Shown here piece by piece: positions 1 through 64,000 of a stretch of 64,000 bases of DNA. Both the position numbers and the translations under genes were made by a program. The notes beneath the pieces are model-generated. The model saw nothing but the letters and a program-made list of their open reading frames with translations. It did no database searches and had not been told where the DNA came from. Every line of letters starts with the position of its first letter. Within the stretch, counting starts at the first letter, position 1. The stretch is taken from positions 73,776 to 137,775 of the forward strand of contig CAKUXX010000006.1 in the NCBI GenBank assembly GCA_934702355.1. The letters run 5' to 3'. The stretch is from an uncultured Methanomassiliicoccales archaeon. GTDB lineage: Archaea; Thermoplasmatota; Thermoplasmata; Methanomassiliicoccales; Methanomethylophilaceae.

Positions 1-249
1 GTCTTCGATGCCCTCAAGGACATGAACGGGGGATCTATCAACACAGGTATCCTGAACTACATCATGGCGTTCCCCGAGCACATCGGCGATATCATGACCG
101 CCTTCGCGAACAGCGTCGACTTCTCGTTCATCGCAGGCGGAGTCATCATCCTCCTGCTGGTGGTCATCGGAGTGATCTTCAAGGCACAGACTCCCGATAT
201 GGACGAGGAGTTCGAGAGCGCCAAGAAGAAGGTCGAAGAGGGCCAGTGA
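1..249 (+). CDS. C-terminal end of a membrane protein (ORF open at window edge)
   Basis: Frame 1 is open from nt 1 (VFDALKDMNGG..). One hydrophobic helix (IAGGVIILLLVVIGVIF) is followed by an acidic tail. TGA at 247-249 is followed by a T-rich tract. Confidence 0.4.
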   Translation, partial: VFDALKDMNGGSINTGILNYIMAFPEHIGDIMTAFANSVDFSFIAGGVIILLLVVIGVIFKAQTPDMDEEFESAKKKVEEGQ

Positions 250-620
250 ATTCTCTTTTTCTGCGGCATCCGGGCCTGTGTCGGCATTTGTATCCGGAAC
301 ATCCGTTCCGATGCGGGGGCACGGGCCCGACTGTCTGCATAACATGGAAATACAACCACATTGTGGACTGCCTGTGTTTCAATCCCGTGAGGGGAGTCAA
401 CGGCAGTCGAACAGATAACTTACAAGAACCTCGACCGCAGGGCCCGTAGGACTATCTCATTCTGATCCCATATCTTTGCGGATGTCTGGCTGCCTTCATC
501 GGATACCATTTCCATCTATTCCGAATTCGTATCAGAAGTACAGGTGGGATGAACCGCAGATCATGACGACACGCCCGCGGAATCACAGGGCATGTCGAAC
601 TCAAAGAAGAAGTGTAACAA

Positions 621-660
621 AGAAAAAGGGTCTGTCCGACCACTGGCCGGACAGAGTTTT
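621..660. terminator. Hairpin flanked by A/T tracts downstream of the transporter gene
   Basis: 8-bp stem TCTGTCCG (631-638) / CGGACAGA (648-655). On the minus strand it sits about 10 nt past the stop at 666 and is followed by CCCTTTTTCTTTG. Confidence 0.4.
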
Positions 661-665
661 GATAA

Positions 666-2045
666 TCAGATCTTGTAGATTCCTGCGATTCCCAGGATAC
701 CGAGGGCGAACACAACGAACACGCAGATGGGGCAGACCCACTTGACCATGAACGAGTAGATGTCCGCATAGCAGAGACCGTACTTGCTCTCGTTGAATCC
801 GATCTCGTCCGTGATCTTCTTCATGCCCACGACGTGGCCGATGATGACACAGATCAGCAAGGCGAATATGGGCATCAGGATGTTGTTCGAGATCTCATCG
901 AAGAAGGTCAGGATGTCCTTGCCCATCGGGGTGACATCGGACAGCGCTCCGAATCCGAGGCAGGACAGCATACCGAGTCCGACGATGAGCACGGTACACA
1001 GGATGCTGGCGTTCACACGGTTCATCTTGAACTTGTCCTTGAACACGGAGACGACCGTTTCCGAAAGGGAGATGGCGGACGTCACTGCCGCGAAGATGAC
1101 CAGCAGGAAGAATGCCGCTGCGATGATGTGTCCTGCGGGCATCGCCTCGAACACCTTGGGCATGGTTCCGAACATGAGACCGACTCCGCCGTTTCCGGTT
1201 CCGGTTCCGGTGAACACCATTGTTGCGGGGATGATGACGAGTCCTGCAAGGAATGCGACGAGCATATCCATGATACAGATGACACGTGCGGAGCTGGGGA
1301 TGTGAACATCCTTCTTCATGTACGAACCATAGGTGATCATGATACCCATGGCGAGCGAGAGCGAGTAGAACACCTGTCCCATCGCACCGAGGACCGTCTC
1401 CATCGAGAAGTCCGACATCTGGGGCACGAGGTAGTGCTTGAGTCCATCTCCGATTCCGTCGAGGGTCATGGTGTAGGCGCAGATTCCGACGAGGAGCACC
1501 AGGAGTGCGGGCATGAGGATCTTGCTGACCCTCTCGACACCCTTCTCCACACCGAGCACGACGACGGCCATGGTCATCGCCACGAAGATCAGGAACCAGA
1601 GCACGGGACTGTCGAACAGTCCGGTCATTCCGCCCGAGACGAAGTCTCCGAAGAACGAATCGCTTCCGACAAGGGATCCGCTTCCTACAGCGTATTCGAC
1701 GAAGTATTTGGTGACCCATCCACCGATGACACAGTAGTATGGGACGATTATCATTGGGATTATAAGTCCGAGCCATCCGACAACCTTGTATTTGGCACAG
1801 AGGTCCTGGAAGGCATCGATACAGGATTTTCCAGTGTAGCGTCCGACAGCAAGCTCGGTGATCATGAGGATCATTCCGACGACGAGTGACAGGACAAGGT
1901 ACGTTACGAGGAACGCACCGCCTCCGTATTTATCAGCAAGGTATGGGAACCTCCAAATGTTCCCAAGACCGACGGCCGAACCCGCGGCCGCCATGATGAA
2001 ACCGATTCTGCCGGTAAAGTTGCCGCGCGATTCAGTAGTCTCCAT
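666..2045 (-). CDS. Sodium-dependent transporter, neurotransmitter:sodium symporter (SNF/NSS) family
   Basis: 459-aa polytopic membrane ORF with the N-terminal GLGNIWRFPYL motif typical of NSS transporters. The antisense ORFs are compositionally aberrant. Confidence 0.9.
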   Translation of the reverse strand: METTESRGNFTGRIGFIMAAAGSAVGLGNIWRFPYLADKYGGGAFLVTYLVLSLVVGMILMITELAVGRYTGKSCIDAFQDLCAKYKVVGWLGLIIPMIIVPYYCVIGGWVTKYFVEYAVGSGSLVGSDSFFGDFVSGGMTGLFDSPVLWFLIFVAMTMAVVVLGVEKGVERVSKILMPALLVLLVGICAYTMTLDGIGDGLKHYLVPQMSDFSMETVLGAMGQVFYSLSLAMGIMITYGSYMKKDVHIPSSARVICIMDMLVAFLAGLVIIPATMVFTGTGTGNGGVGLMFGTMPKVFEAMPAGHIIAAAFFLLVIFAAVTSAISLSETVVSVFKDKFKMNRVNASILCTVLIVGLGMLSCLGFGALSDVTPMGKDILTFFDEISNNILMPIFALLICVIIGHVVGMKKITDEIGFNESKYGLCYADIYSFMVKWVCPICVFVVFALGILGIAGIYKI

Positions 2046-2202
2046 GGGAACTGTAAGGTTTGTTATTGTTTAAAAAAGAACATCATGAATTTCGGTTTTT
2101 TCGTTGAATCCTATCGTGCCAGTATGATTCCCCCATGGCATTGTCTTTAACGCCGTTTCTCCCCCGCTATTATGACGCGATATACGCGCGCGTACGGAAT
2201 AA

Positions 2203-2212
2203 CATATAAATG
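2203..2212 (+). promoter_or_regulatory. Candidate TATA box for ilvC
   Basis: CATATAAATG lies about 40 nt upstream of the ATG at 2248, in a divergent intergenic region. Confidence 0.35.
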
Positions 2213-2247
2213 GAATGTGTTGGTAATGCGCATCATAGGTGCTAAAC

Positions 2248-3234
2248 ATGAAGCTATACCATGAGCACGATGCGGACCTCAACGTCCTCGCAGGCAAGAA
2301 AGTCGCAGTCCTCGGTTACGGGGCACAGGGAAGGGCCCAGGCCCTCTGTTTCCACGATTCCGGAATCGACGTCACCGTCGGAGTCAGGAAAGACGGAAAA
2401 TCCTGGAACAAGGTCAAGGAGGACGGTCTCAAGGTCGCCGAGTTCGCCGACGCCGTCAAGGACGCCGATGTCGTTCTCATGCTCCTCCCCGACGAGGTCC
2501 AGCCCGACATCTACAAGCAGTACGTCGAGCCCAACCTCAAGAAGGGCGCCGCACTGGAGTTCGCCCACGGATTCGCCATCACATACAAGCTCATCACACC
2601 TCCCGCAGACGTCGACGTCATCATGATGGCCCCCAAGGCCCCTGGAGACATGGAGAGGGTCGTCTTCACAGAGGGATTCGGAGTCCCCGCACTCATCTGT
2701 GTCCACCAGGATGCCACAGGCAACGCGAAGAGCATCGCACTCGCACTCGCCAAGGGACTCGGATCCACCCGCGCCGGTGTCTTCGAGACCACATTCGACA
2801 ACGAGACCTACACCGATCTCTTCGGCGAGCAGGCCGTCCTCTGCGGAGGACTCACAGCACTCATCAGGGCCGGATTCAAGACCCTGACCGATGCAGGCTA
2901 CCCCCCTGAGATGGCATACTTCGAGGTCCTCCACGAGACCAAGCTCATCGACGACCTCATCATCAAGGGCGGATTCGAGCTCATGTGGAACGTCGTCTCC
3001 AACACCGCCGAGTACGGCGGAATGACCAGGAGGGACAGGGTCATCACACCCGAGTCCGAGGCCGGAATGAAATCCATCCTCGACGAGATCGAGAACGGAA
3101 AGTTCAAGGACGAGTGGAGGGCCGAGTGGGCCGCAGGACTCGTCAACCTCAAGAAGATGGAGGAGGACGAGAAGAAGCTCCAGCTGGAGATCACTGGAAA
3201 GGAGATCCGCCAGCTCTTCGAGAGGAAGAACTGA
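2248..3234 (+). CDS. ilvC: Ketol-acid reductoisomerase (class I)
   Basis: MKLYHEHDADLNVLAGKKVAVLGYGAQGRAQA.. Rossmann N-terminus and full-length KARI-like sequence. ATG at 2248; the ORF track starts at an upstream GTG at 2239. Confidence 0.95.
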   Translation: MKLYHEHDADLNVLAGKKVAVLGYGAQGRAQALCFHDSGIDVTVGVRKDGKSWNKVKEDGLKVAEFADAVKDADVVLMLLPDEVQPDIYKQYVEPNLKKGAALEFAHGFAITYKLITPPADVDVIMMAPKAPGDMERVVFTEGFGVPALICVHQDATGNAKSIALALAKGLGSTRAGVFETTFDNETYTDLFGEQAVLCGGLTALIRAGFKTLTDAGYPPEMAYFEVLHETKLIDDLIIKGGFELMWNVVSNTAEYGGMTRRDRVITPESEAGMKSILDEIENGKFKDEWRAEWAAGLVNLKKMEEDEKKLQLEITGKEIRQLFERKN

Positions 3235-3249
3235 TCTTCCTCCAGCCGG

Positions 3250-3639
3250 GTGGTGTCCGTGAGCAGGATCGAGATAAGGACGAGGAACGGAGTGTTCTCC
3301 GGAGAGCTCGACGATTCCGACATCTCGAACGCCATCTGGCTTTCCAAACCCATTTCCCTGGAGATCAACATGATGTCCGGGATGATCTACGGCGAGCTTC
3401 CCCTGGAGGCCATCATCCCCAAGGAGGGGCGCACGACCTCTCTGGAAACAGGGGACATCGCCTACTGGCCCGGACCCGGCGCATTCTGCATATTCTACGG
3501 TCCGACCATGCTCAGCGGAGAGGACGGGAACCCCGTGGCCCCGTATCCCGTGGTGAAGATAGGGAAGATGATCGGCGACTGCTCCGGACTGGACGGCGCG
3601 GGCGACAGGCAGAAGATCACCATAGTCCCCACATTCTGA
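3250..3639 (+). CDS. Cyclophilin-like fold protein (TM1367/PF04126-like)
   Basis: 129 aa; the block GDIAYWPGPGAFCIFYGPT resembles the small cyclophilin-like family. GTG start. Confidence 0.55.
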   Translation: MVSVSRIEIRTRNGVFSGELDDSDISNAIWLSKPISLEINMMSGMIYGELPLEAIIPKEGRTTSLETGDIAYWPGPGAFCIFYGPTMLSGEDGNPVAPYPVVKIGKMIGDCSGLDGAGDRQKITIVPTF

Positions 3640-3683
3640 CGCCATCGGCAACATTCAATATCTGTACCAAGATACGCAGGCAT

Positions 3684-5072
3684 ATGGCCGAGTATCCAGA
3701 TTTGCAGACCACTGACGAGGGAAGGGAATTCGAGAAGGAGATAGATCTCATCCTGTCCGCGGAGAAGAAGGACTTTCCGTCCTACTACGGCGGACTGAAG
3801 GTCGCTTCGGGCAACGAGTTCATCCTCCACAGCCCTATCGACGAGACCATCCGCTACGGCAGGTTCCAGGAGCCCGAGGAGGGCATAATGGTCGAGGCCG
3901 TCACAGCCTCCCTGAAGGCATTCGGCGAGTGGTCCCAGGTCCCGGTCGCCGAGCGTGCGGGATACTTCTCCAAATTCCTGACGCTTCTCAAGGCCAGGCG
4001 CATGTACTACGCGGCGATGGTCACCGTCTCCTCAGGAATGGTCAGACAGGATGCCGTCGCAGAGGTCGATGCTCTCATATCAACTCTCGAGAGGATCATC
4101 TCCGAGGCGGACGGATTCAAGGGCAAGCCGATGGGTGTGTGGGCCGTCCTGTCCGCGCACAACTCCCCGATGGCATCCCCGATCGCCTACGCTGTGGGTG
4201 CGATGATCGCCGGGAACACGGTTGTCATGAACCCTTCGAACACATGTCCCCTGCCGATCTACACATTCTACGAGACGATGGAGCGCTACGGGCTCCCTGG
4301 AGGTGTCCTGTCTCTGATAGTCGACAGGAACGAGCAGTCCACCGAGGACCTCGCCAACGACATGAGGGTCGTGGGAATAGCCGCGACCGGATCAGGCGAG
4401 AGGCTGGAGGATCTGATGTTCCTGCAGGTCGACGACGAACTCAAGTTCATCAACGAGATCAAAGGGATGAATCCTGCAGTAGTCTACCGTCCTTCCGACA
4501 TGAAGGCGGCCGCCCGCAGCATCATCGAATCGGCATTCGCATACGGAGGCCAGCGCCTCTACTCCTGTTCCAAGGTCATAGTCACCTCGGACGACCAGAA
4601 GCGCCTGATGGACGCTATAATCGAGCTGATGAAGGACCTCCGCATCGGAGACCCCGTCGACGACACGTCCTTCTCCGGACCGCTCATAAGCGATGCCGCC
4701 GCGAAGCGCTTCCAGAGCCTCACGCTCGACAACATGGCGTATGTGATCTCCCGTGCCCCCGTGCCGATGAACGTGCCTCAGGGCGCCTATGTCGCACCTG
4801 TTGTCATGTCCGGTCTCGAAGAGGACAACGACCTGAACTACATGGATTCGGGACTTCCCATCCTGGGGATAAAGGTCGTGGATTCCATCGATGCCGCATT
4901 CGAGGAGCTCGAGGACACCGAGTGCGGACTGTCCGCAGGACTCTTCACCAAGGACCCCAAGGTCATCGACCGCTTCAAGTCGGAAGTTGACGTACCGCAG
5001 GTCTACATCAACGAGAGCAGCAGGTCGCTGAAACCCGTCGCAAACCTCAAACTCGCTGATTTCACCAAGTGA
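3684..5072 (+). CDS. Aldehyde dehydrogenase superfamily protein (divergent)
   Basis: Begins at ATG 3684 (MAEYPDLQ..). The ORF-track N-terminal extension back to 2985 overlaps ilvC and is Arg-rich junk. ALDH-like throughout, with EIKGMNP and GGQRLYSCSKV at the catalytic Glu and Cys positions. Confidence 0.8.
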   Translation: MAEYPDLQTTDEGREFEKEIDLILSAEKKDFPSYYGGLKVASGNEFILHSPIDETIRYGRFQEPEEGIMVEAVTASLKAFGEWSQVPVAERAGYFSKFLTLLKARRMYYAAMVTVSSGMVRQDAVAEVDALISTLERIISEADGFKGKPMGVWAVLSAHNSPMASPIAYAVGAMIAGNTVVMNPSNTCPLPIYTFYETMERYGLPGGVLSLIVDRNEQSTEDLANDMRVVGIAATGSGERLEDLMFLQVDDELKFINEIKGMNPAVVYRPSDMKAAARSIIESAFAYGGQRLYSCSKVIVTSDDQKRLMDAIIELMKDLRIGDPVDDTSFSGPLISDAAAKRFQSLTLDNMAYVISRAPVPMNVPQGAYVAPVVMSGLEEDNDLNYMDSGLPILGIKVVDSIDAAFEELEDTECGLSAGLFTKDPKVIDRFKSEVDVPQVYINESSRSLKPVANLKLADFTK

Positions 5073-5651
5073 TCAGCACATCCTGACCTCTTTGGCGCAG
5101 TGCTTCAGCATCCCCGCCATCGAGGTCAGCTCACTTGTCTTGTAACGCTTGTCCCCGGAATGCCTGAGGAATATCGCCTGCGCTCCGGAGATCTTCTCGG
5201 AGAGCTCCTTCGCATCCTCCGGTCTGACGTGGCCCGGTCCGACGGTCACTGTGACGTACAATGTGCAGCCGTTGTTCCTGACGATCTCCATCGTCCTCAT
5301 CTGCGCATGGTCGGGTATGCTGTCGAGATGCATCAGAACGGTATCCGCATATCCCGCACCGAGGATGTCGTCCAGGGGGTCGGGGAACCGGCCGGAAGTG
5401 GACAGGACCGTGCGCATGTGCTTCGGTCTGATCTCCTTGATGACGCTGTGCACATTCGGAACGGACATGATGTCCTCTCCGTCACAGCCTGTGAACATGA
5501 GTGCATCCAATGAATCTCTGTCATCGCGCACGGTGTTCGCGATGCCGTTGATGTTGAGGCCATCCTCCTCCTTTGCGGACAGTTCCACACAGGCCAGATA
5601 AAGTCCCGGGATGGAGGTCGTGTCGATCCTATGGAATCCGGATATGGTCAT
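5073..5651 (-). CDS. Radical-SAM activase-like protein lacking the CxxxCxxC motif
   Basis: 192 aa. ISGFHRIDTTSIPGLYLACVEL and LMFTGCDGED..VLSTSGRFPDP resemble NrdG/PflA-type activases, but the cluster cysteines and the GGEP motif are replaced. It is the last gene of a tight minus-strand operon. Confidence 0.5.
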   Translation of the reverse strand: MTISGFHRIDTTSIPGLYLACVELSAKEEDGLNINGIANTVRDDRDSLDALMFTGCDGEDIMSVPNVHSVIKEIRPKHMRTVLSTSGRFPDPLDDILGAGYADTVLMHLDSIPDHAQMRTMEIVRNNGCTLYVTVTVGPGHVRPEDAKELSEKISGAQAIFLRHSGDKRYKTSELTSMAGMLKHCAKEVRMC

Positions 5652-5680
5652 CTGGAGGAATCAGGTATTAAAAGTCTATA

Positions 5681-6352
5681 TCAGTTTTCGTCCGAAAGTG
5701 TTCCGTGGGCACAGGAATCCATCAAAGTATCCAATATCCTGCAGCCTTCCGGATCGAGGTCGTCGAGCACTATGATGCTTCCGTGTCTGAGGATGGACAC
5801 GGACGCTATCGACATCGCGTACTCCCCAGACCACGAACGTGTCATGACAGGATTCTTCGCAAGCGGGATGTCATGCTCCGAGGCGAGTCTGCTCAGGTCG
5901 GTGTTGATCTCCAGGCAGGATTTCATGTTCCTGATCGCAGGATTCAGTATGATGTCGGAAACCCCTGCAGATGCTGCGGATTCTGCGTTGTCCATCAGGT
6001 CCTGAACATCGATACCAGGCACGGCCAGAGGGTTCCCGAATATCGATGACAGCATGGATGCCTCCGATAGGATGGATGCATCCGCCGGGCAGAGGATGGC
6101 TTCGGGATACATCTGAGAAACGGCTCTGAGGCAGATCGGATCGGATGATTCGGACACAATTTTGAATCCGACCGCAGAGGCGATGGATACCGCGGCTGCG
6201 AACATCTCCGGGTCGAAGGAATCGTTCCTCACGCATATGTGGTCAAGATGGGGGCAGGATGAGCGCAGGTTGTTGAGTGCGGAGACGCGTTCGAGGATCA
6301 TGTTCGCCGGAAGGGCATCCGATACGCTCAATGCAATGAATTGTCCGCTCAT
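5681..6352 (-). CDS. CdhE/CdhD-like TIM-barrel protein (corrinoid Fe-S protein subunit-like, no cluster or corrinoid domain)
   Basis: 223 aa. Segments DIILNPAIRNM..SRLASEHDIPLAKNPVM..ASVSILRHGSIIVL resemble the barrel of the acetyl-CoA decarbonylase/synthase gamma/delta subunits. The stop of the upstream gene is 9 nt away. Confidence 0.45.
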   Translation of the reverse strand: MSGQFIALSVSDALPANMILERVSALNNLRSSCPHLDHICVRNDSFDPEMFAAAVSIASAVGFKIVSESSDPICLRAVSQMYPEAILCPADASILSEASMLSSIFGNPLAVPGIDVQDLMDNAESAASAGVSDIILNPAIRNMKSCLEINTDLSRLASEHDIPLAKNPVMTRSWSGEYAMSIASVSILRHGSIIVLDDLDPEGCRILDTLMDSCAHGTLSDEN

Positions 6353-6361
6353 GGTTCTACC

Positions 6362-7174
6362 TCACAGGTCTGCAAGCTCCTCGCCGTATACGCGTGCCAT
6401 ATCGGCCGCGCCGGGACCTCTCATGATTATTATGTCCGTTCCGGAGAGCATCGCGGACAATGCGGCCTCCGCCTCCCACATGGATGCCTCGCGTGCGTCG
6501 CGGAATCCGCGTTCCCAGCACTTCATCGTGCTCGCCATGGTGGGGTGTCTCAGACCGTGTTCTTCCGACAGGGCCCTCGAGCGCACCTCCTCGGCACGCT
6601 TTATGGAATCCTCCAGTTCTGGTCCGACGTCGAATCCCCCTAGATCGAGGATCATCTTCCCGCAACCGGATGATTCGACGGCCTCGGCACCCGATGAAAG
6701 CGAATCGGCATCACCGCCGAAGACGCACACAGCATGGTCTCCCGCATCTCCGTCGTACGTGCCGTCGCGTCCGATGAGTATCATCGTGGAATCACGGATG
6801 CCCGAAAGTTCGAAAAGGGTCTCGGGATCTGATGTCACGGCCACAGGGAGTCTTGTCCTGGAGACTATCCTCTCCACAAGCGACGTGTCCCCGTCGTTGA
6901 GATCGATCCAAATGCCGTCGGCACCGATCTCCTTCCACATCACGGCCCATTCTTCGGGGTCGTCCTGTCTTCCGGAGAACATCTCTCTCAGCAGTTCGGG
7001 GTAGGATTCCGGTCTGTCGGACACCTCTCCGAATATCAGGGGCCTCCTGCGGCGCGCATCGTCCAGATCGAGGAACGGAAGGCTCCACGAGCCTCCGGCC
7101 ACGTAATCCCCTTTTCCGAGGATCAGCTCGCCGAGTTGGGTGCAGCGCCCGCGTGAAGTTTTCGGAAGCCTCAT
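6362..7174 (-). CDS. CdhD-like protein (CODH/ACS delta-subunit-like TIM barrel)
   Basis: 270 aa. LPFLDLD..RRPLIFGEVSD, WKEIGADGIWIDL, KMILDLGGFDVGPELEDS and WEAEAALSAMLSGTDIIIMRGPGAA are colinear with the CdhD-family pattern as I remember it. Confidence 0.5.
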   Translation of the reverse strand: MRLPKTSRGRCTQLGELILGKGDYVAGGSWSLPFLDLDDARRRRPLIFGEVSDRPESYPELLREMFSGRQDDPEEWAVMWKEIGADGIWIDLNDGDTSLVERIVSRTRLPVAVTSDPETLFELSGIRDSTMILIGRDGTYDGDAGDHAVCVFGGDADSLSSGAEAVESSGCGKMILDLGGFDVGPELEDSIKRAEEVRSRALSEEHGLRHPTMASTMKCWERGFRDAREASMWEAEAALSAMLSGTDIIIMRGPGAADMARVYGEELADL

Positions 7175-7175
7175 G

Positions 7176-8084
7176 TCAGTTGAGCTCTGTGAGTTCCTTG
7201 ACGGTGAATATTCCGTTCAGCTTCTCCATGACCACGGGCAGGCTGTCGCGGATGTCCTCGAAGGACTTGTCGCTCTTGCCGATGTCCATGACTAGCTCCA
7301 GGTACATGGTCTCGTAGCAGATCTTGACCTTGCTGAAGACGGAGATCAGGTTGACGTTCCAGTCGGCGATGACGCTGAGCGCCTGGGTGATGCCTCCGGG
7401 GCAGTCTGGGATCTCCATTCCGAGCTTGACGAGGCGGGTGCCCTCCTTGAAGAATGTGAGGGACAGGATCCAGGAATCCGCGTCCATTGTGACCAGGACG
7501 TTCTTTCCGTCGATGCCCTTAAGGATGTCGCCGTACTGGTCTGCCACGTCGTAGCATCCGTTGACGATGTTGGACGGGTATCCCCTGCGGACCTCGGTCT
7601 TCCCGCTCTCGCTCTTGCCGCCTTTGAAGAGCCTTCCGATCTCGGCGGGCTTGAAGTCGATCCTCCTGATCTTGGAGACGGAGGGATCCCCCTTCTCCTT
7701 GAGGGACTCGAACTCCTCTTTGAGGATGTCCACTTCTCCGGCGAAGTTCATGTCGGCCATCAGCTTCCAGACGATGACCGTATCGGATATGCCGTTCAGG
7801 GAGATCGAGTTGAGGATGTTGATCTCCTTGGTCGCCAGAAAGTTGGCGGCCTGGGCACTGGATCCCGGGACGTCGTCCAGGTACATCGTGATGTGCGTGA
7901 GCGTACGGTAGTTCTCCTGGGGGAACATGGAAAGGATGATCTCGTAGTCCTTCGGACCCTCTGCGGGATGCTTGAACAGCGTGCTGTACACGCATCCGCC
8001 GTCCACCAGTCCCATTGTGTCGGACATCCAGCTGTCCACCTTGATCGACGATCCGTTGACCTTCGTAAACTCCCAGATCTTCAT
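7176..8084 (-). CDS. Protein with two ACT-like domains
   Basis: 302 aa with two ACT-like segments (ITMYLDDVPGSSAQAANFLATKEINILNSIS and LGMEIPDCPGGITQALSVIADWNVNLISVFS). First gene of the operon, 1 nt from the next gene. Confidence 0.55.
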   Translation of the reverse strand: MKIWEFTKVNGSSIKVDSWMSDTMGLVDGGCVYSTLFKHPAEGPKDYEIILSMFPQENYRTLTHITMYLDDVPGSSAQAANFLATKEINILNSISLNGISDTVIVWKLMADMNFAGEVDILKEEFESLKEKGDPSVSKIRRIDFKPAEIGRLFKGGKSESGKTEVRRGYPSNIVNGCYDVADQYGDILKGIDGKNVLVTMDADSWILSLTFFKEGTRLVKLGMEIPDCPGGITQALSVIADWNVNLISVFSKVKICYETMYLELVMDIGKSDKSFEDIRDSLPVVMEKLNGIFTVKELTELN

Positions 8085-8147
8085 ATGAGCACTGTCCCCG
8101 CCAACTGATTGCGGTATCTATAATGTTGCGGTCGGATCCCCCGGGGA

Positions 8148-8420
8148 TCACCTGCGGCCGGACAGGTCGAAGAGGTTCTTGGGGGATGTCAGAGGCTGCG
8201 TCCAGACGGGATCGTCCTCCAGCCTCTCCAGGTCCAGCATGATGTTGGTCAGGCTCTTCCCGTAGGATGGGTCGGATGCGATGCGCCTTATCGTCTCCGA
8301 GTTACCTTCGGACCTCTGCTCCAGGCCGGACATCCTCATCGCGGAATCGATCAGGTCCGCAGCCTCGTTCAGCAGCGACTGCGCCTTCCTGAGCATCTCC
8401 ATGCGGGTCTCATCATCCAT
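8148..8420 (-). CDS. Hypothetical small helical protein
   Basis: ATG at 8420 (MDDETRMEMLRKAQSLL..) lies 1 nt after the stop of the upstream gene. The longer ORF-track start at 8465 would overlap that gene. Confidence 0.45.
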   Translation of the reverse strand: MDDETRMEMLRKAQSLLNEAADLIDSAMRMSGLEQRSEGNSETIRRIASDPSYGKSLTNIMLDLERLEDDPVWTQPLTSPKNLFDLSGRR

Positions 8421-8421
8421 G

Positions 8422-8811
8422 TCATGTCCTCCTGACGATCCTATACCTAGCGGGGCGTACCGCATCCCCTTTGGCGGAGAATCCGCAGAGTCCGCAGGTG
8501 CGCTCCAGCTCCACCGTCCCCCATTCGAGGGTGCGGTTCCTTATCGACGACAGCTTGGTCCCGCACACGGGGCACTTGCTTCCAAGTTCCCTTCCCGAGG
8601 ACGCATAGCTGATCTCGACCTTGATGATGCCCCTCTTGAGTCCGATCCTGCGGATCCTCTCCGCGCCGATGCGGTAGTTGGGGTCCTCACACAGGAGTTC
8701 CGCGGCGACTATGTCGCACAGCTCCCTCTGGGAGCGCATGCGCGGCGTGCGGACAAGGCAGTTCTCTATCGCCCTGGCCACGGTGTCGTCGGAGGGGATC
8801 CTGTATGTCAT
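8422..8811 (-). CDS. Hypothetical protein with C-terminal zinc ribbon
   Basis: MTYRIPSDDTVARAIENCL.. followed by CPVCG..x19..CGLCG. The start is uncertain (8811, 8844 or 8877). Confidence 0.5.
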   Translation of the reverse strand: MTYRIPSDDTVARAIENCLVRTPRMRSQRELCDIVAAELLCEDPNYRIGAERIRRIGLKRGIIKVEISYASSGRELGSKCPVCGTKLSSIRNRTLEWGTVELERTCGLCGFSAKGDAVRPARYRIVRRT

Positions 8812-8883
8812 CGTATCCCGTAACGCGGATTCGTGATAAACCATTGGCCGTCGGAATGTCGGCGAATCGGCCGGCATTACTAC

Positions 8884-8891
8884 TTTTTAAA
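8884..8891 (+). promoter_or_regulatory. Candidate TATA box for tRNA-Leu
   Basis: TTTTTAAA is centred about 28 nt upstream of the tRNA 5' end at 8916. Confidence 0.5.
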
Positions 8892-8915
8892 CAGTTGCGG
8901 CATACGGAGGCACGC

Positions 8916-8998
8916 GCGGGGGTAGCCGAGCTGGCCAAAGGCGCGGGACTTAAGATCCCGTCCGTAGAGGTCCGTGGGTTCGAATCCCACCCCCCGCA
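8916..8998 (+). tRNA. tRNA-Leu (anticodon UAA), class II with long variable arm
   Basis: Acceptor stem GCGGGGG/CCCCCGC; anticodon stem CGGGA/TCCCG with loop CTTAAGA; T arm GTGGG-TTCGAAT-CCCAC; discriminator A. No CCA is encoded. Confidence 0.9.
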
Positions 8999-9052
8999 CA
9001 TTCTTAGACCTTAATATCAAAGCGTATATAGCGTCAGTCCGTTCCGACAGGT

Positions 9053-9322
9053 ATGTCGAGTAAATCCGACGAATTCAAGGTTCAGCTTCTGGAGACATTC
9101 GCATCCCTCATCACCGCCGCATTCGGTCTTGTGGCCGCTCTGGCGTGGAACGAGGCGATCAAGCAGGCCGTCGCAGTAGTTTTCGGTACCGAGGACGACC
9201 TTCTCGGACTCACGGTGTATGCCGTGATCGTCACGGTCATCGCGGTCGTCATGACCATGCTGATCGCAAAGTCTCTCTCCAATGCCAAGAAGGCCCTTCA
9301 CCTTCTGAACGAGGATGAGTGA
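9053..9322 (+). CDS. Small two-helix membrane protein
   Basis: 89 aa with two hydrophobic helices (ITAAFGLVAALAW, VYAVIVTVIAVVMTMLIA), followed by a strong hairpin and a T7 run. Confidence 0.6.
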   Translation: MSSKSDEFKVQLLETFASLITAAFGLVAALAWNEAIKQAVAVVFGTEDDLLGLTVYAVIVTVIAVVMTMLIAKSLSNAKKALHLLNEDE

Positions 9323-9334
9323 TCTCCGAAACAA

Positions 9335-9385
9335 CCCTGTCATCCTTCGGGATGGCAGGGAAAACCCTTCCCACCCTGTTTTTTT
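9335..9385 (+). terminator. Hairpin plus T7 run between convergent genes
   Basis: 11-bp stem CCCTGTCATCC / GGATGGCAGGG (one G-U pair) with a TTCG loop at 9335-9360; T7 run at 9379-9385. Confidence 0.5.
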
Positions 9386-9397
9386 GAACGATTCCGA

Positions 9398-10564
9398 TCA
9401 GTCGAAGAGCCTTCCCTTCCTGACCATCTCCTCGTTCCTGTTGTTGACGTAGTTGATCAGGCTCATACCTGTCAGTTCGACGGACGACGGTCCGGACCTG
9501 ACATAGTAGATCTCGACCTTGCCGTCCTTGAGGAACACCGGCTGGGGTGATGTGAGGCATCTGACGCGGACAACGGTCTTGTCATCGAAGTCAACCATGT
9601 CGAACGAGATGTACGGGAGGAACCCGTTCCCAATCTGCGAGGATATGAGGTTGGTCAGGTGGAGGTTCAGCTTGTCCTTGTTCTCGAAGCTGTCCAGGTC
9701 CACGCCGCACACGGAACCGTCATCGGACACTCCGATGAGCAGGGTCCCGCCGTCGCTGTTCATGAACGCGACCAGCGTCTTCAGGACGGCCTTCTCCATC
9801 CTCTTGTCTATCTCTCCGGTCTGGAGGTTCGTCCTCAGAGTGGATTTGAACTCGAGCTTCTCCGATTCACCTTTGGAGATCAGCTTGAGCGTCTCGTCCC
9901 TGTCGCGGGTCTCGATGCCAAGGAACTCGGAGTTCTCCTCCAGGAACGTGACGAGGGTGTACTTCAGAAGGTTGTGTTTCTTGTTCTCGCGGAACAGGAC
10001 GCACACGATCAGCGTGCCGACGAGAATCATAACCGCATCCAGCATGAGGTCATCGAGGACCACGGGGTCCGCTCTGTCCCATATGTGGGACATGCCGTAC
10101 TGGAGCATGGACATGAGCATCAACAGCGAAAGGGAGAAGGACATGACGAAGAGCATGACGATCTTCTCGTTCTCGTTGCTGACGCCGGGGATGGACTTCA
10201 GAAGGAGGTACACCATGATCAGTCCGAGGAGACCGAAGTTGATTCCGGTCAGGACCATGGTGACGATCTCAGGTATCAGACAGTTGAGCGCCACCCTGCT
10301 GATTATCGACAGATAGAACGTGGCGATCATCATCATGACCAGGACCGGCGGGATGTGCACGTAATCCCTGTCCGTGAAAAGGGCGGATCCCATGATTATG
10401 ACGATCGGGATCGTCAGGACCAGGTTCTCGGCATCCCCGTAGACCAGGCTCAGCACGGCCAGGGCCAATGTGAGCACGAACATCAGTCCGTAGATGCTCT
10501 TGACGTAGCGCTTTAGTCTCATGTGCGGCTGCTCTATGACGATGTCCGCCTCATCCCCTTCCAT
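9398..10564 (-). CDS. Membrane protein with C-terminal AlbA_2 (Schlafen-like, divergent AAA-4) domain
   Basis: About 6-7 N-terminal TM helices, then ESEKLEFKSTL..VLKTLVAFMNSDGGTLLIGVSDDGSVCGVD..VVRVRCLTSPQPVFLK, which matches the AlbA_2 signature. Confidence 0.75.
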   Translation of the reverse strand: MEGDEADIVIEQPHMRLKRYVKSIYGLMFVLTLALAVLSLVYGDAENLVLTIPIVIIMGSALFTDRDYVHIPPVLVMMMIATFYLSIISRVALNCLIPEIVTMVLTGINFGLLGLIMVYLLLKSIPGVSNENEKIVMLFVMSFSLSLLMLMSMLQYGMSHIWDRADPVVLDDLMLDAVMILVGTLIVCVLFRENKKHNLLKYTLVTFLEENSEFLGIETRDRDETLKLISKGESEKLEFKSTLRTNLQTGEIDKRMEKAVLKTLVAFMNSDGGTLLIGVSDDGSVCGVDLDSFENKDKLNLHLTNLISSQIGNGFLPYISFDMVDFDDKTVVRVRCLTSPQPVFLKDGKVEIYYVRSGPSSVELTGMSLINYVNNRNEEMVRKGRLFD

Positions 10565-10677
10565 GCCCGGCCGACGGCATCCATGCCTTTTTATTGTTGC
10601 GCAGGACCCTCACACGTGCGCGCGTACAAATGATTTAAATATAGTCGGTCGATTCGACGCTTAACGGAGTAATACTC

Positions 10678-11043
10678 GTGCCTGGTGAAGTGAAGAAGAA
10701 TAAGGTCGTTGTGAACCGCCCGCAGTCTTCGGGACAGTACAACGACAAGGGAGCCAAGAAGAACAAGCAGCAGAGGACGAAGGAGTCCACCAAGAGGCAG
10801 GCGATGCTGAACACGCACAGGATTAACCCGTTCAAGTACGATATGAACGAGGTCCTCGAAGCGTCTGCGATGGATCCGTCCAAGGCGTCGTCGTTCCTGG
10901 CATCCGTCATCGCCAAGGCATCCCGCGTGTCCACCAAGGATGCGAAGGAGTTCGTGAAGACGTTCCTTGAAGAAGGCGACCTCACAAAGGACGAATTCGA
11001 CAAGATCTGCAAGCTGCTGGACAGATACAGCAGGTGGCGCTGA
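10678..11043 (+). CDS. Hypothetical protein with Lys-rich N-terminus
   Basis: 121 aa. The GTG start is preceded by GGAG about 10 nt upstream and by GATTTAAATATAG about 40 nt upstream. Confidence 0.5.
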   Translation: MPGEVKKNKVVVNRPQSSGQYNDKGAKKNKQQRTKESTKRQAMLNTHRINPFKYDMNEVLEASAMDPSKASSFLASVIAKASRVSTKDAKEFVKTFLEEGDLTKDEFDKICKLLDRYSRWR

Positions 11044-11052
11044 GGCGCATCT

Positions 11053-11502
11053 ATGAAATCCGTCGAGATGGAAGACGGTCGTGTTTTCGTTCTGCGTCTC
11101 GAGGAGGGCGAGGTCCTCCACGAGGTCGTGGAATCTTTCTGCAGGAGCAATGGCATCCGCAACGCCACTCTGACAGCCGTCGGAGGGGTCGGCCCAGGTT
11201 CCAAGTACGTGTCCGGGCCAAATTATCCTTTTGAAGGGCAAATAGAGCCCATTATCTGCACCGTGGACGCTCCCAGCGAGCTCACGGGCACAGGGACTGT
11301 GTTCCCGGACGAATCCGGGGAACCGATCATGCACATGCACGGTTCCGTCGGAAGGGAGGGCGAGTCCCACACCGGCTGCTTCCGCGCCGGCATGGTGGTC
11401 TGGCTGGTGATGGAGGTCGTCATCCGCGAGCTCAGGGGCACAGGCCCCGTCAGGAAGGCATCGGACCCGAGGATAGATGCCAAGCTTTTGGAGATCGTTT
11501 GA
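11053..11502 (+). CDS. PPC (DUF296) domain protein
   Basis: VFVLRLEEGEVLHEVVESFCRSNGIRNATLTAVGGV..MHMHGSVG.. is typical of PCC/PPC-domain proteins. Confidence 0.75.
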   Translation: MKSVEMEDGRVFVLRLEEGEVLHEVVESFCRSNGIRNATLTAVGGVGPGSKYVSGPNYPFEGQIEPIICTVDAPSELTGTGTVFPDESGEPIMHMHGSVGREGESHTGCFRAGMVVWLVMEVVIRELRGTGPVRKASDPRIDAKLLEIV

Positions 11503-11503
11503 A

Positions 11504-13135
11504 ATGGCATCCGAGGAGATCCTTCACAAGACGCTTCACAACGCGGACGGCAAGCCGTTCGCCAAATACAAGGGACTGACCAATAACTTCGTCATGGACG
11601 ATTTCGAGCTCCTGGTGGACGAGGTCCAGAACGACCGCGCCGGGCACAGCCGTATGAGGGTCAGGGTCCCGATGAGGATCGCAGGGTTCCCCGAGGACAC
11701 ATTCTCCACCGAATCCCGTAAAATCGCTTTGAGGGATCTCATCGCCAGGCGCTTCTGGGAATCCGCACGCACGCATGCGCGCTCACCCATACCGAAGACG
11801 GACGGAGGCGAGGTGTACATACCCCGTCCCGGACAGGAGGTCATCGAGAGGGGCAGCGTGGCGGTCACCGAGTACTATGTGGAGGTCAGCTTCACAGCAG
11901 ACCTTCCCTCATCAGGGGGCAAGGTCAATGCTCTGGCTACCGAGGAGCTCATCTTCGGAAGGATCCACAGGATAATCTGCGAATCCATGATGTACAAGGC
12001 GTACAAGCAGTCCAAGCTGTACAACCACATCCAGACGGTCGAGAACGCGGACCACATACGTTCCGTGCTGGACGAGATGAGCCTGGCGGCGTTCGTGGCT
12101 GTGGGTTCCGTCCTTCCCAGGAGGGAGGATGATCTTGCTCCTGCCGTCGATGCCGTTCCGTTCGACTGTTCTTCCGATCTCAAAGTCTCGATCGAGGTCC
12201 CGAACGGTCCCGCGATCGAAGGTCTCGGCATCCCGAAGGGATTCACACTCATCGCCGGCCCCAGCAGGTCCGGGAAATCGGCCTTGTTGGACTCCATATA
12301 TGCAGGGGTCTACAACCACATCCCCGGAGACGGAAGGGAGTATGTCATATCACTGCCCGACTCGGCTTACGTCATCTGCGAAGGAGGCCGTCCTGCCGAT
12401 TCCGTGGACATCTCCATGTTCGTTTCGGGCACGGAGGAGTTCGAGGATGTGTCAAAGGCACTGGCCCCGTCGGTGTCGTCTCCCATGTCGGAGCTCATCG
12501 CTGTCTCCGAAGCTGTGGAGATGGGCAGCAGGCTCATCCTCATGGACGAGGAATACTCCAATCCGTGCGTCCTCAGACGTGGATTCATGGCCGATGACGA
12601 TAGGATAACACCGATCTCCGAGTTGGGACGTTCGATGTCCGATTCCGGGATATCGGTAATAATGGTGTCCGGAGACGCTACTGCAGCATCTCTGGCGGAC
12701 CGGGTACTGCTGATGAAGGGCTTCCGTGCGGAATCCGTCGATATCGATCGCAAGGATTCCGATGCGCAGTATTCGATGCCGGAAACAAGATATCCTGTAT
12801 CCAAGAACATGGTATTCGAGAAAGGCCGCAAAGAGGTCAGCGTCGCCGCACAGGCGATCAGGACCGTCGAGATCGGAGAGTACAAAGTTAGTGCTCCCGT
12901 TGCGGCATTCTTCGACATGGCGCAGACACGTGCGGTCGCCGATGCGATCGCCGTGGCGAAGGATCTCATGGACGGTTCCAGGTCCATGAAGCAGGTATGC
13001 GACGAAGCGATCTCCGCCGTCATGACATACGACCCCGAGAACGGCGGGTCGATGTACAGGGCCCGGCCGAGGTCGATTGACCTGGCCGCGGTCCTGAACA
13101 GGCATCCTCAGATGCTCTGCATCCAGAAAAGGTGA
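11504..13135 (+). CDS. ABC-class ATPase domain protein (PF09818-like)
   Basis: ATG at 11504 (MASEEILHK..). Walker A is LIAGPSRSGKSALL and Walker B-like is RLILMDEE. The overall pattern fits the predicted ABC_ATPase family. Confidence 0.7.
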   Translation: MASEEILHKTLHNADGKPFAKYKGLTNNFVMDDFELLVDEVQNDRAGHSRMRVRVPMRIAGFPEDTFSTESRKIALRDLIARRFWESARTHARSPIPKTDGGEVYIPRPGQEVIERGSVAVTEYYVEVSFTADLPSSGGKVNALATEELIFGRIHRIICESMMYKAYKQSKLYNHIQTVENADHIRSVLDEMSLAAFVAVGSVLPRREDDLAPAVDAVPFDCSSDLKVSIEVPNGPAIEGLGIPKGFTLIAGPSRSGKSALLDSIYAGVYNHIPGDGREYVISLPDSAYVICEGGRPADSVDISMFVSGTEEFEDVSKALAPSVSSPMSELIAVSEAVEMGSRLILMDEEYSNPCVLRRGFMADDDRITPISELGRSMSDSGISVIMVSGDATAASLADRVLLMKGFRAESVDIDRKDSDAQYSMPETRYPVSKNMVFEKGRKEVSVAAQAIRTVEIGEYKVSAPVAAFFDMAQTRAVADAIAVAKDLMDGSRSMKQVCDEAISAVMTYDPENGGSMYRARPRSIDLAAVLNRHPQMLCIQKR

Positions 13136-13139
13136 TTTT

Positions 13140-13502
13140 TCATCTGCGGTTGTTGCCGAAGCTGTCCTGCCACTTGTTGAACACCTTGTCAGCATAGGCG
13201 GACATGTGGACCTGGTCCTCCTTGCTGTCGGGGACGACGAATCCCCTCAGAGGGAACTCGGAATCGCAGTAGGGGCATCTGACGTTGGGGCAGTTCTGAT
13301 TGGCCTGCGGGCATGCCTTGCACGCGACGGCCCTGGACTGGAAAAGACTGAACTCCCTGCCGCAGTTGGGGCAGAGGAATCTTCTGGCGGCGATCTTCAG
13401 ATCCTTGTGGATGCCTGCGGCCCTCTCCTCGGGGGTCAGCCACATGGGGGCCCTGGGGGAGATCGGTGTGTTGTAGGAGGGTCTGTCCTCATCGTACGAC
13501 AT
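13140..13502 (-). CDS. Zinc-ribbon protein, hypothetical
   Basis: 120 aa with CPNCG..CKACP..CPNVRCPYCD. Its ATG abuts the stop of the GGGP synthase gene. Confidence 0.55.
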   Translation of the reverse strand: MSYDEDRPSYNTPISPRAPMWLTPEERAAGIHKDLKIAARRFLCPNCGREFSLFQSRAVACKACPQANQNCPNVRCPYCDSEFPLRGFVVPDSKEDQVHMSAYADKVFNKWQDSFGNNRR

Positions 13503-14249
13503 TCAGATCCCCTTCGAAGCTTTGACGACGGCCCTGAGCTTGCTGTCGTCCTTGCACTGTTCGATGAGAGTTCCCGTGACGATGATGTCGGCGCCTGCCT
13601 TGCGGGCGGCCTCTGCGGCCTCGGGGGTCCTGATGCCTCCTCCGACGATCAGAGGGATGCTGATCGCTGCTTTCACAGCAGAGATCATCTCCGGGGGCAC
13701 GGGCGTGTCGGCACCGGATCCGGCCTCGAGGTAGACCAGGGACATTCCGAAGAGCTCGCATGCGACAGCATACGATATCGCCCTGTCGATCTCGTCATGT
13801 TTGATGGGTTTCGCCTTTCCGACCTCTCCGACCTTCATTCCGGGCTCGACGATGATATATCCCATGGGAATCGTCTCGATTCCGAGCTTCTTGATGTAGG
13901 GTGCGGCAAGGGTCTGGGCTCCGACGACCCATGTGAGGTCCGTGCTGTTCAGCATGCTCATGAAGAGCAGGGCATCGACGTCCGCGGAAAGTGCGTTGCC
14001 GCTTCCGGGGAAGTGGATGGTCGGGAGTCCCGATGCGGCCTTTATGGCCTTGGACGTCTCGGACAGGTTCTCGTTGGTGACACCGGTGGATCCTCCAATG
14101 AAGATCGCATCGGTACCTGCCTCTTTCATCTGCCTGGCCAATTCTCCGGCCTCTTCGGCAGATTGTTTGTCGGGATCGAGGAGCGCAACATGTAGCGTTC
14201 CCTTGGATATCCTGTCCAGGAGGTATTCTATCACTGTCATGACGATCAC
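13503..14249 (-). CDS. Geranylgeranylglyceryl phosphate synthase (PcrB/GGGPS family)
   Basis: 248 aa: LDPDK.., IFIGGSTGV, LVYLEAGSGA, IVGGGIRTPE. This is the archaeal ether-lipid enzyme signature. Confidence 0.9.
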   Translation of the reverse strand: MIVMTVIEYLLDRISKGTLHVALLDPDKQSAEEAGELARQMKEAGTDAIFIGGSTGVTNENLSETSKAIKAASGLPTIHFPGSGNALSADVDALLFMSMLNSTDLTWVVGAQTLAAPYIKKLGIETIPMGYIIVEPGMKVGEVGKAKPIKHDEIDRAISYAVACELFGMSLVYLEAGSGADTPVPPEMISAVKAAISIPLIVGGGIRTPEAAEAARKAGADIIVTGTLIEQCKDDSKLRAVVKASKGI

Positions 14250-14449
14250 TCAGGTCCGTCGCCCGACCAACAATATGCCAGGCGCAGGAGTACTGAGGGT
14301 GCCTATGTTGGAACGATATAAAAACATCGTCCATGTCCCTCCGTCGGTCGGAAAACCTTCGAATCGGGATGCGACGGATGCATCCAGTCGTTCGGTCGGC
14401 CGAAACGTCGATTCGTCAACGATAAAAAGCACTTCTGCTATGTGAACCC

Positions 14450-14785
14450 GTGGATTTCCGTCTGATGATAGATTCCGACGAAGGAGAGCCTGTTTCCGGC
14501 TGGGATGACATAGGCCGGGCCTTGGCAGACATAACGTCCAAGAAGGTCGAGTTCGTCGTTCTGTCCAAGGGCGCCGCCGGGGATGAGTTCATACAGGCGG
14601 CCCTGTGGAATCCCGGAATGGTGCTCCGTCCGAGCTATATCATGGAGATCAGCACTCGCGGGCGCTTCTACAGGACGAAGACGAAGGATTTCAACTCGAT
14701 CTACTCCGCATTCCGCGCGTACTATGACGGATGGGATCCCATCGTCAAGAACTGGGACGACGTGACGGACGAATTCTCAGATTGA
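14450..14785 (+). CDS. Hypothetical protein
   Basis: 111-aa ORF with a GTG start (alternative ATG at 14465). A TATA-like CGATAAAAAGC lies about 25 nt upstream, so a leaderless transcript is possible. Confidence 0.4.
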   Translation: MDFRLMIDSDEGEPVSGWDDIGRALADITSKKVEFVVLSKGAAGDEFIQAALWNPGMVLRPSYIMEISTRGRFYRTKTKDFNSIYSAFRAYYDGWDPIVKNWDDVTDEFSD

Positions 14786-15787
14786 GTTCCTGAACACGTG
14801 GTAGTGTCTGGAAAGGGAACCGTGGACCCTCTGGAGGTACATGGATTCCAATGTCATCGTGTCGAACGTCTGGGGGTGCGGAAGCACAACTCCCGCTCTT
14901 GCGCCGGGCTTCAGGCTCTTGGGGATCGATTGTCCGGCACGTGCGTAGATGTCGTCGATGTTCTCTCCGCCCGTCTTTGTCGATCTGCCGTAGGGCGGAT
15001 CGGTGCATATCGCATCGATGTCCTGGAACCTGTCCCCGATATCGCCGATGTCAAGCGTGTCGAAGTCTGCGAGCTTCAGACCGTAGAAGTCCATGTTCTC
15101 CTGACAGCCGATGACCATCTCCTCGTCGAAATCGGATGCGATCGCCTTCATGCCCATCTCGGCCGCCTCGATCACTATCCCTCCGGTTCCGCAGAACGGG
15201 TCCAGAACGGTGGAACCCCTCTTGGCACCAGTCAGGTTGATCAGCGCACGTGCGTATTTGGGGTGAAGGGATATGGGCGAGAAGAACGGCCTCTCTCCGA
15301 CCTTCCTCTTCTCCAGGAGGTCCGTGTCAGTGACCCTCTGTTCGATGTACAGATGGACGGTGTCGCACATCTGCATCCTGATCATGATGTCCGGCTCGCG
15401 GAGGTTCACGTCGTTGTGCTTGGACAGTATGCCCCCCATGCGCCTGATCAGGGACTGGGAGTCCAGGTCCCTCATCATGCCTTCGAACCTCTTGCCCCTG
15501 ATGGCGAAGGTCCCTTCGGGCAGGACGACCGATTCCAGTCCGGAGATGTCGTCGGGCGTGTATGTGCCCAGATACCTTCCCATGCTGTGCGTCAGGGCGA
15601 TACGGTCCGCGATGGCGTCCAGGTATCTCTCGTCGAATGAGGCGACCATGTATCCGGGGCCGGTCCTGACGATCTCGAAACCGTCGGTCTCGGCCTCGAG
15701 GCATCTCTTGGCCTCTGCCAAGGGCATGTCCTTGGACTCGCCTGAAAGCTCGAAGAAGAATTCCTGTGTAGAAGATTGGGGGCTCAC
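14777..15787 (-). CDS. tRNA (guanine(10)-N2)-methyltransferase, Trm11/TrmG10 type (THUMP + SAM MTase)
   Basis: FFELSGES..LAEAK N-terminus, LDPFCGTGGIVIEAA SAM motif and DPPYG catalytic motif. A GTG start at 15787 is proposed; the ORF-track extension to 16165 overlaps radA. Confidence 0.85.
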   Translation of the reverse strand: MSPQSSTQEFFFELSGESKDMPLAEAKRCLEAETDGFEIVRTGPGYMVASFDERYLDAIADRIALTHSMGRYLGTYTPDDISGLESVVLPEGTFAIRGKRFEGMMRDLDSQSLIRRMGGILSKHNDVNLREPDIMIRMQMCDTVHLYIEQRVTDTDLLEKRKVGERPFFSPISLHPKYARALINLTGAKRGSTVLDPFCGTGGIVIEAAEMGMKAIASDFDEEMVIGCQENMDFYGLKLADFDTLDIGDIGDRFQDIDAICTDPPYGRSTKTGGENIDDIYARAGQSIPKSLKPGARAGVVLPHPQTFDTMTLESMYLQRVHGSLSRHYHVFRNSI

Positions 15788-15801
15788 GCCCCCATAATTG
15801 A

Positions 15802-16749
15802 TCAGTCCTTTATTCCATCTTCGGTGACCATGAAGACAGCCTCGCCCTCGGGCAGGTTGGGCGAGTCGATGAGTCTTGCGATCCTCTTGCCCGCCTTTCC
15901 CTTCCTGAGGTAGATACGGAACGTGGCGGTGTGTCCCACGATATGTCCTCCGATGGGCCTGGTGGGGTCTCCGAAGAACGCATCCGGCTTCGCCGCGACC
16001 TGGTTGGTCACTGCGATGACGGCGTTGTTGACGGTCGCGAAGTTGAGAAGGTCGTGCATGTGGCGGTTGAGGATCTGCTGCCTCTCGGCCAGGGCACCCC
16101 TTCCGACGTACTCCGCCCTGAAGTGGGATGTGAGGGAATCGACGATGAGGAGCCTGACTTTGCATGTCTGAGCAAGCTCCATGGCCTTGTCCACGAGGAG
16201 AACCTGGTGCTGGGAGTTGAACGCCCTTGCGACATGGATTCTCTTAAGGACCTCGTCCGGGTCCTGTCCGAGGTATGTGGCCATCTGGATGATCCTCTCG
16301 GGCCTGAATGTGTTCTCGGTATCGATGATGATGACGTCGGAGTCCAGTCCGCCCTGCTCTTCCGGAAGGGTGGCGTTGACGGCCAGCTGGAAGCAGACCT
16401 GCGTCTTGCAGCTTCCGAACTCTCCGAAGAACTCCACGATGGACTGACTCTCCAGTCCTCCGGCCAGGAGCTCGTCGAAAGCCTTGGATCCGGTCGTGAG
16501 CTTGGTGACGGCCTTCCTTCTCTCAAGGATGTCCTCTCCTGTTTCGAATCCGCCTATATCGGCGCAGAGCTTCGCACCCTCGATGATGTCCGATGCCTTC
16601 TTCTCCCCTATCTCGCACGTCTCGGCAAGTTCCTTGGGGGATGCCACGGCAATGGCCATAAGCTCGTTGTATCCTGCTTCGCGGAGCTTCTCCGCGATCG
16701 CCGGGCCGACGCCCGGAATGTCTTCAAGGGTTTTCGTGACCATCGTCAT
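15802..16749 (-). CDS. radA: DNA repair and recombination protein RadA
   Basis: HhH N-terminus ([20 protein letters not shown]), Walker [10 protein letters not shown], Walker B LLIVDS. Start at ATG 16749 or 16743. Confidence 0.95.
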
Positions 16750-16880
16750 TCCTCTATGTTGTTTCATGGGGCAGCACGTATATAACCGGAATCGGGGGGT
16801 CGCCGAAAACGGCGAAAACCCTGTTCCGGCCCTGTTCTGCCTATGTTGGGGATGATGGACCGCATCAGATAATAACACTT

Positions 16881-17210
16881 GTGTGTAATGTTTGTAATCT
16901 TAGATCCGGCAGGATAATCAACATCCGCCTGTACAAGAACACGGAGGAATGCGACATCGACGTGAAGGACACCGTGATCGGCAGGATCGTACCGACCGAG
17001 AGGGGATTCGACGTGTACATGACGACGGAGTGCGCCTACGAGGACAAGGACATCCTGGAGGACGTGGAGGGGGAGATCGTCGATAACCTCGGATACGTGA
17101 TGAGGTGCGACGGCCACATCCGCGTGGAATCCGTGTTCCCGAACATACTGGATGCCTACGACTGGGCCGATGAGCTCATCACCGACGATGAATGGTACGA
17201 GAGGGGATGA
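16881..17210 (+). CDS. Hypothetical acidic protein
   Basis: 109-aa ORF with a GTG start and no recognisable motifs. Confidence 0.35.
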
Positions 17211-17331
17211 GGATGTAAGGTGTTTTTGGATCCATGTCACAATGGATCCATCTTGGTTCCAGGCTTCGTTCGGTCACGGATTCATACGAGGATGACCAGA
17301 AGATCAAGTCTGGGAAATCTGATGAATTCTC

Positions 17332-18225
17332 TCAGAGTCCATAACGCTCAGGATTTTCCAACGGCACACCGTTAGAATACATTGCAAATCCGCCTATACA
17401 TGCGATGATCGTCTGTGAATCCTCGTATGTTCCCTTGTACCACAGATATACGAACACATGGGTCTGTCCGTTCTTCATCGATTTCGTCTGGGCATATCTC
17501 GCCGCATCACTATACGAATTGAATTTCTCGTTTATTCTGGCCTGGTATTGGTGTACCTCTTTCACATCCCCCTTTACATCAACCTTCGCAATAGTTCTAT
17601 AATTATCATCTCTGACTTTCATCTCCCCGATTTTCTCTCTGGATGTCGTGGTGTATGATTCTTCATACGTGCCTCCGACCATATATTCTGCGTACCTACG
17701 TCCTCTCTGCCCACTGAGGAATTCATTTTTTACCTTTTCAACGGAGCTGATGTCCCACAACGGCACCTCGATATTGATTGATTTAAATGCACCGCCACTA
17801 TAACTCAAACTGTTCTCGATACAGATTTTCTTGATCTCCTCGATCACTTCCGACCTTTCTTTTTGTGCAAGATCAGATTTTTGTTTGTCCATCTTCGTTC
17901 TCTGATCACCCCCGATACAACCATTGATCAAACACACGATACAAAAACCGAAGATGATTATCAAGGGTATTCTGTTATCCGGACTGTAGACATAGCCCAA
18001 TATACACACTACGATACCTATTGTGGACAACAATCCACTGAAGAATCCATGACGTGTAAACATCAAACCGAATGTTGCCCATATGGGTATCACAATGGTT
18101 ATTATGTCCATCAATAAATCGTCGGTTACTAATACCAGAATTAGAGAACTCAATACCGCGAGAGCAACCGCGATAATATCGAGCATACGCTGATTCTTTG
18201 ATTTCTCTTCCATTTTCACATTCAT
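17332..18225 (-). CDS. Hypothetical membrane protein in a low-GC islet
   Basis: ATG at 18225 is preceded by GGAGGAG. About 4 TM helices are followed by a soluble C-terminal domain. The gene is visibly AT-richer than its neighbours. Confidence 0.6.
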   Translation of the reverse strand: MNVKMEEKSKNQRMLDIIAVALAVLSSLILVLVTDDLLMDIITIVIPIWATFGLMFTRHGFFSGLLSTIGIVVCILGYVYSPDNRIPLIIIFGFCIVCLINGCIGGDQRTKMDKQKSDLAQKERSEVIEEIKKICIENSLSYSGGAFKSINIEVPLWDISSVEKVKNEFLSGQRGRRYAEYMVGGTYEESYTTTSREKIGEMKVRDDNYRTIAKVDVKGDVKEVHQYQARINEKFNSYSDAARYAQTKSMKNGQTHVFVYLWYKGTYEDSQTIIACIGGFAMYSNGVPLENPERYGL

Positions 18226-18487
18226 TTTCACTCCTCCGTGAATGGGGATGAATATGACGAATGGCACGGCCACCCGAGTAGCCTCTCTCCAGATCAATCG
18301 GGATCCTTCGTCAACAATCCCCATTCCGGAGTCAGAAGGACAAGTGTGGAACCTTCCTCCCGAACCCCGGAGACAGGTCCCTTTCATCATGAAACGGCGG
18401 CCGAAGAATGTTCGACCCCCCCCCCTTGCATCACGAGAGGGGAGGGCATAACGCTTCCCTGCCCTGAAACATAAATCTTAATTCTTT

Positions 18488-18888
18488 ATATCTTTATCCT
18501 AAGTTGGATGGGTCGCAGAGCCATTCGCCCATCTTGGAATACACTTGAGTAGTTGAATCATGTTTGGAAGAGGTTTCCTTCATGCATTTCGCTCCGATGA
18601 TGACTTGAGTACGTCAGCATCCTTTCGGATTACCCATAGGGCTATCCTGGGCATTGCCCCAGGCATTCGCTTCTTACTCTTTCCTACACCCTCTGGGCCG
18701 TTTCTGCTCCTCACGGAGCCGATACCGCTTCGCGGAGTCCATAGGGGTTATCCTGTCCACTTTCGAGGAGGATCGGGCGGTTTAGGTGCCGTCTTTGACC
18801 CGGGATTATCCATCTGTCCGCCGTTCAGCTCTCCAGCTTCACGGCCTGAATCCGTACATCCGGCAGTCCCGGTCCAGGATCAGATATC
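18488..18888 (-). ncRNA. rnpB: Probable RNase P RNA (archaeal type A-like)
   Basis: No credible ORF in about 400 nt. On the minus strand the termini pair (GATATCTGATCCT with AGGATAAAGATAT). CGAAAGTGGAC and ATCCAACTT form a P4-like pairing. GGAGCAGAAACGGCC, GGGTGTAGGAAAGAGTAAGAAGCG and CAAGATGGGCGAATGGCTCTGCGAC resemble the conserved CR blocks. Boundaries are approximate. Confidence 0.5.
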
Positions 18889-18918
18889 GAAAAAGGAGAG
18901 AAGGGCCCCGGAGGGCCC
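18889..18918 (-). terminator. Hairpin plus T5 run after dapL
   Basis: GGGCCC-TCCG-GGGCCC followed by TTCTCTCCTTTTTC on the minus strand, 13 nt after the dapL stop. Confidence 0.5.
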
Positions 18919-18930
18919 AAGATAAAAGTT

Positions 18931-20094
18931 TCACTCGTAGGAGCCGCGGGCCATCCTCTCGAGGGCTATCTTGATCCTCTCGACAGGTTCGGTCACGGTC
19001 ATCCTGATGTATCCGTCGGCGCTCTCGCCGAATCCGGAGCCGGGTGTGACGATGACACCGAGGTCCACCATCTTCTGCGTAAATTCAGCGGAGGACTCTC
19101 CGCAGTCGAACCACACGTAGAAGGTTCCCTTGGGCATGTCCACCTTGTATCCGAGCTTGCGGAGTCCCTCGACGAGGACCTTCCTCCTCTCGGCGTAGAT
19201 GGCCATGTTATCGGAGATCTCCTTCGGGGTCTTGCCGTCGTCTCCGTAGAGCTCCAGCGCCCTGATCCCCGCCTTCTGGATGAAGATGGGTGCTCCGGAG
19301 TCGATCTGTCCCTTGCACTTGGCGAGTCCGGCGACGAGGTCGGGGTGTCCGACGGCGAATCCGAGCCTGAACCCGGTCATGTTGAACGTCTTGGAGAAGG
19401 ATCCGAACTCTATGCAGTTCGGGCCCGCCTCAAGCGCCGAGGGCGCCTTGTAGCCATCGTAGCACATCTCGGAGTATGCGGCATCGAAGCACAGGATGGT
19501 GTTGTTCTCCTGACACCAGGCGTAGACCTTCTTCAGGTAGTCCAGGTCGCATGTGGCCCCCGTGGGGTTGTTGGGGTAGTTCAGGTACAGCATCCTGGTG
19601 TTCTTGGGGCACTCGTCCAGGTCCAGGAGCCAGTTGTTCTCGGCCCTCAGGGGGATCTTGACGCAGTTGGCCTCGTTGAAGAGGGTGGCGGCTCCGGAGT
19701 ACACGGGGTATCCGGGGGAGGGCGCGATGATCGTCTCGCCCTCGTTCACGAAGGCCTGGGCGATGTTGAAGATACCCTCTTTCGATCCGATGGTGATGCA
19801 CACCTGGGTGTCGGGGTCGATGTCCAGTCCGTACCTCTTCTTGTACCATGCGGCGACGGCGCACCTGAGGTCCCTCTCGCCCTTGGACGAGGAGTACTTC
19901 TGGTTGTTGTTGATCTTCGCCTCCCTGCACATCTCCTCGACGATGCAGTCGGGGCAGGGGAGGTCGGGGTCTCCGATCCCGAAGTCTATCATGTCCCACC
20001 CGGCGGCCCTCTTCTCTGCGGAGAGCTGCTCCAGCCTGACGAACAGGTAGGGCGGGATCTTCTGAAGTCTTTCAGCTTGCTCGAAAGTTGTCAT
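18931..20094 (-). CDS. dapL: LL-diaminopimelate aminotransferase (class I aminotransferase, DapL-like)
   Basis: IPPYLFVRLEQL..IDFGIGDPDLPCP, NYPNNPTG and SFSKTFNMTGFRLG (PLP Lys). Sits directly downstream of dapF/lysA. Confidence 0.8.
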   Translation of the reverse strand: MTTFEQAERLQKIPPYLFVRLEQLSAEKRAAGWDMIDFGIGDPDLPCPDCIVEEMCREAKINNNQKYSSSKGERDLRCAVAAWYKKRYGLDIDPDTQVCITIGSKEGIFNIAQAFVNEGETIIAPSPGYPVYSGAATLFNEANCVKIPLRAENNWLLDLDECPKNTRMLYLNYPNNPTGATCDLDYLKKVYAWCQENNTILCFDAAYSEMCYDGYKAPSALEAGPNCIEFGSFSKTFNMTGFRLGFAVGHPDLVAGLAKCKGQIDSGAPIFIQKAGIRALELYGDDGKTPKEISDNMAIYAERRKVLVEGLRKLGYKVDMPKGTFYVWFDCGESSAEFTQKMVDLGVIVTPGSGFGESADGYIRMTVTEPVERIKIALERMARGSYE

Positions 20095-20100
20095 ATGTAT

Positions 20101-20928
20101 TCACTCCGTTTCGCCCTGGAAGACCAGCTTTGCGGGTCCTTCCATGAGCACGTATCTGAGGTCCTTGTCGACCGTGATCCTGAGCCATCCGCCGGGAAGG
20201 TGGACGTCGATGGGTTTGTCGAACGGAACGAGTCCGTTCAGTGCAGCGGCTGTCGTGCTGGCGCATGCGCCGGTGCCGCAGGCGAGGGTCCACGCTGCTC
20301 CGCGCTCGTAGACGCGTATCAGTATTCTCCCGTCCTCGACCCTGCAGAACTCCACGTTGGTCTTGCGGGGGAAGAAGCTGTGCTTCTCGAGTATGGGTCC
20401 GAGTCTGTCTATGGTGGCGTCGTCCATCTCGGTGAACGTGATGAAATGGGGGTTGCCCATGGAGACCGCGTTGGCCCTGAAGCTCACGCCGTCCGCCTCG
20501 AACGGCTGGTCTATGAACCTTCCGTCATGGTCTATGGGGACCTGCCTTCCGTCCAGGATGGGAGCTCCCATGTTGATCGTGACGGTGAACACCTCTCCGT
20601 CGAGGACCGTGACCGTGGCCTCCAGATCGCCGGCCATGGTGTGTACCGTGAACTTCTCCTTGTCCACGATGCCGTTGTCGTAGGCGTACTTGGCGACGCA
20701 TCTGATGCCGTTGCCGCACATCTCCGCTTCGGATCCGTCGGCGTTGATGATCCTCATGGTTATGTCGGTGCCCTCGCCCGGAAGGACGTACAGGACCCCG
20801 TCGGCGCCGATTCCGAAGTGGCGGTCGCAGGCGCGTGCGCACCATACCGGGTCGGGCTCCATCATCCCGTCCGTGCCGTCCAGGAGGATGAAGTCGTTTC
20901 CGATGCCCTGGTATTTCCAGAATCTCAT
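20101..20928 (-). CDS. dapF: Diaminopimelate epimerase
   Basis: MRFWKYQGIGNDFILLD, EMCGNGIRC, ACGTGACA. The ATG overlaps the lysA stop (TGATG). Confidence 0.93.
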   Translation of the reverse strand: MRFWKYQGIGNDFILLDGTDGMMEPDPVWCARACDRHFGIGADGVLYVLPGEGTDITMRIINADGSEAEMCGNGIRCVAKYAYDNGIVDKEKFTVHTMAGDLEATVTVLDGEVFTVTINMGAPILDGRQVPIDHDGRFIDQPFEADGVSFRANAVSMGNPHFITFTEMDDATIDRLGPILEKHSFFPRKTNVEFCRVEDGRILIRVYERGAAWTLACGTGACASTTAAALNGLVPFDKPIDVHLPGGWLRITVDKDLRYVLMEGPAKLVFQGETE

Positions 20929-22184
20929 CACTGCAGCCTCTCGGGGATGATCTGATGCCTCCACATCTCCTCGATCGTCTCGCGCTCGCGGATGAGGTCG
21001 GCCTTTCCGTCGTTGACCAGGACCTCTGCGCAGAGGGGTCTGGAGTTGTAGTTGCTGGACATGGAGAATCCGTATGCGCCGGCGTTGTAGACGGCGATGA
21101 TGTCCCCTTCCTTGGGGTCGGGCAGGACCCTGTCGTGGGCCAGGTAGTCGCCTGACTCGCAGATGGGACCGACGACGTCGTACTTGTCCGTGCAGGCCTT
21201 GCCGAACTTGTTGGCCACTGCCACATAGTGATACGAATCGTACATGGCGGGCCTGATGAGCGTGTTGAATCCCGCGTCGCATCCGACGTACTTCTTGGTG
21301 CCGGCGTCCTTCACGTCGTTGACCCTGGTGAGCAGGACGGTGCTGTCGCAGATGATGTACCTTCCGGGCTCCAGGATGAGGGTCTTGATGTCGGTCTCCT
21401 CCTGGATCATGTCGGTGAGGTTCATGGCCAGCTCGTTGACGTCCATCTCATCCTCCTGGGGCTTGTACGGGACGCCGATGCCGCCTCCCATGTCGATGAA
21501 GTCCAGGTCGATGCCTATGCCCTTGATCTCGTTGACGAGCTCGATGAGGACCTCCATCATGTCCATGAAGGGCTCGACGCTCTGTCCGCCGGATCCGATG
21601 TGGGCGTGGATTCCCCTGATGTTGAATCCCAGGTCCTTTGCCCTGGCGTATGTGTTGATGACCTCGTCCAGGGGGATTCCGAACTTGGCTCCCTTGGAAC
21701 CGGTGATGACCTTCGCGCTGTGTCCGGAGCCGACCCCGGGGGTGATCCTGAACGATACGTCGGAGCACGGGGCGATCTCGGCGAGCCTCTCCATCTCGGA
21801 GATGGAATCGAGGTTGATCATAACTCCCAGGTCGGACACGGCCTTGAGCTCCTCGTTGCTCACGTTCACGCCGGTGTACATGATCCTGTCCGGGGTGTAA
21901 CCGGCCTTCAGACAGGTCATGACCTCTCCGATGGACACTGCATCGATCCCGGAGCCTTCCTGCTCCAGGACCTTGAGGATCGCCATGTTGGTGTTCGCCT
22001 TGCAGGCGTAGTGGATCTTGGTGTCCATGTACCTGGAGAACGCTCCGTAGATGTTCCTGTAGTTCTCCCTGAGCCTCTGCTCATCGGTGACATAGACGGG
22101 TGTGCCGAACTCGTCGGCGATCTCCACGGCGGACTTCCCGCCTATGATCATGACACCGTCCCTGCCTTCGAATTCCCTCATCAT
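20928..22184 (-). CDS. lysA: Diaminopimelate decarboxylase
   Basis: 418 aa: YACKAN (PLP Lys region), HIGSG, GGGIGVPY, CESGD. Confidence 0.95.
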   Translation of the reverse strand: MMREFEGRDGVMIIGGKSAVEIADEFGTPVYVTDEQRLRENYRNIYGAFSRYMDTKIHYACKANTNMAILKVLEQEGSGIDAVSIGEVMTCLKAGYTPDRIMYTGVNVSNEELKAVSDLGVMINLDSISEMERLAEIAPCSDVSFRITPGVGSGHSAKVITGSKGAKFGIPLDEVINTYARAKDLGFNIRGIHAHIGSGGQSVEPFMDMMEVLIELVNEIKGIGIDLDFIDMGGGIGVPYKPQEDEMDVNELAMNLTDMIQEETDIKTLILEPGRYIICDSTVLLTRVNDVKDAGTKKYVGCDAGFNTLIRPAMYDSYHYVAVANKFGKACTDKYDVVGPICESGDYLAHDRVLPDPKEGDIIAVYNAGAYGFSMSSNYNSRPLCAEVLVNDGKADLIRERETIEEMWRHQIIPERLQ

Positions 22185-23536
22185 TGTGCATCACCTATGT
22201 ACTTGTCATGGAGGATCTTCACCACGTCGATGACCTTGTTCATCGGGACGACGAAGTTCAGGGAGACATCGGATGCTCCCTCGGAGATCATCTCCACGTT
22301 GGCTTCGGCATCCTTCACGGCGGAGAATATGTCGCCGGAGACCCCGCACTTGTCCAGCAGGTTGTCGCCGACGGCGCATATGAGCGCGACGTTGTTCTTC
22401 ACGTCGATCCTCTCGATGTCGCCTCCGCTGAGGCCGTTGAGCTGCTTGAGCGTGATCTTTACATCGTTGTTGTGGACGAGGAACGCCACTGTGGACAGGG
22501 ATGTGGAGATGGAATAGATTATGACGTTGATCTCCGCGATCTTCTCGATGATCCTGGCGACCATCGCGGGCCTGTAGGCTATCTCGGCGGAGCTGATCGT
22601 GATGATGGACAGATCCGTCTTCGCGGCCACGGACCTGAGGAGTTCGTTCTTGGACTTCCTGAGGTGGTGGATCAGCGTTCCGGGCTCTTCCGGCTTGAAG
22701 GAGTTCTTGACCCTCAGCGGGATGTGCTTGAGCCTGACGGGCTCGATGGTCCTGGGGTGAAGGACCTTGGCTCCGAAGTATGCGAGCTCCGCCGCCTCTC
22801 CGAAGTTCATCTCGTCGATCTTCACGGCGTTCGGGATGATCCTGGGGTCGGCGGACATGAATCCGTCCACATCGGTCCAGATCTCCAGCATGTCGGCGTC
22901 GATCGCATTGGCGACGACCGCTGCGGAGTAGTCGGATCCTCCTCTGCCGAATGTGAGGGGCCTTCCCTGGCCGTCGATGCCGTAGAATCCGGTGACTATG
23001 GGGATTATGCCCATGGAGAGCAGGGGCTTGACCTTCATGGTCATGCCCGATGCGGTCTTCAGCAGGTCTGCGGAGCCGCTCATGGGCTGTCCGGCTGCTA
23101 TGATGCCGGCGTCCTCGGATGTCAGGGCGACGGACTTGTAGCCCTTGGACTTCAGGACGCAGGAGAGGATCAGCGAGGAGAACCTCTCTCCCTGGGACAC
23201 GACGGCGTCGCCGTAGAACGGGCTGTCCCTGTCCGCGCTGATGGCGGACCTGAGGCCGTTCAACCTCTTCTCGAACTCCGTGCGGAACTCCTCCAGGAAC
23301 TCCCCTTCGAGGAGCTGCTCCGCAGTGGACATGTGCTTGTTGGCGAACTGCTCCAGCACCGTCTCGACGTCCGTCTGCGGGTTGTCCACGACGTTCACCA
23401 GGTAGTTGGTGATCCCCGACATAGCCGAAACGACGACTACCTTCTCGCCTTCCTTCTCGGCGATGATGTTCGATACCCTGTTCAGAGCCTCGGCGGATCC
23501 AACGCTGGTACCGCCGAACTTCATTACTGTGATCAT
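22181..23536 (-). CDS. lysC: Aspartate kinase
   Basis: VMKFGGTSVG N-terminus, GRGGSDYSA, C-terminal ACT repeats. ATGA overlap with lysA. Confidence 0.93.
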   Translation of the reverse strand: MITVMKFGGTSVGSAEALNRVSNIIAEKEGEKVVVVSAMSGITNYLVNVVDNPQTDVETVLEQFANKHMSTAEQLLEGEFLEEFRTEFEKRLNGLRSAISADRDSPFYGDAVVSQGERFSSLILSCVLKSKGYKSVALTSEDAGIIAAGQPMSGSADLLKTASGMTMKVKPLLSMGIIPIVTGFYGIDGQGRPLTFGRGGSDYSAAVVANAIDADMLEIWTDVDGFMSADPRIIPNAVKIDEMNFGEAAELAYFGAKVLHPRTIEPVRLKHIPLRVKNSFKPEEPGTLIHHLRKSKNELLRSVAAKTDLSIITISSAEIAYRPAMVARIIEKIAEINVIIYSISTSLSTVAFLVHNNDVKITLKQLNGLSGGDIERIDVKNNVALICAVGDNLLDKCGVSGDIFSAVKDAEANVEMISEGASDVSLNFVVPMNKVIDVVKILHDKYIGDAQ

Positions 23537-23611
23537 TGTCTGAGCACCTCTAGATGATATGCGCCCCGCTCATGCGGACGGCGCGATGAGTTTCACTTTG
23601 TTTTCTCCCTT

Positions 23612-24484
23612 TCACTCGATCCCGAGTTCGTCGAGGACCGGGTCCAGGACTGCCTTTCCCTTGTCGGACAGAGGTGTCAGCGGGAGCCTGGGGCTTCCGT
23701 TGCCGTATCCCATCCTTCCCATGGCGTACTTGATCGGTATGGGGTTGGATTCGCAGAACAGCGCTCCGAAGAGCGGGAGGAGCTTGGCGTGTATGCCCTT
23801 TGCATTCTCGAAGTCCTTCGAGAGTGCGTCCTTCACCATCTCGGACATGAGTCCGGGGCAGCAGTTGGACGCTACGGATATCACACCGTCGGCGCCCACG
23901 GACATGAGTGCGAGCGTCATGCCGTCGTCGCCGCTGAGGACGGAGAAGCCCTTGGGACGGCGGGCGATGATGTTCTGGATCTGGGCCACGTTTCCGCTGG
24001 CCTCCTTGACCCCGGCGATGCCCTCGAGCTCCGCCAGGCGGAGCGTGGTCTCGGCGGTTATGTTGGAACCTGTCCTTCCGGGGACGTTGTAGACTATGAT
24101 CGGGATGTCGACGGCCTCTTCGATGGACCTGTAATGCTGATAGATCCCTTCCTGGGTCGGTTTGACATAATAGGGGGATATGGAGAGGAGTCCGTCCGCT
24201 CCGAGGTCCTGGGCGTCCTTGCTCAGGATGATGGCCTCGGCAGTGCAGTTGCTTCCGGCGCCGGCGATGACCTTGGCCTTCCGGGCCTCGTCGACGACGA
24301 TCTCTATGACCTTCAGATGCTCGTTGTGGTTCAGCATGGCGGACTCGCCGGTGGAGCCGCAGGGTATGAGCATGTCCACTCCGTTGTCCTCCTGGAACCT
24401 GACAAGCCTCCTGAGTGCCTCCTCATCCACAGACCCGTCCTTCTTGAACGGGGTTATCAACGCAGTACCGATTCCTGTAAACAT
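23612..24484 (-). CDS. dapA: 4-hydroxy-tetrahydrodipicolinate synthase
   Basis: GIGTALITPF.., PCGSTGE, YNVPGRTG, and KEASG with the Schiff-base Lys. Confidence 0.95.
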   Translation of the reverse strand: MFTGIGTALITPFKKDGSVDEEALRRLVRFQEDNGVDMLIPCGSTGESAMLNHNEHLKVIEIVVDEARKAKVIAGAGSNCTAEAIILSKDAQDLGADGLLSISPYYVKPTQEGIYQHYRSIEEAVDIPIIVYNVPGRTGSNITAETTLRLAELEGIAGVKEASGNVAQIQNIIARRPKGFSVLSGDDGMTLALMSVGADGVISVASNCCPGLMSEMVKDALSKDFENAKGIHAKLLPLFGALFCESNPIPIKYAMGRMGYGNGSPRLPLTPLSDKGKAVLDPVLDELGIE

Positions 24485-24487
24485 ATC

Positions 24488-24907
24488 TCACGCCTCCCCG
24501 AAATGCTCCTTCAATATCAGGCGGGTCCTCGTGCTGAGGATGTTGTCATAGCGCCTGACCCTTTCTATGATGTCGTTGAGGTGCTGCGAGGATTCGACGT
24601 CGACGATCGCGATTATGTCCTGGTCACCGGTGACCTCGAATACCTCGGTCACTCCGGCGTATCCGGCCAGTTCCTTCGCGATGTCCTGTGTGTCGGTGTT
24701 CACATCGATACGGATCTCCACAAGGGCCTTGACGTTCCTGGAACTCGTCTTGATCGTGAATCCGCGGATTATACCCTCTTCGGTCATCCTGTGGACCCTG
24801 CTGCGGACGGTTCCCTCCGAAACGCCGAGTTGATTGGCAATCTCGACGAAAGGGCGTCTTGAATCCTTCTTCATTATCTCGATGATCCTCTTGTCAAGGT
24901 CGTCCAT
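24488..24907 (-). CDS. lrp: Lrp/AsnC family transcriptional regulator
   Basis: LDKRIIEIMKKDSRRPFVEIANQLGVSEGTVRSRVHRM HTH plus a RAM domain. First gene of the lysine operon; GGAGGT lies 8 nt before the ATG. Confidence 0.9.
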   Translation of the reverse strand: MDDLDKRIIEIMKKDSRRPFVEIANQLGVSEGTVRSRVHRMTEEGIIRGFTIKTSSRNVKALVEIRIDVNTDTQDIAKELAGYAGVTEVFEVTGDQDIIAIVDVESSQHLNDIIERVRRYDNILSTRTRLILKEHFGEA

Positions 24908-24957
24908 ATTTAAACCTCCGGCACCTCTTCGGCTATACTCCCGAGCATTCTGATTTT

Positions 24958-25056
24958 ATTATATAAACTGTAGGAATCCGCAGAATCAGGGCGGATTCCA
25001 TAGTATTCGTAGTAAAATGTTTGGAAAAGGTTTTTTCAATCTGCGGAATCCGCAGA
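24958..25056 (-). promoter_or_regulatory. Promoter region of the lrp-lysine operon with repeated palindromic elements
   Basis: TATA-like TTTATATAAT (minus strand, plus-strand coordinates 24958-24967). Inverted repeat GGAATCCGC(24973-24981)/GCGGATTCC(24991-24999). Perfect palindrome TCTGCGGA-A-TCCGCAGA (25040-25056). The 12-mer GGAATCCGCAGA occurs twice. Confidence 0.4.
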
Positions 25057-25061
25057 TATGT

Positions 25062-26678
25062 TCATTCAACGGGCGTTTCGTCGTCTTCGCGCTTCTTCCC
25101 GTCGCACGAACTGAGGATGTCGATCTGCAGCCTGTTGTACGGGATCTCGATGTTGTTGTCGAGGAAGAGCTTGTAGATGATCTCCCTGATCTGTCCGGCA
25201 TAGTGGCTGCTGTTGTCGTAATCGTCGACGAAGCATGCGAGCCTGTACTCGATGCCGGAGTCCAGGAACTTGGTGAGCCTGGTGGAGGGCATGAGCACGG
25301 TGCCGTCCTTGACGACGTGGGGGTGCATCAGAGCGCCTTTGACCATGAGCTCCTTGGCCTTGCTGAGGTCTGCATCGTATGCCACATCCATGTAGATGAA
25401 GATCCTGGTGTTCTTGTCGTTCTTGGTGTAGTTGACCAGCGTGGCCGCGGTCACGGCGTTGTTGGGCATGGTGACGATCTGGTCGCCGTCCCAGTTCTCG
25501 AACTCGGTGTACATCAGGCGGACGTGGCGGACCTTGTATGTGGTGCCGCCGATGTTCACGAAATCGTCCTTCTTGAACGGCCTGGTCGCCAGCAGGACTA
25601 TGCCGCTGAAGAACTGGCTGATGACCTGCTGGGCTCCGAATGTGATCCCCAGTGTGATGACTCCCGCACTGACCATTATTCCGGCGAGGTCCACTCCGTA
25701 CGCCGCGAGGATGATGGTGGCACCGACCACGCATATCACGAGCTTCCCGATCATCTTGAAGAGCGGGAGCAGGGAGGAATCGACGCCGTCCACATCGACG
25801 GTCTCGTCCAGACCCTTCAGCACCGTGCTGATTATGAAGATGTACACCTGCCAGGCGATCGCCGCTCCGATTATCACATAGAGGACGAGGGACATGTTGG
25901 ACACCGCGCTCATGACCTCCGAGTTGGCGCCCACGATGGCAAGGCACTCGTTGGCCGCGACCACGAACATGAGCAGGGAGATCATCTTGGTGAGCTTGTG
26001 TGTGAGTTCCTTCTTCTCGTCCTTGCTCTTCTTGAATTTGACGATCCCTGCGAAGAGCGGGATGACGATTTCGCAGACGATGATCGTCGCGACGATCCAC
26101 AGGATGAGGGTGATGGCCGAGGTTACCCACTCGTTGTTGAACGGGTGAGGGAGGGTGTTGGGGATTATCCCGAAGAACTTGTTGAACGAGTCCGCCGAGC
26201 TGAATATGGATTCGACGTTGATTGTGTACGGGACGAGGATTGTGAACGAGTCCGCGCTTCCGCCGATCGCCGTGAGCTTGAGGACAAGACTGTCCTTCAC
26301 CACTTCGTCATCGGCCATCTTGTCGGCTGTTATGGTGACCGTCAGGGTCGCGATGTCGCGTCCGTTGTCGTCCCCCGAGGGATACAACATGGAGTTCCTG
26401 GCGTTGTTCACGGAGATGTCCCCTTTGACGGAGACGTTCTCGCCGTTCACGGTCGCCATGGTCAGGTCGTAGTACCTGTCGGTGTTGTTCTTCACATACA
26501 GCGTGGTGGTCTTCGACGACCCGCTTTCGATGTCGATCGAGAGGGAGTCGCCTCCGCCTCTGATCGTCACGTCGATGCCGTTCTGGGATATCGCATCCCC
26601 GTCATCGGAAAATGACAGCGGAACGGCAAGGACCATGAGCATCGCTACGAGTGCGAATGCGGCCATCTTGTTGTTCAT
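25062..26678 (-). CDS. Mechanosensitive ion channel (MscS family) with large N-terminal extracellular domain
   Basis: Signal peptide, beta-rich domain and several TM helices, then FFSGIVLLATRPFKKDDFVNIGG..VTMPNN, the MscS core. Confidence 0.85.
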   Translation of the reverse strand: MNNKMAAFALVAMLMVLAVPLSFSDDGDAISQNGIDVTIRGGGDSLSIDIESGSSKTTTLYVKNNTDRYYDLTMATVNGENVSVKGDISVNNARNSMLYPSGDDNGRDIATLTVTITADKMADDEVVKDSLVLKLTAIGGSADSFTILVPYTINVESIFSSADSFNKFFGIIPNTLPHPFNNEWVTSAITLILWIVATIIVCEIVIPLFAGIVKFKKSKDEKKELTHKLTKMISLLMFVVAANECLAIVGANSEVMSAVSNMSLVLYVIIGAAIAWQVYIFIISTVLKGLDETVDVDGVDSSLLPLFKMIGKLVICVVGATIILAAYGVDLAGIMVSAGVITLGITFGAQQVISQFFSGIVLLATRPFKKDDFVNIGGTTYKVRHVRLMYTEFENWDGDQIVTMPNNAVTAATLVNYTKNDKNTRIFIYMDVAYDADLSKAKELMVKGALMHPHVVKDGTVLMPSTRLTKFLDSGIEYRLACFVDDYDNSSHYAGQIREIIYKLFLDNNIEIPYNRLQIDILSSCDGKKREDDETPVE

Positions 26679-26792
26679 GAGTGTGCTACATGGAGGTGGT
26701 ATATAACGTAAATCAGAACTACTGCGTCGGAACGGTTGCGCAGTGTAACAGCAGGGGAATCTTTTATCATCATATCAGAAGCCCTCTGTGAC

Positions 26793-27635
26793 ATGGATCT
26801 GCTCTTTGCCGCATGGATATCGGTGCCATTGGTCGCTCTGTCATCGGCGGCGATCGACGATGTCCGCACCCGTGAGGCCTCTGACGGATATTGGATGGTT
26901 GTGGCCGTGTGGGGGATGGCGGTCTGTCTGCTGTACGATATGGGTCGCGGTAGCATCGTCACCGCATGCTTCGCACTGTTAGCCAAAGCGCTTCTGACGG
27001 TGTGCTTCCTTTCTCCGAAGGTGACGGGGTGGAAGGCAGTACTCGTCATGGCTTCCGCGGGAGCGTCTGCGGCGGTGACATATGCCTCCGATCCGGAAGT
27101 CGGGATGCCCGTGGCCGTCTCTATTACTATAGTAATATTGTATTATGCGATGTACGCGGCAGGGAGGTCGGTCGGCGGTGCCGATGTCAAATGCCTGATG
27201 TCCTTGGCGGTGTGCTTCCCCGTGTATCCGAATGATGCACTGCTGTGGGAATCGCCCGATGCGGTCTCATCGTTGTTACTCTCCCTTTCGTTCTCGATAT
27301 TTGCTATGGCGCTCCTGCTGAGCATGTCATCCGCTGTTGTCACGGCGATTCGGAACATCCGTCGGGGACGCATATGTCCGTCGATGTTCGTCACATTGCG
27401 CATGGATGTGTCTGAGGCACACGGTTCCTTCGTGTGGCCCGTGGAGCGCATCGAAGACGGGGTCAAGATCCGCTGCCCCTCATGCATCGATGATAAGGTG
27501 GATGTCTTGGATGAATTGCGGAATGCCGGTCATCATACCGTGCTGGTGACGCCCATGATCCCGTTCCTTCTGCCGATAGCGGTAGCTGCAGGCATCATTC
27601 TGTTGTTCGGGAATCCGATCTTCGCGTTCATCTGA
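26793..27635 (+). CDS. A24-family prepilin/preflagellin (archaellin) signal peptidase
   Basis: AAIDDVRTREASD (first Asp) and GGADVKCLMSL (GxxDxK second Asp). Polytopic, with a FlaK-like soluble insert. ATG at 26793. Confidence 0.8.
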   Translation: MDLLFAAWISVPLVALSSAAIDDVRTREASDGYWMVVAVWGMAVCLLYDMGRGSIVTACFALLAKALLTVCFLSPKVTGWKAVLVMASAGASAAVTYASDPEVGMPVAVSITIVILYYAMYAAGRSVGGADVKCLMSLAVCFPVYPNDALLWESPDAVSSLLLSLSFSIFAMALLLSMSSAVVTAIRNIRRGRICPSMFVTLRMDVSEAHGSFVWPVERIEDGVKIRCPSCIDDKVDVLDELRNAGHHTVLVTPMIPFLLPIAVAAGIILLFGNPIFAFI

Positions 27636-28638
27636 TGATGTTCATCCTGTGTCCGCAGGACCCGCATCTGTCCCCGTCCAGACACACGATGTCCACCAGG
27701 TATCCGAGGCGCTTGATCACAGGCGTCCCGCATTCGGGACAGAACGTGTCGTCGGCCTCCTCTGTCATCGTATTGCCTACGTAGACATAGTCGAGTCCGC
27801 ATTCGATGCCTATCTCGCGGCATCTCAGCACGGTCTCGAGAGGTGTCCATTGAACATCGGTCATCTGGTTGTCGGGATGGAATCTGGTGAAATGCACGGG
27901 GACATCCTCGCCCAGGTCGTCCCTCACCCATTCGCAGAACTGCCTGACCTCGTCCTCGGAGTCATTGAACTCCGGGATCACGAGATATGTGAGCTCCAGA
28001 TGCACGCCCTGCTCCACAACGATCCTGGCGGATTCCTGAACGTCGGCCAGATGGGCCCCGCAGACCTGCATGTAGAATTCGTCCGTGAACCCCTTGATGT
28101 CGATGTTCATGGCGTCTGTGAGTTTGCACAGCTCGATCAGAGGCTCCCTGCTCACGAGTCCGTTGGTTATCAGGAGCAGATCCAGGTCGGGATCCGCCTC
28201 CATGACGTCCATGATGTACTCAAACCAGATCACCGGCTCGTTGTAGGTGAATGCGATGGTGCTCTTGCCCTCGCTCCTGCACAGGCACGCGATCTCCTCG
28301 GGGGACTTGTATGTGGTGCGCTTCTTCCCGAACGAGAGCATGGAGATGGCATAGTTCTGGCAGTGCCTGCATGACATGTTGCATCCGATGCTCCCGACGG
28401 AGAAGCACCTGGAACCCGGCTTGTAGTGGTACAGCGGCTTCTTCTCGACGGGGTCGAGGCACAGCGACGAGACCTTCCCATAGGAGTATGCCACGAGCAT
28501 GTCGTCGTCGCCTCTGCGCGCACCGCACCTTCCGTACTGTCCGGGGGCGATCCTGCATCCGTGGGGGCACAGGTCGCATATGTACACGTCGCCGTCGCGA
28601 TGGTAGTATCTCGCTTCGACGCGCTCAGTATTCGCCAT
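27628..28638 (-). CDS. AmmeMemoRadiSam-system radical SAM enzyme (PflA-like)
   Basis: N-terminal CDLCPHGC..GRCGAR and the canonical GCNMSCRHCQN radical SAM motif. 336 aa. Confidence 0.85.
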   Translation of the reverse strand: MANTERVEARYYHRDGDVYICDLCPHGCRIAPGQYGRCGARRGDDDMLVAYSYGKVSSLCLDPVEKKPLYHYKPGSRCFSVGSIGCNMSCRHCQNYAISMLSFGKKRTTYKSPEEIACLCRSEGKSTIAFTYNEPVIWFEYIMDVMEADPDLDLLLITNGLVSREPLIELCKLTDAMNIDIKGFTDEFYMQVCGAHLADVQESARIVVEQGVHLELTYLVIPEFNDSEDEVRQFCEWVRDDLGEDVPVHFTRFHPDNQMTDVQWTPLETVLRCREIGIECGLDYVYVGNTMTEEADDTFCPECGTPVIKRLGYLVDIVCLDGDRCGSCGHRMNIIR

Positions 28639-29569
28639 AGGGTATCACGGTCCTGGATCCGTTGTCTGTGAGTTCGGGCTTGCCGGAATCGTTCACCATG
28701 CCGATTATGGAGAACTCCACCTCGGCGTCGTACAGTCTGTCCAATCTGTCCCTGTCTGCGGTGAACAGCAGTTCGTACTCCCCGCCCCATCCGAGCAGGA
28801 GGTCCTTCGCAGGCTTCCCGGAAAGCTCCGCCATCTCGTCTACCCACGGTCCGCGGGGGATGAAGTCCAGTTCGATGTCCATTCCGACCCCGGAAGACGA
28901 GCATATGGTGTTCAGAGCCGTCCCCAGACCGTCGGACAGGTCCATGCACGACGTCACCGCACCGCACCCGGCCATGGCGGATCCCTCCGCCACACGTGGA
29001 ATCGGTACATACAGTGATTCCTTCGCCTCTTCGGCATCGACGCCGTTCTCCAAGGCAATGAATGCCGCAGCGGGGGAACCAAGCGGGCCTGTGACGGCGA
29101 CGACGTCGCCGACCTTCGCTCCGGATCTGAGCATCGGAGGCCTTCCGTCCATGGTGCCGAGGGCGGTCCCGCATACGATCCCGGGTCCGACCTTCGTGTC
29201 CCCTCCGGCGATGCCCGTGCCGCAGAACTCGCAGCACTGGTCTATCCCGCTCATTATGTCATAGGCCGCCTGGGAGTCGAGGTCCGCCGGAAGTGCGAGG
29301 GATGCTATGAAACCCGTCGGTCTGGCGCCCATCGCCGCAAGGTCGCTGAAGCTGACCGCGGCCGAATACCAGCCGAACTGCTCGTACGTCATGCCTGCGG
29401 GGAAATGCCTGTCGAAGGACACGATGTCCGACGTCACGACCGTCCCGTCCCTCAGGACGGCGGCGTCATCTCCGGGTCCGACGATACCTTCCGGGTGGAT
29501 GAAACTGCGGAAATCCTCTATCAGCTTCCTCTCCCCGATGTCTCCGATTATGGCCATCGGGATGACCAT
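28625..29569 (-). CDS. thiL: Thiamine-monophosphate kinase
   Basis: IGERKLIEDF..GPGDDAAVL..TSDIV..SFSDLAAMGARP, AIR-synthase-related fold. Overlaps the downstream radical SAM gene by 14 nt. Confidence 0.85.
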   Translation of the reverse strand: MVIPMAIIGDIGERKLIEDFRSFIHPEGIVGPGDDAAVLRDGTVVTSDIVSFDRHFPAGMTYEQFGWYSAAVSFSDLAAMGARPTGFIASLALPADLDSQAAYDIMSGIDQCCEFCGTGIAGGDTKVGPGIVCGTALGTMDGRPPMLRSGAKVGDVVAVTGPLGSPAAAFIALENGVDAEEAKESLYVPIPRVAEGSAMAGCGAVTSCMDLSDGLGTALNTICSSSGVGMDIELDFIPRGPWVDEMAELSGKPAKDLLLGWGGEYELLFTADRDRLDRLYDAEVEFSIIGMVNDSGKPELTDNGSRTVIPYGEY

Positions 29570-29651
29570 CGTCGGGGAGACTAAAAACTATTGTCTGGGA
29601 AACACTGTCCGTCCATGACCAATACTTTAAACCAGGCAGTCGATTCTAATT

Positions 29652-30269
29652 ATGATGGACAGGATTATTTCCGTTACAGGCGAAGGTTCGGCATCCGCCG
29701 CACCCGACGCGATCATGATCACAGGTGAGTTTTCGGAAGTGTTCCAGACCTACGGGGAGGCTGTGAACGCATCCGCGGATGCGCTGTCATCCCTCAGGAA
29801 GGCCATCGGGAACGCGGGGTTCGATATGAACGACCTCCGCACCGCCAGCCTGTCCGTCGATCCGGAGTACAGGTCGGATTCCAAGGGGAACATAGCGTTC
29901 TCCGGTTACCGCTTCTCCCACAGGCTCTCCATAGTCGAAGACTCCGATCCGGAGACAGTCGGGAAGATACTTTCGGCACTCATAGAATGCGAAGGCTCCC
30001 CTCAGTTCAGAGTGGAGTACATCATGCGCGACGATTCGGCCGTCAGGTCCGAGGCGCGCAAGGACGCTGTGAGGGATGCGAAGCACAAGGCCAGGGAGCT
30101 GGCCGACGCCATCGGGATGAAGCTGGGGGGCATCGTCTCCGTCAGCTACGGCCCCGACGGTTCGTTCGGAGGCCCCTCCATGAGGATGATGACCTGCATG
30201 AACGTGGACGCGGTCCCGAAGGACCTGGAGTTCACGGACACGGTCACCATCCAGTGGACGTTGGTCTGA
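29652..30269 (+). CDS. SIMPL (DUF541) domain protein
   Basis: ISVTGEGSASAAPD.. start and ..ARKDAVRDAKHKARELADAIG.. are typical of SIMPL/26-kDa periplasmic antigen-like proteins. Confidence 0.8.
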   Translation: MMDRIISVTGEGSASAAPDAIMITGEFSEVFQTYGEAVNASADALSSLRKAIGNAGFDMNDLRTASLSVDPEYRSDSKGNIAFSGYRFSHRLSIVEDSDPETVGKILSALIECEGSPQFRVEYIMRDDSAVRSEARKDAVRDAKHKARELADAIGMKLGGIVSVSYGPDGSFGGPSMRMMTCMNVDAVPKDLEFTDTVTIQWTLV

Positions 30270-30282
30270 GGAGGTGGGTTCG

Positions 30283-31584
30283 ATGTACTGTATGAAGTGC
30301 GGTTCTCTTATGGAGCCCGGAGCGAATTTCTGCACGGCATGCGGAGCGAGGGCGTTCGACAGCGAGGCCCCCGAACGCGAATTCCTGGGAATTTATTCTT
30401 CCGAAGGGCCGATCCCGGAGGCGAAGCCCCGGAGCGAAGGATTCGGCCGCAGCGCGAAGAGGTTCGCCGTCATGTCCCTGGCGGTCATGCTCCTTGTGCT
30501 GGTCATAGCATCGTCGTTCACTCCGCCCGCAGAGGACACTCCGGAGCGCAGCTACACGCTGGGAAGCATAACGGTCTACGGCGATCTCTATTCGGATGAC
30601 ATAATCGTCCTGGATTCGCCGCGTGCCACGATGACATACACAGGCGAAGGCGGGGACATCTACTGGAAGTACAAGACACTGTCCGACACGGCCCTGGTCT
30701 ACGACAAGATGACGGACAAGTACGTGTCGCGCGGTTACGATCTGTATTCGGGTTCCTCGTTGACATTCACCGAACCGGGCAACTACGAAGTCGCACTGAT
30801 CTCCGACGGCAAGACCCTCCATCTCGGAAGGGTGGTGCTGGACGGGACCGTGACCACCAACTACGAGTGGAAGCAGGTCCTCGACCGCAAGATCTACACA
30901 TACTCATTCCAGTTCTCATACGAGTTCTCTGATTACTACAAGTACGCCACGATGGACAACGTCGTCCGCCATTACAATGAATATCGTGACGACAACCGTT
31001 TCGTCGTCGTGGACGATACGATCCTCTCCCTGGAAGAGGCCCTTTCCGACGAGTACAAGCGCGTACGCGGATCGGGTGCATCCCTGAACGGCCATGATTA
31101 TGCGGATTATCTCCTGTCGTTCGTCCAATGCAACATCAGCTACCCGACCATGGTATCTCCGGGGCCGTTCAAGCAATACTATCTGGATAACAAGAACGGG
31201 GTCGGCGACTACTTCCTCAACGGTGTCGAGGAATACTGGGCGTTCCCTATGGAGACGCTGTACCTGGGGATGGGCGACTGCGAGGACACATCGTTCCTCA
31301 CATGCGCACTGTTCTCTGCCGCAGGCTACAGGTCCGCATTGATATCAATCCCGAGCCACATGCTCTCCGCAGTCTCGGTCGATTCGCTTGCCAGCAATCC
31401 GAGTCCGTCGTATTACGCATCCGCGCCTCTCAAGCTGAAGGACGGCACCGTCATGTACTGCTGCGAGACGACATACAACGGCGCGGTCCCCGTGGGATAT
31501 TACAACAAGAGCAATTATTCCGCGATCATGAGCGTCACCACTGTGGATGTCGTGGAGCCCTATGAAAGGGGGCAGACCTACTGA
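30283..31584 (+). CDS. Zinc-ribbon / single-TM / transglutaminase-like (Cys protease fold) protein
   Basis: MYCMKCGSLMEPGANFCTACG, a TM helix (AVMSLAVMLLVLVIA), then an extracytoplasmic domain ending in YWAFPMETLYLGMGDCEDTSF..IPSHMLS. GGAGGTG lies 8 nt before ATG 30283. Confidence 0.7.
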   Translation: MYCMKCGSLMEPGANFCTACGARAFDSEAPEREFLGIYSSEGPIPEAKPRSEGFGRSAKRFAVMSLAVMLLVLVIASSFTPPAEDTPERSYTLGSITVYGDLYSDDIIVLDSPRATMTYTGEGGDIYWKYKTLSDTALVYDKMTDKYVSRGYDLYSGSSLTFTEPGNYEVALISDGKTLHLGRVVLDGTVTTNYEWKQVLDRKIYTYSFQFSYEFSDYYKYATMDNVVRHYNEYRDDNRFVVVDDTILSLEEALSDEYKRVRGSGASLNGHDYADYLLSFVQCNISYPTMVSPGPFKQYYLDNKNGVGDYFLNGVEEYWAFPMETLYLGMGDCEDTSFLTCALFSAAGYRSALISIPSHMLSAVSVDSLASNPSPSYYASAPLKLKDGTVMYCCETTYNGAVPVGYYNKSNYSAIMSVTTVDVVEPYERGQTY

Positions 31585-32744
31585 GCAAGGGCACCGCGGC
31601 CTGCATCGCACTGGCGTTGGTGCTGGTTTCCGCGGTGTTCGTTGGATTGCATTTTTCCAATGGAAATGGAGGGGGGTTGGATGAGTCCGGGGATAATCCG
31701 GTCATGGTCTTCGACTCCCTTCCGGATGGGATAACGGCGGATTACGACAATCTGTCCCTGATCTCCCCTGAGGCTGTGACGTGGACCGTGTTCGACGAGC
31801 TCCACATGTATTACAACACCAGTCAATACGGCAGCTTCACCGAAAGGTACACAGGTACCACTTACACGGGAGAGGTGCTCAGTCTGAAGCCGGGGATGTA
31901 CAGCATCACAGTGGGGGATTCCAAGTTCCTCGCAACCGTCTACGGACAGGTCGATCTCGAGAAGAGCTGGACATACAACCTCGACGGGAAGAATGTGAAT
32001 GCGTCCATATCGTACAGCATCCCGGTCTCGGAGCTGGTGTCCGAGTTCGCTTATGCGGACAGGCTGAACATGAATGACAATGCCCCCACTCCCAAATACC
32101 GCAGCGATTGCGTCTTCAAGGTCAGCACTTCGTATTCGTTCTCCGATCTGCCCAAGCTCGTGCGCATAGGCGATGTCGTATCCATGGTCGGAGACCGTCT
32201 GGTATAGGAGTATGTTCGCATCGGAGGCGACAGGACGGACAGCCAAGGCCTATTGGATTTCGTCGCGGGATTCATCCAGAAGGGGATACGCTATCCATCC
32301 ACGATATCCGACCGTTCATTCGACTACGGTATCCACGGAAGCGACGAGTACTGGGCAGTTCCCGTCCAGACGCTGTACCATCAGTACGGCGACTGCGAGG
32401 ACGATTCCGCATTGTTCTGCTCGTTGGCATCCTATCTCGGATTCGATGTCGCCATGGGCGGAAAGGCAGGACATGTGTTCGCAGGAGTGGTGTTGGAAGA
32501 TTTCACCGAGGTGTCGGAGCAGCGTCTGAGGGACCTCGGCGTCGGATACATGCGTCACATCAACGGAACGGACATCGAAGGGACATCGGGCAAGACATAT
32601 CAGGCCGTGGAGCTGATCAAAGGGCAGGCCCCGGTCGGCTATTCGATGAGCATCGATTTCGGTTCCAACACGCTGTGGGGGATCACGGGATTCTATCCGG
32701 CCGACCCTCAGGGAGAGGTGCTCGGGATCCACTCGCCCTCGTAA
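31562..32744 (+). pseudogene. Paralog of the preceding transglutaminase-like gene, interrupted by an in-frame TAG (32205-32207) and probably a 5' frameshift
   Basis: ORFs 31617-32207 and 32253-32744 share a frame and are separated only by TAG. The read-through product is colinear with 30283-31584. ATG 31562 is out of frame by one nt across a G5 run (31568-31572). The TAG could instead be decoded (see findings). Confidence 0.5.
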
Positions 32745-33541
32745 ACGGGCGCATCCGAGATCTCAATCCCATCACCGACGTCCAGGACCATGAGGTCTCT
32801 GCCGGCGATCGTCCTCACACCCGTTGCCTTCTCCACCATCGCGGCCTCGTTCTCGGGCCCGCGCCTAATAATGACCACTCCCAGGTGGATGAATATCGCA
32901 AGCTCGGGCCTGACCTTCTCGACGAAGGTGATCGCATCATCCGTGCACAGGTGGTACTTGATGCGGTTGCCCATGGGCGTGGTGACGGGGAGTATGAGCA
33001 CCCTGGACCCGACATACTGCTCCGCGATCTCGTCGGAATACGAGGTGTCGCTGACATACGAGACGATCCCGTGATCCGTATGGAACTTGAATCCTACATT
33101 GGTGGGGTCGCTGTGGTCCGCTTTGCAGATGTCCACCTTCATGCCGTCGACGTCCAGGACATCCCCCGGCTTGAACTCGGTCACAGAGGACAGGATGCGA
33201 AGGTGATAATCGGATATGCAGGGTCCCAATCCCCTCTCGCCGCTGATGACGGTCTTCGAACCATACAGTGAACCTTTCTTCACCCATCCCCCGCGGGTCA
33301 TGCCCTCGATCACGGATTCCGCATCCGAGTAATGGTCGGGGTGGCAGTGGGATACGATGAGCGACTCGGTCCTGGTGAGGTCGTACCTTATGCGGTGCAT
33401 CTGCACGAGCGCTCCGGGCCCCGGGTCCACATGGAGGAACCTTCCGTCATGTTCTATGAGCATACCGCCCGTCGAACGGACCTGATACATTGTGGTGTGA
33501 CGTCCGCCGCCGGTCCCTAGGAATGTTATACGGAAGCTCAT
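32708..33541 (-). CDS. MBL-fold metallo-hydrolase
   Basis: MSFRITFLGTGGG.., and SHCHPDHY as the HxHxDH motif. ATG at 33541. Confidence 0.8.
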   Translation of the reverse strand: MSFRITFLGTGGGRHTTMYQVRSTGGMLIEHDGRFLHVDPGPGALVQMHRIRYDLTRTESLIVSHCHPDHYSDAESVIEGMTRGGWVKKGSLYGSKTVISGERGLGPCISDYHLRILSSVTEFKPGDVLDVDGMKVDICKADHSDPTNVGFKFHTDHGIVSYVSDTSYSDEIAEQYVGSRVLILPVTTPMGNRIKYHLCTDDAITFVEKVRPELAIFIHLGVVIIRRGPENEAAMVEKATGVRTIAGRDLMVLDVGDGIEISDAPVYEGEWIPSTSP

Positions 33542-33700
33542 GGTCCCGTGAACGACGATGCCGTATATCCCAATTGTGAACACCGTTCCGAACAGTCCGC
33601 ACCATCAACAGAAGTGCGGACCTTCGGCGCATCCGCAAAGCCTCGGTATGCGGAAGGGGCCGTACCAACGCTTATCACCTCCTGGTAGAATCGGGGGGCC

Positions 33701-34990
33701 ATGATTACAGCGATCCGTAACGGATGGATCGTCACACAGGACGCATCCAGACGCATTCTGAAAGGGGATGTCGTCATTGACGGCGACAAGATCGTATCCG
33801 TCGGCCCGGCATACAACGGGACCGCCGACAGGGAGATCGACGCAACGGGCGACATCGTCATGCCTGGAATGATCAACACCCACACCCATGTCGCGATGTC
33901 GGTGATGAAAGGTGTCGTCGACGACCTCACATTCCCCGATTTCCTCGACAAGGTCTTCAAGATCGATTCCGACAGGACCGACGAGGACCTCGCGCTCGGA
34001 ACCAAGCTCGGCTGCATGGAGATGATGCGCGGCGGTACCACTACGTTCATGGACCTGTATTATTCCGAGGACGTCATCGCCAAGGCCACACAGGAGGCGG
34101 GCATCAGAGGAGTGCTGTGCTGGTGCGTCCTGGACGAGGAGTGCACCACACAGGTCGGAAACCCCCTGAAGAACTGCATGGCGTTCCATCAGAAGTTCAA
34201 GGACGAGAGGAAGATCGTCCCCGGAGTCGGACTCCAGGGAGTCTACGTGTGCAACGAGGAGACCTGTGTCGGAGCGAAGGAGTTCTCCGACAAGGTCGGG
34301 GCACCCATGAACTTCCACCTTTCCGAGACGCGCGGAGAGGTCAACGACCACAAGCGCAAGACCGGCATGCGCCCGGCCGAGTGGCTTTCCAACATCGGAG
34401 TGCTCGGCCCCAGGGGAGTCGCGGCGCACTCCGCCTGGCTGACCCTCAGGGAGGTCAGGCTCATGGGAGACGCAGGCATGTCGATCTCGTCCTGTCCCGT
34501 ATCGAACATGAAGCTTGCCACCGGCGGCGTCGCACCCGTTCCCGAATTCCAGAAGTACGGCGTCAACGTCTCCATCGGAACCGACGGAAACACGACCAAC
34601 AACACCTTCGACATGTTCGCCGAGATGAAGACGCTCGGACTCCTTCAGAAGTCCAGCCGCTGGGATCCCACCGTCACCACCGCCCAGGAGCTCCTGGACT
34701 TCGCCACCATCAACGGTGCGAAGGCCGTCGGAATGCAGGATTCCATCGGTTCCATCGAGCCCGGCAAGTTCGCCGATATCGTCATCCTGGACGGAAAGGC
34801 GCCCAACCTCAGACCTCTCCTTCCCGAGAACATGATCGCCAACATCGTCTACTCCGGCAACAGCCTGAACGTCAAGACTGTGTTCTGCCAGGGCGACATG
34901 GTCGTCGAGGACGGAAGGATCACGACCATCGACACAGATTCCGTGATTGCCCAGTCCGAGGATGCCTGGCGCAGCCTGTGCCTGAGATGA
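33701..34990 (+). CDS. mtaD: Amidohydrolase, 5-methylthioadenosine/S-adenosylhomocysteine deaminase-like (MtaD/DadD)
   Basis: VMPGMINTHTHVAMS, FHLSET and GTDG motifs. 429 aa. Confidence 0.8.
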   Translation: MITAIRNGWIVTQDASRRILKGDVVIDGDKIVSVGPAYNGTADREIDATGDIVMPGMINTHTHVAMSVMKGVVDDLTFPDFLDKVFKIDSDRTDEDLALGTKLGCMEMMRGGTTTFMDLYYSEDVIAKATQEAGIRGVLCWCVLDEECTTQVGNPLKNCMAFHQKFKDERKIVPGVGLQGVYVCNEETCVGAKEFSDKVGAPMNFHLSETRGEVNDHKRKTGMRPAEWLSNIGVLGPRGVAAHSAWLTLREVRLMGDAGMSISSCPVSNMKLATGGVAPVPEFQKYGVNVSIGTDGNTTNNTFDMFAEMKTLGLLQKSSRWDPTVTTAQELLDFATINGAKAVGMQDSIGSIEPGKFADIVILDGKAPNLRPLLPENMIANIVYSGNSLNVKTVFCQGDMVVEDGRITTIDTDSVIAQSEDAWRSLCLR

Positions 34991-34996
34991 TGCGTT

Positions 34997-35911
34997 ATGG
35001 ATGCGGTGTTCGAGAAGCCCGATTGGTCGACGATCCGCGAGAGCGGACGCATGGCCATGGACATGCACTTCCACACAAGCTGTTCGGATTCGTTCACGGA
35101 TGTGAATTCGGCGGTATCGCTGGCCGAGCAGCGGGGCATAGGCTTCGCGGTCACCGACCATAACCTCATTTCATCTCTCGTAAAACTCAAGGAGTGCGAG
35201 GTCTCCGTCCCCGTGATCCCGGGGATGGAGGTCAGCACCACCGACGGGCCACATGTGCTCGTCTATTTCTACGATCTCAAGGACCTGGAGCATTTCTGGT
35301 ATCATGAGATACGTCCGAGGCTGGGGGAATGCCCCTGGCTGGCCCTCAAGGACTGTCCGACAGAGAAGCTTCTGGACCTCCTCGAGGGCGAGAACTGCCT
35401 GATATCCGCTGCTCACCCCATGGGATACATGGGATCATGCAAAGGCGTCGAGATATGCATCCGCCGCGGCTTCCTGGACGAATCCGTAGCCGAACGTCTG
35501 GATGCCTATGAGGTCATATGCAGCGGGATGTCCCGCGAATCGAACCGCGGTGCATTGGATGCCGCAGACAGATACGGACTCGGATTCACGGGAGGCTCCG
35601 ACGGTCACACTCTCGGAGAGCTCGGACGTGTTGTCACAGTTTCTGACGCCCACGATGTGGATTCCTTCCTGGATTCCATCAAGCATCACAGCAACGACGT
35701 GATCGGTCTTGAGAAGACCGTCCCCCGCAAGGTGCAGATGGCCTCTGCCTCGCTGGCGAACTTCATGCTCCACTCGCCTTCCGCCCTGCGCGTGCAGACG
35801 AGGCAGACCGTCAGATCCGCGGACCGTTCTGCCAGGAAAGCTGCCGCGAATATCAGGGCCGGCACGGACCGTATAATAAACGGATTCGAGAACCAGATCC
35901 GCAGGCGCTGA
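34997..35911 (+). CDS. PHP domain phosphoesterase
   Basis: MDMHFHTSCSDS (HxH), VTDHN, AAHP, GGSDGH. Confidence 0.75.
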   Translation: MDAVFEKPDWSTIRESGRMAMDMHFHTSCSDSFTDVNSAVSLAEQRGIGFAVTDHNLISSLVKLKECEVSVPVIPGMEVSTTDGPHVLVYFYDLKDLEHFWYHEIRPRLGECPWLALKDCPTEKLLDLLEGENCLISAAHPMGYMGSCKGVEICIRRGFLDESVAERLDAYEVICSGMSRESNRGALDAADRYGLGFTGGSDGHTLGELGRVVTVSDAHDVDSFLDSIKHHSNDVIGLEKTVPRKVQMASASLANFMLHSPSALRVQTRQTVRSADRSARKAAANIRAGTDRIINGFENQIRRR

Positions 35912-35913
35912 GA

Positions 35914-37662
35914 TCATTCCTCTTCGGAATCGTCATCCTGTGCGCTCACTGGACGGGCTTTGAACTTCTTGACGTACACCGCCAGCATGATCAGTCCCGC
36001 GATCGTGAGGACCACGAGGTGCTGCCAGAGCCCCAGATAGTTGGGGACCAGGATGATTATGAGCGAGTCTATCAGCAGGACCATCATGTACGTGTTGAGG
36101 TCCAGGAACTTCTGGTAGATCTCCATCGGCTCGCTCTTGGAACCCTCTCTGTTCGCGATGTGACGCGCACCGGTTATGACCAGCTCATCAAGGAACTTGA
36201 CGTTGTTCACCAGGTGGTAGATCGGGATCGAAAGCAGCAAGAAGTTGGCGATCAGCATCATGATGCCCCACATCAGGGTGTCGCCGCCGAAGCTCTCGGT
36301 GAGCCAATTGACCGCAGGCTCGATACCGAAGAAGAACACCATCTCGATGAGTATGATGGTCAGGATGTTGAAGTACGAGTGCGTCATGCTCCTGCGCATG
36401 GTCTTCTGAGACTTCTTGGACGTCGCCTCGAGACGCACATAGGTCATGTCCCTGGCGTTGTTCAGCTTGCAGGCCATGTTGTAGATCGGTTTGGGGCACT
36501 TCGATATCGCGGCATCCCACATCTCCGGTGCGAACCTCGTGAGAAGCGGCAGCACGACCATCGAGACCAGTGCCGCTCCGACGACGGATGTGTAGTAGGC
36601 ATCGTCGATGACGTTGTGGTTCAGAGCCTCCGCGGCTATGATGAATGCGAACTCACCCATCGCGACAAGTCCCGTGGCAGAGAGGAATCCGTTGCGTCCG
36701 GACTCTCCTCCCACCCAGTAGGCCAGGAAGACGGTGGATGTCTTCAGCACTGCGAACAGGATGTAGAAGATGAAGATCATCCAGAGGTTGTCCACCAGCG
36801 TGGCCACTTGGATCTTCATACCGATCGATATGAAGAAGACGGCCATAAACAGGTCCCTCATGGGTTCGATCCTGTGGTTGATCTCCTTGCTCTTCCTGCT
36901 CGCGGATATCATCATACCCATCAGGAAAGCACCGATGGCCATGGACAGTCCGATGTAGATCGAGAGCAGCGCCATGCCGAACGCGAGTCCGACCGAGAAC
37001 ACGGTGAGGATCTCGTCCGAGACGTTGTCCGAAACCCAGTTGATCATCCTCGGGATCAGCTTGAGACCGACCACCAGGCTGACGATCATGAATATGAGGA
37101 TGCTCGAGATCATCACGATGAGCTCGTTTACGTTCATGTTCGCTCCCGCGATGATCGGGGTGATCATGGACAGGATGATAACTTGGCCTATATCCTCCAT
37201 GATGGTGATCAGGACGAGCATCTCGATGTGGTCCTTGTCCAGACGGTTCTGAGACTTCAGGACGGCCATGACGACCGCGGTACTGGAACCGGATATGATC
37301 GCACCCAGACAGATGCACTGGACGCTGTCGAATCCGAGGATGGATCCTCCGATGACTCCTCCCAGGACCATCAGCGGCAGTTGTATCACCGCCACCTCGA
37401 TTGCGAACAATCCCTGCTTACGGATCTTCTTCAGATTGATCTCCAGTCCGATACAGAACATCAGCATGACCAATCCGATATCGGACAGTATCGCGACGAC
37501 CTCTTTGCTGGAGTCGGTGACCGTCCACACGTTGGCGATGATGATACCAGCCACGATGTATCCGATGAGCGGTGGAAGCTTGATGCGGTTGAATATGATG
37601 GAACATACCGCTGCGAGCAGAGTGAAAAGCGCTAGACTCGTCAGTAGCACCATCTCTTCCAT
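35914..37662 (-). CDS. Cation:proton antiporter (CPA2/Kef-type)
   Basis: 582 aa, about 13 TM helices. N-terminus LPPLIGYIVAGIIIANVW is typical of the Na_H_Exchanger family. Confidence 0.85.
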   Translation of the reverse strand: MEEMVLLTSLALFTLLAAVCSIIFNRIKLPPLIGYIVAGIIIANVWTVTDSSKEVVAILSDIGLVMLMFCIGLEINLKKIRKQGLFAIEVAVIQLPLMVLGGVIGGSILGFDSVQCICLGAIISGSSTAVVMAVLKSQNRLDKDHIEMLVLITIMEDIGQVIILSMITPIIAGANMNVNELIVMISSILIFMIVSLVVGLKLIPRMINWVSDNVSDEILTVFSVGLAFGMALLSIYIGLSMAIGAFLMGMMISASRKSKEINHRIEPMRDLFMAVFFISIGMKIQVATLVDNLWMIFIFYILFAVLKTSTVFLAYWVGGESGRNGFLSATGLVAMGEFAFIIAAEALNHNVIDDAYYTSVVGAALVSMVVLPLLTRFAPEMWDAAISKCPKPIYNMACKLNNARDMTYVRLEATSKKSQKTMRRSMTHSYFNILTIILIEMVFFFGIEPAVNWLTESFGGDTLMWGIMMLIANFLLLSIPIYHLVNNVKFLDELVITGARHIANREGSKSEPMEIYQKFLDLNTYMMVLLIDSLIIILVPNYLGLWQHLVVLTIAGLIMLAVYVKKFKARPVSAQDDDSEEE

Positions 37663-37853
37663 TCAACCACCTTGAAAGGTTAACTGTGTTTAGGCTTATA
37701 TCCGTATCGGAAGCCTGGCACTATGGTGGTTCATGCATTATTCACAACTGTGACGGCATGGTTTCTTTTTATATAGGAATCAGTTGGAGAGCGGTCATTA
37801 TGTCGGATTGCGTATATAATGACCCAAATGGAACATCATGCGGATCCAGCGGT

Positions 37854-38861
37854 TCAGGTGTTCTGACTGACTGTCGTTATCCGCATTCCACCCTTCCGAT
37901 TCCGGATCTCCTCCAGGATGGAGATCATCGAATCCCAGTCGTCGATGCACGTCGCGAGCTTCAGGCGGTACTCGCGGCAGCGCTTGCATCCGATGATGAA
38001 ACGCGGGGCGATGCTCCGCATCTTCCTGACGGCCACGTCTTCTCCCTTTTCCTCGAAGACCATCTCCGCAAGCTCGATGCACCAGTCGATCTGCTGCGAT
38101 ATGGTGGGATTCGGAAGGACGGTCTTCTCGTGGATCAGACTGCCGATCTGCGTCAGAAGATACGGGTTGCCGATGCCTCCGCGGGCGACCATGACCCCTT
38201 CGGAGCGGGTCAGTTCCATGGCCTCCTTGGCATCGTCTGCAGAGTAGATGTTCCCCGAGATGATCAGCGGTACGGACATGCGCTTCCCGAGGCCTTCCAC
38301 AAGTTCGTACCTCGGATATCCTGCGTATCTGTCCTTCACGGTGCGTGCATGGAGGGATATCGCATCTACATCTGCCGATTCCAGTTCGGATATGACCTCT
38401 TCGAAGTTCAGGGCCTCCAGGTTCTGTCCTAGACGGATCTTGGCTGTCACAGGGATGTCGACGGCTTTCTTGACACGGCGGACCATCTCCCCGCACATCT
38501 TTGGATCGGACATGAGTGCAGAGCCGGAGCCGCTGCGTATGACCTTCTCGACAGGACAGCTCATGTTGATGTCGAAGAAATCGATGTTCGGGTTGAATTT
38601 CAACGCGGCAGATGCGGCGGATGCCATGCGGTCCGGGTCGCTGCCGAACAGCTGCAGGCCGGTGACGGGGAGGCGGTCGAACTCGAGGTATTCCGATCTG
38701 CAGGAGGGGTTGTTGAGAACGGCGCTGTCGGACGTCATCTCGCTCATGACGACGGATGCTCCGAATGGCTGCATGAACTCCCTGTAGCTTCTGAAGGTGT
38801 ACCCCGACATGGGGCCCAGGACCACGGGTCCGGGGATTTCCAGATCGCCGATCTTCCACAT
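37854..38861 (-). CDS. dus: tRNA-dihydrouridine synthase
   Basis: VLGPMSGYT.., DINMSCPV (catalytic Cys), VTAKIRLG, HARTV. Confidence 0.9.
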   Translation of the reverse strand: MWKIGDLEIPGPVVLGPMSGYTFRSYREFMQPFGASVVMSEMTSDSAVLNNPSCRSEYLEFDRLPVTGLQLFGSDPDRMASAASAALKFNPNIDFFDINMSCPVEKVIRSGSGSALMSDPKMCGEMVRRVKKAVDIPVTAKIRLGQNLEALNFEEVISELESADVDAISLHARTVKDRYAGYPRYELVEGLGKRMSVPLIISGNIYSADDAKEAMELTRSEGVMVARGGIGNPYLLTQIGSLIHEKTVLPNPTISQQIDWCIELAEMVFEEKGEDVAVRKMRSIAPRFIIGCKRCREYRLKLATCIDDWDSMISILEEIRNRKGGMRITTVSQNT

Positions 38862-39423
38862 TTTCAGGGCGGCTATGGGGGAGGATGCTATAAGAGGTGC
38901 GTTCGGCCGAGACTGTTCTCCCTTGTTTCAAGCGGTCATTTTGCACAAAATGGGTGAATTCCATCATTTTTGCTCCCCGATCTTGTATCCTGTCAGTCCT
39001 TAGTTTGAAATTCCGCTAATTTTTTCCATTTTATCAAAGTAAGGAGAAACGGTTCAAGGAGTGTACGACCCTTGAAACGTCGATTTTTCAGACATATAGG
39101 TTGCAGAGAGTATGCTCAGTTTTTACTTCGATGACGTCAAAATGGAACTGGGTACTACTGTAGCGATATGAAATCGTCGTTATTGCATAGGGTATGAATC
39201 CAGGTCAGCCTAGTTGTGGGGGTAGAACTGGGGGAGGTAGAGTACTGTTGAAAAGTTCTAGCATCACATAACAATGCAGTATGTCGCAGGTAGCGACGGA
39301 TGCATTCCTGAATGGATCCTCGGCTTCTGTTCAAGATGCCAATTTGGAATCTTGAATATTCTTCACCCGCAGCTGAAAACAGAATATGGGTGGTAGATGG
39401 GATTGTTACGCGCCATTACCAAA

Positions 39424-39470
39424 TGGCATAAGAAATGGCATAAGAAGTGGCATAAGAAGTGGCAGTGAAG
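39424..39470. repeat. 12-nt tandem repeat TGGCATAAGAA(A/G), 3 full units plus a partial
   Basis: Units at 39424-39435, 39436-39447 and 39448-39459, plus a degenerate TGGCAGTGAAG. Related copies: GGATAAGAATGG (39643-39654) and GGTATAAGAATGA (40311-40323). Confidence 0.8.
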
Positions 39471-39651
39471 TTGAGATTACGCCAATCGTCAGCAATTATC
39501 TTTTTCCGATTTTTCGAAACAGTAATGTCAATCATCCCAAAAACTTGTAAAGGATGCTTCAGAGACCCTTTTTTCATGCTCCGCAAAGGGGTGTAATTCC
39601 AATAATCCGATAAATCGTAAGTGGCATTCCGCCGAGAAGTATGGATAAGAA

Positions 39652-39672
39652 TGGTCCTTCCTCCCTGATTTG
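39652..39672. repeat. Imperfect direct copy of the 3' end of tRNA-Tyr (att-like)
   Basis: TGGTCCTTCCTCCCTGATTTG versus TGGTCCCCACTCCCTGATTTG at 40333-40353 (18 of 21 identical). Both are preceded by an ATAAGAATG motif. Confidence 0.6.
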
Positions 39673-40353
39673 CTACTTGGCATTTTTGTCAATTCAATCA
39701 CCCAATCCGACTCTGCGCCGTAATTACGAGGATGGAGACTCGCATTATATGGATGTCATCAGAGAGAAGATATCCATTGCCCGTAAGGATTGATGGCCAC
39801 CCTTGGCAGCCGAGCTTACGGGTCTTATCAGGATACTTTTCGGTTGTTCATCAAACTATTTAAATGGTCCTACCAACCGATTCAATATTCGTTGTATGTT
39901 GGGACTTTGAATCTACTTGAGGATATGGCCACTGTCCAAATTACAAGCAGGATTAAAATCGACGGGAGAAGACACCCCTTCCGAAACCGCTTTGTAAATT
40001 GCTTTCTCGGTCCATTTTGTGGATTCGCCAAGGGCAAGACTGTATACGTCTTCAGGATTGAATCTGTTTATGTCGCAATCTTTTTCAGACTGTTCATACG
40101 ACGAAGGATCCGACCGATATACAAACAGATCGAGAGATGGGGAACGGATGGGAGGGGCTGTACCGATCAGATGCGGCACTCCCAGCTAATACGTTCAAAG
40201 GGAAAACGTGTTACTTCAGAAGAATGTACAAATGTGTCGATTTTAAGGTACTGACGCCATTGATGGCAATCGATGGGGCGCCTATAAGGTTTAAATTCAG
40301 AAATAAACCAGGTATAAGAATGAAGAAGGTAGTGGTCCCCACTCCCTGATTTG
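39652..40353. mobile_element. Possible relic of an element integrated at tRNA-Tyr (no intact genes)
   Basis: Segment bounded by the tRNA 3' end and its degenerate copy. It is AT-rich and contains only short, stop-ridden ORF fragments. Confidence 0.3.
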
Positions 40354-40444
40354 AACAGGGGACCTGCTGATTTCAGCGGCTGCATCGGTTTCTTCCGAAA
40401 ACACTCTACAGTCAGCCGCTCTGGCCAGTCTGAGCTAAGTGGGG
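40333..40444 (-). tRNA. tRNA-Tyr (anticodon GUA) with 34-nt intron at 37/38; CCA encoded
   Basis: Acceptor stem CCCCACT/AGTGGGG (C1-G72), D arm GCTC..GAGC, anticodon stem GCTGA/TCAGC with loop CTGTAG|intron|A, T arm CCCTG-TTCAAAT-CAGGG, discriminator A plus CCA. Confidence 0.85.
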
Positions 40445-40467
40445 ATTAATTTTGGGGATATCGACCA

Positions 40468-40478
40468 TTTATTTAAAT
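40468..40478 (-). promoter_or_regulatory. Candidate TATA box for tRNA-Tyr
   Basis: ATTTAAATAAA on the minus strand, centred about 27 nt upstream of the tRNA 5' end. Confidence 0.5.
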
Positions 40479-40500
40479 CTACTTGTAAGCAGAAAGTGAT

Positions 40501-40836
40501 TCACAGATAATCCGTGAATCCGGACATGTCCAGGACGTCCTTCACGCTTCCGCTCGCATTGATTATGGCCAGCTTGTTGTCGCGTCCGGTAGCCTTGTCG
40601 AGGGACAGGATGGCCCTAAGCCCGGCGCTGGACAGGTAGCTGACATTCTCCATATCGAGAGTCGCAGACCTTCCTCTGCATTTCTCTGTAGCGGTTGCCT
40701 GGAAATCGGGCGATGTGATGGAATCGAGCCTTCCTTTCATCTTGATAAGGATCCCGTCCTCATTCTCTATGTACGTCACTATGAGGGGCTCATCTTGCTT
40801 TCTCATTCCGAACATGGGCGATACCAATGGGTTCAT
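40501..40836 (-). CDS. STAS-domain anti-sigma-factor antagonist-like protein (SpoIIAA/RsbV type)
   Basis: 111 aa. The VSYLSSAGLRAIL block holds the phosphorylatable Ser context, followed by LAIINASGSVKDVLDMSGF. Confidence 0.85.
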   Translation of the reverse strand: MNPLVSPMFGMRKQDEPLIVTYIENEDGILIKMKGRLDSITSPDFQATATEKCRGRSATLDMENVSYLSSAGLRAILSLDKATGRDNKLAIINASGSVKDVLDMSGFTDYL

Positions 40837-40866
40837 GAACCCATAGGTTAAACTGATTTCGGAAAA

Positions 40867-41715
40867 TCAGTAGCCTTCTATGCCTGTGGCACCCTGCGAT
40901 CTGATCAGCGTCTCCATGAGCTTCTCCTCATATTTCCACTGACCTTTCACATGGTTTCCGAATCTGATGTTGGAGAGGATGATGATAACCACTGAGTAGA
41001 ATCCGAGAGTAACAACGAACAGTACGGTGTTGATCACCGGATGAAGATTGCCTGTGCATCTCCTCATCGGTTCCACAGCTATCCCGGCACGGCGGAGCTC
41101 TTTGGACATCGCTTCTGTGAACTCGCACTGGAGCTTGTCGTGCTTGCTGGGGAATCTGGACACGGAACCTGCGGTGATAAGGTACTGTACGATCACAAGT
41201 GCGTAGCATGCCACATAGATCGCTGTGATGTGGGTGTCCATGATCCCGACCCTGTGGTACGACATGATGCCTATGGCGCAGATGTACAGCGCGGTGAATG
41301 CCCATATGGCCATGGATGCCCCGTTGTTGATCTTGGTCGTCAGCATGTCCGCCTCCTTGGATATGCGCCTCATATCCGCACTGTTCCCGCCGACGCTGTC
41401 GACGTAGTCGCAGAGCGAGGACATCCATTCGACGTCGCGGCGCATATGGCGTTTCGAACGGCGGCTCATGAACAGGAGGATGAAGCTGATCATCCCGCAT
41501 TCCACCGATGCCACGATCGCATAGGCTATCTCGCCGTCGGTGCGGATATCGAAGATGTCCGGATGACTCGACGATGCGTACGATGTCATGACGAGGCCGA
41601 ACAGGACGGGCACGAGCATCGATGTGATGAGAAGTGTTGTGCGGGTGACTGAGTCATATCTTCCGCGGTTGATAACGCAGTCCACGAACCGGTCGGCGGC
41701 ATCGTTCCTTGCCAT
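40867..41715 (-). CDS. Polytopic membrane protein, uncharacterised
   Basis: 282 aa with about 5 TM helices and cytosolic charged loops. Co-directional with the STAS gene and 30 nt upstream of it. Confidence 0.6.
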   Translation of the reverse strand: MARNDAADRFVDCVINRGRYDSVTRTTLLITSMLVPVLFGLVMTSYASSSHPDIFDIRTDGEIAYAIVASVECGMISFILLFMSRRSKRHMRRDVEWMSSLCDYVDSVGGNSADMRRISKEADMLTTKINNGASMAIWAFTALYICAIGIMSYHRVGIMDTHITAIYVACYALVIVQYLITAGSVSRFPSKHDKLQCEFTEAMSKELRRAGIAVEPMRRCTGNLHPVINTVLFVVTLGFYSVVIIILSNIRFGNHVKGQWKYEEKLMETLIRSQGATGIEGY

Positions 41716-41760
41716 GAAGGGGGAGAATCGTTTATCAAATATGAATCCAGTCCAGGTCTG

Positions 41761-42327
41761 ATGTCTGCATCCGGAGTCAAAGGCATAAGCGATAACATCG
41801 GCGACGCTGTTTCATCGCTGGTCGACAGGGCGGTATGTCCGATGGCGCTCAGGTTCGCAGAACTGTTCATGATGGTCATCATCGGGATCTATGTCGCCAA
41901 GCTACTGGTCCTCGGAATGGGATTCTCGTCCGGATACGGTTTCCGCGAAGCCGCTCTGATATCGTTCGTGATGGACGTCGCCCTGATGTTCATGACGGTC
42001 GATTCTCTGCTGACGCTGTCCACGGCCGATTCCAGGTCGTGGAAGAAGGCCGTCCGCGCAGCCGTTCTGCTAGTGGTGGTCAATCTCCTGTATCGCGCAG
42101 GATTCTCCGCAACGGCCGCCGGAGTGATATCGTTCAATCCGATCATGATAATCATCGTCTCGGCAATGGTCATCTGCTGTCTCTTCCTGCGCCAGGTCCG
42201 CGAGCATTTCGTCCCGCCCGGACTCGAGATGCCGCCTCTGAGATCATGGGTCGCGTTCGCCGCGTTCTGGCCCCTTTTCCCCTCGGAACACTACCGCATG
42301 GCGTTCGACAGGGCTGAAAAGGACTGA
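41761..42327 (+). CDS. Polytopic membrane protein, uncharacterised
   Basis: 188 aa with about 5 TM helices. It lies 38 nt upstream of the RsbW-like kinase gene and diverges from 40867-41715 across a 45-bp spacer. Confidence 0.55.
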   Translation: MSASGVKGISDNIGDAVSSLVDRAVCPMALRFAELFMMVIIGIYVAKLLVLGMGFSSGYGFREAALISFVMDVALMFMTVDSLLTLSTADSRSWKKAVRAAVLLVVVNLLYRAGFSATAAGVISFNPIMIIIVSAMVICCLFLRQVREHFVPPGLEMPPLRSWVAFAAFWPLFPSEHYRMAFDRAEKD

Positions 42328-42365
42328 GTACCAACGCTCGGATTAAAGTATGAGGAGTTCATCAG

Positions 42366-42809
42366 ATGTCGATGGAGTCGGATAAACGCTCCCATTCAAG
42401 GTCGATTAACGTACCTTCCAAGGTCGATAATCTGTATGAGGTCCAGGATTTCGTGGACTCATGCCTTTCAGGCAGTTCGCCTTCCCATACCACTCTTCTT
42501 CAGCTTCAGCTGGTGGTGGAGGAGATCTTCATCAACATCGCGAACTATGCTTACAGACCTCCGGGCTCCGGCGACGTCAGCATATCATGTGCCGTGGAGG
42601 AGGACATGATGAAGGTCACGCTGACCTTCGTGGACTACGGTCCGCAATTCGACCCTCTGAAGAAGCCCGATCCCGACATAGGCGCACCTCTGGACGACCG
42701 CGACATCGGCGGACTGGGGATATTCCTTGTGAAGAACAATGTTGACGGCATACACTATCGTCGCGACAACGGGAAGAACATCCTCACGGTCGAGAAGTTC
42801 ATCTCATAA
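42366..42809 (+). CDS. Anti-sigma regulatory factor-like Ser/Thr protein kinase (RsbW/SpoIIAB, HATPase_c)
   Basis: LQLVVEEIFINIANYAY (N-box region), FVDYGPQFDP, DIGGLGIFLVKNNVD (G boxes). 147 aa. Confidence 0.85.
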   Translation: MSMESDKRSHSRSINVPSKVDNLYEVQDFVDSCLSGSSPSHTTLLQLQLVVEEIFINIANYAYRPPGSGDVSISCAVEEDMMKVTLTFVDYGPQFDPLKKPDPDIGAPLDDRDIGGLGIFLVKNNVDGIHYRRDNGKNILTVEKFIS

Positions 42810-44789
42810 GATCTCTTTTTCACGATCCTTCGGTTTCCCGTCGTATCTGAACATAAGCATCGTGACATCATCGAACTGCTCTGCATCGTTGGTGAATTCT
42901 GCGATATCCTTTCTGATGGTGGCTATCTGCTCGTCAAGAGGCTCACCTCTGTGTGCGTCGAGCAGTTCCATCAGGCGGTTGGTGCCGTAGAATCCCTGAT
43001 AGCCGTCGTTCGCCTCGGTCACACCGTCCGTATAGAGCAGTATGCAGTCGCCGACGGACATGTCCAGCTCGTATGTGGTGTACTGGACACCCTCCCTTGC
43101 GCCGAGGACCAGGGAAGGCTTGCACTGGACGAGCGATACCGGTTCCTCCGCACGGACGGACACGGGCGGATTGTGTCCCGCATTGCAGTATCTGAGGTTG
43201 CCTGTGGACAGCTCCATGATGCCCAGCCAAGAGGTGACGAACATGTTCTCGTCGTTGTTCCTGCAGAGGTTGATGTTGACCTTGGCCATGATTTCGCTGG
43301 GCTGCAGGCCCGGGCGGGACTGACTCTCGATGATCGATTTCGTGACGGCCATGAACAGTGCCGCGGGAACCCCCTTTCCGGAGACATCCCCGATGACGAG
43401 TCCGATGTGGTCCGTGTCGATCACGAAGAAGTCGTAGAAGTCCCCTCCCACATATCTGGCGGCGTCCATCGATCCTGCTATGGATAGGCCGGTGCCGTCC
43501 AGCGATCCGAAGTTCCTTGGGATGAACGATTCCTGGATGTTCTGTGCGACATCCAGTTCGGCCTTGTACTTCTCCTGGACGCTGTTCAGCGATTTGATGT
43601 CGTAGATGTACTCCTCGATATCGTCGGTCATCTTGGTCAGCGACCTCGCAAGACCTCCGATCTCGGTCTCGTTCTCGGTCAGCGGTGCGCAGAGTCTCTT
43701 GAACTCTATTCCTGAGTCCCCGTACTCATCATCGATGAAGTTGCGGGCGGCCGAGGACATCGTCTCGATCGGGACGGTGACGTTGCGCTCGAGATACCAC
43801 AGGAACGCCAGGGACGGAAGGAAGAATCCCACCAGGACGACGCTCATGTAGAATGTCGTCGCCTGTGCGTCGCTCAGACCGAACAACGGGGACAGGATGC
43901 CGACCCTCGTGCCTATGACGGTCGCGGTACACACGGCCATGCCGTAGATCAGCAGTATGGCGATCATGCGCTCTATCAGACTGCTGTTGAATGTGTTGAC
44001 GCGGAATCCCCAGACCATCTTGGTCTTCTCCGACGCGGTGGAATGCTCTATGGGGATCAGCAGGAACAAGCCCAGCAGTACGTAGAGACATGCCGCGGTG
44101 GTGAATATGGAGTCCACTTCGGGCCTGTATGTCAGATACGTTATCGGTGCCACTATGGCTATCAGCAGGCATATGTGGTACCATCTGCGGTCGATCCTCC
44201 TGCGGAAGTCGTCCGGGGTTCCGCCGAATTTGGGGGTGTAGAACCTGAATCCGAAGTACCTGAGTATGAGGATCCCGGACAGACCGAGCATCATGGACAG
44301 GGACATCGCGTTGAAGAACGTGGTGACGTCCATGATCTCGACGGTATGGGTTCCGTATTTGACGGAATCCGACACATTGCACACTATCGTATAGAGCACG
44401 GCCGATATCAACACGACGACCACGAACTTCACGACATTGTTCACAGAGTCGAGAACGGGCGGACGGTCGTCCTTGGTCATGTCAGTGCTGTACCACAGCC
44501 TGTACGGTATGTACGATATGAGCGAGATGTTGATGGTATCCAGCACGATCCCTGTCAGGCCGACGCCGGTCAGACAGTCGTAGACTATGTTGACTATGTT
44601 GATCCCGATGCAGGCGTATGGTCCGCATAGAAGGCCCGTGACGATGCAGATCGCCATCACGGAGGGGATGTATGACGGGATCAGAGATTCGATGATGCAG
44701 GTGCACACTGCCACAACCATTACGAATAGCGTTATCAGGACCTCGTGGTATCCGACGTAGTCGCTGACCTTCCTGTTCATAAGGTGCAT
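42804..44789 (-). CDS. Membrane sensor PP2C phosphatase (multi-TM domain, HAMP, SpoIIE/PP2C)
   Basis: About 10 TM helices, a HAMP-like linker (ERNVTVPIETMSSAARNF..GGLARSLTKMTDDI), then GGDFYDFF..IGDVSGKGVPAAL..NAGHNPP..LYTDGVTEA. Confidence 0.9.
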   Translation of the reverse strand: MHLMNRKVSDYVGYHEVLITLFVMVVAVCTCIIESLIPSYIPSVMAICIVTGLLCGPYACIGINIVNIVYDCLTGVGLTGIVLDTINISLISYIPYRLWYSTDMTKDDRPPVLDSVNNVVKFVVVVLISAVLYTIVCNVSDSVKYGTHTVEIMDVTTFFNAMSLSMMLGLSGILILRYFGFRFYTPKFGGTPDDFRRRIDRRWYHICLLIAIVAPITYLTYRPEVDSIFTTAACLYVLLGLFLLIPIEHSTASEKTKMVWGFRVNTFNSSLIERMIAILLIYGMAVCTATVIGTRVGILSPLFGLSDAQATTFYMSVVLVGFFLPSLAFLWYLERNVTVPIETMSSAARNFIDDEYGDSGIEFKRLCAPLTENETEIGGLARSLTKMTDDIEEYIYDIKSLNSVQEKYKAELDVAQNIQESFIPRNFGSLDGTGLSIAGSMDAARYVGGDFYDFFVIDTDHIGLVIGDVSGKGVPAALFMAVTKSIIESQSRPGLQPSEIMAKVNINLCRNNDENMFVTSWLGIMELSTGNLRYCNAGHNPPVSVRAEEPVSLVQCKPSLVLGAREGVQYTTYELDMSVGDCILLYTDGVTEANDGYQGFYGTNRLMELLDAHRGEPLDEQIATIRKDIAEFTNDAEQFDDVTMLMFRYDGKPKDREKEIL

Positions 44790-44805
44790 TCGATGCCCCT
44801 CCCCA

Positions 44806-45561
44806 TCATTGTATGTAGCTCAGATCCTCTTTGTTTTCAGATGCCTCACCCGGCCCTATGGATGCCCGGGAGGCCTCGTCTATCATGTCGGCATATTCGG
44901 AATAATCGTCGGTGTCCACATCGATCCCCAATAATGAATTGAGTGCATGGATGATATGCCTAGCGCTTCTATGGTCGATTATGTACCCCGACGTTTCGCC
45001 TATGAGGGCCATCGACGGTATGCTGTACCTCTGTCCGAAGGTGAGGAACAACGCAGTTGCACCGATGATCCCGCCCTTCGGTTCTTCGGGATAGAATCCC
45101 ACTCCGGCCGCTTCGAGTTCCGGTTTCAGCTTCGCATCGCTGACCACTCCGATCAGTCTCGGGCTGTCCTTGAGCTCTCCCGTGCCGTAGCCTCCAAGCG
45201 TGATTATCCTCGAAGGTTCGAATCTGAGAACCTCGTTGAAAAGGAACTCGGTCAGGTCATACTGACCCGAGGGGGTCGTCGCCTGGGATTCCCCTAGAAT
45301 GAATATTATGTCCCCTGCGTCCGTCTTCGCATGGAGGAGTTCGATGCAGATCGGCTTGGACACGGAATCCTCGTCGATGAGTATCTGTGGCGGGAGGTCC
45401 GAGGAATACACCCTTTCGAAGACCTCGGCGTTCAGTTTCTTCGCCATCAGGTCTGCGGCAAGCTTTCCGATGTTGCCGACTCCGGGCAGTCCCTCGATGA
45501 TGATGGGGGCCTCGATCTCGACCCGACGGATATGGTCAATCGAGTTTGCCATTTTCACCAT
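44806..45561 (-). CDS. PAC2-family proteasome assembly chaperone-like protein
   Basis: IIIEGLPGVGNIGKLAADLM..ILGESQ..ITLGGYG..GIIGATA, the pattern of archaeal PAC2/COG1938 proteins. Confidence 0.8.
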   Translation of the reverse strand: MVKMANSIDHIRRVEIEAPIIIEGLPGVGNIGKLAADLMAKKLNAEVFERVYSSDLPPQILIDEDSVSKPICIELLHAKTDAGDIIFILGESQATTPSGQYDLTEFLFNEVLRFEPSRIITLGGYGTGELKDSPRLIGVVSDAKLKPELEAAGVGFYPEEPKGGIIGATALFLTFGQRYSIPSMALIGETSGYIIDHRSARHIIHALNSLLGIDVDTDDYSEYADMIDEASRASIGPGEASENKEDLSYIQ

Positions 45562-45718
45562 ACCTCTCGAGAATTGTTCTTCTGCGGTATTCGCCCATGC
45601 GGTCCTCCGGGGAATACCTCGGAGGAATGGGGCATATCGTGTCGCATTTGCAATGCTTACACCGAAAAAGAAGAGTGTAGGTCCCGCAGGAGGGGCATTT
45701 CCTTATTTTGGAAGCCAT
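45536..45718 (-). CDS. nop10: H/ACA RNP protein Nop10
   Basis: MASKIRKCPSCGTYTL..CKHC..PPRYSPEDRMGEYRR. ATG at 45718 lies 1 nt after the aIF2-alpha stop. Confidence 0.85.
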   Translation of the reverse strand: MASKIRKCPSCGTYTLLFRCKHCKCDTICPIPPRYSPEDRMGEYRRRTILERYGENGKLD

Positions 45719-45719
45719 C

Positions 45720-46502
45720 TCACTTGCTCTCACGTTTGAGAACAGCGGTTCCGTTGTTGGATGTCAGATCCTCTATGGCGGCGGACGACACTTCCTTCAT
45801 GATCTCCTCTGCTTCCTTGTATTCGGCAGCATTGACGACCACTCTGTACTTGGGGCATCCTACGCAGGATATCTCGACATCGTAATCCTTGGCCACTTCT
45901 TCCGCGGCAAGGAGTGCGTGTTTGACAAGTTCCATTCCGTTGGGTGCGGAGGATGTGAGCTCGAGGATTCCGTCGATCTGGACGGACGGCGGGATCACGT
46001 TCTCCTTCGCAACCTCAATGAATGTGTCAAGCCAGTCGCCGGAGAACTCCTCTGTGAAGTCCTCTTCTTCGACGACAGCGGCTTCGAAGGCACTGTAGAG
46101 CGTTTCGTAAGTCTCCAGCAGGTCGTTTCCGAACATGTCGTAGGCGTCGTCTATGGAGATGTTCATCCTCTCGGCGACGATCTCCACGAGCTTCTCGGCC
46201 TTCTTCTCGTTCTTCCACTGCTGGATCTTCTCTCTCTTCTGGTGCTCGTTTACGGATTTCAGGGAAAGGTCGATGTGTCCTTTTGAAGAATCAACGCCCA
46301 GGACCTTACAGACAATCTTCTGTCCTTCCCTGATGTAGTCCCTGATGTACTTAACCCAGCCAGAAGCGACATCCCTGACATGGACGAAACCTTCTTTCTC
46401 GTCATACTCATCGAGTGTGACGAATGCACCGAAGTTCTTCACGTTCTTGACAGTGCATACGACGAGCTCGCCGTGCTCGGGGAAGCCCCTGACCCTAGAC
46501 AT
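45720..46502 (-). CDS. eif2a: Translation initiation factor aIF2 subunit alpha
   Basis: S1 domain (GELVVCTVKNVKNFGAFVTLDEY..GFVHVRDVASGWV) plus helical and alpha-beta domains. 260 aa. Confidence 0.93.
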   Translation of the reverse strand: MSRVRGFPEHGELVVCTVKNVKNFGAFVTLDEYDEKEGFVHVRDVASGWVKYIRDYIREGQKIVCKVLGVDSSKGHIDLSLKSVNEHQKREKIQQWKNEKKAEKLVEIVAERMNISIDDAYDMFGNDLLETYETLYSAFEAAVVEEEDFTEEFSGDWLDTFIEVAKENVIPPSVQIDGILELTSSAPNGMELVKHALLAAEEVAKDYDVEISCVGCPKYRVVVNAAEYKEAEEIMKEVSSAAIEDLTSNNGTAVLKRESK

Positions 46503-46669
46503 CAGCCTACTACCTCGAGGATCTCGCCTTTAACTTCTCCGACTCCGCCCTTGGGGACGATGAGTGCGGATCCGCAGACGTGGCAGGTGACCTTTGTGGC
46601 CGCCTTCCTGAAGGCGATCTGCTCATTGGCACAGTCGGGGCATTTGATCTTGATGAAATCTCCAGTCAT
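46502..46669 (-). CDS. rps27e: 30S ribosomal protein S27e (eS27); not in the supplied ORF track because it is under 60 aa
   Basis: My translation of the minus strand gives MTGDFIKIKCPDCANEQIAFRKAATKVTCHVCGSALIVPKGGVGEVKGEILEVVG, a C4 zinc ribbon. Its stop overlaps the aIF2-alpha ATG (TGATG). Confidence 0.85.
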   Translation of the reverse strand: MTGDFIKIKCPDCANEQIAFRKAATKVTCHVCGSALIVPKGGVGEVKGEILEVVG

Positions 46670-46674
46670 TCAAA

Positions 46675-46953
46675 TCACTCCGTGAGCTCGAATTTCTTAG
46701 CGCGAATGCAGGGGGAGATGTTGGCCTTCTTGCACTGGGTGCATCTGTACCTGAGGTTGATCCTCTTGGTGGGCTTTTCCCTTCCTTCAGGCTTAGGCCT
46801 GGGGAAACCTCCGTAACCGGCGGTAACCTTTCTGAATCTCCTCTGACCCCATTTGAGCTCGCTGGCTTTCTTCTTCTTGACCCTCTCGACTTCCTGCTCG
46901 GTGTGAGCCTTGCAGTAGGGACAGTATCTTTTAATGGTCCTGGGCATCTTCAT
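46675..46953 (-). CDS. rpl44e: 50S ribosomal protein L44e (eL42)
   Basis: MKMPRTIKRYCPYCKAHTEQEV..RYRCTQCKKA. AAGGTGAT lies 7 nt before the ATG. Confidence 0.93.
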   Translation of the reverse strand: MKMPRTIKRYCPYCKAHTEQEVERVKKKKASELKWGQRRFRKVTAGYGGFPRPKPEGREKPTKRINLRYRCTQCKKANISPCIRAKKFELTE

Positions 46954-47000
46954 TATAAATCACCTTTAATGTGAATCGAAACGTGCTAATAACGAGGTCA

Positions 47001-47009
47001 TATTTAAAA
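47001..47009 (-). promoter_or_regulatory. Candidate TATA box for the L44e-S27e-aIF2a-Nop10 operon
   Basis: TTTTAAATA on the minus strand, about 50 nt upstream of the L44e ATG. Confidence 0.4.
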
Positions 47010-47054
47010 GATATCCATTGTCTACGGTATGTTACGACGTGTATAATCCACAAG

Positions 47055-47759
47055 TCACTCATTACCGGACAGGGCATCATGCATACGGGTCACTTTGCCG
47101 TCCTCGTCGCACATCATCACGTCGAATGCGGTGTTCAGGAACAGTCCGTTCTCGACGACTCCGGGGATCACATCGATCCTCGACTCGAGGAAGAACGGGT
47201 TGTCGATCCCCTGGGGGAACCTGCAGTCGTAGATGTAGTTCCCTCCGTCCGTGACGAACGGGACTCCGTCCTTCATCCTGAGGACGGGCTCGCATCCCTG
47301 CCTCTTCAGAGCAAAGCATGTGTGCTTGTGACCGAACCTCAGGACCTCCACCGGAAGCGGTGCCTTGGTCCCGAGCTTCTCGACCTTCTTGGATGAATCT
47401 GCGATGATGATCTCTTTGACGGTGGCGGCCGCCACGATCTTCTCTCTCAGCAGTGCTCCGCCGAGTCCCTTGATGAGCTGCATCTTGGGATCGACCTCGT
47501 CTGCGCCGTCGATCGTGATATCGAGTTTGTCGACCTCGTCTAGTTCAACTACCTTGATCCCGCAGTCCTTGGCGAGGGTCTCGCTGTTCACGGACGTGGC
47601 CACGCATGTGAGGTCATAGCCCTCCGAAACCAGTTCGCCTATGCGCTTGATGGCAAAATATGCCGTGGAACCTGTTCCAAGGCCGACATTCATGCCGTCT
47701 TTGACATATGTGTCCACTGCTGTCTCAGCCACGATCCTCTTCATCTCTGCAGCATCCAT
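47055..47759 (-). CDS. rpiA: Ribose-5-phosphate isomerase A
   Basis: VGLGTGSTA, IDGADEVD, KGLGGALLREK. Confidence 0.93.
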   Translation of the reverse strand: MDAAEMKRIVAETAVDTYVKDGMNVGLGTGSTAYFAIKRIGELVSEGYDLTCVATSVNSETLAKDCGIKVVELDEVDKLDITIDGADEVDPKMQLIKGLGGALLREKIVAAATVKEIIIADSSKKVEKLGTKAPLPVEVLRFGHKHTCFALKRQGCEPVLRMKDGVPFVTDGGNYIYDCRFPQGIDNPFFLESRIDVIPGVVENGLFLNTAFDVMMCDEDGKVTRMHDALSGNE

Positions 47760-47857
47760 GGTAGTTCGCTCCGGATTCCTCCATGCGGTCCCTATAATAA
47801 TAATTGATTATGGGCCGTCTCCGAAGGATTGAAGATTATCATGTCATCCGCATCAGC

Positions 47858-48535
47858 ATGAGGTTAGCATCCCTGTACTCGGGCGGCAAGGATTCCACAT
47901 TTGCACTCTATCTCGCAGAGCAGATGGGTCACGATGTGCCGTATCTGGTGAATATAATGCCCGAGGACGAGGCCTCTTGGATCTTCCACACCCCCAATCT
48001 TGGCATGGTGCCCCTTATGGCCCGTTCGATGGGGAAGGAGCTGATCACCGCTCCGAGCACAGGCTCCGAGGAAGGGGACATGGAGGGACTCAGGAACGCC
48101 CTGGAAGGTCTCGACGTGGAAGGCGTGGTGACGGGTGCGATATGGTCCGATTATCAGTGGGACCGTATGAACATCGTCTGCGGGGATCTCGGATTGAAGG
48201 TGATCACGCCCCTCTGGCGGAAGGACCAGGACTATCTGATGGAGCAGTTCCTCGATTCCGGTATATCCTCGATCATAGTCGGGTGCTACGCGGAAGGATT
48301 GGACGAGAGCTGGCTCGGACGCAGCATCGATCGCGAATCCGTCGAGGAGCTGAAGGCCCTCCGCGAGACATACGGCATCTCTATAATGGGAGAGGGCGGG
48401 GAGTATGAATCCCTCACCATCGATTCCCCGATGCATTCCGCACCGCTCTCCATCGACGGTTACGATGTCGAATGGAAGCGCGGCGCGGGCACAATGAAGA
48501 TCACTTCCGCATCGCTGGCGGAGAGAAAGATCTGA
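47858..48535 (+). CDS. Diphthine-ammonia ligase-like PP-loop ATPase (MJ0570/Dph6 family)
   Basis: [14 protein letters not shown] (PP-loop), [19 protein letters not shown] at 47858. Confidence 0.8.
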
Positions 48536-50699
48536 GCCTCATGGCATTGCTCACAACGGAGATCGAGGACAGCGACATCGCCAGTGCGGACAGCATCGGC
48601 ATCTGATCGACCAGTCCGTCGTATCCCAGCAGCACGGGCAGTCCGGCCGCTATGGGTATGCATACCGCATTGTAGCAGAATGCGAAGAACAGGTTCTCCT
48701 TGATGTTGCGGAGTGTGGCGGAGCCTATCTCCAGGGCGGACGGCACGCTGCGGAGGTCGTCGTTCATCATCACGATGTCCGCGGATTCCACGGCTATGTC
48801 CGTTCCGGAACCGACTGCAATCCCGAGGTCCGCCTGCGTCAGTGCGGGGGCATCGTTGATTCCATCTCCGGTCATCGCGACCATGGCCTGTCTCACTTGG
48901 AGGTCCTTGACTATCTCCAGCTTGTTGCCGGGCTTCATCTCGGCATGGACCTCTTCGATCCCTATGCGTTCGGCGATCGATTCGGCGGTCGCCTTCCTGT
49001 CGCCGGTGACCATCATCACTCTGATTCCGTCATCCTTCAGCGACGATATCGCTTCGGGACTCTCGGGGCGTATGGGGTCCTCGATCGAGACGGAGCATGC
49101 ATACTTTCCGTCGATCGCCATGTGGATCACGGTGCATGTTCCGGAATGGGGTTCCACCTCTGACGGGACGTCGATGCCGAGAGATCCGAGGAAGTTCCCG
49201 CTTCCAACGACGATATTTTTTCCTTCTACAAGGCACCTGATCCCTTCACCGGTCATGCTCTCGAAACCGCTGTGGTCCGGAACGGCGACCCCTTTGGATT
49301 CGGCATATCTGACGATGGCCTTCGCATAGGGGTGTTCGGAATCCGATTCAGCCGCAGCCATAAGCCCGAGGTGTTCCTCGGATGTCATCGACACGACCTC
49401 CGGGTGGCCGACGGTGCATGTGCCCGTCTTGTCCAGGATGACCGTATCGACCTTGGCCGCAGCTTCCAGCGAAGCGGCCGTCTTGTAGAGGATGCCGTGT
49501 TTGGAACCGACCCCCGTACCGATGACAATCGCCAAAGGCGTGGCCAATCCCAACGCGCACGGGCACGATATCACCAGAACGGATATCGCGATCTTGATGC
49601 AGAACTGAGGATCGCGACCCGATATCAGCCATCCGATCCCCGCAAGGAGCGCTATGACGATGACCGTCGGGACGAATATCGTGGACACCCTGTCGGCGAT
49701 GCCCGCAACAGGGGCCTTTGTGCTCTGTGCAGTCTCCATCATGCGGGCTATCTGGAACAGGACGGAGTCTTCTCCAATCTTCTCCACACGGGCCTTCATG
49801 CTGCCTGCGCCGTTCACTGTGGCGCCGTAGAGGACATCTCCTGTGGTCTTGCTCACCGGGACGCTTTCCCCGGTGAGCATGGATTCGTCCACCGTGGACT
49901 CCCCTGATATGACCGTGGAATCCGCAGGCACTTTGGAACCCGGTCTGATGAGTACGATGTCCCCGACGACCAGTTCGGACGACGGGATCCTGTGTTCGAC
50001 CCCATCTCTAATGACCGAAGCCTCGTCGGGCGCAAGCGACAGGAGCTTCCTCAGGGAATCGTTGGTGCGCATCCTGGATCTGGCCTCAAGGTATTTTCCG
50101 ACGCTCACCAGTGAAATTATCATACCGACGGAGTCGAAGCTCAGGCTGTGGACCGCATGCATATTGCCGGTGTACACCTCGTAGGTCCCGTAGATCCCCA
50201 GGGAAAGCGATGCCAATGTCCCCAACGACACGAGCGAGTCCATGGTGGGGCTCTTGGAGAACAGTGCGGGGATCCCCTTCTTGTAGAATCTCCTCCCGCC
50301 GTACATTATAGGTATGCACAGGAACAGCTGGACAAGGCATATCGACAGGGATCCCAAGGGGATGTCCAGGCCGAACATGTGCCCCATGGCGATTATGCTG
50401 AGCGGTATTGTGAATAAGATTGAGATGAGGAGGTCCCTCAGCTGTATCCTGAGAGCCTTCTCCTCTTCCTTGGAAGCGTTGAGTATGTTGTCGTCGACGA
50501 CGGTGTATCCCGCATCCTCGATCGCACGGACTATCCTGTCCTCGCTGACGATTTCGGGATCGTACTCGACCGTGGCGGTGTTGCTTCCGATGTTGGCCGA
50601 TGCCGATGAGACGCCGTCGATCGCGGTCACTGCGCTCTCGATCCTTCCGACGCATGCGGCACAGCTCATTCCGCCTATACGGAACGTGCGGGTGATCAT
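48501..50699 (-). CDS. copA: Copper-translocating P-type ATPase
   Basis: N-terminal HMA domain GMSCAACV, then [21 protein letters not shown] at 50699; the ORF-track extension is upstream read-through. Confidence 0.93.
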
Positions 50700-50917
50700 G
50701 AGAACAGGCCGCGTTTGACGGATGCCCTGAATCCGGAGTCTACGACGGACCTGATGAGGGCATCGTCCGAGACCCCGTTGTGGATGGCAGTCGCAGTTCC
50801 CTTTTTCAGATCGACCGTGACGGATTCGACGCCGTCGACCTTCTCGAGGCCTTCCTTGACCGTCTTGACACAGCCTTCGCACATCATTCCTTCGATCTTC
50901 AGGGTTGTTTTGGACAT
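50696..50917 (-). CDS. copZ: Heavy-metal-associated copper chaperone
   Basis: 73 aa with [12 protein letters not shown] overlap with copA. Confidence 0.85.
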
Positions 50918-50964
50918 GGCACGCGAATCGGATCCATATTATTTAAGTAAGCCTAAAAACAAGT

Positions 50965-51465
50965 TCAAGCGAACCTGACGAATTCCTCCATGCCCTTCCT
51001 GACGCCGTGGTTCCTGGACGTGGTGTCCGCCTTGTATCCAACCGCCAGTATGCTGATCGGGGTCAGGTTCCCAAGACCGAAGGCGGACGAGATCTTATCG
51101 GGATCGAACATCCCTATCCACACGCTTCCGAGTCCGAGTTCCTCGGCCCTGTACATCATCTGGGTGGTGACGATGGCCGCATCGGTCTTGCCTATGTGCT
51201 TCCCGGTGTACGGGCTCTCCCACGAATTCTCCATATCGACGCAGACGATGAGCGCAAGCGGCGCACCGTACGGGTTGCAGGCTCCGTTCACCTTGCTCAG
51301 GCCCTGCTCGGTGCGCACGGCGACGACCGATACCGGCTGGAGGTTCTTGGCGCTGGGCGACATGCGTCCGGCCTCAAGGATCTCGGTGACCAGATCGTCC
51401 GGCACGGGTTCTGATGTGTAGGCTCTGCAGGAGTACCTGCTCTTGACAAGTTCCGAATAATCCAT
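50965..51465 (-). CDS. Nitroreductase family protein
   Basis: RYSCRAYTSEPVP..ILEAGRMSPSAKNLQP.. Confidence 0.85.
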   Translation of the reverse strand: MDYSELVKSRYSCRAYTSEPVPDDLVTEILEAGRMSPSAKNLQPVSVVAVRTEQGLSKVNGACNPYGAPLALIVCVDMENSWESPYTGKHIGKTDAAIVTTQMMYRAEELGLGSVWIGMFDPDKISSAFGLGNLTPISILAVGYKADTTSRNHGVRKGMEEFVRFA

Positions 51466-51474
51466 GATATCCCC

Positions 51475-54400
51475 TCAGTGGGCCCTCTCGATGGCCTGGA
51501 CGATCCTGGCGATCTCCTTCTCGGGATCCTTCCACATTCCGGGGGTCCAGACCCTGTGTATCTTCCATCCTCTGGATTCGAGGTATTTCTGCCTGTGATA
51601 GTCCCTCTCCCTTGTGGAGGACGACATCTCGTACAGCCTGCTGTCGCATTCGATCCCGAGGATGTACTTGTCGTTCTGCTTGACCGCCAGGTCGATCTGG
51701 TATCCTCCGATTCCGACATTCCTCTCGACGGTGTATCCCTTGCGCGTGAGGGCGTTGAACACCCTGTCTGCGATGCGTCCGGAGTCGAACTCCTCGGCGG
51801 TCTTCCAGCGGTCGTCGCCGAAGGAATGGAGTATGGAATCCGCAAGGTCCCTGTTCCCTCTGCTGACGGCGTTCGCATACTGGAGGTATCTCTTCAGAAT
51901 CCTGGGGCCCTCGTTCTTGGTCTCCTCGACCTGGAGGTCCTCCGGATCGAAGGATGTGACGATGAAGATCTTCTTCTTGGCCCTGGAGATGGCGACGTTG
52001 AGACGGTTCTCTCCGCCGCGGTTGTTGAGCCATCCGAACCTCTGCATCAGCCTGCCCTCGGCATTCTTGGCGTATCCGACGGAGAATATGATGACATCCC
52101 TCTCGTCTCCCTGGACGCTCTCGATGTTCTTGATGAACAGACCGACATCCTCTCCGTTGTCGAACCTCTTGGATTCGTCCGCGACCATCTTCCCGAATCC
52201 GGGATCGTTGGCGCATTCCTCATCGATCACATCGTTGATGAGGTCCCTCTGGGACGCATTGAACGTGATTATGCCGACGGTCTCGTTGTTCTTCCTGTGT
52301 ATGAAGAACTCTTTCAGGATCGACAGGATCTTCTGGGCCTCGGCGCGGTTGGACTTATCCTCCCACATTCCGTTTACCTTGAACACCTCTATCGGAGGCC
52401 TCTCGGGCTCCTCGACATTGGGGGAGACGTACAGTCTTCCGCCGTAGAACGCGTAGTTGGAGAATGCTATCAGCTCCTCGTACTTGGAACGGTAGTGGAA
52501 GTTCAGCAGGATGGAGTCGTATCTCGCGCGGGCCAGGTCCAGGAGACTCTCCTCCTCGAGGGCCGCGGACACGATGTCCTCCTCGTCATCCTCGTCGCTG
52601 TCGTACTCGATCCTTCCGACTCCCAGCGAGGACGGGCGCAGCTGCTTGTGGTCGCCTGCGACGACGACCTTCTTCGCCCTGTAGATCGACGGTATGCCCT
52701 TCTCGACATACATCTGCGACGCCTCGTCGAAGATCAGCATGTCGAATATGCCCATCTCCAGCGGGAGGATCTCCGATACGACTTCGGGGGTGAGCAGCCA
52801 GACGCGGACACCTTTGAACAGTTCGTATCCGTACCTGGAGACGAACTTGTTGATGTTCCACTTCCTCTTGGATTCTATGATTCTGTTGATGTCCCCGCGC
52901 CTCTTGGACTCGGTGATGTACTTCAGGTTCTCCCTGAACACGTCCTCGGCCTTCTCCTTGGACATGTTCCTCTTGAGCTCGATCCTGCGGTCCATGTCCG
53001 CGATGATGCTCTCGAAATCCCAGATCTCCTGCATGATGTCCTTGTGTGCGGCGTCGAACTTCTGCAGGTGGTCGTTCAGGATCCAGGTGTACATCCTGTC
53101 GTTGGAATCCGGATAGGACATCTTCGTGGCGGAGGAGATGTTCAGGACATCGCCGACGTACGTGCGCTCGTCCGGGGAGAGTCTGCTGTACACGGTGGCC
53201 CTGGACGAGTATGTTCCGTATCCGTCCAGGGCGTTGAACATCCCCTTGGGGTCGGACATGATCTTGTCGACGGTGTGCTTGTTGTAGTTGTCGAAGTATT
53301 TCCCGGTGAGTGCGGTGGCCTCGCGCTCGACCTTACCTTTGTTGAACAGCCTTCCTAGGAATCCCTTGGAGTTGAGCTCGCTGATCTGCTTGTCCAGGTC
53401 GAGGAGGTTGGCCCTCATCTCGCCTATGTCGAACTCCGACAGGTCGGATCTCATCTGCGTCATCCACGGGTTCTGCTCGGTCAGCTGCTTGTACTCGTTG
53501 ACGTTCCTCATCAGGGTCTGGTCGCCGAACTTCCTGTGGAGTTCGGTGACGTCCTTGTACCTGAGTGCGAGGACGGACGCATCTATGCATGCCTTCAGCG
53601 TGCGGTACTCCTCTATCTGACGGCCGTCGTTGGGGTCCAGCCATCTGTCCATGGAGTACAGCTTGTACGGCTCTATGCCGAATTCGCAGGGGCTGTACAT
53701 CGTCTTGGCGATGTTGTCGAGGATGGAGACATCCTTGTCGATGCCCTCGGACACGGCATCCAGATCAACGGTGCCTTTGGGCTCCCCGGAGTCAAGCATC
53801 CTTGCCAGCTGTTTGTAGAAAAGCTCCTTGTTACCCACGTCGTCGATCAGCAGGCAGTACTTGGACAGCGTGCCCATACGGGAGTAGACGACATCCAGCG
53901 CGGTCTTCTTCTCGGATACCATCAGGACGGTCTTCCCTTTGATGACAGCGGATGTTATCAGTCCGGTTATGACCTGGGATTTCCCGGTCCCCGGAGGTCC
54001 CTGGACGACGATCTCGTCGCCCTTGTCCATGGCGGTGAGGATGTTCTCCTGCGAGCTGTTGAGCGAATTGATGTAGACCAGGTCCTTCTCGGATGCCGTC
54101 AGACCCTTGCTCTCGAGCTCGCGCTCGGAGAGCGGGGCAGGGGAATCCGACAGGAAATCACTCTTGTTGAGGTCCACGATGAGATCGTTCAGGATCCCGT
54201 TGATCTCACGTCCGGCCAGCATCCCGTCGAAGTCCTTCTGGATGGAACTTGAGTATGTGGGGTACTTCCCGACCATGATGTTGGGGACCATCTCCATGTC
54301 CCCTGCCAGGTACTTGGGGAACTCCCCCGCCTTGTATTCCACGAAAGGCACAGGCAGGCTGTAGTTCGTGATCAGCTTGATACCGTTCTGCTCGTAGAAC

Positions 54401-55197
54401 TCGACCAGGTTCGTCAGGAAGTTCTCCCCGGTGTAGTCTTCGATGATGTTGTCCGGGAGCGGCCTGTTCTGGCCGAGGGATTTGATGAACCCGAGGATCA
54501 GGGTGTTGTTGTAGATGGCATCTCTGGAATTGTCTAGGGAGAGGGAGATCGTCCTGGAGTCCTTCTCCATGATGACCGGGAACAGCGCCAGCGGGGCACG
54601 GACATCGATATCGTTGTCAGGCATCTTCCCCTGGACGAACGGGTATGCGATGTACAGGTCGTACTGACCCTTGTCCCTCTGCTCGCGAGAAACCTCACGG
54701 ATGATCTCGTTGAGATGCCTGTACACCTTGGCGGCCTCCGTGCTCTTGGCGGAGTCGCACAGCTTGAGGACCCTCTTCCTTCCGAAGAGGAGGCCCATGA
54801 CGTCCACATCGGGCAGCGTCATGAGGTCGAAAGCGTTCTTCCTGGAGATCTTGGGTTGGAATATCAGGCGGTTCCCTTTGCTGATGTTGATGAGCTTCTT
54901 CTCGAGCTCCCTGAGGGTCTGGGCGGAATCCGCATCGATCGATCCGCCGTTGGCCGCCGTGATGGCATATTTCCGGGTGACGCTGAGGAAATCCTCTCCG
55001 TACAGATCGACGAACCTGTCCCCGACGCCGACGATCGCCGTGAAATCCTCTGTCTTGGTGGGAACGCGCTGGGCCATCTCCCTTAGGGCCTCGTCCGGGC
55101 AGACGACGGGTATGCGTCCGCTGGACATCCTGCGTTCCTCCCTTATGCTTTCCCTGAGTGCATACAGTTCCTCGTAGAGGTCATCTTCCAATCCCAT
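51475..55197 (-). CDS. Large SF1 (Upf1-like) helicase with N-terminal HRDC-like domain and C-terminal Vsr/DUF559-like endonuclease domain
   Basis: 1240 aa. The HRDC-like N-terminus is LYALRESIREE..VVCPDEALREMAQRVPTKTEDF. A DUF4011-like region follows. Walker A is VVQGPPGTGKSQV, Walker B is LIFDEASQM, and the AAA_12-like segment is VTSFDPED/LNVAISRAKKK. The C-terminus GYTVERNVGIGGYQIDLAV..LGIECDS..RDYHRQKYLESRGWKIHRVW has a restriction-endonuclease-like fold. Confidence 0.85.
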   Translation of the reverse strand: MGLEDDLYEELYALRESIREERRMSSGRIPVVCPDEALREMAQRVPTKTEDFTAIVGVGDRFVDLYGEDFLSVTRKYAITAANGGSIDADSAQTLRELEKKLINISKGNRLIFQPKISRKNAFDLMTLPDVDVMGLLFGRKRVLKLCDSAKSTEAAKVYRHLNEIIREVSREQRDKGQYDLYIAYPFVQGKMPDNDIDVRAPLALFPVIMEKDSRTISLSLDNSRDAIYNNTLILGFIKSLGQNRPLPDNIIEDYTGENFLTNLVEFYEQNGIKLITNYSLPVPFVEYKAGEFPKYLAGDMEMVPNIMVGKYPTYSSSIQKDFDGMLAGREINGILNDLIVDLNKSDFLSDSPAPLSERELESKGLTASEKDLVYINSLNSSQENILTAMDKGDEIVVQGPPGTGKSQVITGLITSAVIKGKTVLMVSEKKTALDVVYSRMGTLSKYCLLIDDVGNKELFYKQLARMLDSGEPKGTVDLDAVSEGIDKDVSILDNIAKTMYSPCEFGIEPYKLYSMDRWLDPNDGRQIEEYRTLKACIDASVLALRYKDVTELHRKFGDQTLMRNVNEYKQLTEQNPWMTQMRSDLSEFDIGEMRANLLDLDKQISELNSKGFLGRLFNKGKVEREATALTGKYFDNYNKHTVDKIMSDPKGMFNALDGYGTYSSRATVYSRLSPDERTYVGDVLNISSATKMSYPDSNDRMYTWILNDHLQKFDAAHKDIMQEIWDFESIIADMDRRIELKRNMSKEKAEDVFRENLKYITESKRRGDINRIIESKRKWNINKFVSRYGYELFKGVRVWLLTPEVVSEILPLEMGIFDMLIFDEASQMYVEKGIPSIYRAKKVVVAGDHKQLRPSSLGVGRIEYDSDEDDEEDIVSAALEEESLLDLARARYDSILLNFHYRSKYEELIAFSNYAFYGGRLYVSPNVEEPERPPIEVFKVNGMWEDKSNRAEAQKILSILKEFFIHRKNNETVGIITFNASQRDLINDVIDEECANDPGFGKMVADESKRFDNGEDVGLFIKNIESVQGDERDVIIFSVGYAKNAEGRLMQRFGWLNNRGGENRLNVAISRAKKKIFIVTSFDPEDLQVEETKNEGPRILKRYLQYANAVSRGNRDLADSILHSFGDDRWKTAEEFDSGRIADRVFNALTRKGYTVERNVGIGGYQIDLAVKQNDKYILGIECDSRLYEMSSSTRERDYHRQKYLESRGWKIHRVWTPGMWKDPEKEIARIVQAIERAH

Positions 55198-55311
55198 AAA
55201 GGGTCATCATTGTTTCGATAATTAACCCTACGTCGGGATGCTGCGTGATGCCACGATGAAAGGGGCCGCAGACCTCCGTATCGGTTTATAGGATGGTTCG
55301 GATTACGGGCT

Positions 55312-55698
55312 ATGCTCACAACGGGTATCAAAGGACAGAAGACCGTCGCCGTGACAGAATCCAACTGCGCTTCTGGCATGCAGAGCGGGACACTCCCTGT
55401 TTTCGCCACACCGGCAATGATCGCACTCCTGGAAGGTGCCGCATTCGAGAGCGTCCAGCCGTATCTTGAGGAAGGCAGGAGCACCGTAGGCACCCATCTC
55501 GATATCGCTCATTCCTCGGCCACTCCGATAGGCATGACCGTAACCGCTTCGACGGAACTGGTGGAGATCGACAGACGCAGACTCGTCTTCAAGGTGGAGG
55601 TCACCGACGGCAAAGGGGTCATCGGCTCGGGCACCCACGAGCGTTTCATCGTCGATTGCGATAAATTCATGTCCAAGGCGGAATCGAAGCTCGAGTGA
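55312..55698 (+). CDS. Hotdog-fold thioesterase
   Basis: 128 aa. LPVFATPAMIALLEGAA..GTHLDIAHSSATPIGMTV resembles the fluoroacetyl-CoA-thioesterase-like family. Confidence 0.7.
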   Translation: MLTTGIKGQKTVAVTESNCASGMQSGTLPVFATPAMIALLEGAAFESVQPYLEEGRSTVGTHLDIAHSSATPIGMTVTASTELVEIDRRRLVFKVEVTDGKGVIGSGTHERFIVDCDKFMSKAESKLE

Positions 55699-55700
55699 GC

Positions 55701-57137
55701 TCAATCTTCGGGACTCACGTCCCTTTTTTCTTTCACAATGTATGCGCATGCCAGTGCGACGAGCGACAGTGCTATGGCGCATATTCCCGAGAACTGCATC
55801 CCGTCCATGAATGCGGATGTGGTGAGCTCCTCCAAAGGCACTCCGGATGCGCCGGAACCGATCGTCATCAGCGCTGCGAAGACGGCCGTTCCCATGGCGC
55901 TTCCCGTGTAATTCACGAACGACATCAGCGCAGAACCCATCCCGCGGTAAGATTTGGGGACATTGTCCACGATCCTTCCGGACGACGATGCCCCGCATGT
56001 CCCCCACAGAAGTCCCATGAAGACGGACATCACGATCACGGGCAGGAGTCCCATCTCCGGTCTGATGACCGTGAGCAGCACGCAGTAGACCACGTTGAAC
56101 ACCCCTGCCAGGATGGCGAACTTCCTCTTCCCTCTGCGGTCGCATGCCCTTCCGATGGGGATGCCCATGATCAGCGCGATGGCCGAAGGTATGAGGAGTA
56201 TGGAACCGCTCGCGGCGCTTCCCAGTCCCATCGGCCCGTCCAGGTAGAACGGGAGTATGTACAGAGCCCCCAGGTAGATCAGGTTGATCAGTCCGAATGC
56301 CAGGACCACGGCATCCAACTTCCAGTTCCTGAATATGGACAGGTCCAGCAGGGGGTCGGAACTGCGTCTCTCCACGATTATGAACGCGATCAGCGATATG
56401 ACGAAGACCACGGCCATCGACATGCACAGCATCCTCGATCCCGGGTCGGTCGAACGCTCGATGGCTATTATCATGGCGGTTATCGCAACGAACAGGGTCG
56501 CTGTCCCGGGCATGTCTGTATGAGCTGCCGTGCGGGTCTCCTTCGGAAGCACCTTCAGTCCGAAGAGTATCGCCAATATCCCTATGGGCACATTGACCAG
56601 GAATATCCAGTGCCAATCCGAGACCTCGGTGATTATCCCGCCTATGAACGGTCCGATCGTGTATCCTGTAGCGCTGGCAAGGGTCATCACGCCGAGGCTG
56701 AGGCCCATTATCCTGGAGGGCATGAGCTTCACACAGATTATCGGGGCTGTCGATGCCATCATTGCCGCTCCGGCACCCTGGACCACCCTGAACGCGAGGA
56801 GCATCCCGAAGTTCTCGGATATGCCGCAGAATAGCGATGCTACGGTGAACACCATGAACCCTGTCACGAAGACCTGACGGACGCGTCCCGAGTTGGCTAT
56901 CCTCCCGAATGGAAGGAGCAATCCGGCCATCATCATGATGTAGCATATGGTCACCCAGGCGACCTCGCTGAGTCCGGTGCCGAAGTATCCTGCGATCGAC
57001 GGGAGTGCGACGCTGACTATGCTTCCGTCGATACCGTTCATGAGAATGGCGCATACCATGCAGGCCAGGATAAGCGCCTCATTCCGGGTGACTCCCATCA
57101 TGTTCCCGCGATTGCTCGTTCCTGTAATTATACTCAT
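55701..57137 (-). CDS. MFS transporter, DHA2 (EmrB/QacA-like, 14 TM)
   Basis: ATG at 57137 (MSIITGTS..). LPFGRIANSGRVRQVF and FRVVQGAGAAMM motifs. ATGA overlap with the upstream gene. Confidence 0.88.
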   Translation of the reverse strand: MSIITGTSNRGNMMGVTRNEALILACMVCAILMNGIDGSIVSVALPSIAGYFGTGLSEVAWVTICYIMMMAGLLLPFGRIANSGRVRQVFVTGFMVFTVASLFCGISENFGMLLAFRVVQGAGAAMMASTAPIICVKLMPSRIMGLSLGVMTLASATGYTIGPFIGGIITEVSDWHWIFLVNVPIGILAILFGLKVLPKETRTAAHTDMPGTATLFVAITAMIIAIERSTDPGSRMLCMSMAVVFVISLIAFIIVERRSSDPLLDLSIFRNWKLDAVVLAFGLINLIYLGALYILPFYLDGPMGLGSAASGSILLIPSAIALIMGIPIGRACDRRGKRKFAILAGVFNVVYCVLLTVIRPEMGLLPVIVMSVFMGLLWGTCGASSSGRIVDNVPKSYRGMGSALMSFVNYTGSAMGTAVFAALMTIGSGASGVPLEELTTSAFMDGMQFSGICAIALSLVALACAYIVKEKRDVSPED

Positions 57138-58405
57138 GCGAGACCCGTCTTGAACAGCAGCACCGGGAGGATGAGGCATCCGCAGAGTATGATGCGACTG
57201 GTGCCGCACGCATCCGGTATCGTGCCTATTGCGGTGGAACAGACCAGGATGAGGATTCCGAACGGCCCGGTCAGGAGCAAGACAATGGTTGCGAGCAACA
57301 GGATCATGACCCGGTTCATCACCCCTTGGCGGAGGCGTGGCGCAACGATCGACATCAGCTTTCCTGACCATATCGTGGCATAGTATCCCAGAACGGAGGC
57401 GACCGCAGTGCAGAGCAGGAGCACCAGGAACCATTGGGACATGAATCCGTGGATCTCGGACCCGGCTATGCCGCCTATCGCCAGGGCGGTGCCTGTCCTC
57501 CCGTTTCCAGACACCGAGAGCACCACCAGTGACAGGACTGACGTCACCGTCCCTATGGACGCGACCGTGGAGATGAACTCCGCGGGGTCCTTCTGAGGGA
57601 ATACGGCCGCGGACACGGATGCACCGACTGTCGAGGTCATCCCCGGGAACCATCCTGCCACCGTGCCCATGATCACTCCTCTCATCCCGGGTCCGGAGCC
57701 TACAGGATCATCGGAGCGGTCGGTTTGCGGTGGTATCGACGATCCCGACGATGACATCAGGATCGGTATGCCGAAGAGCCCTGTCAGCAGAGGGAGCATT
57801 ATGCTCCCCTCTCCGAGGATCCCGGATGTCGGGATGGGGAGCGTCATGCATGCTAGTCCGAGCATCCCCGAGACGATGAATGCCAAGATCCCCTGCAATC
57901 CGGCACCTCTGCGCCATTCGTTCGCGATCAGGACAAACGACACCGCCGCCAGGACGAACGGCGTCATCGATGACAATACCCCGTCCAGGCCGTGCATCAT
58001 CATCCACTGCAGGGGGATCGCGATGACGATCGAGACCGATGCACCTATGAGGCTTCCGATGGCCGCCGCTCTGACGGCATCCATCCCCCTTCCCTTCAGG
58101 AGGAGCCTGTGACCGGGGAGGACGGACACGGCATCCTCGCCGTCCGGAGCACCGATGAAGACCGATGGAACGAAATCGACGAAGGAATGGACGGTGGCGG
58201 CGGACACTATGCAGCAGCTGATGACAAGTGGGACGTAATCCAAAGGGACGAGTCCGTCCAACCCTGCGGAGATGGCGGGGTATGCGGACACCATCATGGC
58301 CGCCAGCGTGTTGACATGGATCCCGGGTGTCATCCCACTGAACAGCCCCATTCCCGATCCCGCTATAGCGGCCGCTATGCAGAACAACATGATGCCCGGG
58401 TCCAT
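57134..58405 (-). CDS. TctA-like (DUF112) membrane permease
   Basis: 423 aa and highly hydrophobic. GLFSGMTPGIHVNTLA and GWFPGMTSTVGA resemble the tripartite tricarboxylate transporter large-subunit family. Confidence 0.7.
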   Translation of the reverse strand: MDPGIMLFCIAAAIAGSGMGLFSGMTPGIHVNTLAAMMVSAYPAISAGLDGLVPLDYVPLVISCCIVSAATVHSFVDFVPSVFIGAPDGEDAVSVLPGHRLLLKGRGMDAVRAAAIGSLIGASVSIVIAIPLQWMMMHGLDGVLSSMTPFVLAAVSFVLIANEWRRGAGLQGILAFIVSGMLGLACMTLPIPTSGILGEGSIMLPLLTGLFGIPILMSSSGSSIPPQTDRSDDPVGSGPGMRGVIMGTVAGWFPGMTSTVGASVSAAVFPQKDPAEFISTVASIGTVTSVLSLVVLSVSGNGRTGTALAIGGIAGSEIHGFMSQWFLVLLLCTAVASVLGYYATIWSGKLMSIVAPRLRQGVMNRVMILLLATIVLLLTGPFGILILVCSTAIGTIPDACGTSRIILCGCLILPVLLFKTGLA

Positions 58406-58460
58406 AGGGGAATCTTCCCGGTACGGAGATGAAATAGTGTTGGCTCGGAGTCACACTGCG

Positions 58461-59024
58461 TCAGAGAAGATGCGGTCTTCCGTCCTTGGAGCTCACGGAA
58501 AGGACATGATTGATCCTGACGCCCAGTTTTTCCGACATGCCTGCGACGTCCTCGCACTTGCTGAACACCGCCGTGACCTCCGTTACCACTGCACCGGCCC
58601 CCCTCAGAGCGCGGATTATCGCGGACAGGGTCCCTCCGGTGCTGATGACGTCGTCGACAATCATCACGCGGTCCCCTGCGGACACGCCGTTGATGTACAT
58701 CGGCGATCTCGAGTATCCTGTGGTCTGGTCCAGGCATATCTCCCCCGGAAGTCCGTAGTTCCGCTTGCGTATCACCGAGAAAGGTATCCCCGTGCGCGAG
58801 GTCATCATGACCGCAAGGGGGATCCCCATGGCCTCCGGGGCAAGGATTACGTCGCAGTCCATCTCGGACACGGACAGGATCGCATCGGTCACCTCGTCGA
58901 GGAGCTCCTTGTCGACGAACGGTATCCCGTCGCTTATGGGGTTGACGAAATACGGATATCCGTTTTTGGAAACGACGGGGCTGTTCAGGAACGCCTCGGT
59001 AAGTCTCGGACACTCGGGGGTCAT
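58461..59024 (-). CDS. hpt: Hypoxanthine/guanine phosphoribosyltransferase (archaeal Hpt type)
   Basis: GYPYFVNPISDGIP.., APEAMGIP, and the VMIVDDVISTGGT PRPP loop. Confidence 0.85.
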   Translation of the reverse strand: MTPECPRLTEAFLNSPVVSKNGYPYFVNPISDGIPFVDKELLDEVTDAILSVSEMDCDVILAPEAMGIPLAVMMTSRTGIPFSVIRKRNYGLPGEICLDQTTGYSRSPMYINGVSAGDRVMIVDDVISTGGTLSAIIRALRGAGAVVTEVTAVFSKCEDVAGMSEKLGVRINHVLSVSSKDGRPHLL

Positions 59025-59078
59025 CCCGTCGCCATAGGAATCCCTTTTTATTAGTGTTGGCTACCGAAAGGCGATAAC

Positions 59079-60146
59079 ATGGATGTCGAACAGAGGCTCG
59101 CCCTTGTTTTGAGGAACACAGAAGAGACTGTCACGGAGGAGGAGCTCCGCGCCCTTCTCATGGAGAAGGAGGAGCCTACGGCCTATATCGGATTCGAGCC
59201 GTCCGGACTCGTCCACCTGGGCTGGGTGCTGGTCGCCCAGAAGATCAGGGATCTCTGCGATGCAGGATTCAAGGTCACAATATTCTGGGCCGATTGGCAC
59301 GCGTACATCAACGACAAGCTCGGCGGCGACCTGGAGAACATACGCACATGCGCCAGGTACATGCAGGACTGCTTCATCGCACTCGGAGTTCCCGCCGACC
59401 GTGTGGAGTTCAAGTACGCCAGCGACATCCTCAGCAACATCGATTACTGGGAGATGGTCATCAAAGTGGCGAAGGTCACCTCCCTGTCCAGGGTCAAGAG
59501 GGCCATGACCATCATGGGAAGGTCTGAGGACGAGGCCGAAGTGGACACATCGAAGGTGTTCTACCCCATCCTCCAGGCCACCGATATCTTCTGCATGGGT
59601 CAGGATGTCGCATACGCCGGACTCGATCAGAGGAGGGCCCACATGCTCGCCAGGGATGCGGCCGACAAGCTCGGATGGCACAAGCCCATCGCGGTGCACA
59701 CGCCCCTGCTCCCCGGACTCAAAGGCGGCAACAGGATGGACCCCGTCGAGTCCAAGATGTCCAAGAGCGATCCCAACGGAAGCGTGAAGATCCACGACAC
59801 CCGCGACGAGATAGCCTCCAAGATGAAGAAGGCCTACTGCCCGCCGGAGAAGGAGACCGAGGCTGAGAACCCCGTTCTCATGCTGTGCAAGTACATCATA
59901 TTCCCCAGGAACGGTGCGATGCACATCGAGAGGCCCGAGAAGTACGGCGGACCCATCGATTTCGACAGCTACGAGGCGCTTACGGAATCATATTACAGCG
60001 GCGCGCTGTCGCCCGTGGACCTCAAATCCGGTGTCACGGACGCACTGGCAGAGACCCTGAAGCCCGTAAGGGATTACTTCGAGGCCCACCCCGACAACTA
60101 TCAGGCCATCCTGAAGGTCGTCGAGAGCGTAAAGAAACTCAGGTGA
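59079..60146 (+). CDS. tyrS: Tyrosine--tRNA ligase (archaeal type)
   Basis: AYIGFEPSGLVHLGW, ADWHAYIN, KMSKS. Colinear with M. jannaschii TyrRS as I remember it. Confidence 0.93.
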   Translation: MDVEQRLALVLRNTEETVTEEELRALLMEKEEPTAYIGFEPSGLVHLGWVLVAQKIRDLCDAGFKVTIFWADWHAYINDKLGGDLENIRTCARYMQDCFIALGVPADRVEFKYASDILSNIDYWEMVIKVAKVTSLSRVKRAMTIMGRSEDEAEVDTSKVFYPILQATDIFCMGQDVAYAGLDQRRAHMLARDAADKLGWHKPIAVHTPLLPGLKGGNRMDPVESKMSKSDPNGSVKIHDTRDEIASKMKKAYCPPEKETEAENPVLMLCKYIIFPRNGAMHIERPEKYGGPIDFDSYEALTESYYSGALSPVDLKSGVTDALAETLKPVRDYFEAHPDNYQAILKVVESVKKLR

Positions 60147-60190
60147 GGTTCAGGCGGGGGAGACCCCGCCGTCTCACATTTCAAAACCCA

Positions 60191-61174
60191 TCACTGTTCT
60201 TTTTCGGATGCGAGCATCTCCTGCTTCTTGATGTCGCGGAAGATGTCCATCGTCTTGCTCATGCATATGCCGAGCATGGCCTCCACATCGCCTATGCCCG
60301 AGAGTCCGGCGGCACCGCCGTGGCCTCCGCCGTCCGTTGTGGTCTCCTCTCCCACTCCGGACATTATGTCGCCGAGGTGGACGCCTTTTCTGACAGCTTC
60401 CTGAGTGGCCCTTCCGCTGATGCGGAACTCCTCGTCCCTCTGGGATCCGACGAAGACGACATCCGCTCCCGCGGACATGATCGCCCTGCACGAGGATGCC
60501 TCGAAGCTTCCGCCGAACGATATCGCCACGATCATCGATCCGACCCTGTCGAAGCGGGTGCGTTCGATGGCCTTCATCATGGCTATCCTCTCGGACATGC
60601 TTATGGGGGCCTCCGTGAGCGTCATCGCCTCATCCATCTCGATCCCGCATCCGACCATTATGTCGTGGAAGGCCGTGAGCATGCCGGCCCGGGCATACTG
60701 GAAGTGGCCGCTGTCCGTGAGCATCCCGCCCAGGAGCATCAGGCCGGTCCATCTGTCCACGGGTTTCCCGGCGGAATCCAGAAGTTCCTTGATTATCTCG
60801 CAGCACGAGGTCTTGCTGTCGTCGCAGTAGAACAGTGATGTCATCCCGTCCCATTTGCCGGTGGATTTGTGATGGTCTATCACGATGCAGTCGTCGGGGA
60901 GTTCGATATCGGTCTCCAGCTGTTCGGGCGTGGACGTATCCACGACAACGACCCTGTCGTACTTCGACAGGTCGCATTCCTCGAGGATGTCGGCTTCCAT
61001 CCTCTCGACGACGATCCTTGCCACGCGGTCGAGTCCGGTCGGTGCGAATACATCCGTTCCGGGAAACGAGCGGGCGAGCGCACAGGCGGATCCGACTGCG
61101 TCGACATCCGCGTTGCCGTGAACGAACACGATGCTGTTCCCCTTCTCAAGCTCCTCAGCGATGCGTTTGAGCAT
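60191..61174 (-). CDS. DHH/DHHA1 family phosphoesterase
   Basis: VHGNADVDAVGS, VVDTS, IDHHK, GGGHGGAAG. Confidence 0.85.
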   Translation of the reverse strand: MLKRIAEELEKGNSIVFVHGNADVDAVGSACALARSFPGTDVFAPTGLDRVARIVVERMEADILEECDLSKYDRVVVVDTSTPEQLETDIELPDDCIVIDHHKSTGKWDGMTSLFYCDDSKTSCCEIIKELLDSAGKPVDRWTGLMLLGGMLTDSGHFQYARAGMLTAFHDIMVGCGIEMDEAMTLTEAPISMSERIAMMKAIERTRFDRVGSMIVAISFGGSFEASSCRAIMSAGADVVFVGSQRDEEFRISGRATQEAVRKGVHLGDIMSGVGEETTTDGGGHGGAAGLSGIGDVEAMLGICMSKTMDIFRDIKKQEMLASEKEQ

Positions 61175-61238
61175 ATCCGGCGGGATGTAGAATGATAATA
61201 TAGTGTTATGTCCGGCCCGAAGGCCGGTAAGGGGTTGG

Positions 61239-62558
61239 TCACTTCCTGACGGTGAGTTTCTGGACGAATCTGTTCTGTCCGAGCCCTGTGATGAGGATGT
61301 CCGACCTGTAAAGCCAAACGGTCACGATTATCGTCGCCAGGGCGAACACTGCCATGTAGGCGATACCGGAGAGCACGAGCATGACATCCCCGTACATCAG
61401 GGCCTGCATGGCCATCATCGGGTGGGAGAACGGGATTGCGAAGGTGATGGCCTTCACGACAGCGGCGCTGCCGTACCATCCGGAGAACATGATGATGAAC
61501 ATCGGGACGAGTCCCATTATGCTCAGGGGCATGGTCATGGTCTGTGCGGATTTGTAGTTCTTCGCGAACGCTCCGAGGATCATGCATATTCCGAGTGCGC
61601 AGATGATGGCGAGGAACATGGAGATCATGATCAGGAACCAGTCCGTGCCGCTCAGGGACATGCCTATGTCGGCGAGATTGACCGAACCTGTCTCGATCTT
61701 GCCGGTCATGCCGTTGGTGTAGACGCTCATGCCGACCATGTACGCCAATCCGTACACGAGTCCGACGATGGCCGAGGCGAGGATCTTCCCGCTGACGATG
61801 GTGGTCCTCTTCACAGGCAGCGTCAGCAGCGTCTCGAGGGTCTTGTTCTCCTTCTCGGAGCCCATGGAGCTGATGACTATGCTTCCGACCATCATTATGA
61901 TGATCATGATCACGACAGGGATCATCATGGTCTGACTTGTCACCTCGTTGGCGATGGCGTAGGGTGTGACGCCCTGATACGCCGTTCCCTTGACGACGGT
62001 GCTGATGTCGTTCGAACCGGTGATCAGCGGGCTCGTCATGAAATCGTAGTCTGCGGAAGGCTCCTGGGCTATCATGACCCTGGAAAGACTGGAATTGAGC
62101 ATGTCGACGACGGTCGTGATGATCGTCGATGGGGCGGAACCGAACAGGCCGATGGGCTCGTAGACGTAGTATTGCATCACGGAGACCTGTTTGTGGAGCC
62201 TGAGGTCGTCGTACAATGTGTCTGGTATGCCTATCACGGCGTCTATGTCCTTGTCGCGCATCTCGGCGACTATGGCATCCAGGTCCCCGTAGTTGCTGTC
62301 CATGGGGATGATCTTGGATGCGGCCTCGTCCCCGTACATCTCCTTGAGCTGATAGTATGCGTTCCATTCGAGGTAGTCTCCGTCGTCGGTGGGTCCGACG
62401 TATCCGAACGATGGGAGCACAGATGCCTTCTCGACCTCGTGACCCATCATACCGCCCATTCCGGCGAGCAGGACGACCATTATGAGCACGGATATCACGG
62501 AACCGGGGGTGAGCATCTCCTTTAGTTCCTTGCGCATGATGTTGGTGAGATGGCTCAT
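61239..62558 (-). CDS. ABC-2 type transporter permease
   Basis: ATG at 62558 (MSHLTNIMRKELKEM..). An N-terminal TM helix and a large extracytoplasmic loop are followed by 5 TM helices. ATGA overlap with the ATPase gene. Confidence 0.8.
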   Translation of the reverse strand: MSHLTNIMRKELKEMLTPGSVISVLIMVVLLAGMGGMMGHEVEKASVLPSFGYVGPTDDGDYLEWNAYYQLKEMYGDEAASKIIPMDSNYGDLDAIVAEMRDKDIDAVIGIPDTLYDDLRLHKQVSVMQYYVYEPIGLFGSAPSTIITTVVDMLNSSLSRVMIAQEPSADYDFMTSPLITGSNDISTVVKGTAYQGVTPYAIANEVTSQTMMIPVVIMIIIMMVGSIVISSMGSEKENKTLETLLTLPVKRTTIVSGKILASAIVGLVYGLAYMVGMSVYTNGMTGKIETGSVNLADIGMSLSGTDWFLIMISMFLAIICALGICMILGAFAKNYKSAQTMTMPLSIMGLVPMFIIMFSGWYGSAAVVKAITFAIPFSHPMMAMQALMYGDVMLVLSGIAYMAVFALATIIVTVWLYRSDILITGLGQNRFVQKLTVRK

Positions 62559-63274
62559 CCTTTCACCGCCTTGACGAATACCTCTTCGAGGGTGTCCACT
62601 TCGAACCTCTCCTTGAGTTCCTCCGGGGTCCCTATGAGGATCAGGTTGCCCTGGTCTATCATGCCGACGCGGTCGCAAAGCATGTCCACTTCGAACATGT
62701 TGTGCGATGACATTATGACGGTCACGCCTTCGGATGCGACCTTCCTTATCAGTTCCCTGATGTCGTAAGCATTGATGACGTCCAGTCCGGATGTCACCTC
62801 GTCGAGGATGGCGAGTTTCGGAGACGGCATTATGGCCCTTGCGATGAGAAGTCTGCGCATCATACCCTTGCTGTAGGTGTCGACTTTGGAATCGATCCTG
62901 TCGCCCAGGTCTGCGATGCGTATGCCCTTCTCCACCATGGCTTTCCTGTCTTCGCCGGTGACGAAGAAGCTGGCCATGAACTCCAGATACGCCCTTCCTG
63001 TAAGGTCCTTGTAAGCGCCCGCATCTTCGGGCAGGTAGCTGATCAGTTTTCTGACCTCGTCGGGTTCGGTCGCGACATCGTGTCCGTACACGGTGATGCT
63101 CCCGGATGTTATCCTCAGAAGCGTGGATATCATCCTGAGCGTGGTGGTCTTCCCCGCTCCGTTGTGTCCGATGAGTCCGAAGATCTCCCCTTCCCCGACG
63201 GAAAGGGATATCCCATGGACGGCCTCGCGGTTGCCATACGACTTCCGTACGTCGTTGAGTACCAATGCTTCCAT
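62555..63274 (-). CDS. ABC transporter ATP-binding protein
   Basis: GHNGAGKTT, YSKGMMRR (signature variant), LAILDEVTSGLD. Confidence 0.92.
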   Translation of the reverse strand: MEALVLNDVRKSYGNREAVHGISLSVGEGEIFGLIGHNGAGKTTTLRMISTLLRITSGSITVYGHDVATEPDEVRKLISYLPEDAGAYKDLTGRAYLEFMASFFVTGEDRKAMVEKGIRIADLGDRIDSKVDTYSKGMMRRLLIARAIMPSPKLAILDEVTSGLDVINAYDIRELIRKVASEGVTVIMSSHNMFEVDMLCDRVGMIDQGNLILIGTPEELKERFEVDTLEEVFVKAVKG

Positions 63275-63403
63275 GGTGATACGTCACATATATAGTATAA
63301 AAAAACTGGTGAAAGTCGTCCACAGTATGCCGTCGGGACTGCATTTCAGGTATGGGTAGAAACGATCAGGCCCCGTTGCGGGACCTGATGGATTGGGTTT
63401 GGA

Positions 63404-63754
63404 TCACTGCGTGGGGGCGTTCCCCATTGCGGTGTTGATGGTCTGCTGGAGTACGGTGTACCTCTCTTTGAGACTGTTCTCCTGTCTCTCGAGGGAACCT
63501 ATCCTGACATCCATCATCTCAATGGACTCCTCCATCTCTGCGACAAGGGCGTCCTTGTCCTCGACTTTGATGAGAAGGGATCCACTGTTCTTGTAGACCG
63601 CTCCGGTGCAGGTCTTCAGCTCCTCGAGGGTCCTTGCGAGCTCGCGCTTCTGGGCGTCGTACTGCATCTTCTGGGAAGATACGGCCTGAAGCTGCTGCTG
63701 GACCTGCTGGAACTGGGTTATCTGATTCTGAAGTTGGGGGCTGATTCCGTTCAT
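63404..63754 (-). CDS. pfdB: Prefoldin subunit beta
   Basis: MNGISPQLQNQITQFQQVQQQLQ.. coiled coil - beta hairpins - coiled coil. ATG at 63754. Confidence 0.88.
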   Translation of the reverse strand: MNGISPQLQNQITQFQQVQQQLQAVSSQKMQYDAQKRELARTLEELKTCTGAVYKNSGSLLIKVEDKDALVAEMEESIEMMDVRIGSLERQENSLKERYTVLQQTINTAMGNAPTQ

Positions 63755-63990
63755 GGTTTCATCACCGCCAGGTTCTCGACGTCCTCTACGACCCTGATGC
63801 ATTCGAGATGGGAGTTCAGCGCCGCCCTCATGGCCGATGTGTCGGCCGCTTCGATCCTTATGACGGCATCCTGCCCTTTGCGGGAGATTGTCGTCTCAGT
63901 GCGGGAAAGCTCCCTTCCTGATTCGGGACCCATTGCGGGCACGATCGCATACGCGACCGTACCCGAGATTGTGAGGGTCGCTCTGAGCAT
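63751..63990 (-). CDS. pcc1: KEOPS complex subunit Pcc1-like
   Basis: 79 aa. IRIEAADTSAMRAALNSHLECIRVV resembles the Pcc1 core. ATGA overlap with pfdB, a common archaeal pairing. Confidence 0.65.
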   Translation of the reverse strand: MLRATLTISGTVAYAIVPAMGPESGRELSRTETTISRKGQDAVIRIEAADTSAMRAALNSHLECIRVVEDVENLAVMKP

Positions 63991-64000
63991 CTCAGTCAGA

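Follow-up and report, generated by a model that had tools for sequence, protein, structure and literature searches.

The amber codon (TAG) at positions 32205–32207 of the + strand, which splits a transglutaminase-like gene in the window (the whole 64,000-nt stretch of DNA analysed here, from an uncultured Methanomassiliicoccales archaeon), is probably read as pyrrolysine (Pyl), giving an uninterrupted product of 387 aa in which residue 209 is Pyl, and would be a recent, near-neutral singleton. In a young, almost clonal lineage of a species-level human-gut clade, which homolog distribution suggests is of the Methanomethylophilaceae type, one G>T change turned a Glu codon, GAG, into TAG at residue 209. 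The organism's methylamine methyltransferases require Pyl-tRNA(CUA), which would thus be on hand, and at the TAG the ribosome most likely adds pyrrolysine and runs a further 179 codons to a TAA, so that the product includes the catalytic half. Because the clade appears to carry the full Pyl system, the likeliest effect of the mutation is that of a missense change with pyrrolysine as the new residue, and since the affected column is tolerant and lies near the end of a helix, the exchange of Glu for Pyl is probably neutral or close to it and would have reached fixation through drift or hitch-hiking. Decoding of this TAG as Pyl, and function of the protein that would contain it, are both inferred.

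Counted from a CTG, the read-through coding sequence occupies 31581–32744 (+) and has 387 codons, with the TAG as codon 209 and a TAA terminator at 32742–32744. As the original prediction held, the ORFs at 31617–32207 and 32253–32744 share one frame and the sole stop between them is TAG 32205–32207; the next in-frame stop is the TAA, 179 codons on. Both halves keep the coding frame signal and a GC3 of 0.73 on either side of the TAG, which is the only one in the window with same-frame, coding-quality sequence on both sides. Immediately upstream lies a full-length paralog of 433 aa (30283–31584, +) with a Pfam Zn_Ribbon_1 match, consisting of a zinc ribbon, a TM segment, a beta domain and a transglutaminase-like, Cys-protease-like core. 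The predicted colinearity with this intact neighbour was recovered by BLASTP as a single alignment running across the TAG (28% identity, 247 columns, E = 3e-19), in which the X at the TAG pairs with an Asp of the paralog. Downstream, a convergent metallo-beta-lactamase-fold gene (32708–33583, −; Pfam Lactamase_B_2 match), which provides context only, overlaps the 3′ end of the target gene by 37 nt, and the same arrangement is found in all related loci, including those with uninterrupted orthologs. We applied the 'Category 1' test for Pyl genes, which calls for a read-through extension of more than 15 aa without a large out-of-frame overlap: read-through adds 179 codons, the 37-nt convergent overlap is the only one made, and both halves align to single full-length proteins. 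Under standard code-11 annotation the gene appears in every public assembly of the lineage as a pair of 'hypothetical proteins', one 176 aa long and the other 163 aa.

Ten contigs, each from a different sample, carry the identical TAG allele; the samples belong to several projects, Hadza gut metagenomes included. These contigs were assembled independently by different assemblers (MEGAHIT-style k141 names, SPAdes NODE names, Logan) and share at least 99.9% identity over up to 3.5 kb, with 2 variable sites in 3.5 kb; the TAG-bearing human-gut population is near-clonal, and TAG is fixed there. At the codon itself, the window reads GTA TAG GAG, compared with GTA GAG GAG in L086, GTC GAG GAG in L087 and GAT in L001. 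Five of the six full-length variants in the same 90% cluster carry Glu and one carries Asp, and the sister lineages with GAG (Glu) are 93–95% identical to the window at the nucleotide level. Since these sister lineages read GAG, comparison of the alleles indicates that the TAG is derived and arose by a single recent, lineage-specific G>T transversion.

TAG occurs at this column in none of 35 homologs and in none of the 6 full-length variants of the 90% cluster (about 40 orthologs), where the position varies among D, E, A, S, R, K and M. Relatives of the target are uninterrupted proteins of 355–396 aa with an ordinary residue at the TAG column; the read-through product is 96% identical to P0001 and 53–55% identical to P0002–P0007 over 94–96% of the query, and in a scan of GTDB genomes the best match among the matches listed was 54% identical. 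By this alignment, the target TAG is neither a conserved nor a functionally required Pyl site. The original prediction had left a choice between a Pyl site and a very recent nonsense mutation, and in effect both hold, the change being recent and the clade apparently carrying the Pyl system; the orthologs carry sense codons at the site.

The means to decode TAG were found on other contigs. No pyl genes were detected in the window or its 20-kb flanks, and ARAGORN and Rfam searches of the window returned only a tRNA-Leu, in a setting where ARAGORN also misses the pylT visibly present on contigs L121–L125. Contigs L121–L126 carry a full cassette, comprising mtmB with an in-frame TAG, pylT, pylS, pylB, pylC and pylD, that co-occurs with the clade. 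PylSc, PylB, PylC and PylD all score above their NCBIfam cut-offs; at least two Pyl-specific HMMs is the criterion for Pyl machinery given in the Kivenson preprint (bioRxiv 10.1101/2024.09.30.615893), and pylT is expected alongside. The cassette tRNA has a CUA anticodon and shares 62 of 68 bases with M. alvus tRNA-Pyl, while the cassette PylRS is 66% identical to the M. alvus enzyme. This PylRS (P0172) is present in samples of the TAG lineage (ERR7738273, ERZ28614417, ERZ15610042 and ERZ4561784) and also in SRR31228035, which carries a sister lineage; overall, pyl contigs and the clade co-occur in 5 of 7 places. Contig coverage of the cassette and of the clade was 3.06 against 3.01 in a Hadza sample and 8.25 against 8.8–10.3 in ERZ15610042, and GC content was 57.4% for the pyl contigs and 56.7% for the window. 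Three control PylRS sequences (P0124, P0220 and P0233) had no sample in common with the clade and serve as negative controls. Linked in this way by co-occurrence, coverage and GC, a complete pyl cassette is very probably carried by the clade, and the same three lines, rather than physical linkage, suggest that it sits in the same genome as the window.

The protein encoded by the read-through frame is predicted to consist of an N-terminal membrane anchor, a beta-sandwich domain, a helical segment and a transglutaminase-fold core. In the AlphaFold model of the 96% identical relative P0001 (pLDDT 89.7), the TAG column corresponds to residue 177 and falls inside helix 166–181, near its end; it adjoins conserved motifs, lies outside them and is just upstream of the catalytic domain. 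The Cys-protease-like block does lie downstream of the TAG, as originally proposed. The putative catalytic Cys (codon 32394–32396, +; residue 272 from the CTG) is in a GDCED motif, is invariant in 32–36 family members, starts a helix in the model and, when aligned with 4u65, a LapG-type protease, matches its catalytic-Cys motif. The putative catalytic His, in a GHVFAG motif (32472–32474, +; residue 298 from the CTG), occupies an invariant column and is modelled in a beta-strand after the Cys helix, an arrangement that would match transglutaminase-fold enzymes. A Glu in an AVE motif (32610–32612, +; residue 344 from the CTG), at a column at least 90% conserved, would be the third residue of the catalytic triad.

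Assignment to a named family was less firm. The curated Pfam threshold was reached by no family member, the window copy scoring 12.5 bits (about 13) against a cut-off of 23, and when the two target halves were searched separately Pfam gave no match at E<0.01. Among 36 members, matches below the cut-offs were obtained to PF01841 (18 of 36, best E = 0.0054), Peptidase_C93 (10 of 36) and the CEP76 peptidase-like family (31 of 36, best E = 2.5e-4). The top Foldseek matches in the PDB were all transglutaminase-fold proteins (3kd4, 4xz7, 3isr, PNGase and Rad4), with E values of at least 1.6e-3 and whole-chain TM-scores of at most 0.25. The description 'transglutaminase-like' thus stands at the level of motif and modelled fold only, and not at that of a curated family. 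Known transglutaminase-like/papain-fold proteases (PF01841; Peptidase_C93, e.g. LapG, PDB 4u65 and 4fgo; CEP76 peptidase-like, PF24656) resemble the target in the EYW..P..TL...GDCED motif and in what the model places as an invariant Cys at a helix start and, after it, a His that never varies and a Glu that hardly does; the target differs in having its own N-terminal anchor and beta-sandwich domain, and its protease activity is putative. The family is fast-evolving, and a tandem paralog is adjacent to the target.

At the 5′ end, the ATG at 31562 and the G5 run at 31568–31572 are present as originally described, but the frameshift that had been proposed at the run is refuted. The run (AGGGGG, 31567–31572, +) encodes an Arg-Gly of the paralog, which ends in EPYERGQTY followed by TGA at 31582–31584, colinear with the C-termini QPYERTTA (L007) and QPYARTTE (L006); the downstream start overlaps the paralog stop, so no base has to be removed. 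The same run is identical in intact, TAG-free relatives (L001, L086 and L087), the four lineages differing by up to 7%. Its SD-like sequence lies 8 nt upstream of the homologous start position, and orthologs have GGAGG or GAGGA 7–9 nt upstream of their start codon; by this comparison the run resembles a ribosome-binding site. The genuine oddity at this end is a CTG at the ancestral start position, common to the whole clade. The position, at 31581–31583 (+) and overlapping the paralog stop as cTGA, reads ATGA in L006 and L007, TTGA in L008 and CTGA in the window, L001, L086 and L087. We regard this CTG as a candidate near-cognate or re-initiation start, with GTG 31620 and TTG 31677 as alternatives. 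It is also found in TAG-free lineages that are under purifying selection (14–33 synonymous against 2–22 non-synonymous codon differences per half). With a non-canonical start, expression of the target may be low regardless of the TAG.

The principal competitor of read-through, which we consider unlikely, is a recent nonsense mutation, in which release factor ends translation at the TAG all or most of the time, leaving an anchor and beta-sandwich fragment of about 208 aa, and the distal half is the remnant of a young pseudogene, too recent to have decayed. A derived, lineage-specific and very young TAG is what such a mutation would give; in a fast-evolving family a tandem paralog could buffer the loss, and the CTG at the homologous start suggests weak expression. 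The main text of the preprint also places aRF1 in all Pyl archaea, where it may compete with Pyl-tRNA (bioRxiv 10.1101/2024.09.30.615893). Within the linked cassette, a TAG appears to close pylB just where its C-terminus would naturally fall (HMM positions 5–346 of 347), and reading through it would add 20 codons overlapping pylC, so TAG may still terminate, at least partly, in this clade. Against termination at the target stand the complete pyl cassette that the clade very probably has and, from the preprint, the finding that in the related M. alvi all TAG positions that could be detected held Pyl (bioRxiv 10.1101/2024.09.30.615893). An allele that is fixed and spread over many hosts also speaks against it.

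Stop-codon usage bears on the same point. As originally claimed, no genuine coding sequence in the window ends in TAG: about 61 genes, from our own calls checked against Pfam and NCBIfam, use about 58 TGA, 2–3 TAA and 0 TAG. The lone TAG-ending ORF (61203–62525) proved spurious, being antisense to a gene that Pfam identifies as an ABC-2 permease; it came from the codon-usage score, which mis-handles membrane proteins and low-GC islands. When TAG usage was tabulated over 84 kb of the lineage, 0 of about 76 genes ended in TAG, about 72 in TGA and about 4 in TAA. If TAG were as frequent as TAA, the probability of zero TAG among 76 would be about 0.02–0.05; with only about 5% of a genome covered and TAA itself rare (about 5% of stops), the absence of TAG terminators is moderately informative. 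A literature figure for a 'Ca.' archaeon puts TAG at 1.6% of stops.

Signs of decay were also sought, and the target copy has no further disabling lesion: no frameshift, no extra in-frame stop, and a CTG that it has in common with TAG-free lineages. Between lineages, the distal half shows 14–27 synonymous and 2–7 non-synonymous codon differences, and in relatives the gene is intact and constrained. On the private branch of the TAG lineage, the proximal half has 4 synonymous and 2 non-synonymous changes and the distal half 4 and 0, a count which argues against a pseudogene but may wholly pre-date the TAG, the near-clonal TAG population (2 variable sites in 3.5 kb) offering almost no power. Selection after the origin of the TAG is not measurable because the population that bears it is almost clonal.

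A selected or regulatory amber codon is a good deal less probable again. Here either Pyl209 is beneficial, or synthesis of the catalytic half depends on the supply of Pyl-tRNA and hence on methylamine availability, growth conditions setting the truncated or full-length product. In its favour, the lineage in which the allele is fixed occurs in several human cohorts, and the TAG stands just before the catalytic domain, where the efficiency of read-through would decide how much anchor-only protein is made relative to the full-length form; drift or hitch-hiking would, however, also bring about fixation when a lineage is near-clonal, and no ortholog or sister lineage conserves the TAG. The column is variable and lies beside rather than within conserved motifs, and no PYLIS-like RNA structure was found 3′ of the TAG (z = −0.59 for the TAG allele and −0.04 for the GAG allele). 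The preprint, too, finds such sites not to be enriched over what random mutation gives (bioRxiv 10.1101/2024.09.30.615893). It is similarly doubtful, at a level we would call a long shot, that the gene forms a natural switch, abundant Pyl-tRNA (methylamines) giving the full-length protease-like protein and scarce Pyl-tRNA the anchored beta-sandwich fragment only. Equally improbable is the added throttle of a conserved CTG start that relies on re-initiation after the overlapping stop of the paralog. If the switch were true, a recoded stop codon would serve as substrate-coupled control of protein architecture. There is a negligible chance that errors of sequencing or assembly produced the TAG, the G-run or both, for although homopolymer and single-base errors occur in metagenome assemblies, the same TAG in ten contigs independently built with different assemblers rules out an error there, and the G5 run is identical in four lineages differing by up to 7%.

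Decoding as Pyl would place the target among sites already described. The methylamine methyltransferases MtmB, MtbB and MttB keep their TAG from order to order, and the Pyl it encodes is catalytic. The codon and decoding machinery would be the same in the target, and an mtmB with the canonical TAG adjoins pylT and pylS in the linked cassette, but no ortholog has the target TAG, which lies outside conserved motifs. A closer likeness is the tRNA-His guanylyltransferase (Thg1) of Methanosarcina acetivorans, in which Heinemann et al. (2009) reportedly found Pyl and attributed it to neutral evolution. Each is a non-methyltransferase whose in-frame TAG is confined to one lineage, stands at a position that is not essential and would be read simply because the machinery is present; incorporation and dispensability of Pyl are said to have been demonstrated experimentally for Thg1, whereas for the target both are deduced.

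The closest counterparts are found in 'Genetic Code 34', where singleton TAG codons in non-methyltransferase genes are described as common and probably neutral (Kivenson 2024, bioRxiv 10.1101/2024.09.30.615893; Borrel 2014, PMC4153887). Most new Pyl sites are singletons, possibly neutral, according to the preprint's main text, which also gives the M. alvi proteomics, with Pyl at every detectable TAG position (bioRxiv 10.1101/2024.09.30.615893). Like the Category 1 genes and the 16 putative Pyl proteins of 'Ca. Methanomethylophilus alvus' (PMC4153887), the target has an internal TAG, two-sided homology and a long extension. It also resembles the published singletons in its gut Methanomassiliicoccales host, the pyl cassette that this host very probably has, an apparent near absence of TAG terminators and a site confined to one lineage, with homologs carrying an ordinary residue. 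The target gene differs in being absent from Table 7 of Borrel 2014 and from the main text of the preprint, and it comes from another species, in a clade whose PylRS shares only 66% identity with the M. alvus enzyme. Since the ancestral GAG codon and the sister alleles are known for the target, the event is polarisable.

Most likely, the target is an ordinary case of an already described genetic-code variant, involving no new mechanism and not a broken gene. It supports the published picture of Code 34 without extending it, and annotation of genomes from the clade should treat TAG as a sense codon. Near-identical gut strains that would differ by Glu or Pyl at one residue offer a usable test of the model put forward for how Code 34 spread, in which new Pyl codons are neutral.

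The target gene, a read-through coding sequence at 31581..32744 (+) of 387 codons counted from CTG, is interrupted at codon 209 by an amber codon (TAG 32205-32207). As the original prediction described, ORFs 31617-32207 and 32253-32744 occupy a single reading frame in which this TAG is the sole intervening stop; past it, 179 codons follow until the next in-frame stop, TAA 32742-44. The read-through product aligns with the adjacent full-length paralog (30283-31584, +) in one block that runs across the TAG (28% identity, E=3e-19) and places Asp of the paralog at the amber position; this bears out the predicted colinearity of the two genes. Coding signal is clear in the target frame only and on both sides of the TAG, with a GC3 of 0.73 in each half. 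A scan of the whole window for other TAG codons with coding-quality sequence on both sides gave no credible case.

The catalytic half had been placed downstream of the TAG, and an invariant Cys (GDCED), an invariant His (GHVFAG) and a near-invariant Glu (AVE) are indeed all encoded 3′ of it. The structural model of P0001, a 96% protein relative (pLDDT 89.7, pTM 0.89), comprises an all-beta domain (residues 9-116) followed by helices and an alpha/beta core, and the amber column falls towards the C-terminus of helix 166-181, at residue 177. Profile matches below the curated threshold were obtained to the CEP76 peptidase-like domain (31/36 members) and to Transglut_core (18/36), together with a profile match to the LapG-type protease 4u65 (E=2.5e-4) and Foldseek matches to 3kd4, 4xz7, 3isr, PNGase and Rad4 (E 1.6e-3 or worse). 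These searches agree, weakly, on a putative transglutaminase-like/BTLCP cysteine-protease fold; no match reached a curated threshold, and the label "transglutaminase-like" is fair for fold and motif, with family membership at most putative.

A homolog search of 5.8 billion proteins found 35 homologs, nearly all uninterrupted and 355-396 aa long. Alignment of these homologs, a check of the kind suggested earlier, places an ordinary, variable residue (D, A, S, R, K or M), not a stop, at the amber column, which is followed immediately by an invariant Glu and a conserved R-x-G-G-D motif. The 90%-identity cluster that holds the two half-products of the window also contains six full-length variants, with Glu at the column in five and Asp in one. 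At the DNA level the site reads GTA TAG GAG in the window and GTA GAG GAG, GTC GAG GAG and GTT GAT GAG in the TAG-free sister lineages L086, L087 and L001, respectively; because these sequences show the polarity, the TAG is one G>T transversion away from an ancestral Glu codon. The TAG allele is present in 10 contigs from 10 samples of several projects, Hadza gut metagenomes among them, and these contigs show two sites in total that differ from the window over up to 3.5 kb. Such identity across samples excludes an assembly or sequencing artefact at the TAG. The lineage in which the TAG is fixed is young, nearly clonal and widely dispersed, and the closest relatives sampled (93-95% nucleotide identity) have a sense codon at the site. 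Differences between window 32175-32217 and L001 625-667 cluster around the amber column, where 10 of 15 codons in a row differ, mostly synonymously, against ~5% divergence elsewhere; recombination over a short tract or a locally raised mutation rate could account for this.

The 5′ frameshift originally proposed at the G5 run is not real, as the run codes for the C-terminus of the upstream paralog, which ends ...EPYERGQTY* in the window and ...QPYERTTA* in L007, one of the closest orthologous loci outside the clade. ATG 31562 is an out-of-frame ATG across the Tyr-Glu codons (TAT GAA) of the paralog. The closest orthologs of the downstream gene begin with ATG (L006 and L007; MSKA...) or TTG (L008; (M)NRAL...), and each of these start codons overlaps the TGA of the paralog before it, as ATGA or TTGA. 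Window positions 31581-31584 read CTGA at exactly the homologous start position, and the two codons after CTG 31581 are AGC AAG (S-K). The G5 run matches an SD-like GGAGG/GAGGA; most orthologs have this motif 7-9 nt 5′ of their start codon, and in the window the distance is 8 nt. CTG occupies the start position in all four clade lineages, which diverge by up to 7% and three of which lack the TAG; window and L001 differ by 41 synonymous and 13 non-synonymous codon changes. Since the CTG is common to TAG-free lineages whose ORFs, judged by their substitution patterns, are under purifying selection, the unusual start is old and compatible with function. Its conservation points to initiation at a near-cognate codon or by termination-reinitiation, or to a start shifted to GTG 31620. 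Over the 12 codons from CTG 31581 to GTG 31620, variation is even over codon positions (3, 3, 3) and all five replacements are conservative; the following 57 nt are invariant. TTG 31617 reads CTG in L087 and is therefore not a conserved start.

Homologs of the target gene include Methanomassiliicoccales and Methanomethylophilaceae MAGs among the matches listed; RadA and TyrRS of archaeal type are among the products of the window, and genes for a large HdrA-like protein and a protein of FlpD/MvhD type, such as a methanogen should have, lie in the flank past its end. The archaeal gene pair also occurs on GTDB genome contigs (L006, L007, L008, L014 and L016) that a single 'cleanbin' MAG study placed in bins labelled Lachnospiraceae, Firmicutes CAG:194, Dialister hominis and Bifidobacteriaceae; incorrect binning or labelling of archaeal contigs is the probable explanation. 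Elsewhere in the window, two low-GC islands (17211-18930 and 38862-40500; 42-50% GC versus 57% overall) gave no Rfam match. The first contains only poorly scoring ORFs without Pfam matches; the second lacks both a gene in public gene calls and a confident ORF, and carries about 4 copies of a 12-nt tandem repeat, AAATGGCATAAG, at 39421-39464. A 1240-aa helicase-like protein (51475-55197, −; DUF4011, AAA_11/AAA_12) has matches to the anti-phage proteins ProA and Hhe that are strong but partial and score under the equivalog cut-offs. A convergent metallo-beta-lactamase-fold gene (32708-33583, −), whose precomputed Pfam matches include Anti-Pycsar_Apyc1 (PF23023), overlaps the 3′ end of the target by 37 nt. 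Two adjacent genes of 223 and 270 aa (5681-6352 and 6362-7174, both −) match Pfam CdhD (PF03599) in precomputed annotation; they lie 9 nt apart and the upstream one stops at TGA. A tandem pair and one gene split by TGA are both possible.

The earlier count of no TAG terminators held when 20 kb of same-lineage flanks were added: ~76 genes end in ~72 TGA, ~4 TAA and 0 TAG. TAA is rare too, and the missing TAG terminators alone are therefore moderate evidence for recoding. This stop bias is extreme (~95% TGA, ~5% TAA, 0% TAG); TAA is much commoner, at 17%, in 'Ca. M. alvus' as reported.

Searches for the pyrrolysine machinery used the M. alvus PylRS sequence, which matched a database entry at 100%. 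A relative with 66% identity to it, P0172, is present in seven places, five of which (ERR7738273, ERZ28614417, ERZ15610042, ERZ4561784 and SRR31228035) also carry the target clade; three other PylRS sequences share no samples with the clade. The P0172 contigs encode, in order, mtmB with its canonical in-frame TAG, a tRNA with a CUA anticodon, pylS, pylB, pylC and pylD, the last four all above NCBIfam cut-offs. Thus pylT and pylSBCD, whose presence had been posed as a question, are found alongside the clade in 5 of 7 places. The 68-nt tRNA-Pyl lies directly upstream of pylS (L121 1852-1919; L122 2909-2976; L123 283-350; also L124, L125 and L126) and is identical at 62/68 bases to the M. alvus tRNA-Pyl, with compensatory acceptor-stem changes. 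ARAGORN did not call it on the P0172 contigs, and a negative tRNA scan is therefore no evidence for absence of pylT in this order. Assembly coverage of P0172 and clade contigs is similar (3.06 vs 3.01; 8.25 vs 8.8-10.3), as is GC (57.4% vs 56.7%), and from co-occurrence, coverage and GC we infer that the cassette belongs to the same genome as the window. A separate MAG, CAYUPU01, contains both a target-gene ortholog (L013) and pylS-pylC-pylD (L112).

The best-supported reading, which we consider probable, is that a sense TAG has newly arisen in one lineage of a methanogen that decodes Pyl. Pyl-tRNA(CUA), required by the organism for methylamine methyltransferases, would decode codon 209, and the ribosome would complete the 387-aa protein. 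No PYLIS-like structure was found downstream of the TAG, in line with context-independent decoding, and the variability of the column suggests that a bulky Pyl residue is tolerated there. A truncating nonsense mutation too young for further decay is unlikely, though it draws on the clonality of the TAG population, since the distal-half private-branch count (4 synonymous, 0 non-synonymous) may pre-date the TAG, and on the pylB gene of the cassette, which ends in TAG at its natural C-terminus (L121 3830-3832, also L123 and L126; HMM positions 5-346 of 347). Read-through there would lengthen pylB by 20 codons that overlap the start of pylC, so that either PylB ends in a tail with Pyl or this TAG is still a terminator. 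An adaptive or regulatory role of the amber codon is very improbable, as the TAG is not conserved in relatives, has no associated structure and lies at a variable column. The two alternatives of the original prediction, Pyl site or recent mutation, thus merge under the sense-codon reading: the mutation is recent and Pyl is probably inserted at it. The argument from 5′ damage is wrong.

Features of this kind are already known, and the present case adds an instance from another gene and another species. In 'Ca. M. alvus', 1.6% of stops are TAG, 16 genes have such an in-frame TAG, and a new in-frame amber codon was argued to be a stable mutation (Borrel et al. 2014, PMC4153887). Proteomics of M. 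alvi found Pyl at every detectable TAG position, Genetic Code 34 was proposed, and Pyl sites outside the methyltransferases were noted to be singletons in nearly every case and potentially neutral, Thg1 being an example (Kivenson et al. 2024, bioRxiv 10.1101/2024.09.30.615893). For the present gene the consequence is correct annotation, and the site offers a neatly polarised natural Glu/Pyl pair that could be used to test the neutrality of new Pyl codons.

Follow-up and report, generated by a model that had tools for sequence, protein, structure and literature searches.

We tentatively suggest that, in a gut Methanomethylophilaceae (Methanomassiliicoccales) archaeon, a bacterially derived partner switch has been wired into a split membrane protein, M1/M2, which would serve as third partner in the sigma factor's stead. 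Since two halves of one protein are woven into the switch genes, M1/M2 appears to be the leading candidate for the target of the switch in an organism without sigma factors. The suggested functional coupling is read from gene order only. Archaeal triads of this kind have been on record since 2009 without an assigned target; a candidate target is what is new here.

The window (the whole 64,000-nucleotide stretch of DNA that was analysed) holds all five ORFs at the coordinates given in the original prediction, and the assignment of the three switch proteins, complete with their catalytic motifs, is confirmed. The single-domain STAS protein of the SpoIIAA/RsbV type (111 aa, 40501–40836, minus strand) matches Pfam STAS (E = 5.5e-12), STAS_2 and, just above the cut-off, the NCBIfam anti-sigma factor antagonist family TIGR00377 (53.7 bits versus 53.45). 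Its VSYLSSAGLR motif is encoded at 40615–40644 on the minus strand. The second serine of the motif, S70 (codon 40627–40629), aligns with S58 of SpoIIAA (1auz) and is the predicted phospho-acceptor; Y[LI]SSAGL is kept in all archaeal STAS orthologues. The RsbW/SpoIIAB-type GHKL serine kinase (147 aa, 42366–42809, plus strand; HATPase_c_2, E = 1.5e-21) has a GAGGAG motif 8 nt before the ATG of its gene. In the alignment to Bacillus subtilis RsbW (6m36) its N (E53, N57), G1 (D90-x-G92) and G2 (G115-G116-L-G118) boxes are intact. They are also conserved in the archaeal kinases P0016–P0043, with G2 missing only in the 119-aa fragment P0040.

The third component is a membrane sensor phosphatase (661 aa, 42804–44789, minus strand), the 3′ end of which overlaps that of the convergent kinase gene by 6 bp. 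Its SpoIIE/PP2C domain (aa 459–649, 42843–43415; Pfam SpoIIE, E = 1e-52) carries the GGDFYD, GDVSGKG, YTDGVTE and FDDVT motifs, and its PDB matches are the PP2C domains of Rv1364c, of chain 6k4e_A (‘Putative serine phosphatase’) and of RssB. The transmembrane domain (aa 1–335, 43785–44789) shows about nine hydrophobic segments by hydropathy, not the ten or so proposed originally, and is conserved across all archaeal paralogues and paralogous modules. The HAMP linker that had been proposed is better called HAMP-like (aa 335–392, 43614–43787): it scores 16.6 bits versus a gathering score of 25, and a match recurs in seven of the eight phosphatase orthologues (best E = 2.8e-4), all under the gathering score. 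The triad is whole and looks catalytically competent.

The same three families make up SpoIIAA/SpoIIAB/SpoIIE and RsbV/RsbW/RsbU of Firmicutes. The phospho-acceptor serine, the N/G1/G2 boxes and the PPM metal motifs are conserved here, and the N-terminal part of the phosphatase is, as in SpoIIE, a polytopic membrane domain. However, unlike in the Firmicutes modules, there is no sigma factor, and the STAS and kinase genes lie apart, each after a membrane-protein gene. The NCBIfam equivalog scores are far under their cut-offs (37 versus 145 for RsbW and 28 versus 491 for SpoIIE); hence, the proteins are not orthologues of the named RsbW and SpoIIE. SpoIIAA/AB/E-like triads were noted earlier in Methanomicrobiales and Methanobrevibacter ruminantium (PMC2686161, PMC2812497). 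These are likewise complete triads of methanogens with no sigma factor and a likely bacterial origin, and the switch genes analysed here are probably bacterial in origin as well. What distinguishes the present locus from those triads is a specific, clade-conserved membrane partner interleaved with the module.

M1 (282 aa, 40867–41715, minus strand) and M2 (188 aa with four transmembrane helices, 41761–42327, plus strand) are both hydrophobic, and had been described as two different orphan membrane proteins. This description is to be replaced. Searches found no family match for M1 in Pfam, NCBIfam and PADLOC and none for M2 in Pfam and NCBIfam, while a profile search for M1 recovers 172 representative relatives. 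Of 148 representatives, 32 have both domains on one polypeptide; the M2 profile falls on the C-terminal half in 30 of these fusions and on the N-terminal part in the other 2, and it also matches fused ORFs in loci L026–L045. From these sequence relationships, M1 is the N-terminal and M2 the C-terminal half of one family, a single polypeptide in sister lineages. The AF2 model of one fused member is confident as a single unit (pLDDT 84.9, pTM 0.85). The M1 model has pLDDT 89.7 and pTM 0.84, and a PDB fold search with it gave no match. The family is new and has no Pfam, NCBIfam or PDB relative, even with a confidently predicted fold.

The M1 model consists of an N-terminal amphipathic helix and four transmembrane helices, two of them with long extensions, followed by a short helix pair (aa 226–235 and 240–273), which we read as a putative re-entrant hairpin. 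Near-invariant residues of M1 are H90, R93, D94, W97, H192, Q196, H255 and E263; M2 has a conserved SRSW turn and a conserved C-terminal tail, VPPGLEMPPLRSW. With the topology inferred, nearly all invariant polar residues of the family appear to face the cytoplasm. The idea of a channel or transporter gated by kinase binding found no direct support, as M1M2 matches none of the transporter families and folds compared, Sulfate_transp included.

As originally described, the two gene pairs diverge from a spacer of 45 bp, here exactly 41716–41760. STAS follows M1 by 30 bp and the kinase follows M2 by 38 bp. In the centre of the spacer lies an AT-rich TATA-like element, TTTATCAAATAT (about 41731–41742), some 20–27 nt from both start codons. 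L001, L002, L004, L013, L016–L019 and L022 retain both the AT-rich core and a spacer length of about 41–45 bp. We infer that the spacer acts as a shared bidirectional promoter giving leaderless or short-leader mRNAs. Upstream of the phosphatase, a PAC2-family gene (44806–45561, minus strand; Pfam PAC2, E = 2.6e-42) ends 16 bp before the phosphatase start, in an order that is the same in L002, L004, L017, L019 and L022. As PAC2 closes the L44e-S27e-aIF2alpha-(Nop10) cluster, read-through from this upstream housekeeping operon may account for phosphatase transcription, separately from the other four genes.

The full layout, aIF2a-PAC2-PP2C> <RsbW <M2 M1> STAS> tRNA-Tyr, is present in the window group, L010–L015, L017, L019/L020 and L022/L023. 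M1 followed by STAS, M2 followed by RsbW and a convergent PP2C recur in about 9–10 species-level lineages, all in one clade, with gaps of about 24–61 bp in most switch-linked loci. The arrangement holds down to identities of 37% for M1, 63% for RsbW, 48% for PP2C and 46% for STAS. Within this clade the membrane genes are therefore syntenic with the module, the kinase boxes are intact and no different conserved soluble partner of the kinase was encountered, in line with the original prediction. In the neighbour-joining tree of the M1 domain all switch-linked copies form one clade with L016 and L018 nested within it, a pattern that suggests a single gain and later secondary loss.

The expected conservation of the neighbourhood does not extend to the whole family, where linkage to the switch is exceptional. 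In L001 and L016 the M1/M2 pair occurs with neither STAS nor kinase, and STAS, RsbW and PP2C were found in the flanks of 0 of 33 metagenome M1M2 loci. This screen used profiles built from the switch-linked clade and missed the divergent HATPase_c_2 of a fusion in L021, so divergent kinases could have been overlooked. Outside the switch-linked clade the M1M2 genes almost always abut a gene for a BspA-type LRR surface protein.

We propose the following sequence of events. The 45-bp region would drive M1 and STAS in one direction and M2 and RsbW in the other, so that the four proteins would be produced jointly at the membrane, the site of the phosphatase as well. Through its cytoplasmic face, the M1/M2 complex would replace the sigma factor as third partner. 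RsbW would phosphorylate STAS on S70. A membrane or envelope signal, passing through the transmembrane domain and HAMP-like linker of the phosphatase, would activate dephosphorylation, and unphosphorylated STAS would capture RsbW. This capture would change which soluble protein is docked on M1/M2 and alter its activity. In a variant of this scheme, unphosphorylated STAS itself would be the effector and bind M1, as in the SiaC and All4160 systems; the variant has more precedent outside sigma control.

Non-sigma outputs of partner switches are established in bacteria (PMC7647112; bioRxiv 10.64898/2026.04.08.717354). In SiaABCD of Pseudomonas aeruginosa, a PP2C phosphatase, a kinase and an anti-sigma-antagonist-like phospho-protein switch a non-sigma output (PMC7647112). 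Over its own linker and PP2C domain (aa 317–650), the phosphatase described here aligns with NCBIfam SiaA (68.6 bits versus a cut-off of 700). Unlike in SiaABCD, the antagonist is a canonical STAS and not SiaC, there is no diguanylate cyclase, and an uncharacterised membrane protein takes the role of candidate output. In HenR/All4160 of Anabaena, STAS-domain phosphorylation directly controls a non-transcriptional, envelope-acting target (bioRxiv 10.64898/2026.04.08.717354). That system belongs to a cyanobacterium, acts on an enzyme of polysaccharide biosynthesis and has its kinase encoded elsewhere; we liken the two with no homology to M1/M2 implied. In SLC26/SulP anion transporters the polytopic membrane protein has a STAS domain functionally tied to it, and M1 followed by STAS could be a non-covalent version of this, although M1/M2 has neither Sulfate_transp nor another transporter domain or fold and the likeness is one of analogy.

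The genes might also be neighbours with no coupling: the switch would have landed in a slot between the aIF2alpha/PAC2 operon and tRNA-Tyr that already held M1/M2, the interleaving would persist by descent and the target would lie elsewhere. The slot is indeed plastic. In L016 and L018 the phosphatase is about 7.5 kb away and RsbW is missing from the locus (L018 keeps STAS), L021 carries RsbW and PP2C at this slot but lacks M1, M2 and STAS, and the cargo beside the tRNA is variable. The M1/M2–switch association is thus dispensable and the slot prone to rearrangement; moreover, the M1M2 family is otherwise unlinked to switches, and, with several switch modules in these genomes, action in trans is conceivable. 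However, in the closest bacterial relatives (L024, L025) STAS and RsbW form a simple bicistron, whereas in the archaeal clade they are pulled apart, each tight behind a different half of M1/M2, which random insertion explains poorly. Descent alone also rarely preserves short co-directional gaps as far as 37% M1 identity. We regard mere neighbourhood as rather unlikely. A tie to non-sigma cargo has parallels: in L021, of the same lineage, a polytopic MatE transporter carries a covalently fused RsbW-type domain, and a second switch in L022 has a GH3 enzyme embedded between STAS and RsbW. These archaeal switches therefore repeatedly carry a non-sigma cargo gene, a theme shared with M. ruminantium, where switch genes lie beside NRPS and MatE (PMC2686161, PMC2812497).

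It is unlikely, in our view, that M1/M2 belongs to the input side as a membrane co-sensor or scaffold recruiting STAS and RsbW near the phosphatase, and that the output is a soluble protein (such as an enzyme or a transcription factor) to which RsbW or unphosphorylated STAS binds. Extracellular LRR proteins are typical ligand-binding modules, and their pairing with M1M2 in other clades suggests a transducer role; the conserved polar residues seemingly face the cytoplasm; and a STAS-like effector on a non-sigma enzyme is also known from SiaABC and HenR/All4160 (PMC7647112; 10.64898/2026.04.08.717354). However, the phosphatase already has its own large, conserved sensor domain, the flanks of the switch-linked M1/M2 copies lack an LRR partner, and the locus conserves no gene for a candidate soluble output. 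That the kinase is a true anti-factor acting on a TFB/TBP paralogue or sigma-region-4-like protein of the archaeal transcription machinery, with M1/M2 irrelevant, is very improbable. The idea draws on bacterial analogy only (raised and left open for Methanomicrobiales; PMC2686161). The locus has no such gene, sigma regions 2 and 3, with which SpoIIAB makes contact, are missing from the archaeal region-4-like proteins (PMC2686161), and the closest bacterial bicistrons have no adjacent sigma gene.

Beside the locus lie a tRNA-Tyr and an AT-rich stretch, as was noted originally. The tRNA (109 nt, 40336–40444, minus strand) sits 56 bp past the STAS stop and is detected by Rfam (RF00005, 49.9 bits) but not by ARAGORN. 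Its anticodon loop reads CT-GTA-GA; hence, it is tRNA-Tyr (anticodon GTA) with an intron. The AT-rich stretch beyond it (38870–40335), outside the switch, has short ORFs with none convincing, GC drops to 0.425 in 39001–40000, and an Rfam scan of the region gave no match other than the tRNA. Only L006 and L007, contigs from the same organism, share this stretch, and it is the only strain-specific part; the locus, suspected earlier to be accessory, is core and syntenic in its conserved L44e-S27e-aIF2alpha-PAC2 neighbourhood. Copies of the tRNA, 95–100% identical, lie just past STAS in L002–L020 and straight after M1 in L016, and the tRNA is a conserved landmark at the locus end.

ORF calling reproduces all five ORFs of the original prediction to the nucleotide, and three of them form a genuine partner-switching phospho-module, for which partner exchange is predicted from the sequences. 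The ORF at 40501-40836(-) encodes a single-domain STAS protein of 111 aa (Pfam STAS, E 5.5e-12), which scores 53.7 bits against the NCBIfam model "anti-sigma factor antagonist" TIGR00377 (cut-off 53.45). The conserved serine context claimed for it is present: the second Ser of YLSSAGL, S70 (codon 40627-40629), falls on SpoIIAA S58 in the alignment to 1auz, and Y[LI]SSAGL is kept in every archaeal STAS orthologue recovered. The ORF at 42366-42809(+) encodes a GHKL serine kinase of the RsbW/SpoIIAB type (147 aa; HATPase_c_2 PF13581, E 1.5e-21). Its ATP-binding boxes N (E53, N57), G1 (D90-x-G92) and G2 (G115-G116-L-G118) align with those of RsbW 6m36 and are conserved in the archaeal relatives P0016-P0043, with the exception of G2 in the 119-aa fragment P0040. 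A GAGGAG motif precedes the kinase ATG.

The third component, at 42804-44789(-), is a phosphatase of 661 aa with a C-terminal SpoIIE/PPM domain (PF07228, aa 459-649, E 1e-52). Its metal-binding Asp motifs GGDFYD, GDVSGKG, YTDGVTE and FDDVT are invariant in eight archaeal sequences, and the protein aligns to Rv1364c and to chain 6k4e_A ('Putative serine phosphatase'). It is polytopic as predicted, although with about nine hydrophobic segments by hydropathy before the SpoIIE/PPM domain rather than ten TM helices. The linker may be of HAMP type: it matches PF00672 weakly (16.6 bits against a gathering score of 25) over profile positions 4-52 of 53, and a weak match below the gathering score recurs in seven of eight phosphatase orthologues (best E 2.8e-4). 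A search of the whole 64-kb window returned no further copies of the five genes.

The two remaining ORFs encode the hydrophobic proteins M1, at 40867-41715(-), and M2, at 41761-42327(+), which diverge from a spacer of 45 bp, as predicted. STAS follows M1 after 30 bp and RsbW follows M2 after 38 bp. The two had been described as unrelated orphans, a view rejected by fused family members: judged by sequence, M1 and M2 are the halves of one unnamed membrane family, M1M2. Word-indexed searches return nine relatives of M1, six of M2 and no more. An exhaustive search with a profile of the M1 alignment gives 172 representative clusters at 50% identity, 39 of them with E <= 1e-30. About 30 M1 relatives are 455-650 aa long, and their extra C-terminal halves bear M2 motifs. 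With offline M1 and M2 profiles both domains are found in one chain in 32 of 148 representatives (order M1-M2 in 30, M2-M1 in two), and the M1-M2 fusion is seen directly in the metagenome ORFs L026-L045. The M2 domain that the family requires is supplied in the window by the divergent gene, 45 bp from M1. Three M1 motifs mark the family, H-x-x-R-D-x-x-W after TM2, P-x-x-H-[DE]-x-x-Q-x-x-F-T after TM4 and H-x-x-x-Q-W-x-Y-E after a hairpin; window M1 has H90, R93, D94, W97, H192, Q196, H255, Q259, W260, Y262 and E263 on the invariant or near-invariant columns.

Structure prediction treats a fused M1M2 member as one unit (pLDDT 84.9, pTM 0.85) and gives similar scores for window M1 (pLDDT 89.7, pTM 0.84). 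In the model M1 reads as an N-terminal amphipathic helix, four TM helices, two of them long-extended, and then a short helix pair, which looks like a re-entrant hairpin; M2 is read from secondary structure and hydropathy as four TM helices. We infer that the invariant polar residues of M1 (H90, R93, D94, W97, H192, Q196, H255 and E263) all lie on the cytoplasmic side, together with the SRxxSW turn and the PP..W tail of M2. We draw this sidedness from K/R-rich loops and the fusion linker. M1, M2 and the fused members give only sub-threshold noise against Pfam, NCBIfam and PADLOC, and in Foldseek searches of the PDB the fused and window M1 models reach best E-values of 0.23 and 0.13, with TM-scores of at most 0.30. 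Two candidate relatives were rejected: a YbjO_DH-like match (E 0.0035), which is under its gathering score, and FdnI cytochrome b556 (E 0.14), the sole profile match among PDB sequences. The locus exposes a sizeable unnamed membrane family with a confident predicted fold and no solved relative.

The full layout, aIF2alpha-PAC2-PP2C> <RsbW <M2 M1> STAS> tRNA-Tyr, is present in the window organism (L006-L009) and in the related loci L010-L015 (some of them duplicated by L002-L005), L017, L019/L020 and L022/L023. Among these loci identity to the window falls as low as 37% for M1, 59-63% for RsbW, 48% for PP2C and 46% for STAS, and the gaps stay mostly short. The divergent M2/M1 spacer measures 41-45 bp and has at its centre an AT-rich, TATA-like core, which lies about 20-27 nt away from either start codon, so that we infer one compact bidirectional promoter yielding leaderless or short-leader mRNAs. 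Several loci hold only parts of the arrangement. L018 has <M2 M1> STAS> with no kinase within 20 kb and with phosphatase copies about 7.5 kb off; L016 has <M2 M1> alone, with a tRNA directly after and one phosphatase about 7.7 kb off; L001 has the M1/M2 pair alone in another neighbourhood; and L021 has PAC2, RsbW and PP2C in the usual slot, without M1, M2 and STAS. The neighbour-joining tree of M1 domains resolves three groups, namely the fused clades, a split clade linked to leucine-rich repeat (LRR) genes, and a third clade (clade C). L001 branches at the base of clade C, and a single subclade holds every switch-linked copy, with L016 and L018 nested within it. The tree is most simply read as one gain of the linkage to the switch and its later partial loss.

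The wider family associates with other genes. The metagenome scan with fused M1M2 members (a query alignment of eight sequences) returned 33 loci; the flanks searched, which include seven loci with 10-17 kb of sequence, contain no relative of STAS, RsbW or PP2C. The prediction that the membrane genes are syntenic with the module thus holds in one clade and fails in the wider family, where they occur without switch genes. Of the 33 loci, 25 are listed with an LRR-like gene, which mostly touches or overlaps the M1M2 gene and in a few of the 25 lies further away or precedes a paralogous M1M2 copy. It stands upstream of fused M1M2 and, in the second split clade, downstream of M1. Four of six LRR-like genes tested carry BspA-type LRR_5 by Pfam, and the encoded proteins combine a signal peptide with a C-terminal TM anchor and a short basic tail. 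LRR surface proteins are usually discussed as adhesin-like in host-associated methanogens. Tandem LRR-M1M2 cassettes occur in L034, L038 and L040; examples of LRR-abutting M1M2 outside the switch-linked clade are L032:6769-7983 and L047:8858-9535. No LRR-like gene adjoins M1M2 in the window or in L001-L025, and in clade C STAS holds the position. Where clade C has RsbW, the LRR-linked split clade has a URO-D-family gene after M2 (L047:6252-7259, L051:3487-4503, L055:860-1879 and L057:469-1485); the URO-D family includes methylcobamide:CoM methyltransferases. Neighbours of the metagenome M1M2 loci such as XPD helicase and HcyBio fit methanogenic archaea.

Hence, does the switch act on M1/M2? 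The donor-type STAS-RsbW bicistron is split here, each gene lies tight behind one half of M1M2, and this order is kept over deep divergence; on these grounds the reading best supported is that M1/M2 has become a third partner or platform of the module in clade C. Two points count against any coupling of M1/M2 to the switch: the association is dispensable, and the genomic slot is plastic. Judged from this gene arrangement, we put a functional coupling at about an even chance, and a specific third-partner mechanism a little short of that. Under the third-partner reading, RsbW would dock on M1/M2 and unphosphorylated STAS would pull it off; alternatively, unphosphorylated STAS would itself be the effector and act on M1. 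For the STAS-as-effector variant there is more precedent in systems without sigma control (PMC7647112; 10.64898/2026.04.08.717354). It also agrees with L018, where M1-STAS is kept and no kinase lies nearby.

What M1/M2 would do in the membrane is a further question. The original prediction named a channel or transporter as an example, and no known transporter domain or fold is found in M1/M2 by Pfam, NCBIfam and Foldseek against the PDB. M1, M2 and the fused members differ from the SLC26/SulP proteins in the same respect, having neither Sulfate_transp nor any other known transporter domain or fold. The pairing with LRR surface proteins, together with the conserved polar cytoplasmic face, suggests instead a transducer or platform for cell-surface functions. 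That M1M2 is a new class of membrane signalling platform of gut and rumen Methanomassiliicoccales, which would usually act together with an extracellular BspA-type LRR protein and in which the LRR partner has been replaced by the switch here, seems to us rather unlikely. If this platform reading is true, an archaeal 'anti-sigma' module would for the first time have a concrete output (or receptor), M1/M2, and the action of the switch on a cell-surface or envelope function would take place directly at the membrane, not via transcription.

Of the known systems, SiaABCD differs in its parts: the window phosphatase scores 68.6 bits against the SiaA model NF038263, far under its cut-off of 700, its target is a canonical STAS protein, not a SiaC-type one, and no GGDEF protein is present in the locus. 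A sigma-regulating switch of the sigma-F/sigma-B type is excluded, as archaeal transcription relies on TBP/TFB and bona fide sigma factors are absent from archaea (PMC2686161), and none of the eight proteins scanned against Pfam between 35.9 and 45.6 kb is a sigma factor. Archaeal SpoIIAA/AB/E-like triads themselves are already known in methanogens (PMC2686161, PMC2812497), and it has been noted since 2009 that their targets are unreadable from the genome (PMC2686161). Within the limited literature collection searched we found neither a described target of an archaeal partner switch nor the M1M2 family. Three points are apparently new within the same literature: an interleaving with one specific membrane partner that is conserved in a clade, the "orphans" as halves of one unnamed family without a solved relative, and the near-constant pairing of M1M2 with LRR surface proteins. 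For such a target the locus offers a specific, testable candidate, namely the membrane protein in two parts, whose genes and those of the switch are interleaved throughout a clade.

The kinase relatives fall into two groups separated by a clear step, archaeal ones with at least 59% identity and many from gut and rumen bacteria with 44-52%, among them Selenomonadaceae, Lachnospiraceae and Saccharofermentans. Two of the bacterial relatives belong to a simple STAS-RsbW bicistron that no sigma gene adjoins. With an archaeon and gut Firmicutes sharing near 50% identity, the switch was probably acquired horizontally, as has also been proposed for the M. ruminantium switch (PMC2812497). The coupling, if real, would show a bacterial signalling module re-purposed after its transfer into an archaeon and would connect the sensing of the environment with cell-surface behaviour in gut methanogens.

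All archaeal phosphatases recovered, paralogues included, have the same TM domain, with motifs such as GLLFGPYAC, IPYRLWYS..DRPPVLDS and LLRYFG.RF.TPKFGG; being common to all of them, this domain looks like a lineage-wide input module. What varies between the switch modules of the lineage is the cargo. L022:1720-6039 (also L023) holds a second module directly beside the first, with STAS, a GH3-family adenylating enzyme, RsbW and a convergent membrane PP2C. At L021:3675-5384 a 569-aa MatE transporter is fused to a C-terminal HATPase_c_2 (RsbW-like) domain; next to the gene are an RsbW/PP2C pair and genes of the LuxE/LuxC families, and the aIF2alpha-PAC2 neighbourhood around them is the one that the window locus also has. 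This fusion shows that RsbW-type domains can attach to polytopic membrane proteins in these archaea.

The flanks of the locus were also compared. On 44790-45733(-), a PAC2-family gene ends 16 bp before the phosphatase start and is itself preceded by a Nop10-like ORF (45536-45733); aIF2alpha also comes before PAC2, and from this position the phosphatase may share a transcript with a housekeeping, translation-related operon. On the other side lies the predicted tRNA-Tyr, 40336-40444(-), intron-bearing and with anticodon GTA, which is detected by Rfam (tRNA, 49.9 bits) and not by ARAGORN, and which is 95-100% identical across the clade. GC drops to 0.425 just past it. The suggestion that the switch locus is accessory is rejected: relatives share its neighbourhood and the tRNA, and strain-specific sequence is confined to 38870-40335. 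This 1.47-kb AT-rich stretch (GC about 0.43) is seen only in same-organism contigs and contains no convincing ORF and no Rfam match. Relatives carry other cargo at this position next to tRNA-Tyr: L002/L014 have AAA_14/DUF4143 ATPases, an acetyltransferase and SLFN_AlbA_2, and L019 has SduA_C together with an N6_Mtase/Eco57I methylase. The slot looks like a variable integration hot spot.

Last, gut Methanomassiliicoccales/Methanomethylophilaceae MAGs are the source of the contigs identical or related to the window. An isolate exists of one cultured methanogen, Methanomethylophilus alvi (PMC10673518). The public MAG records of L011-L015 bear the titles Firmicutes bacterium CAG:194, Lachnospiraceae, Bacteroidaceae, Prevotella hominis and Dialister hominis; the loci are clearly archaeal (aIF2alpha, L44e, S27e, PAC2), and the bins are apparently mislabelled or chimeric.
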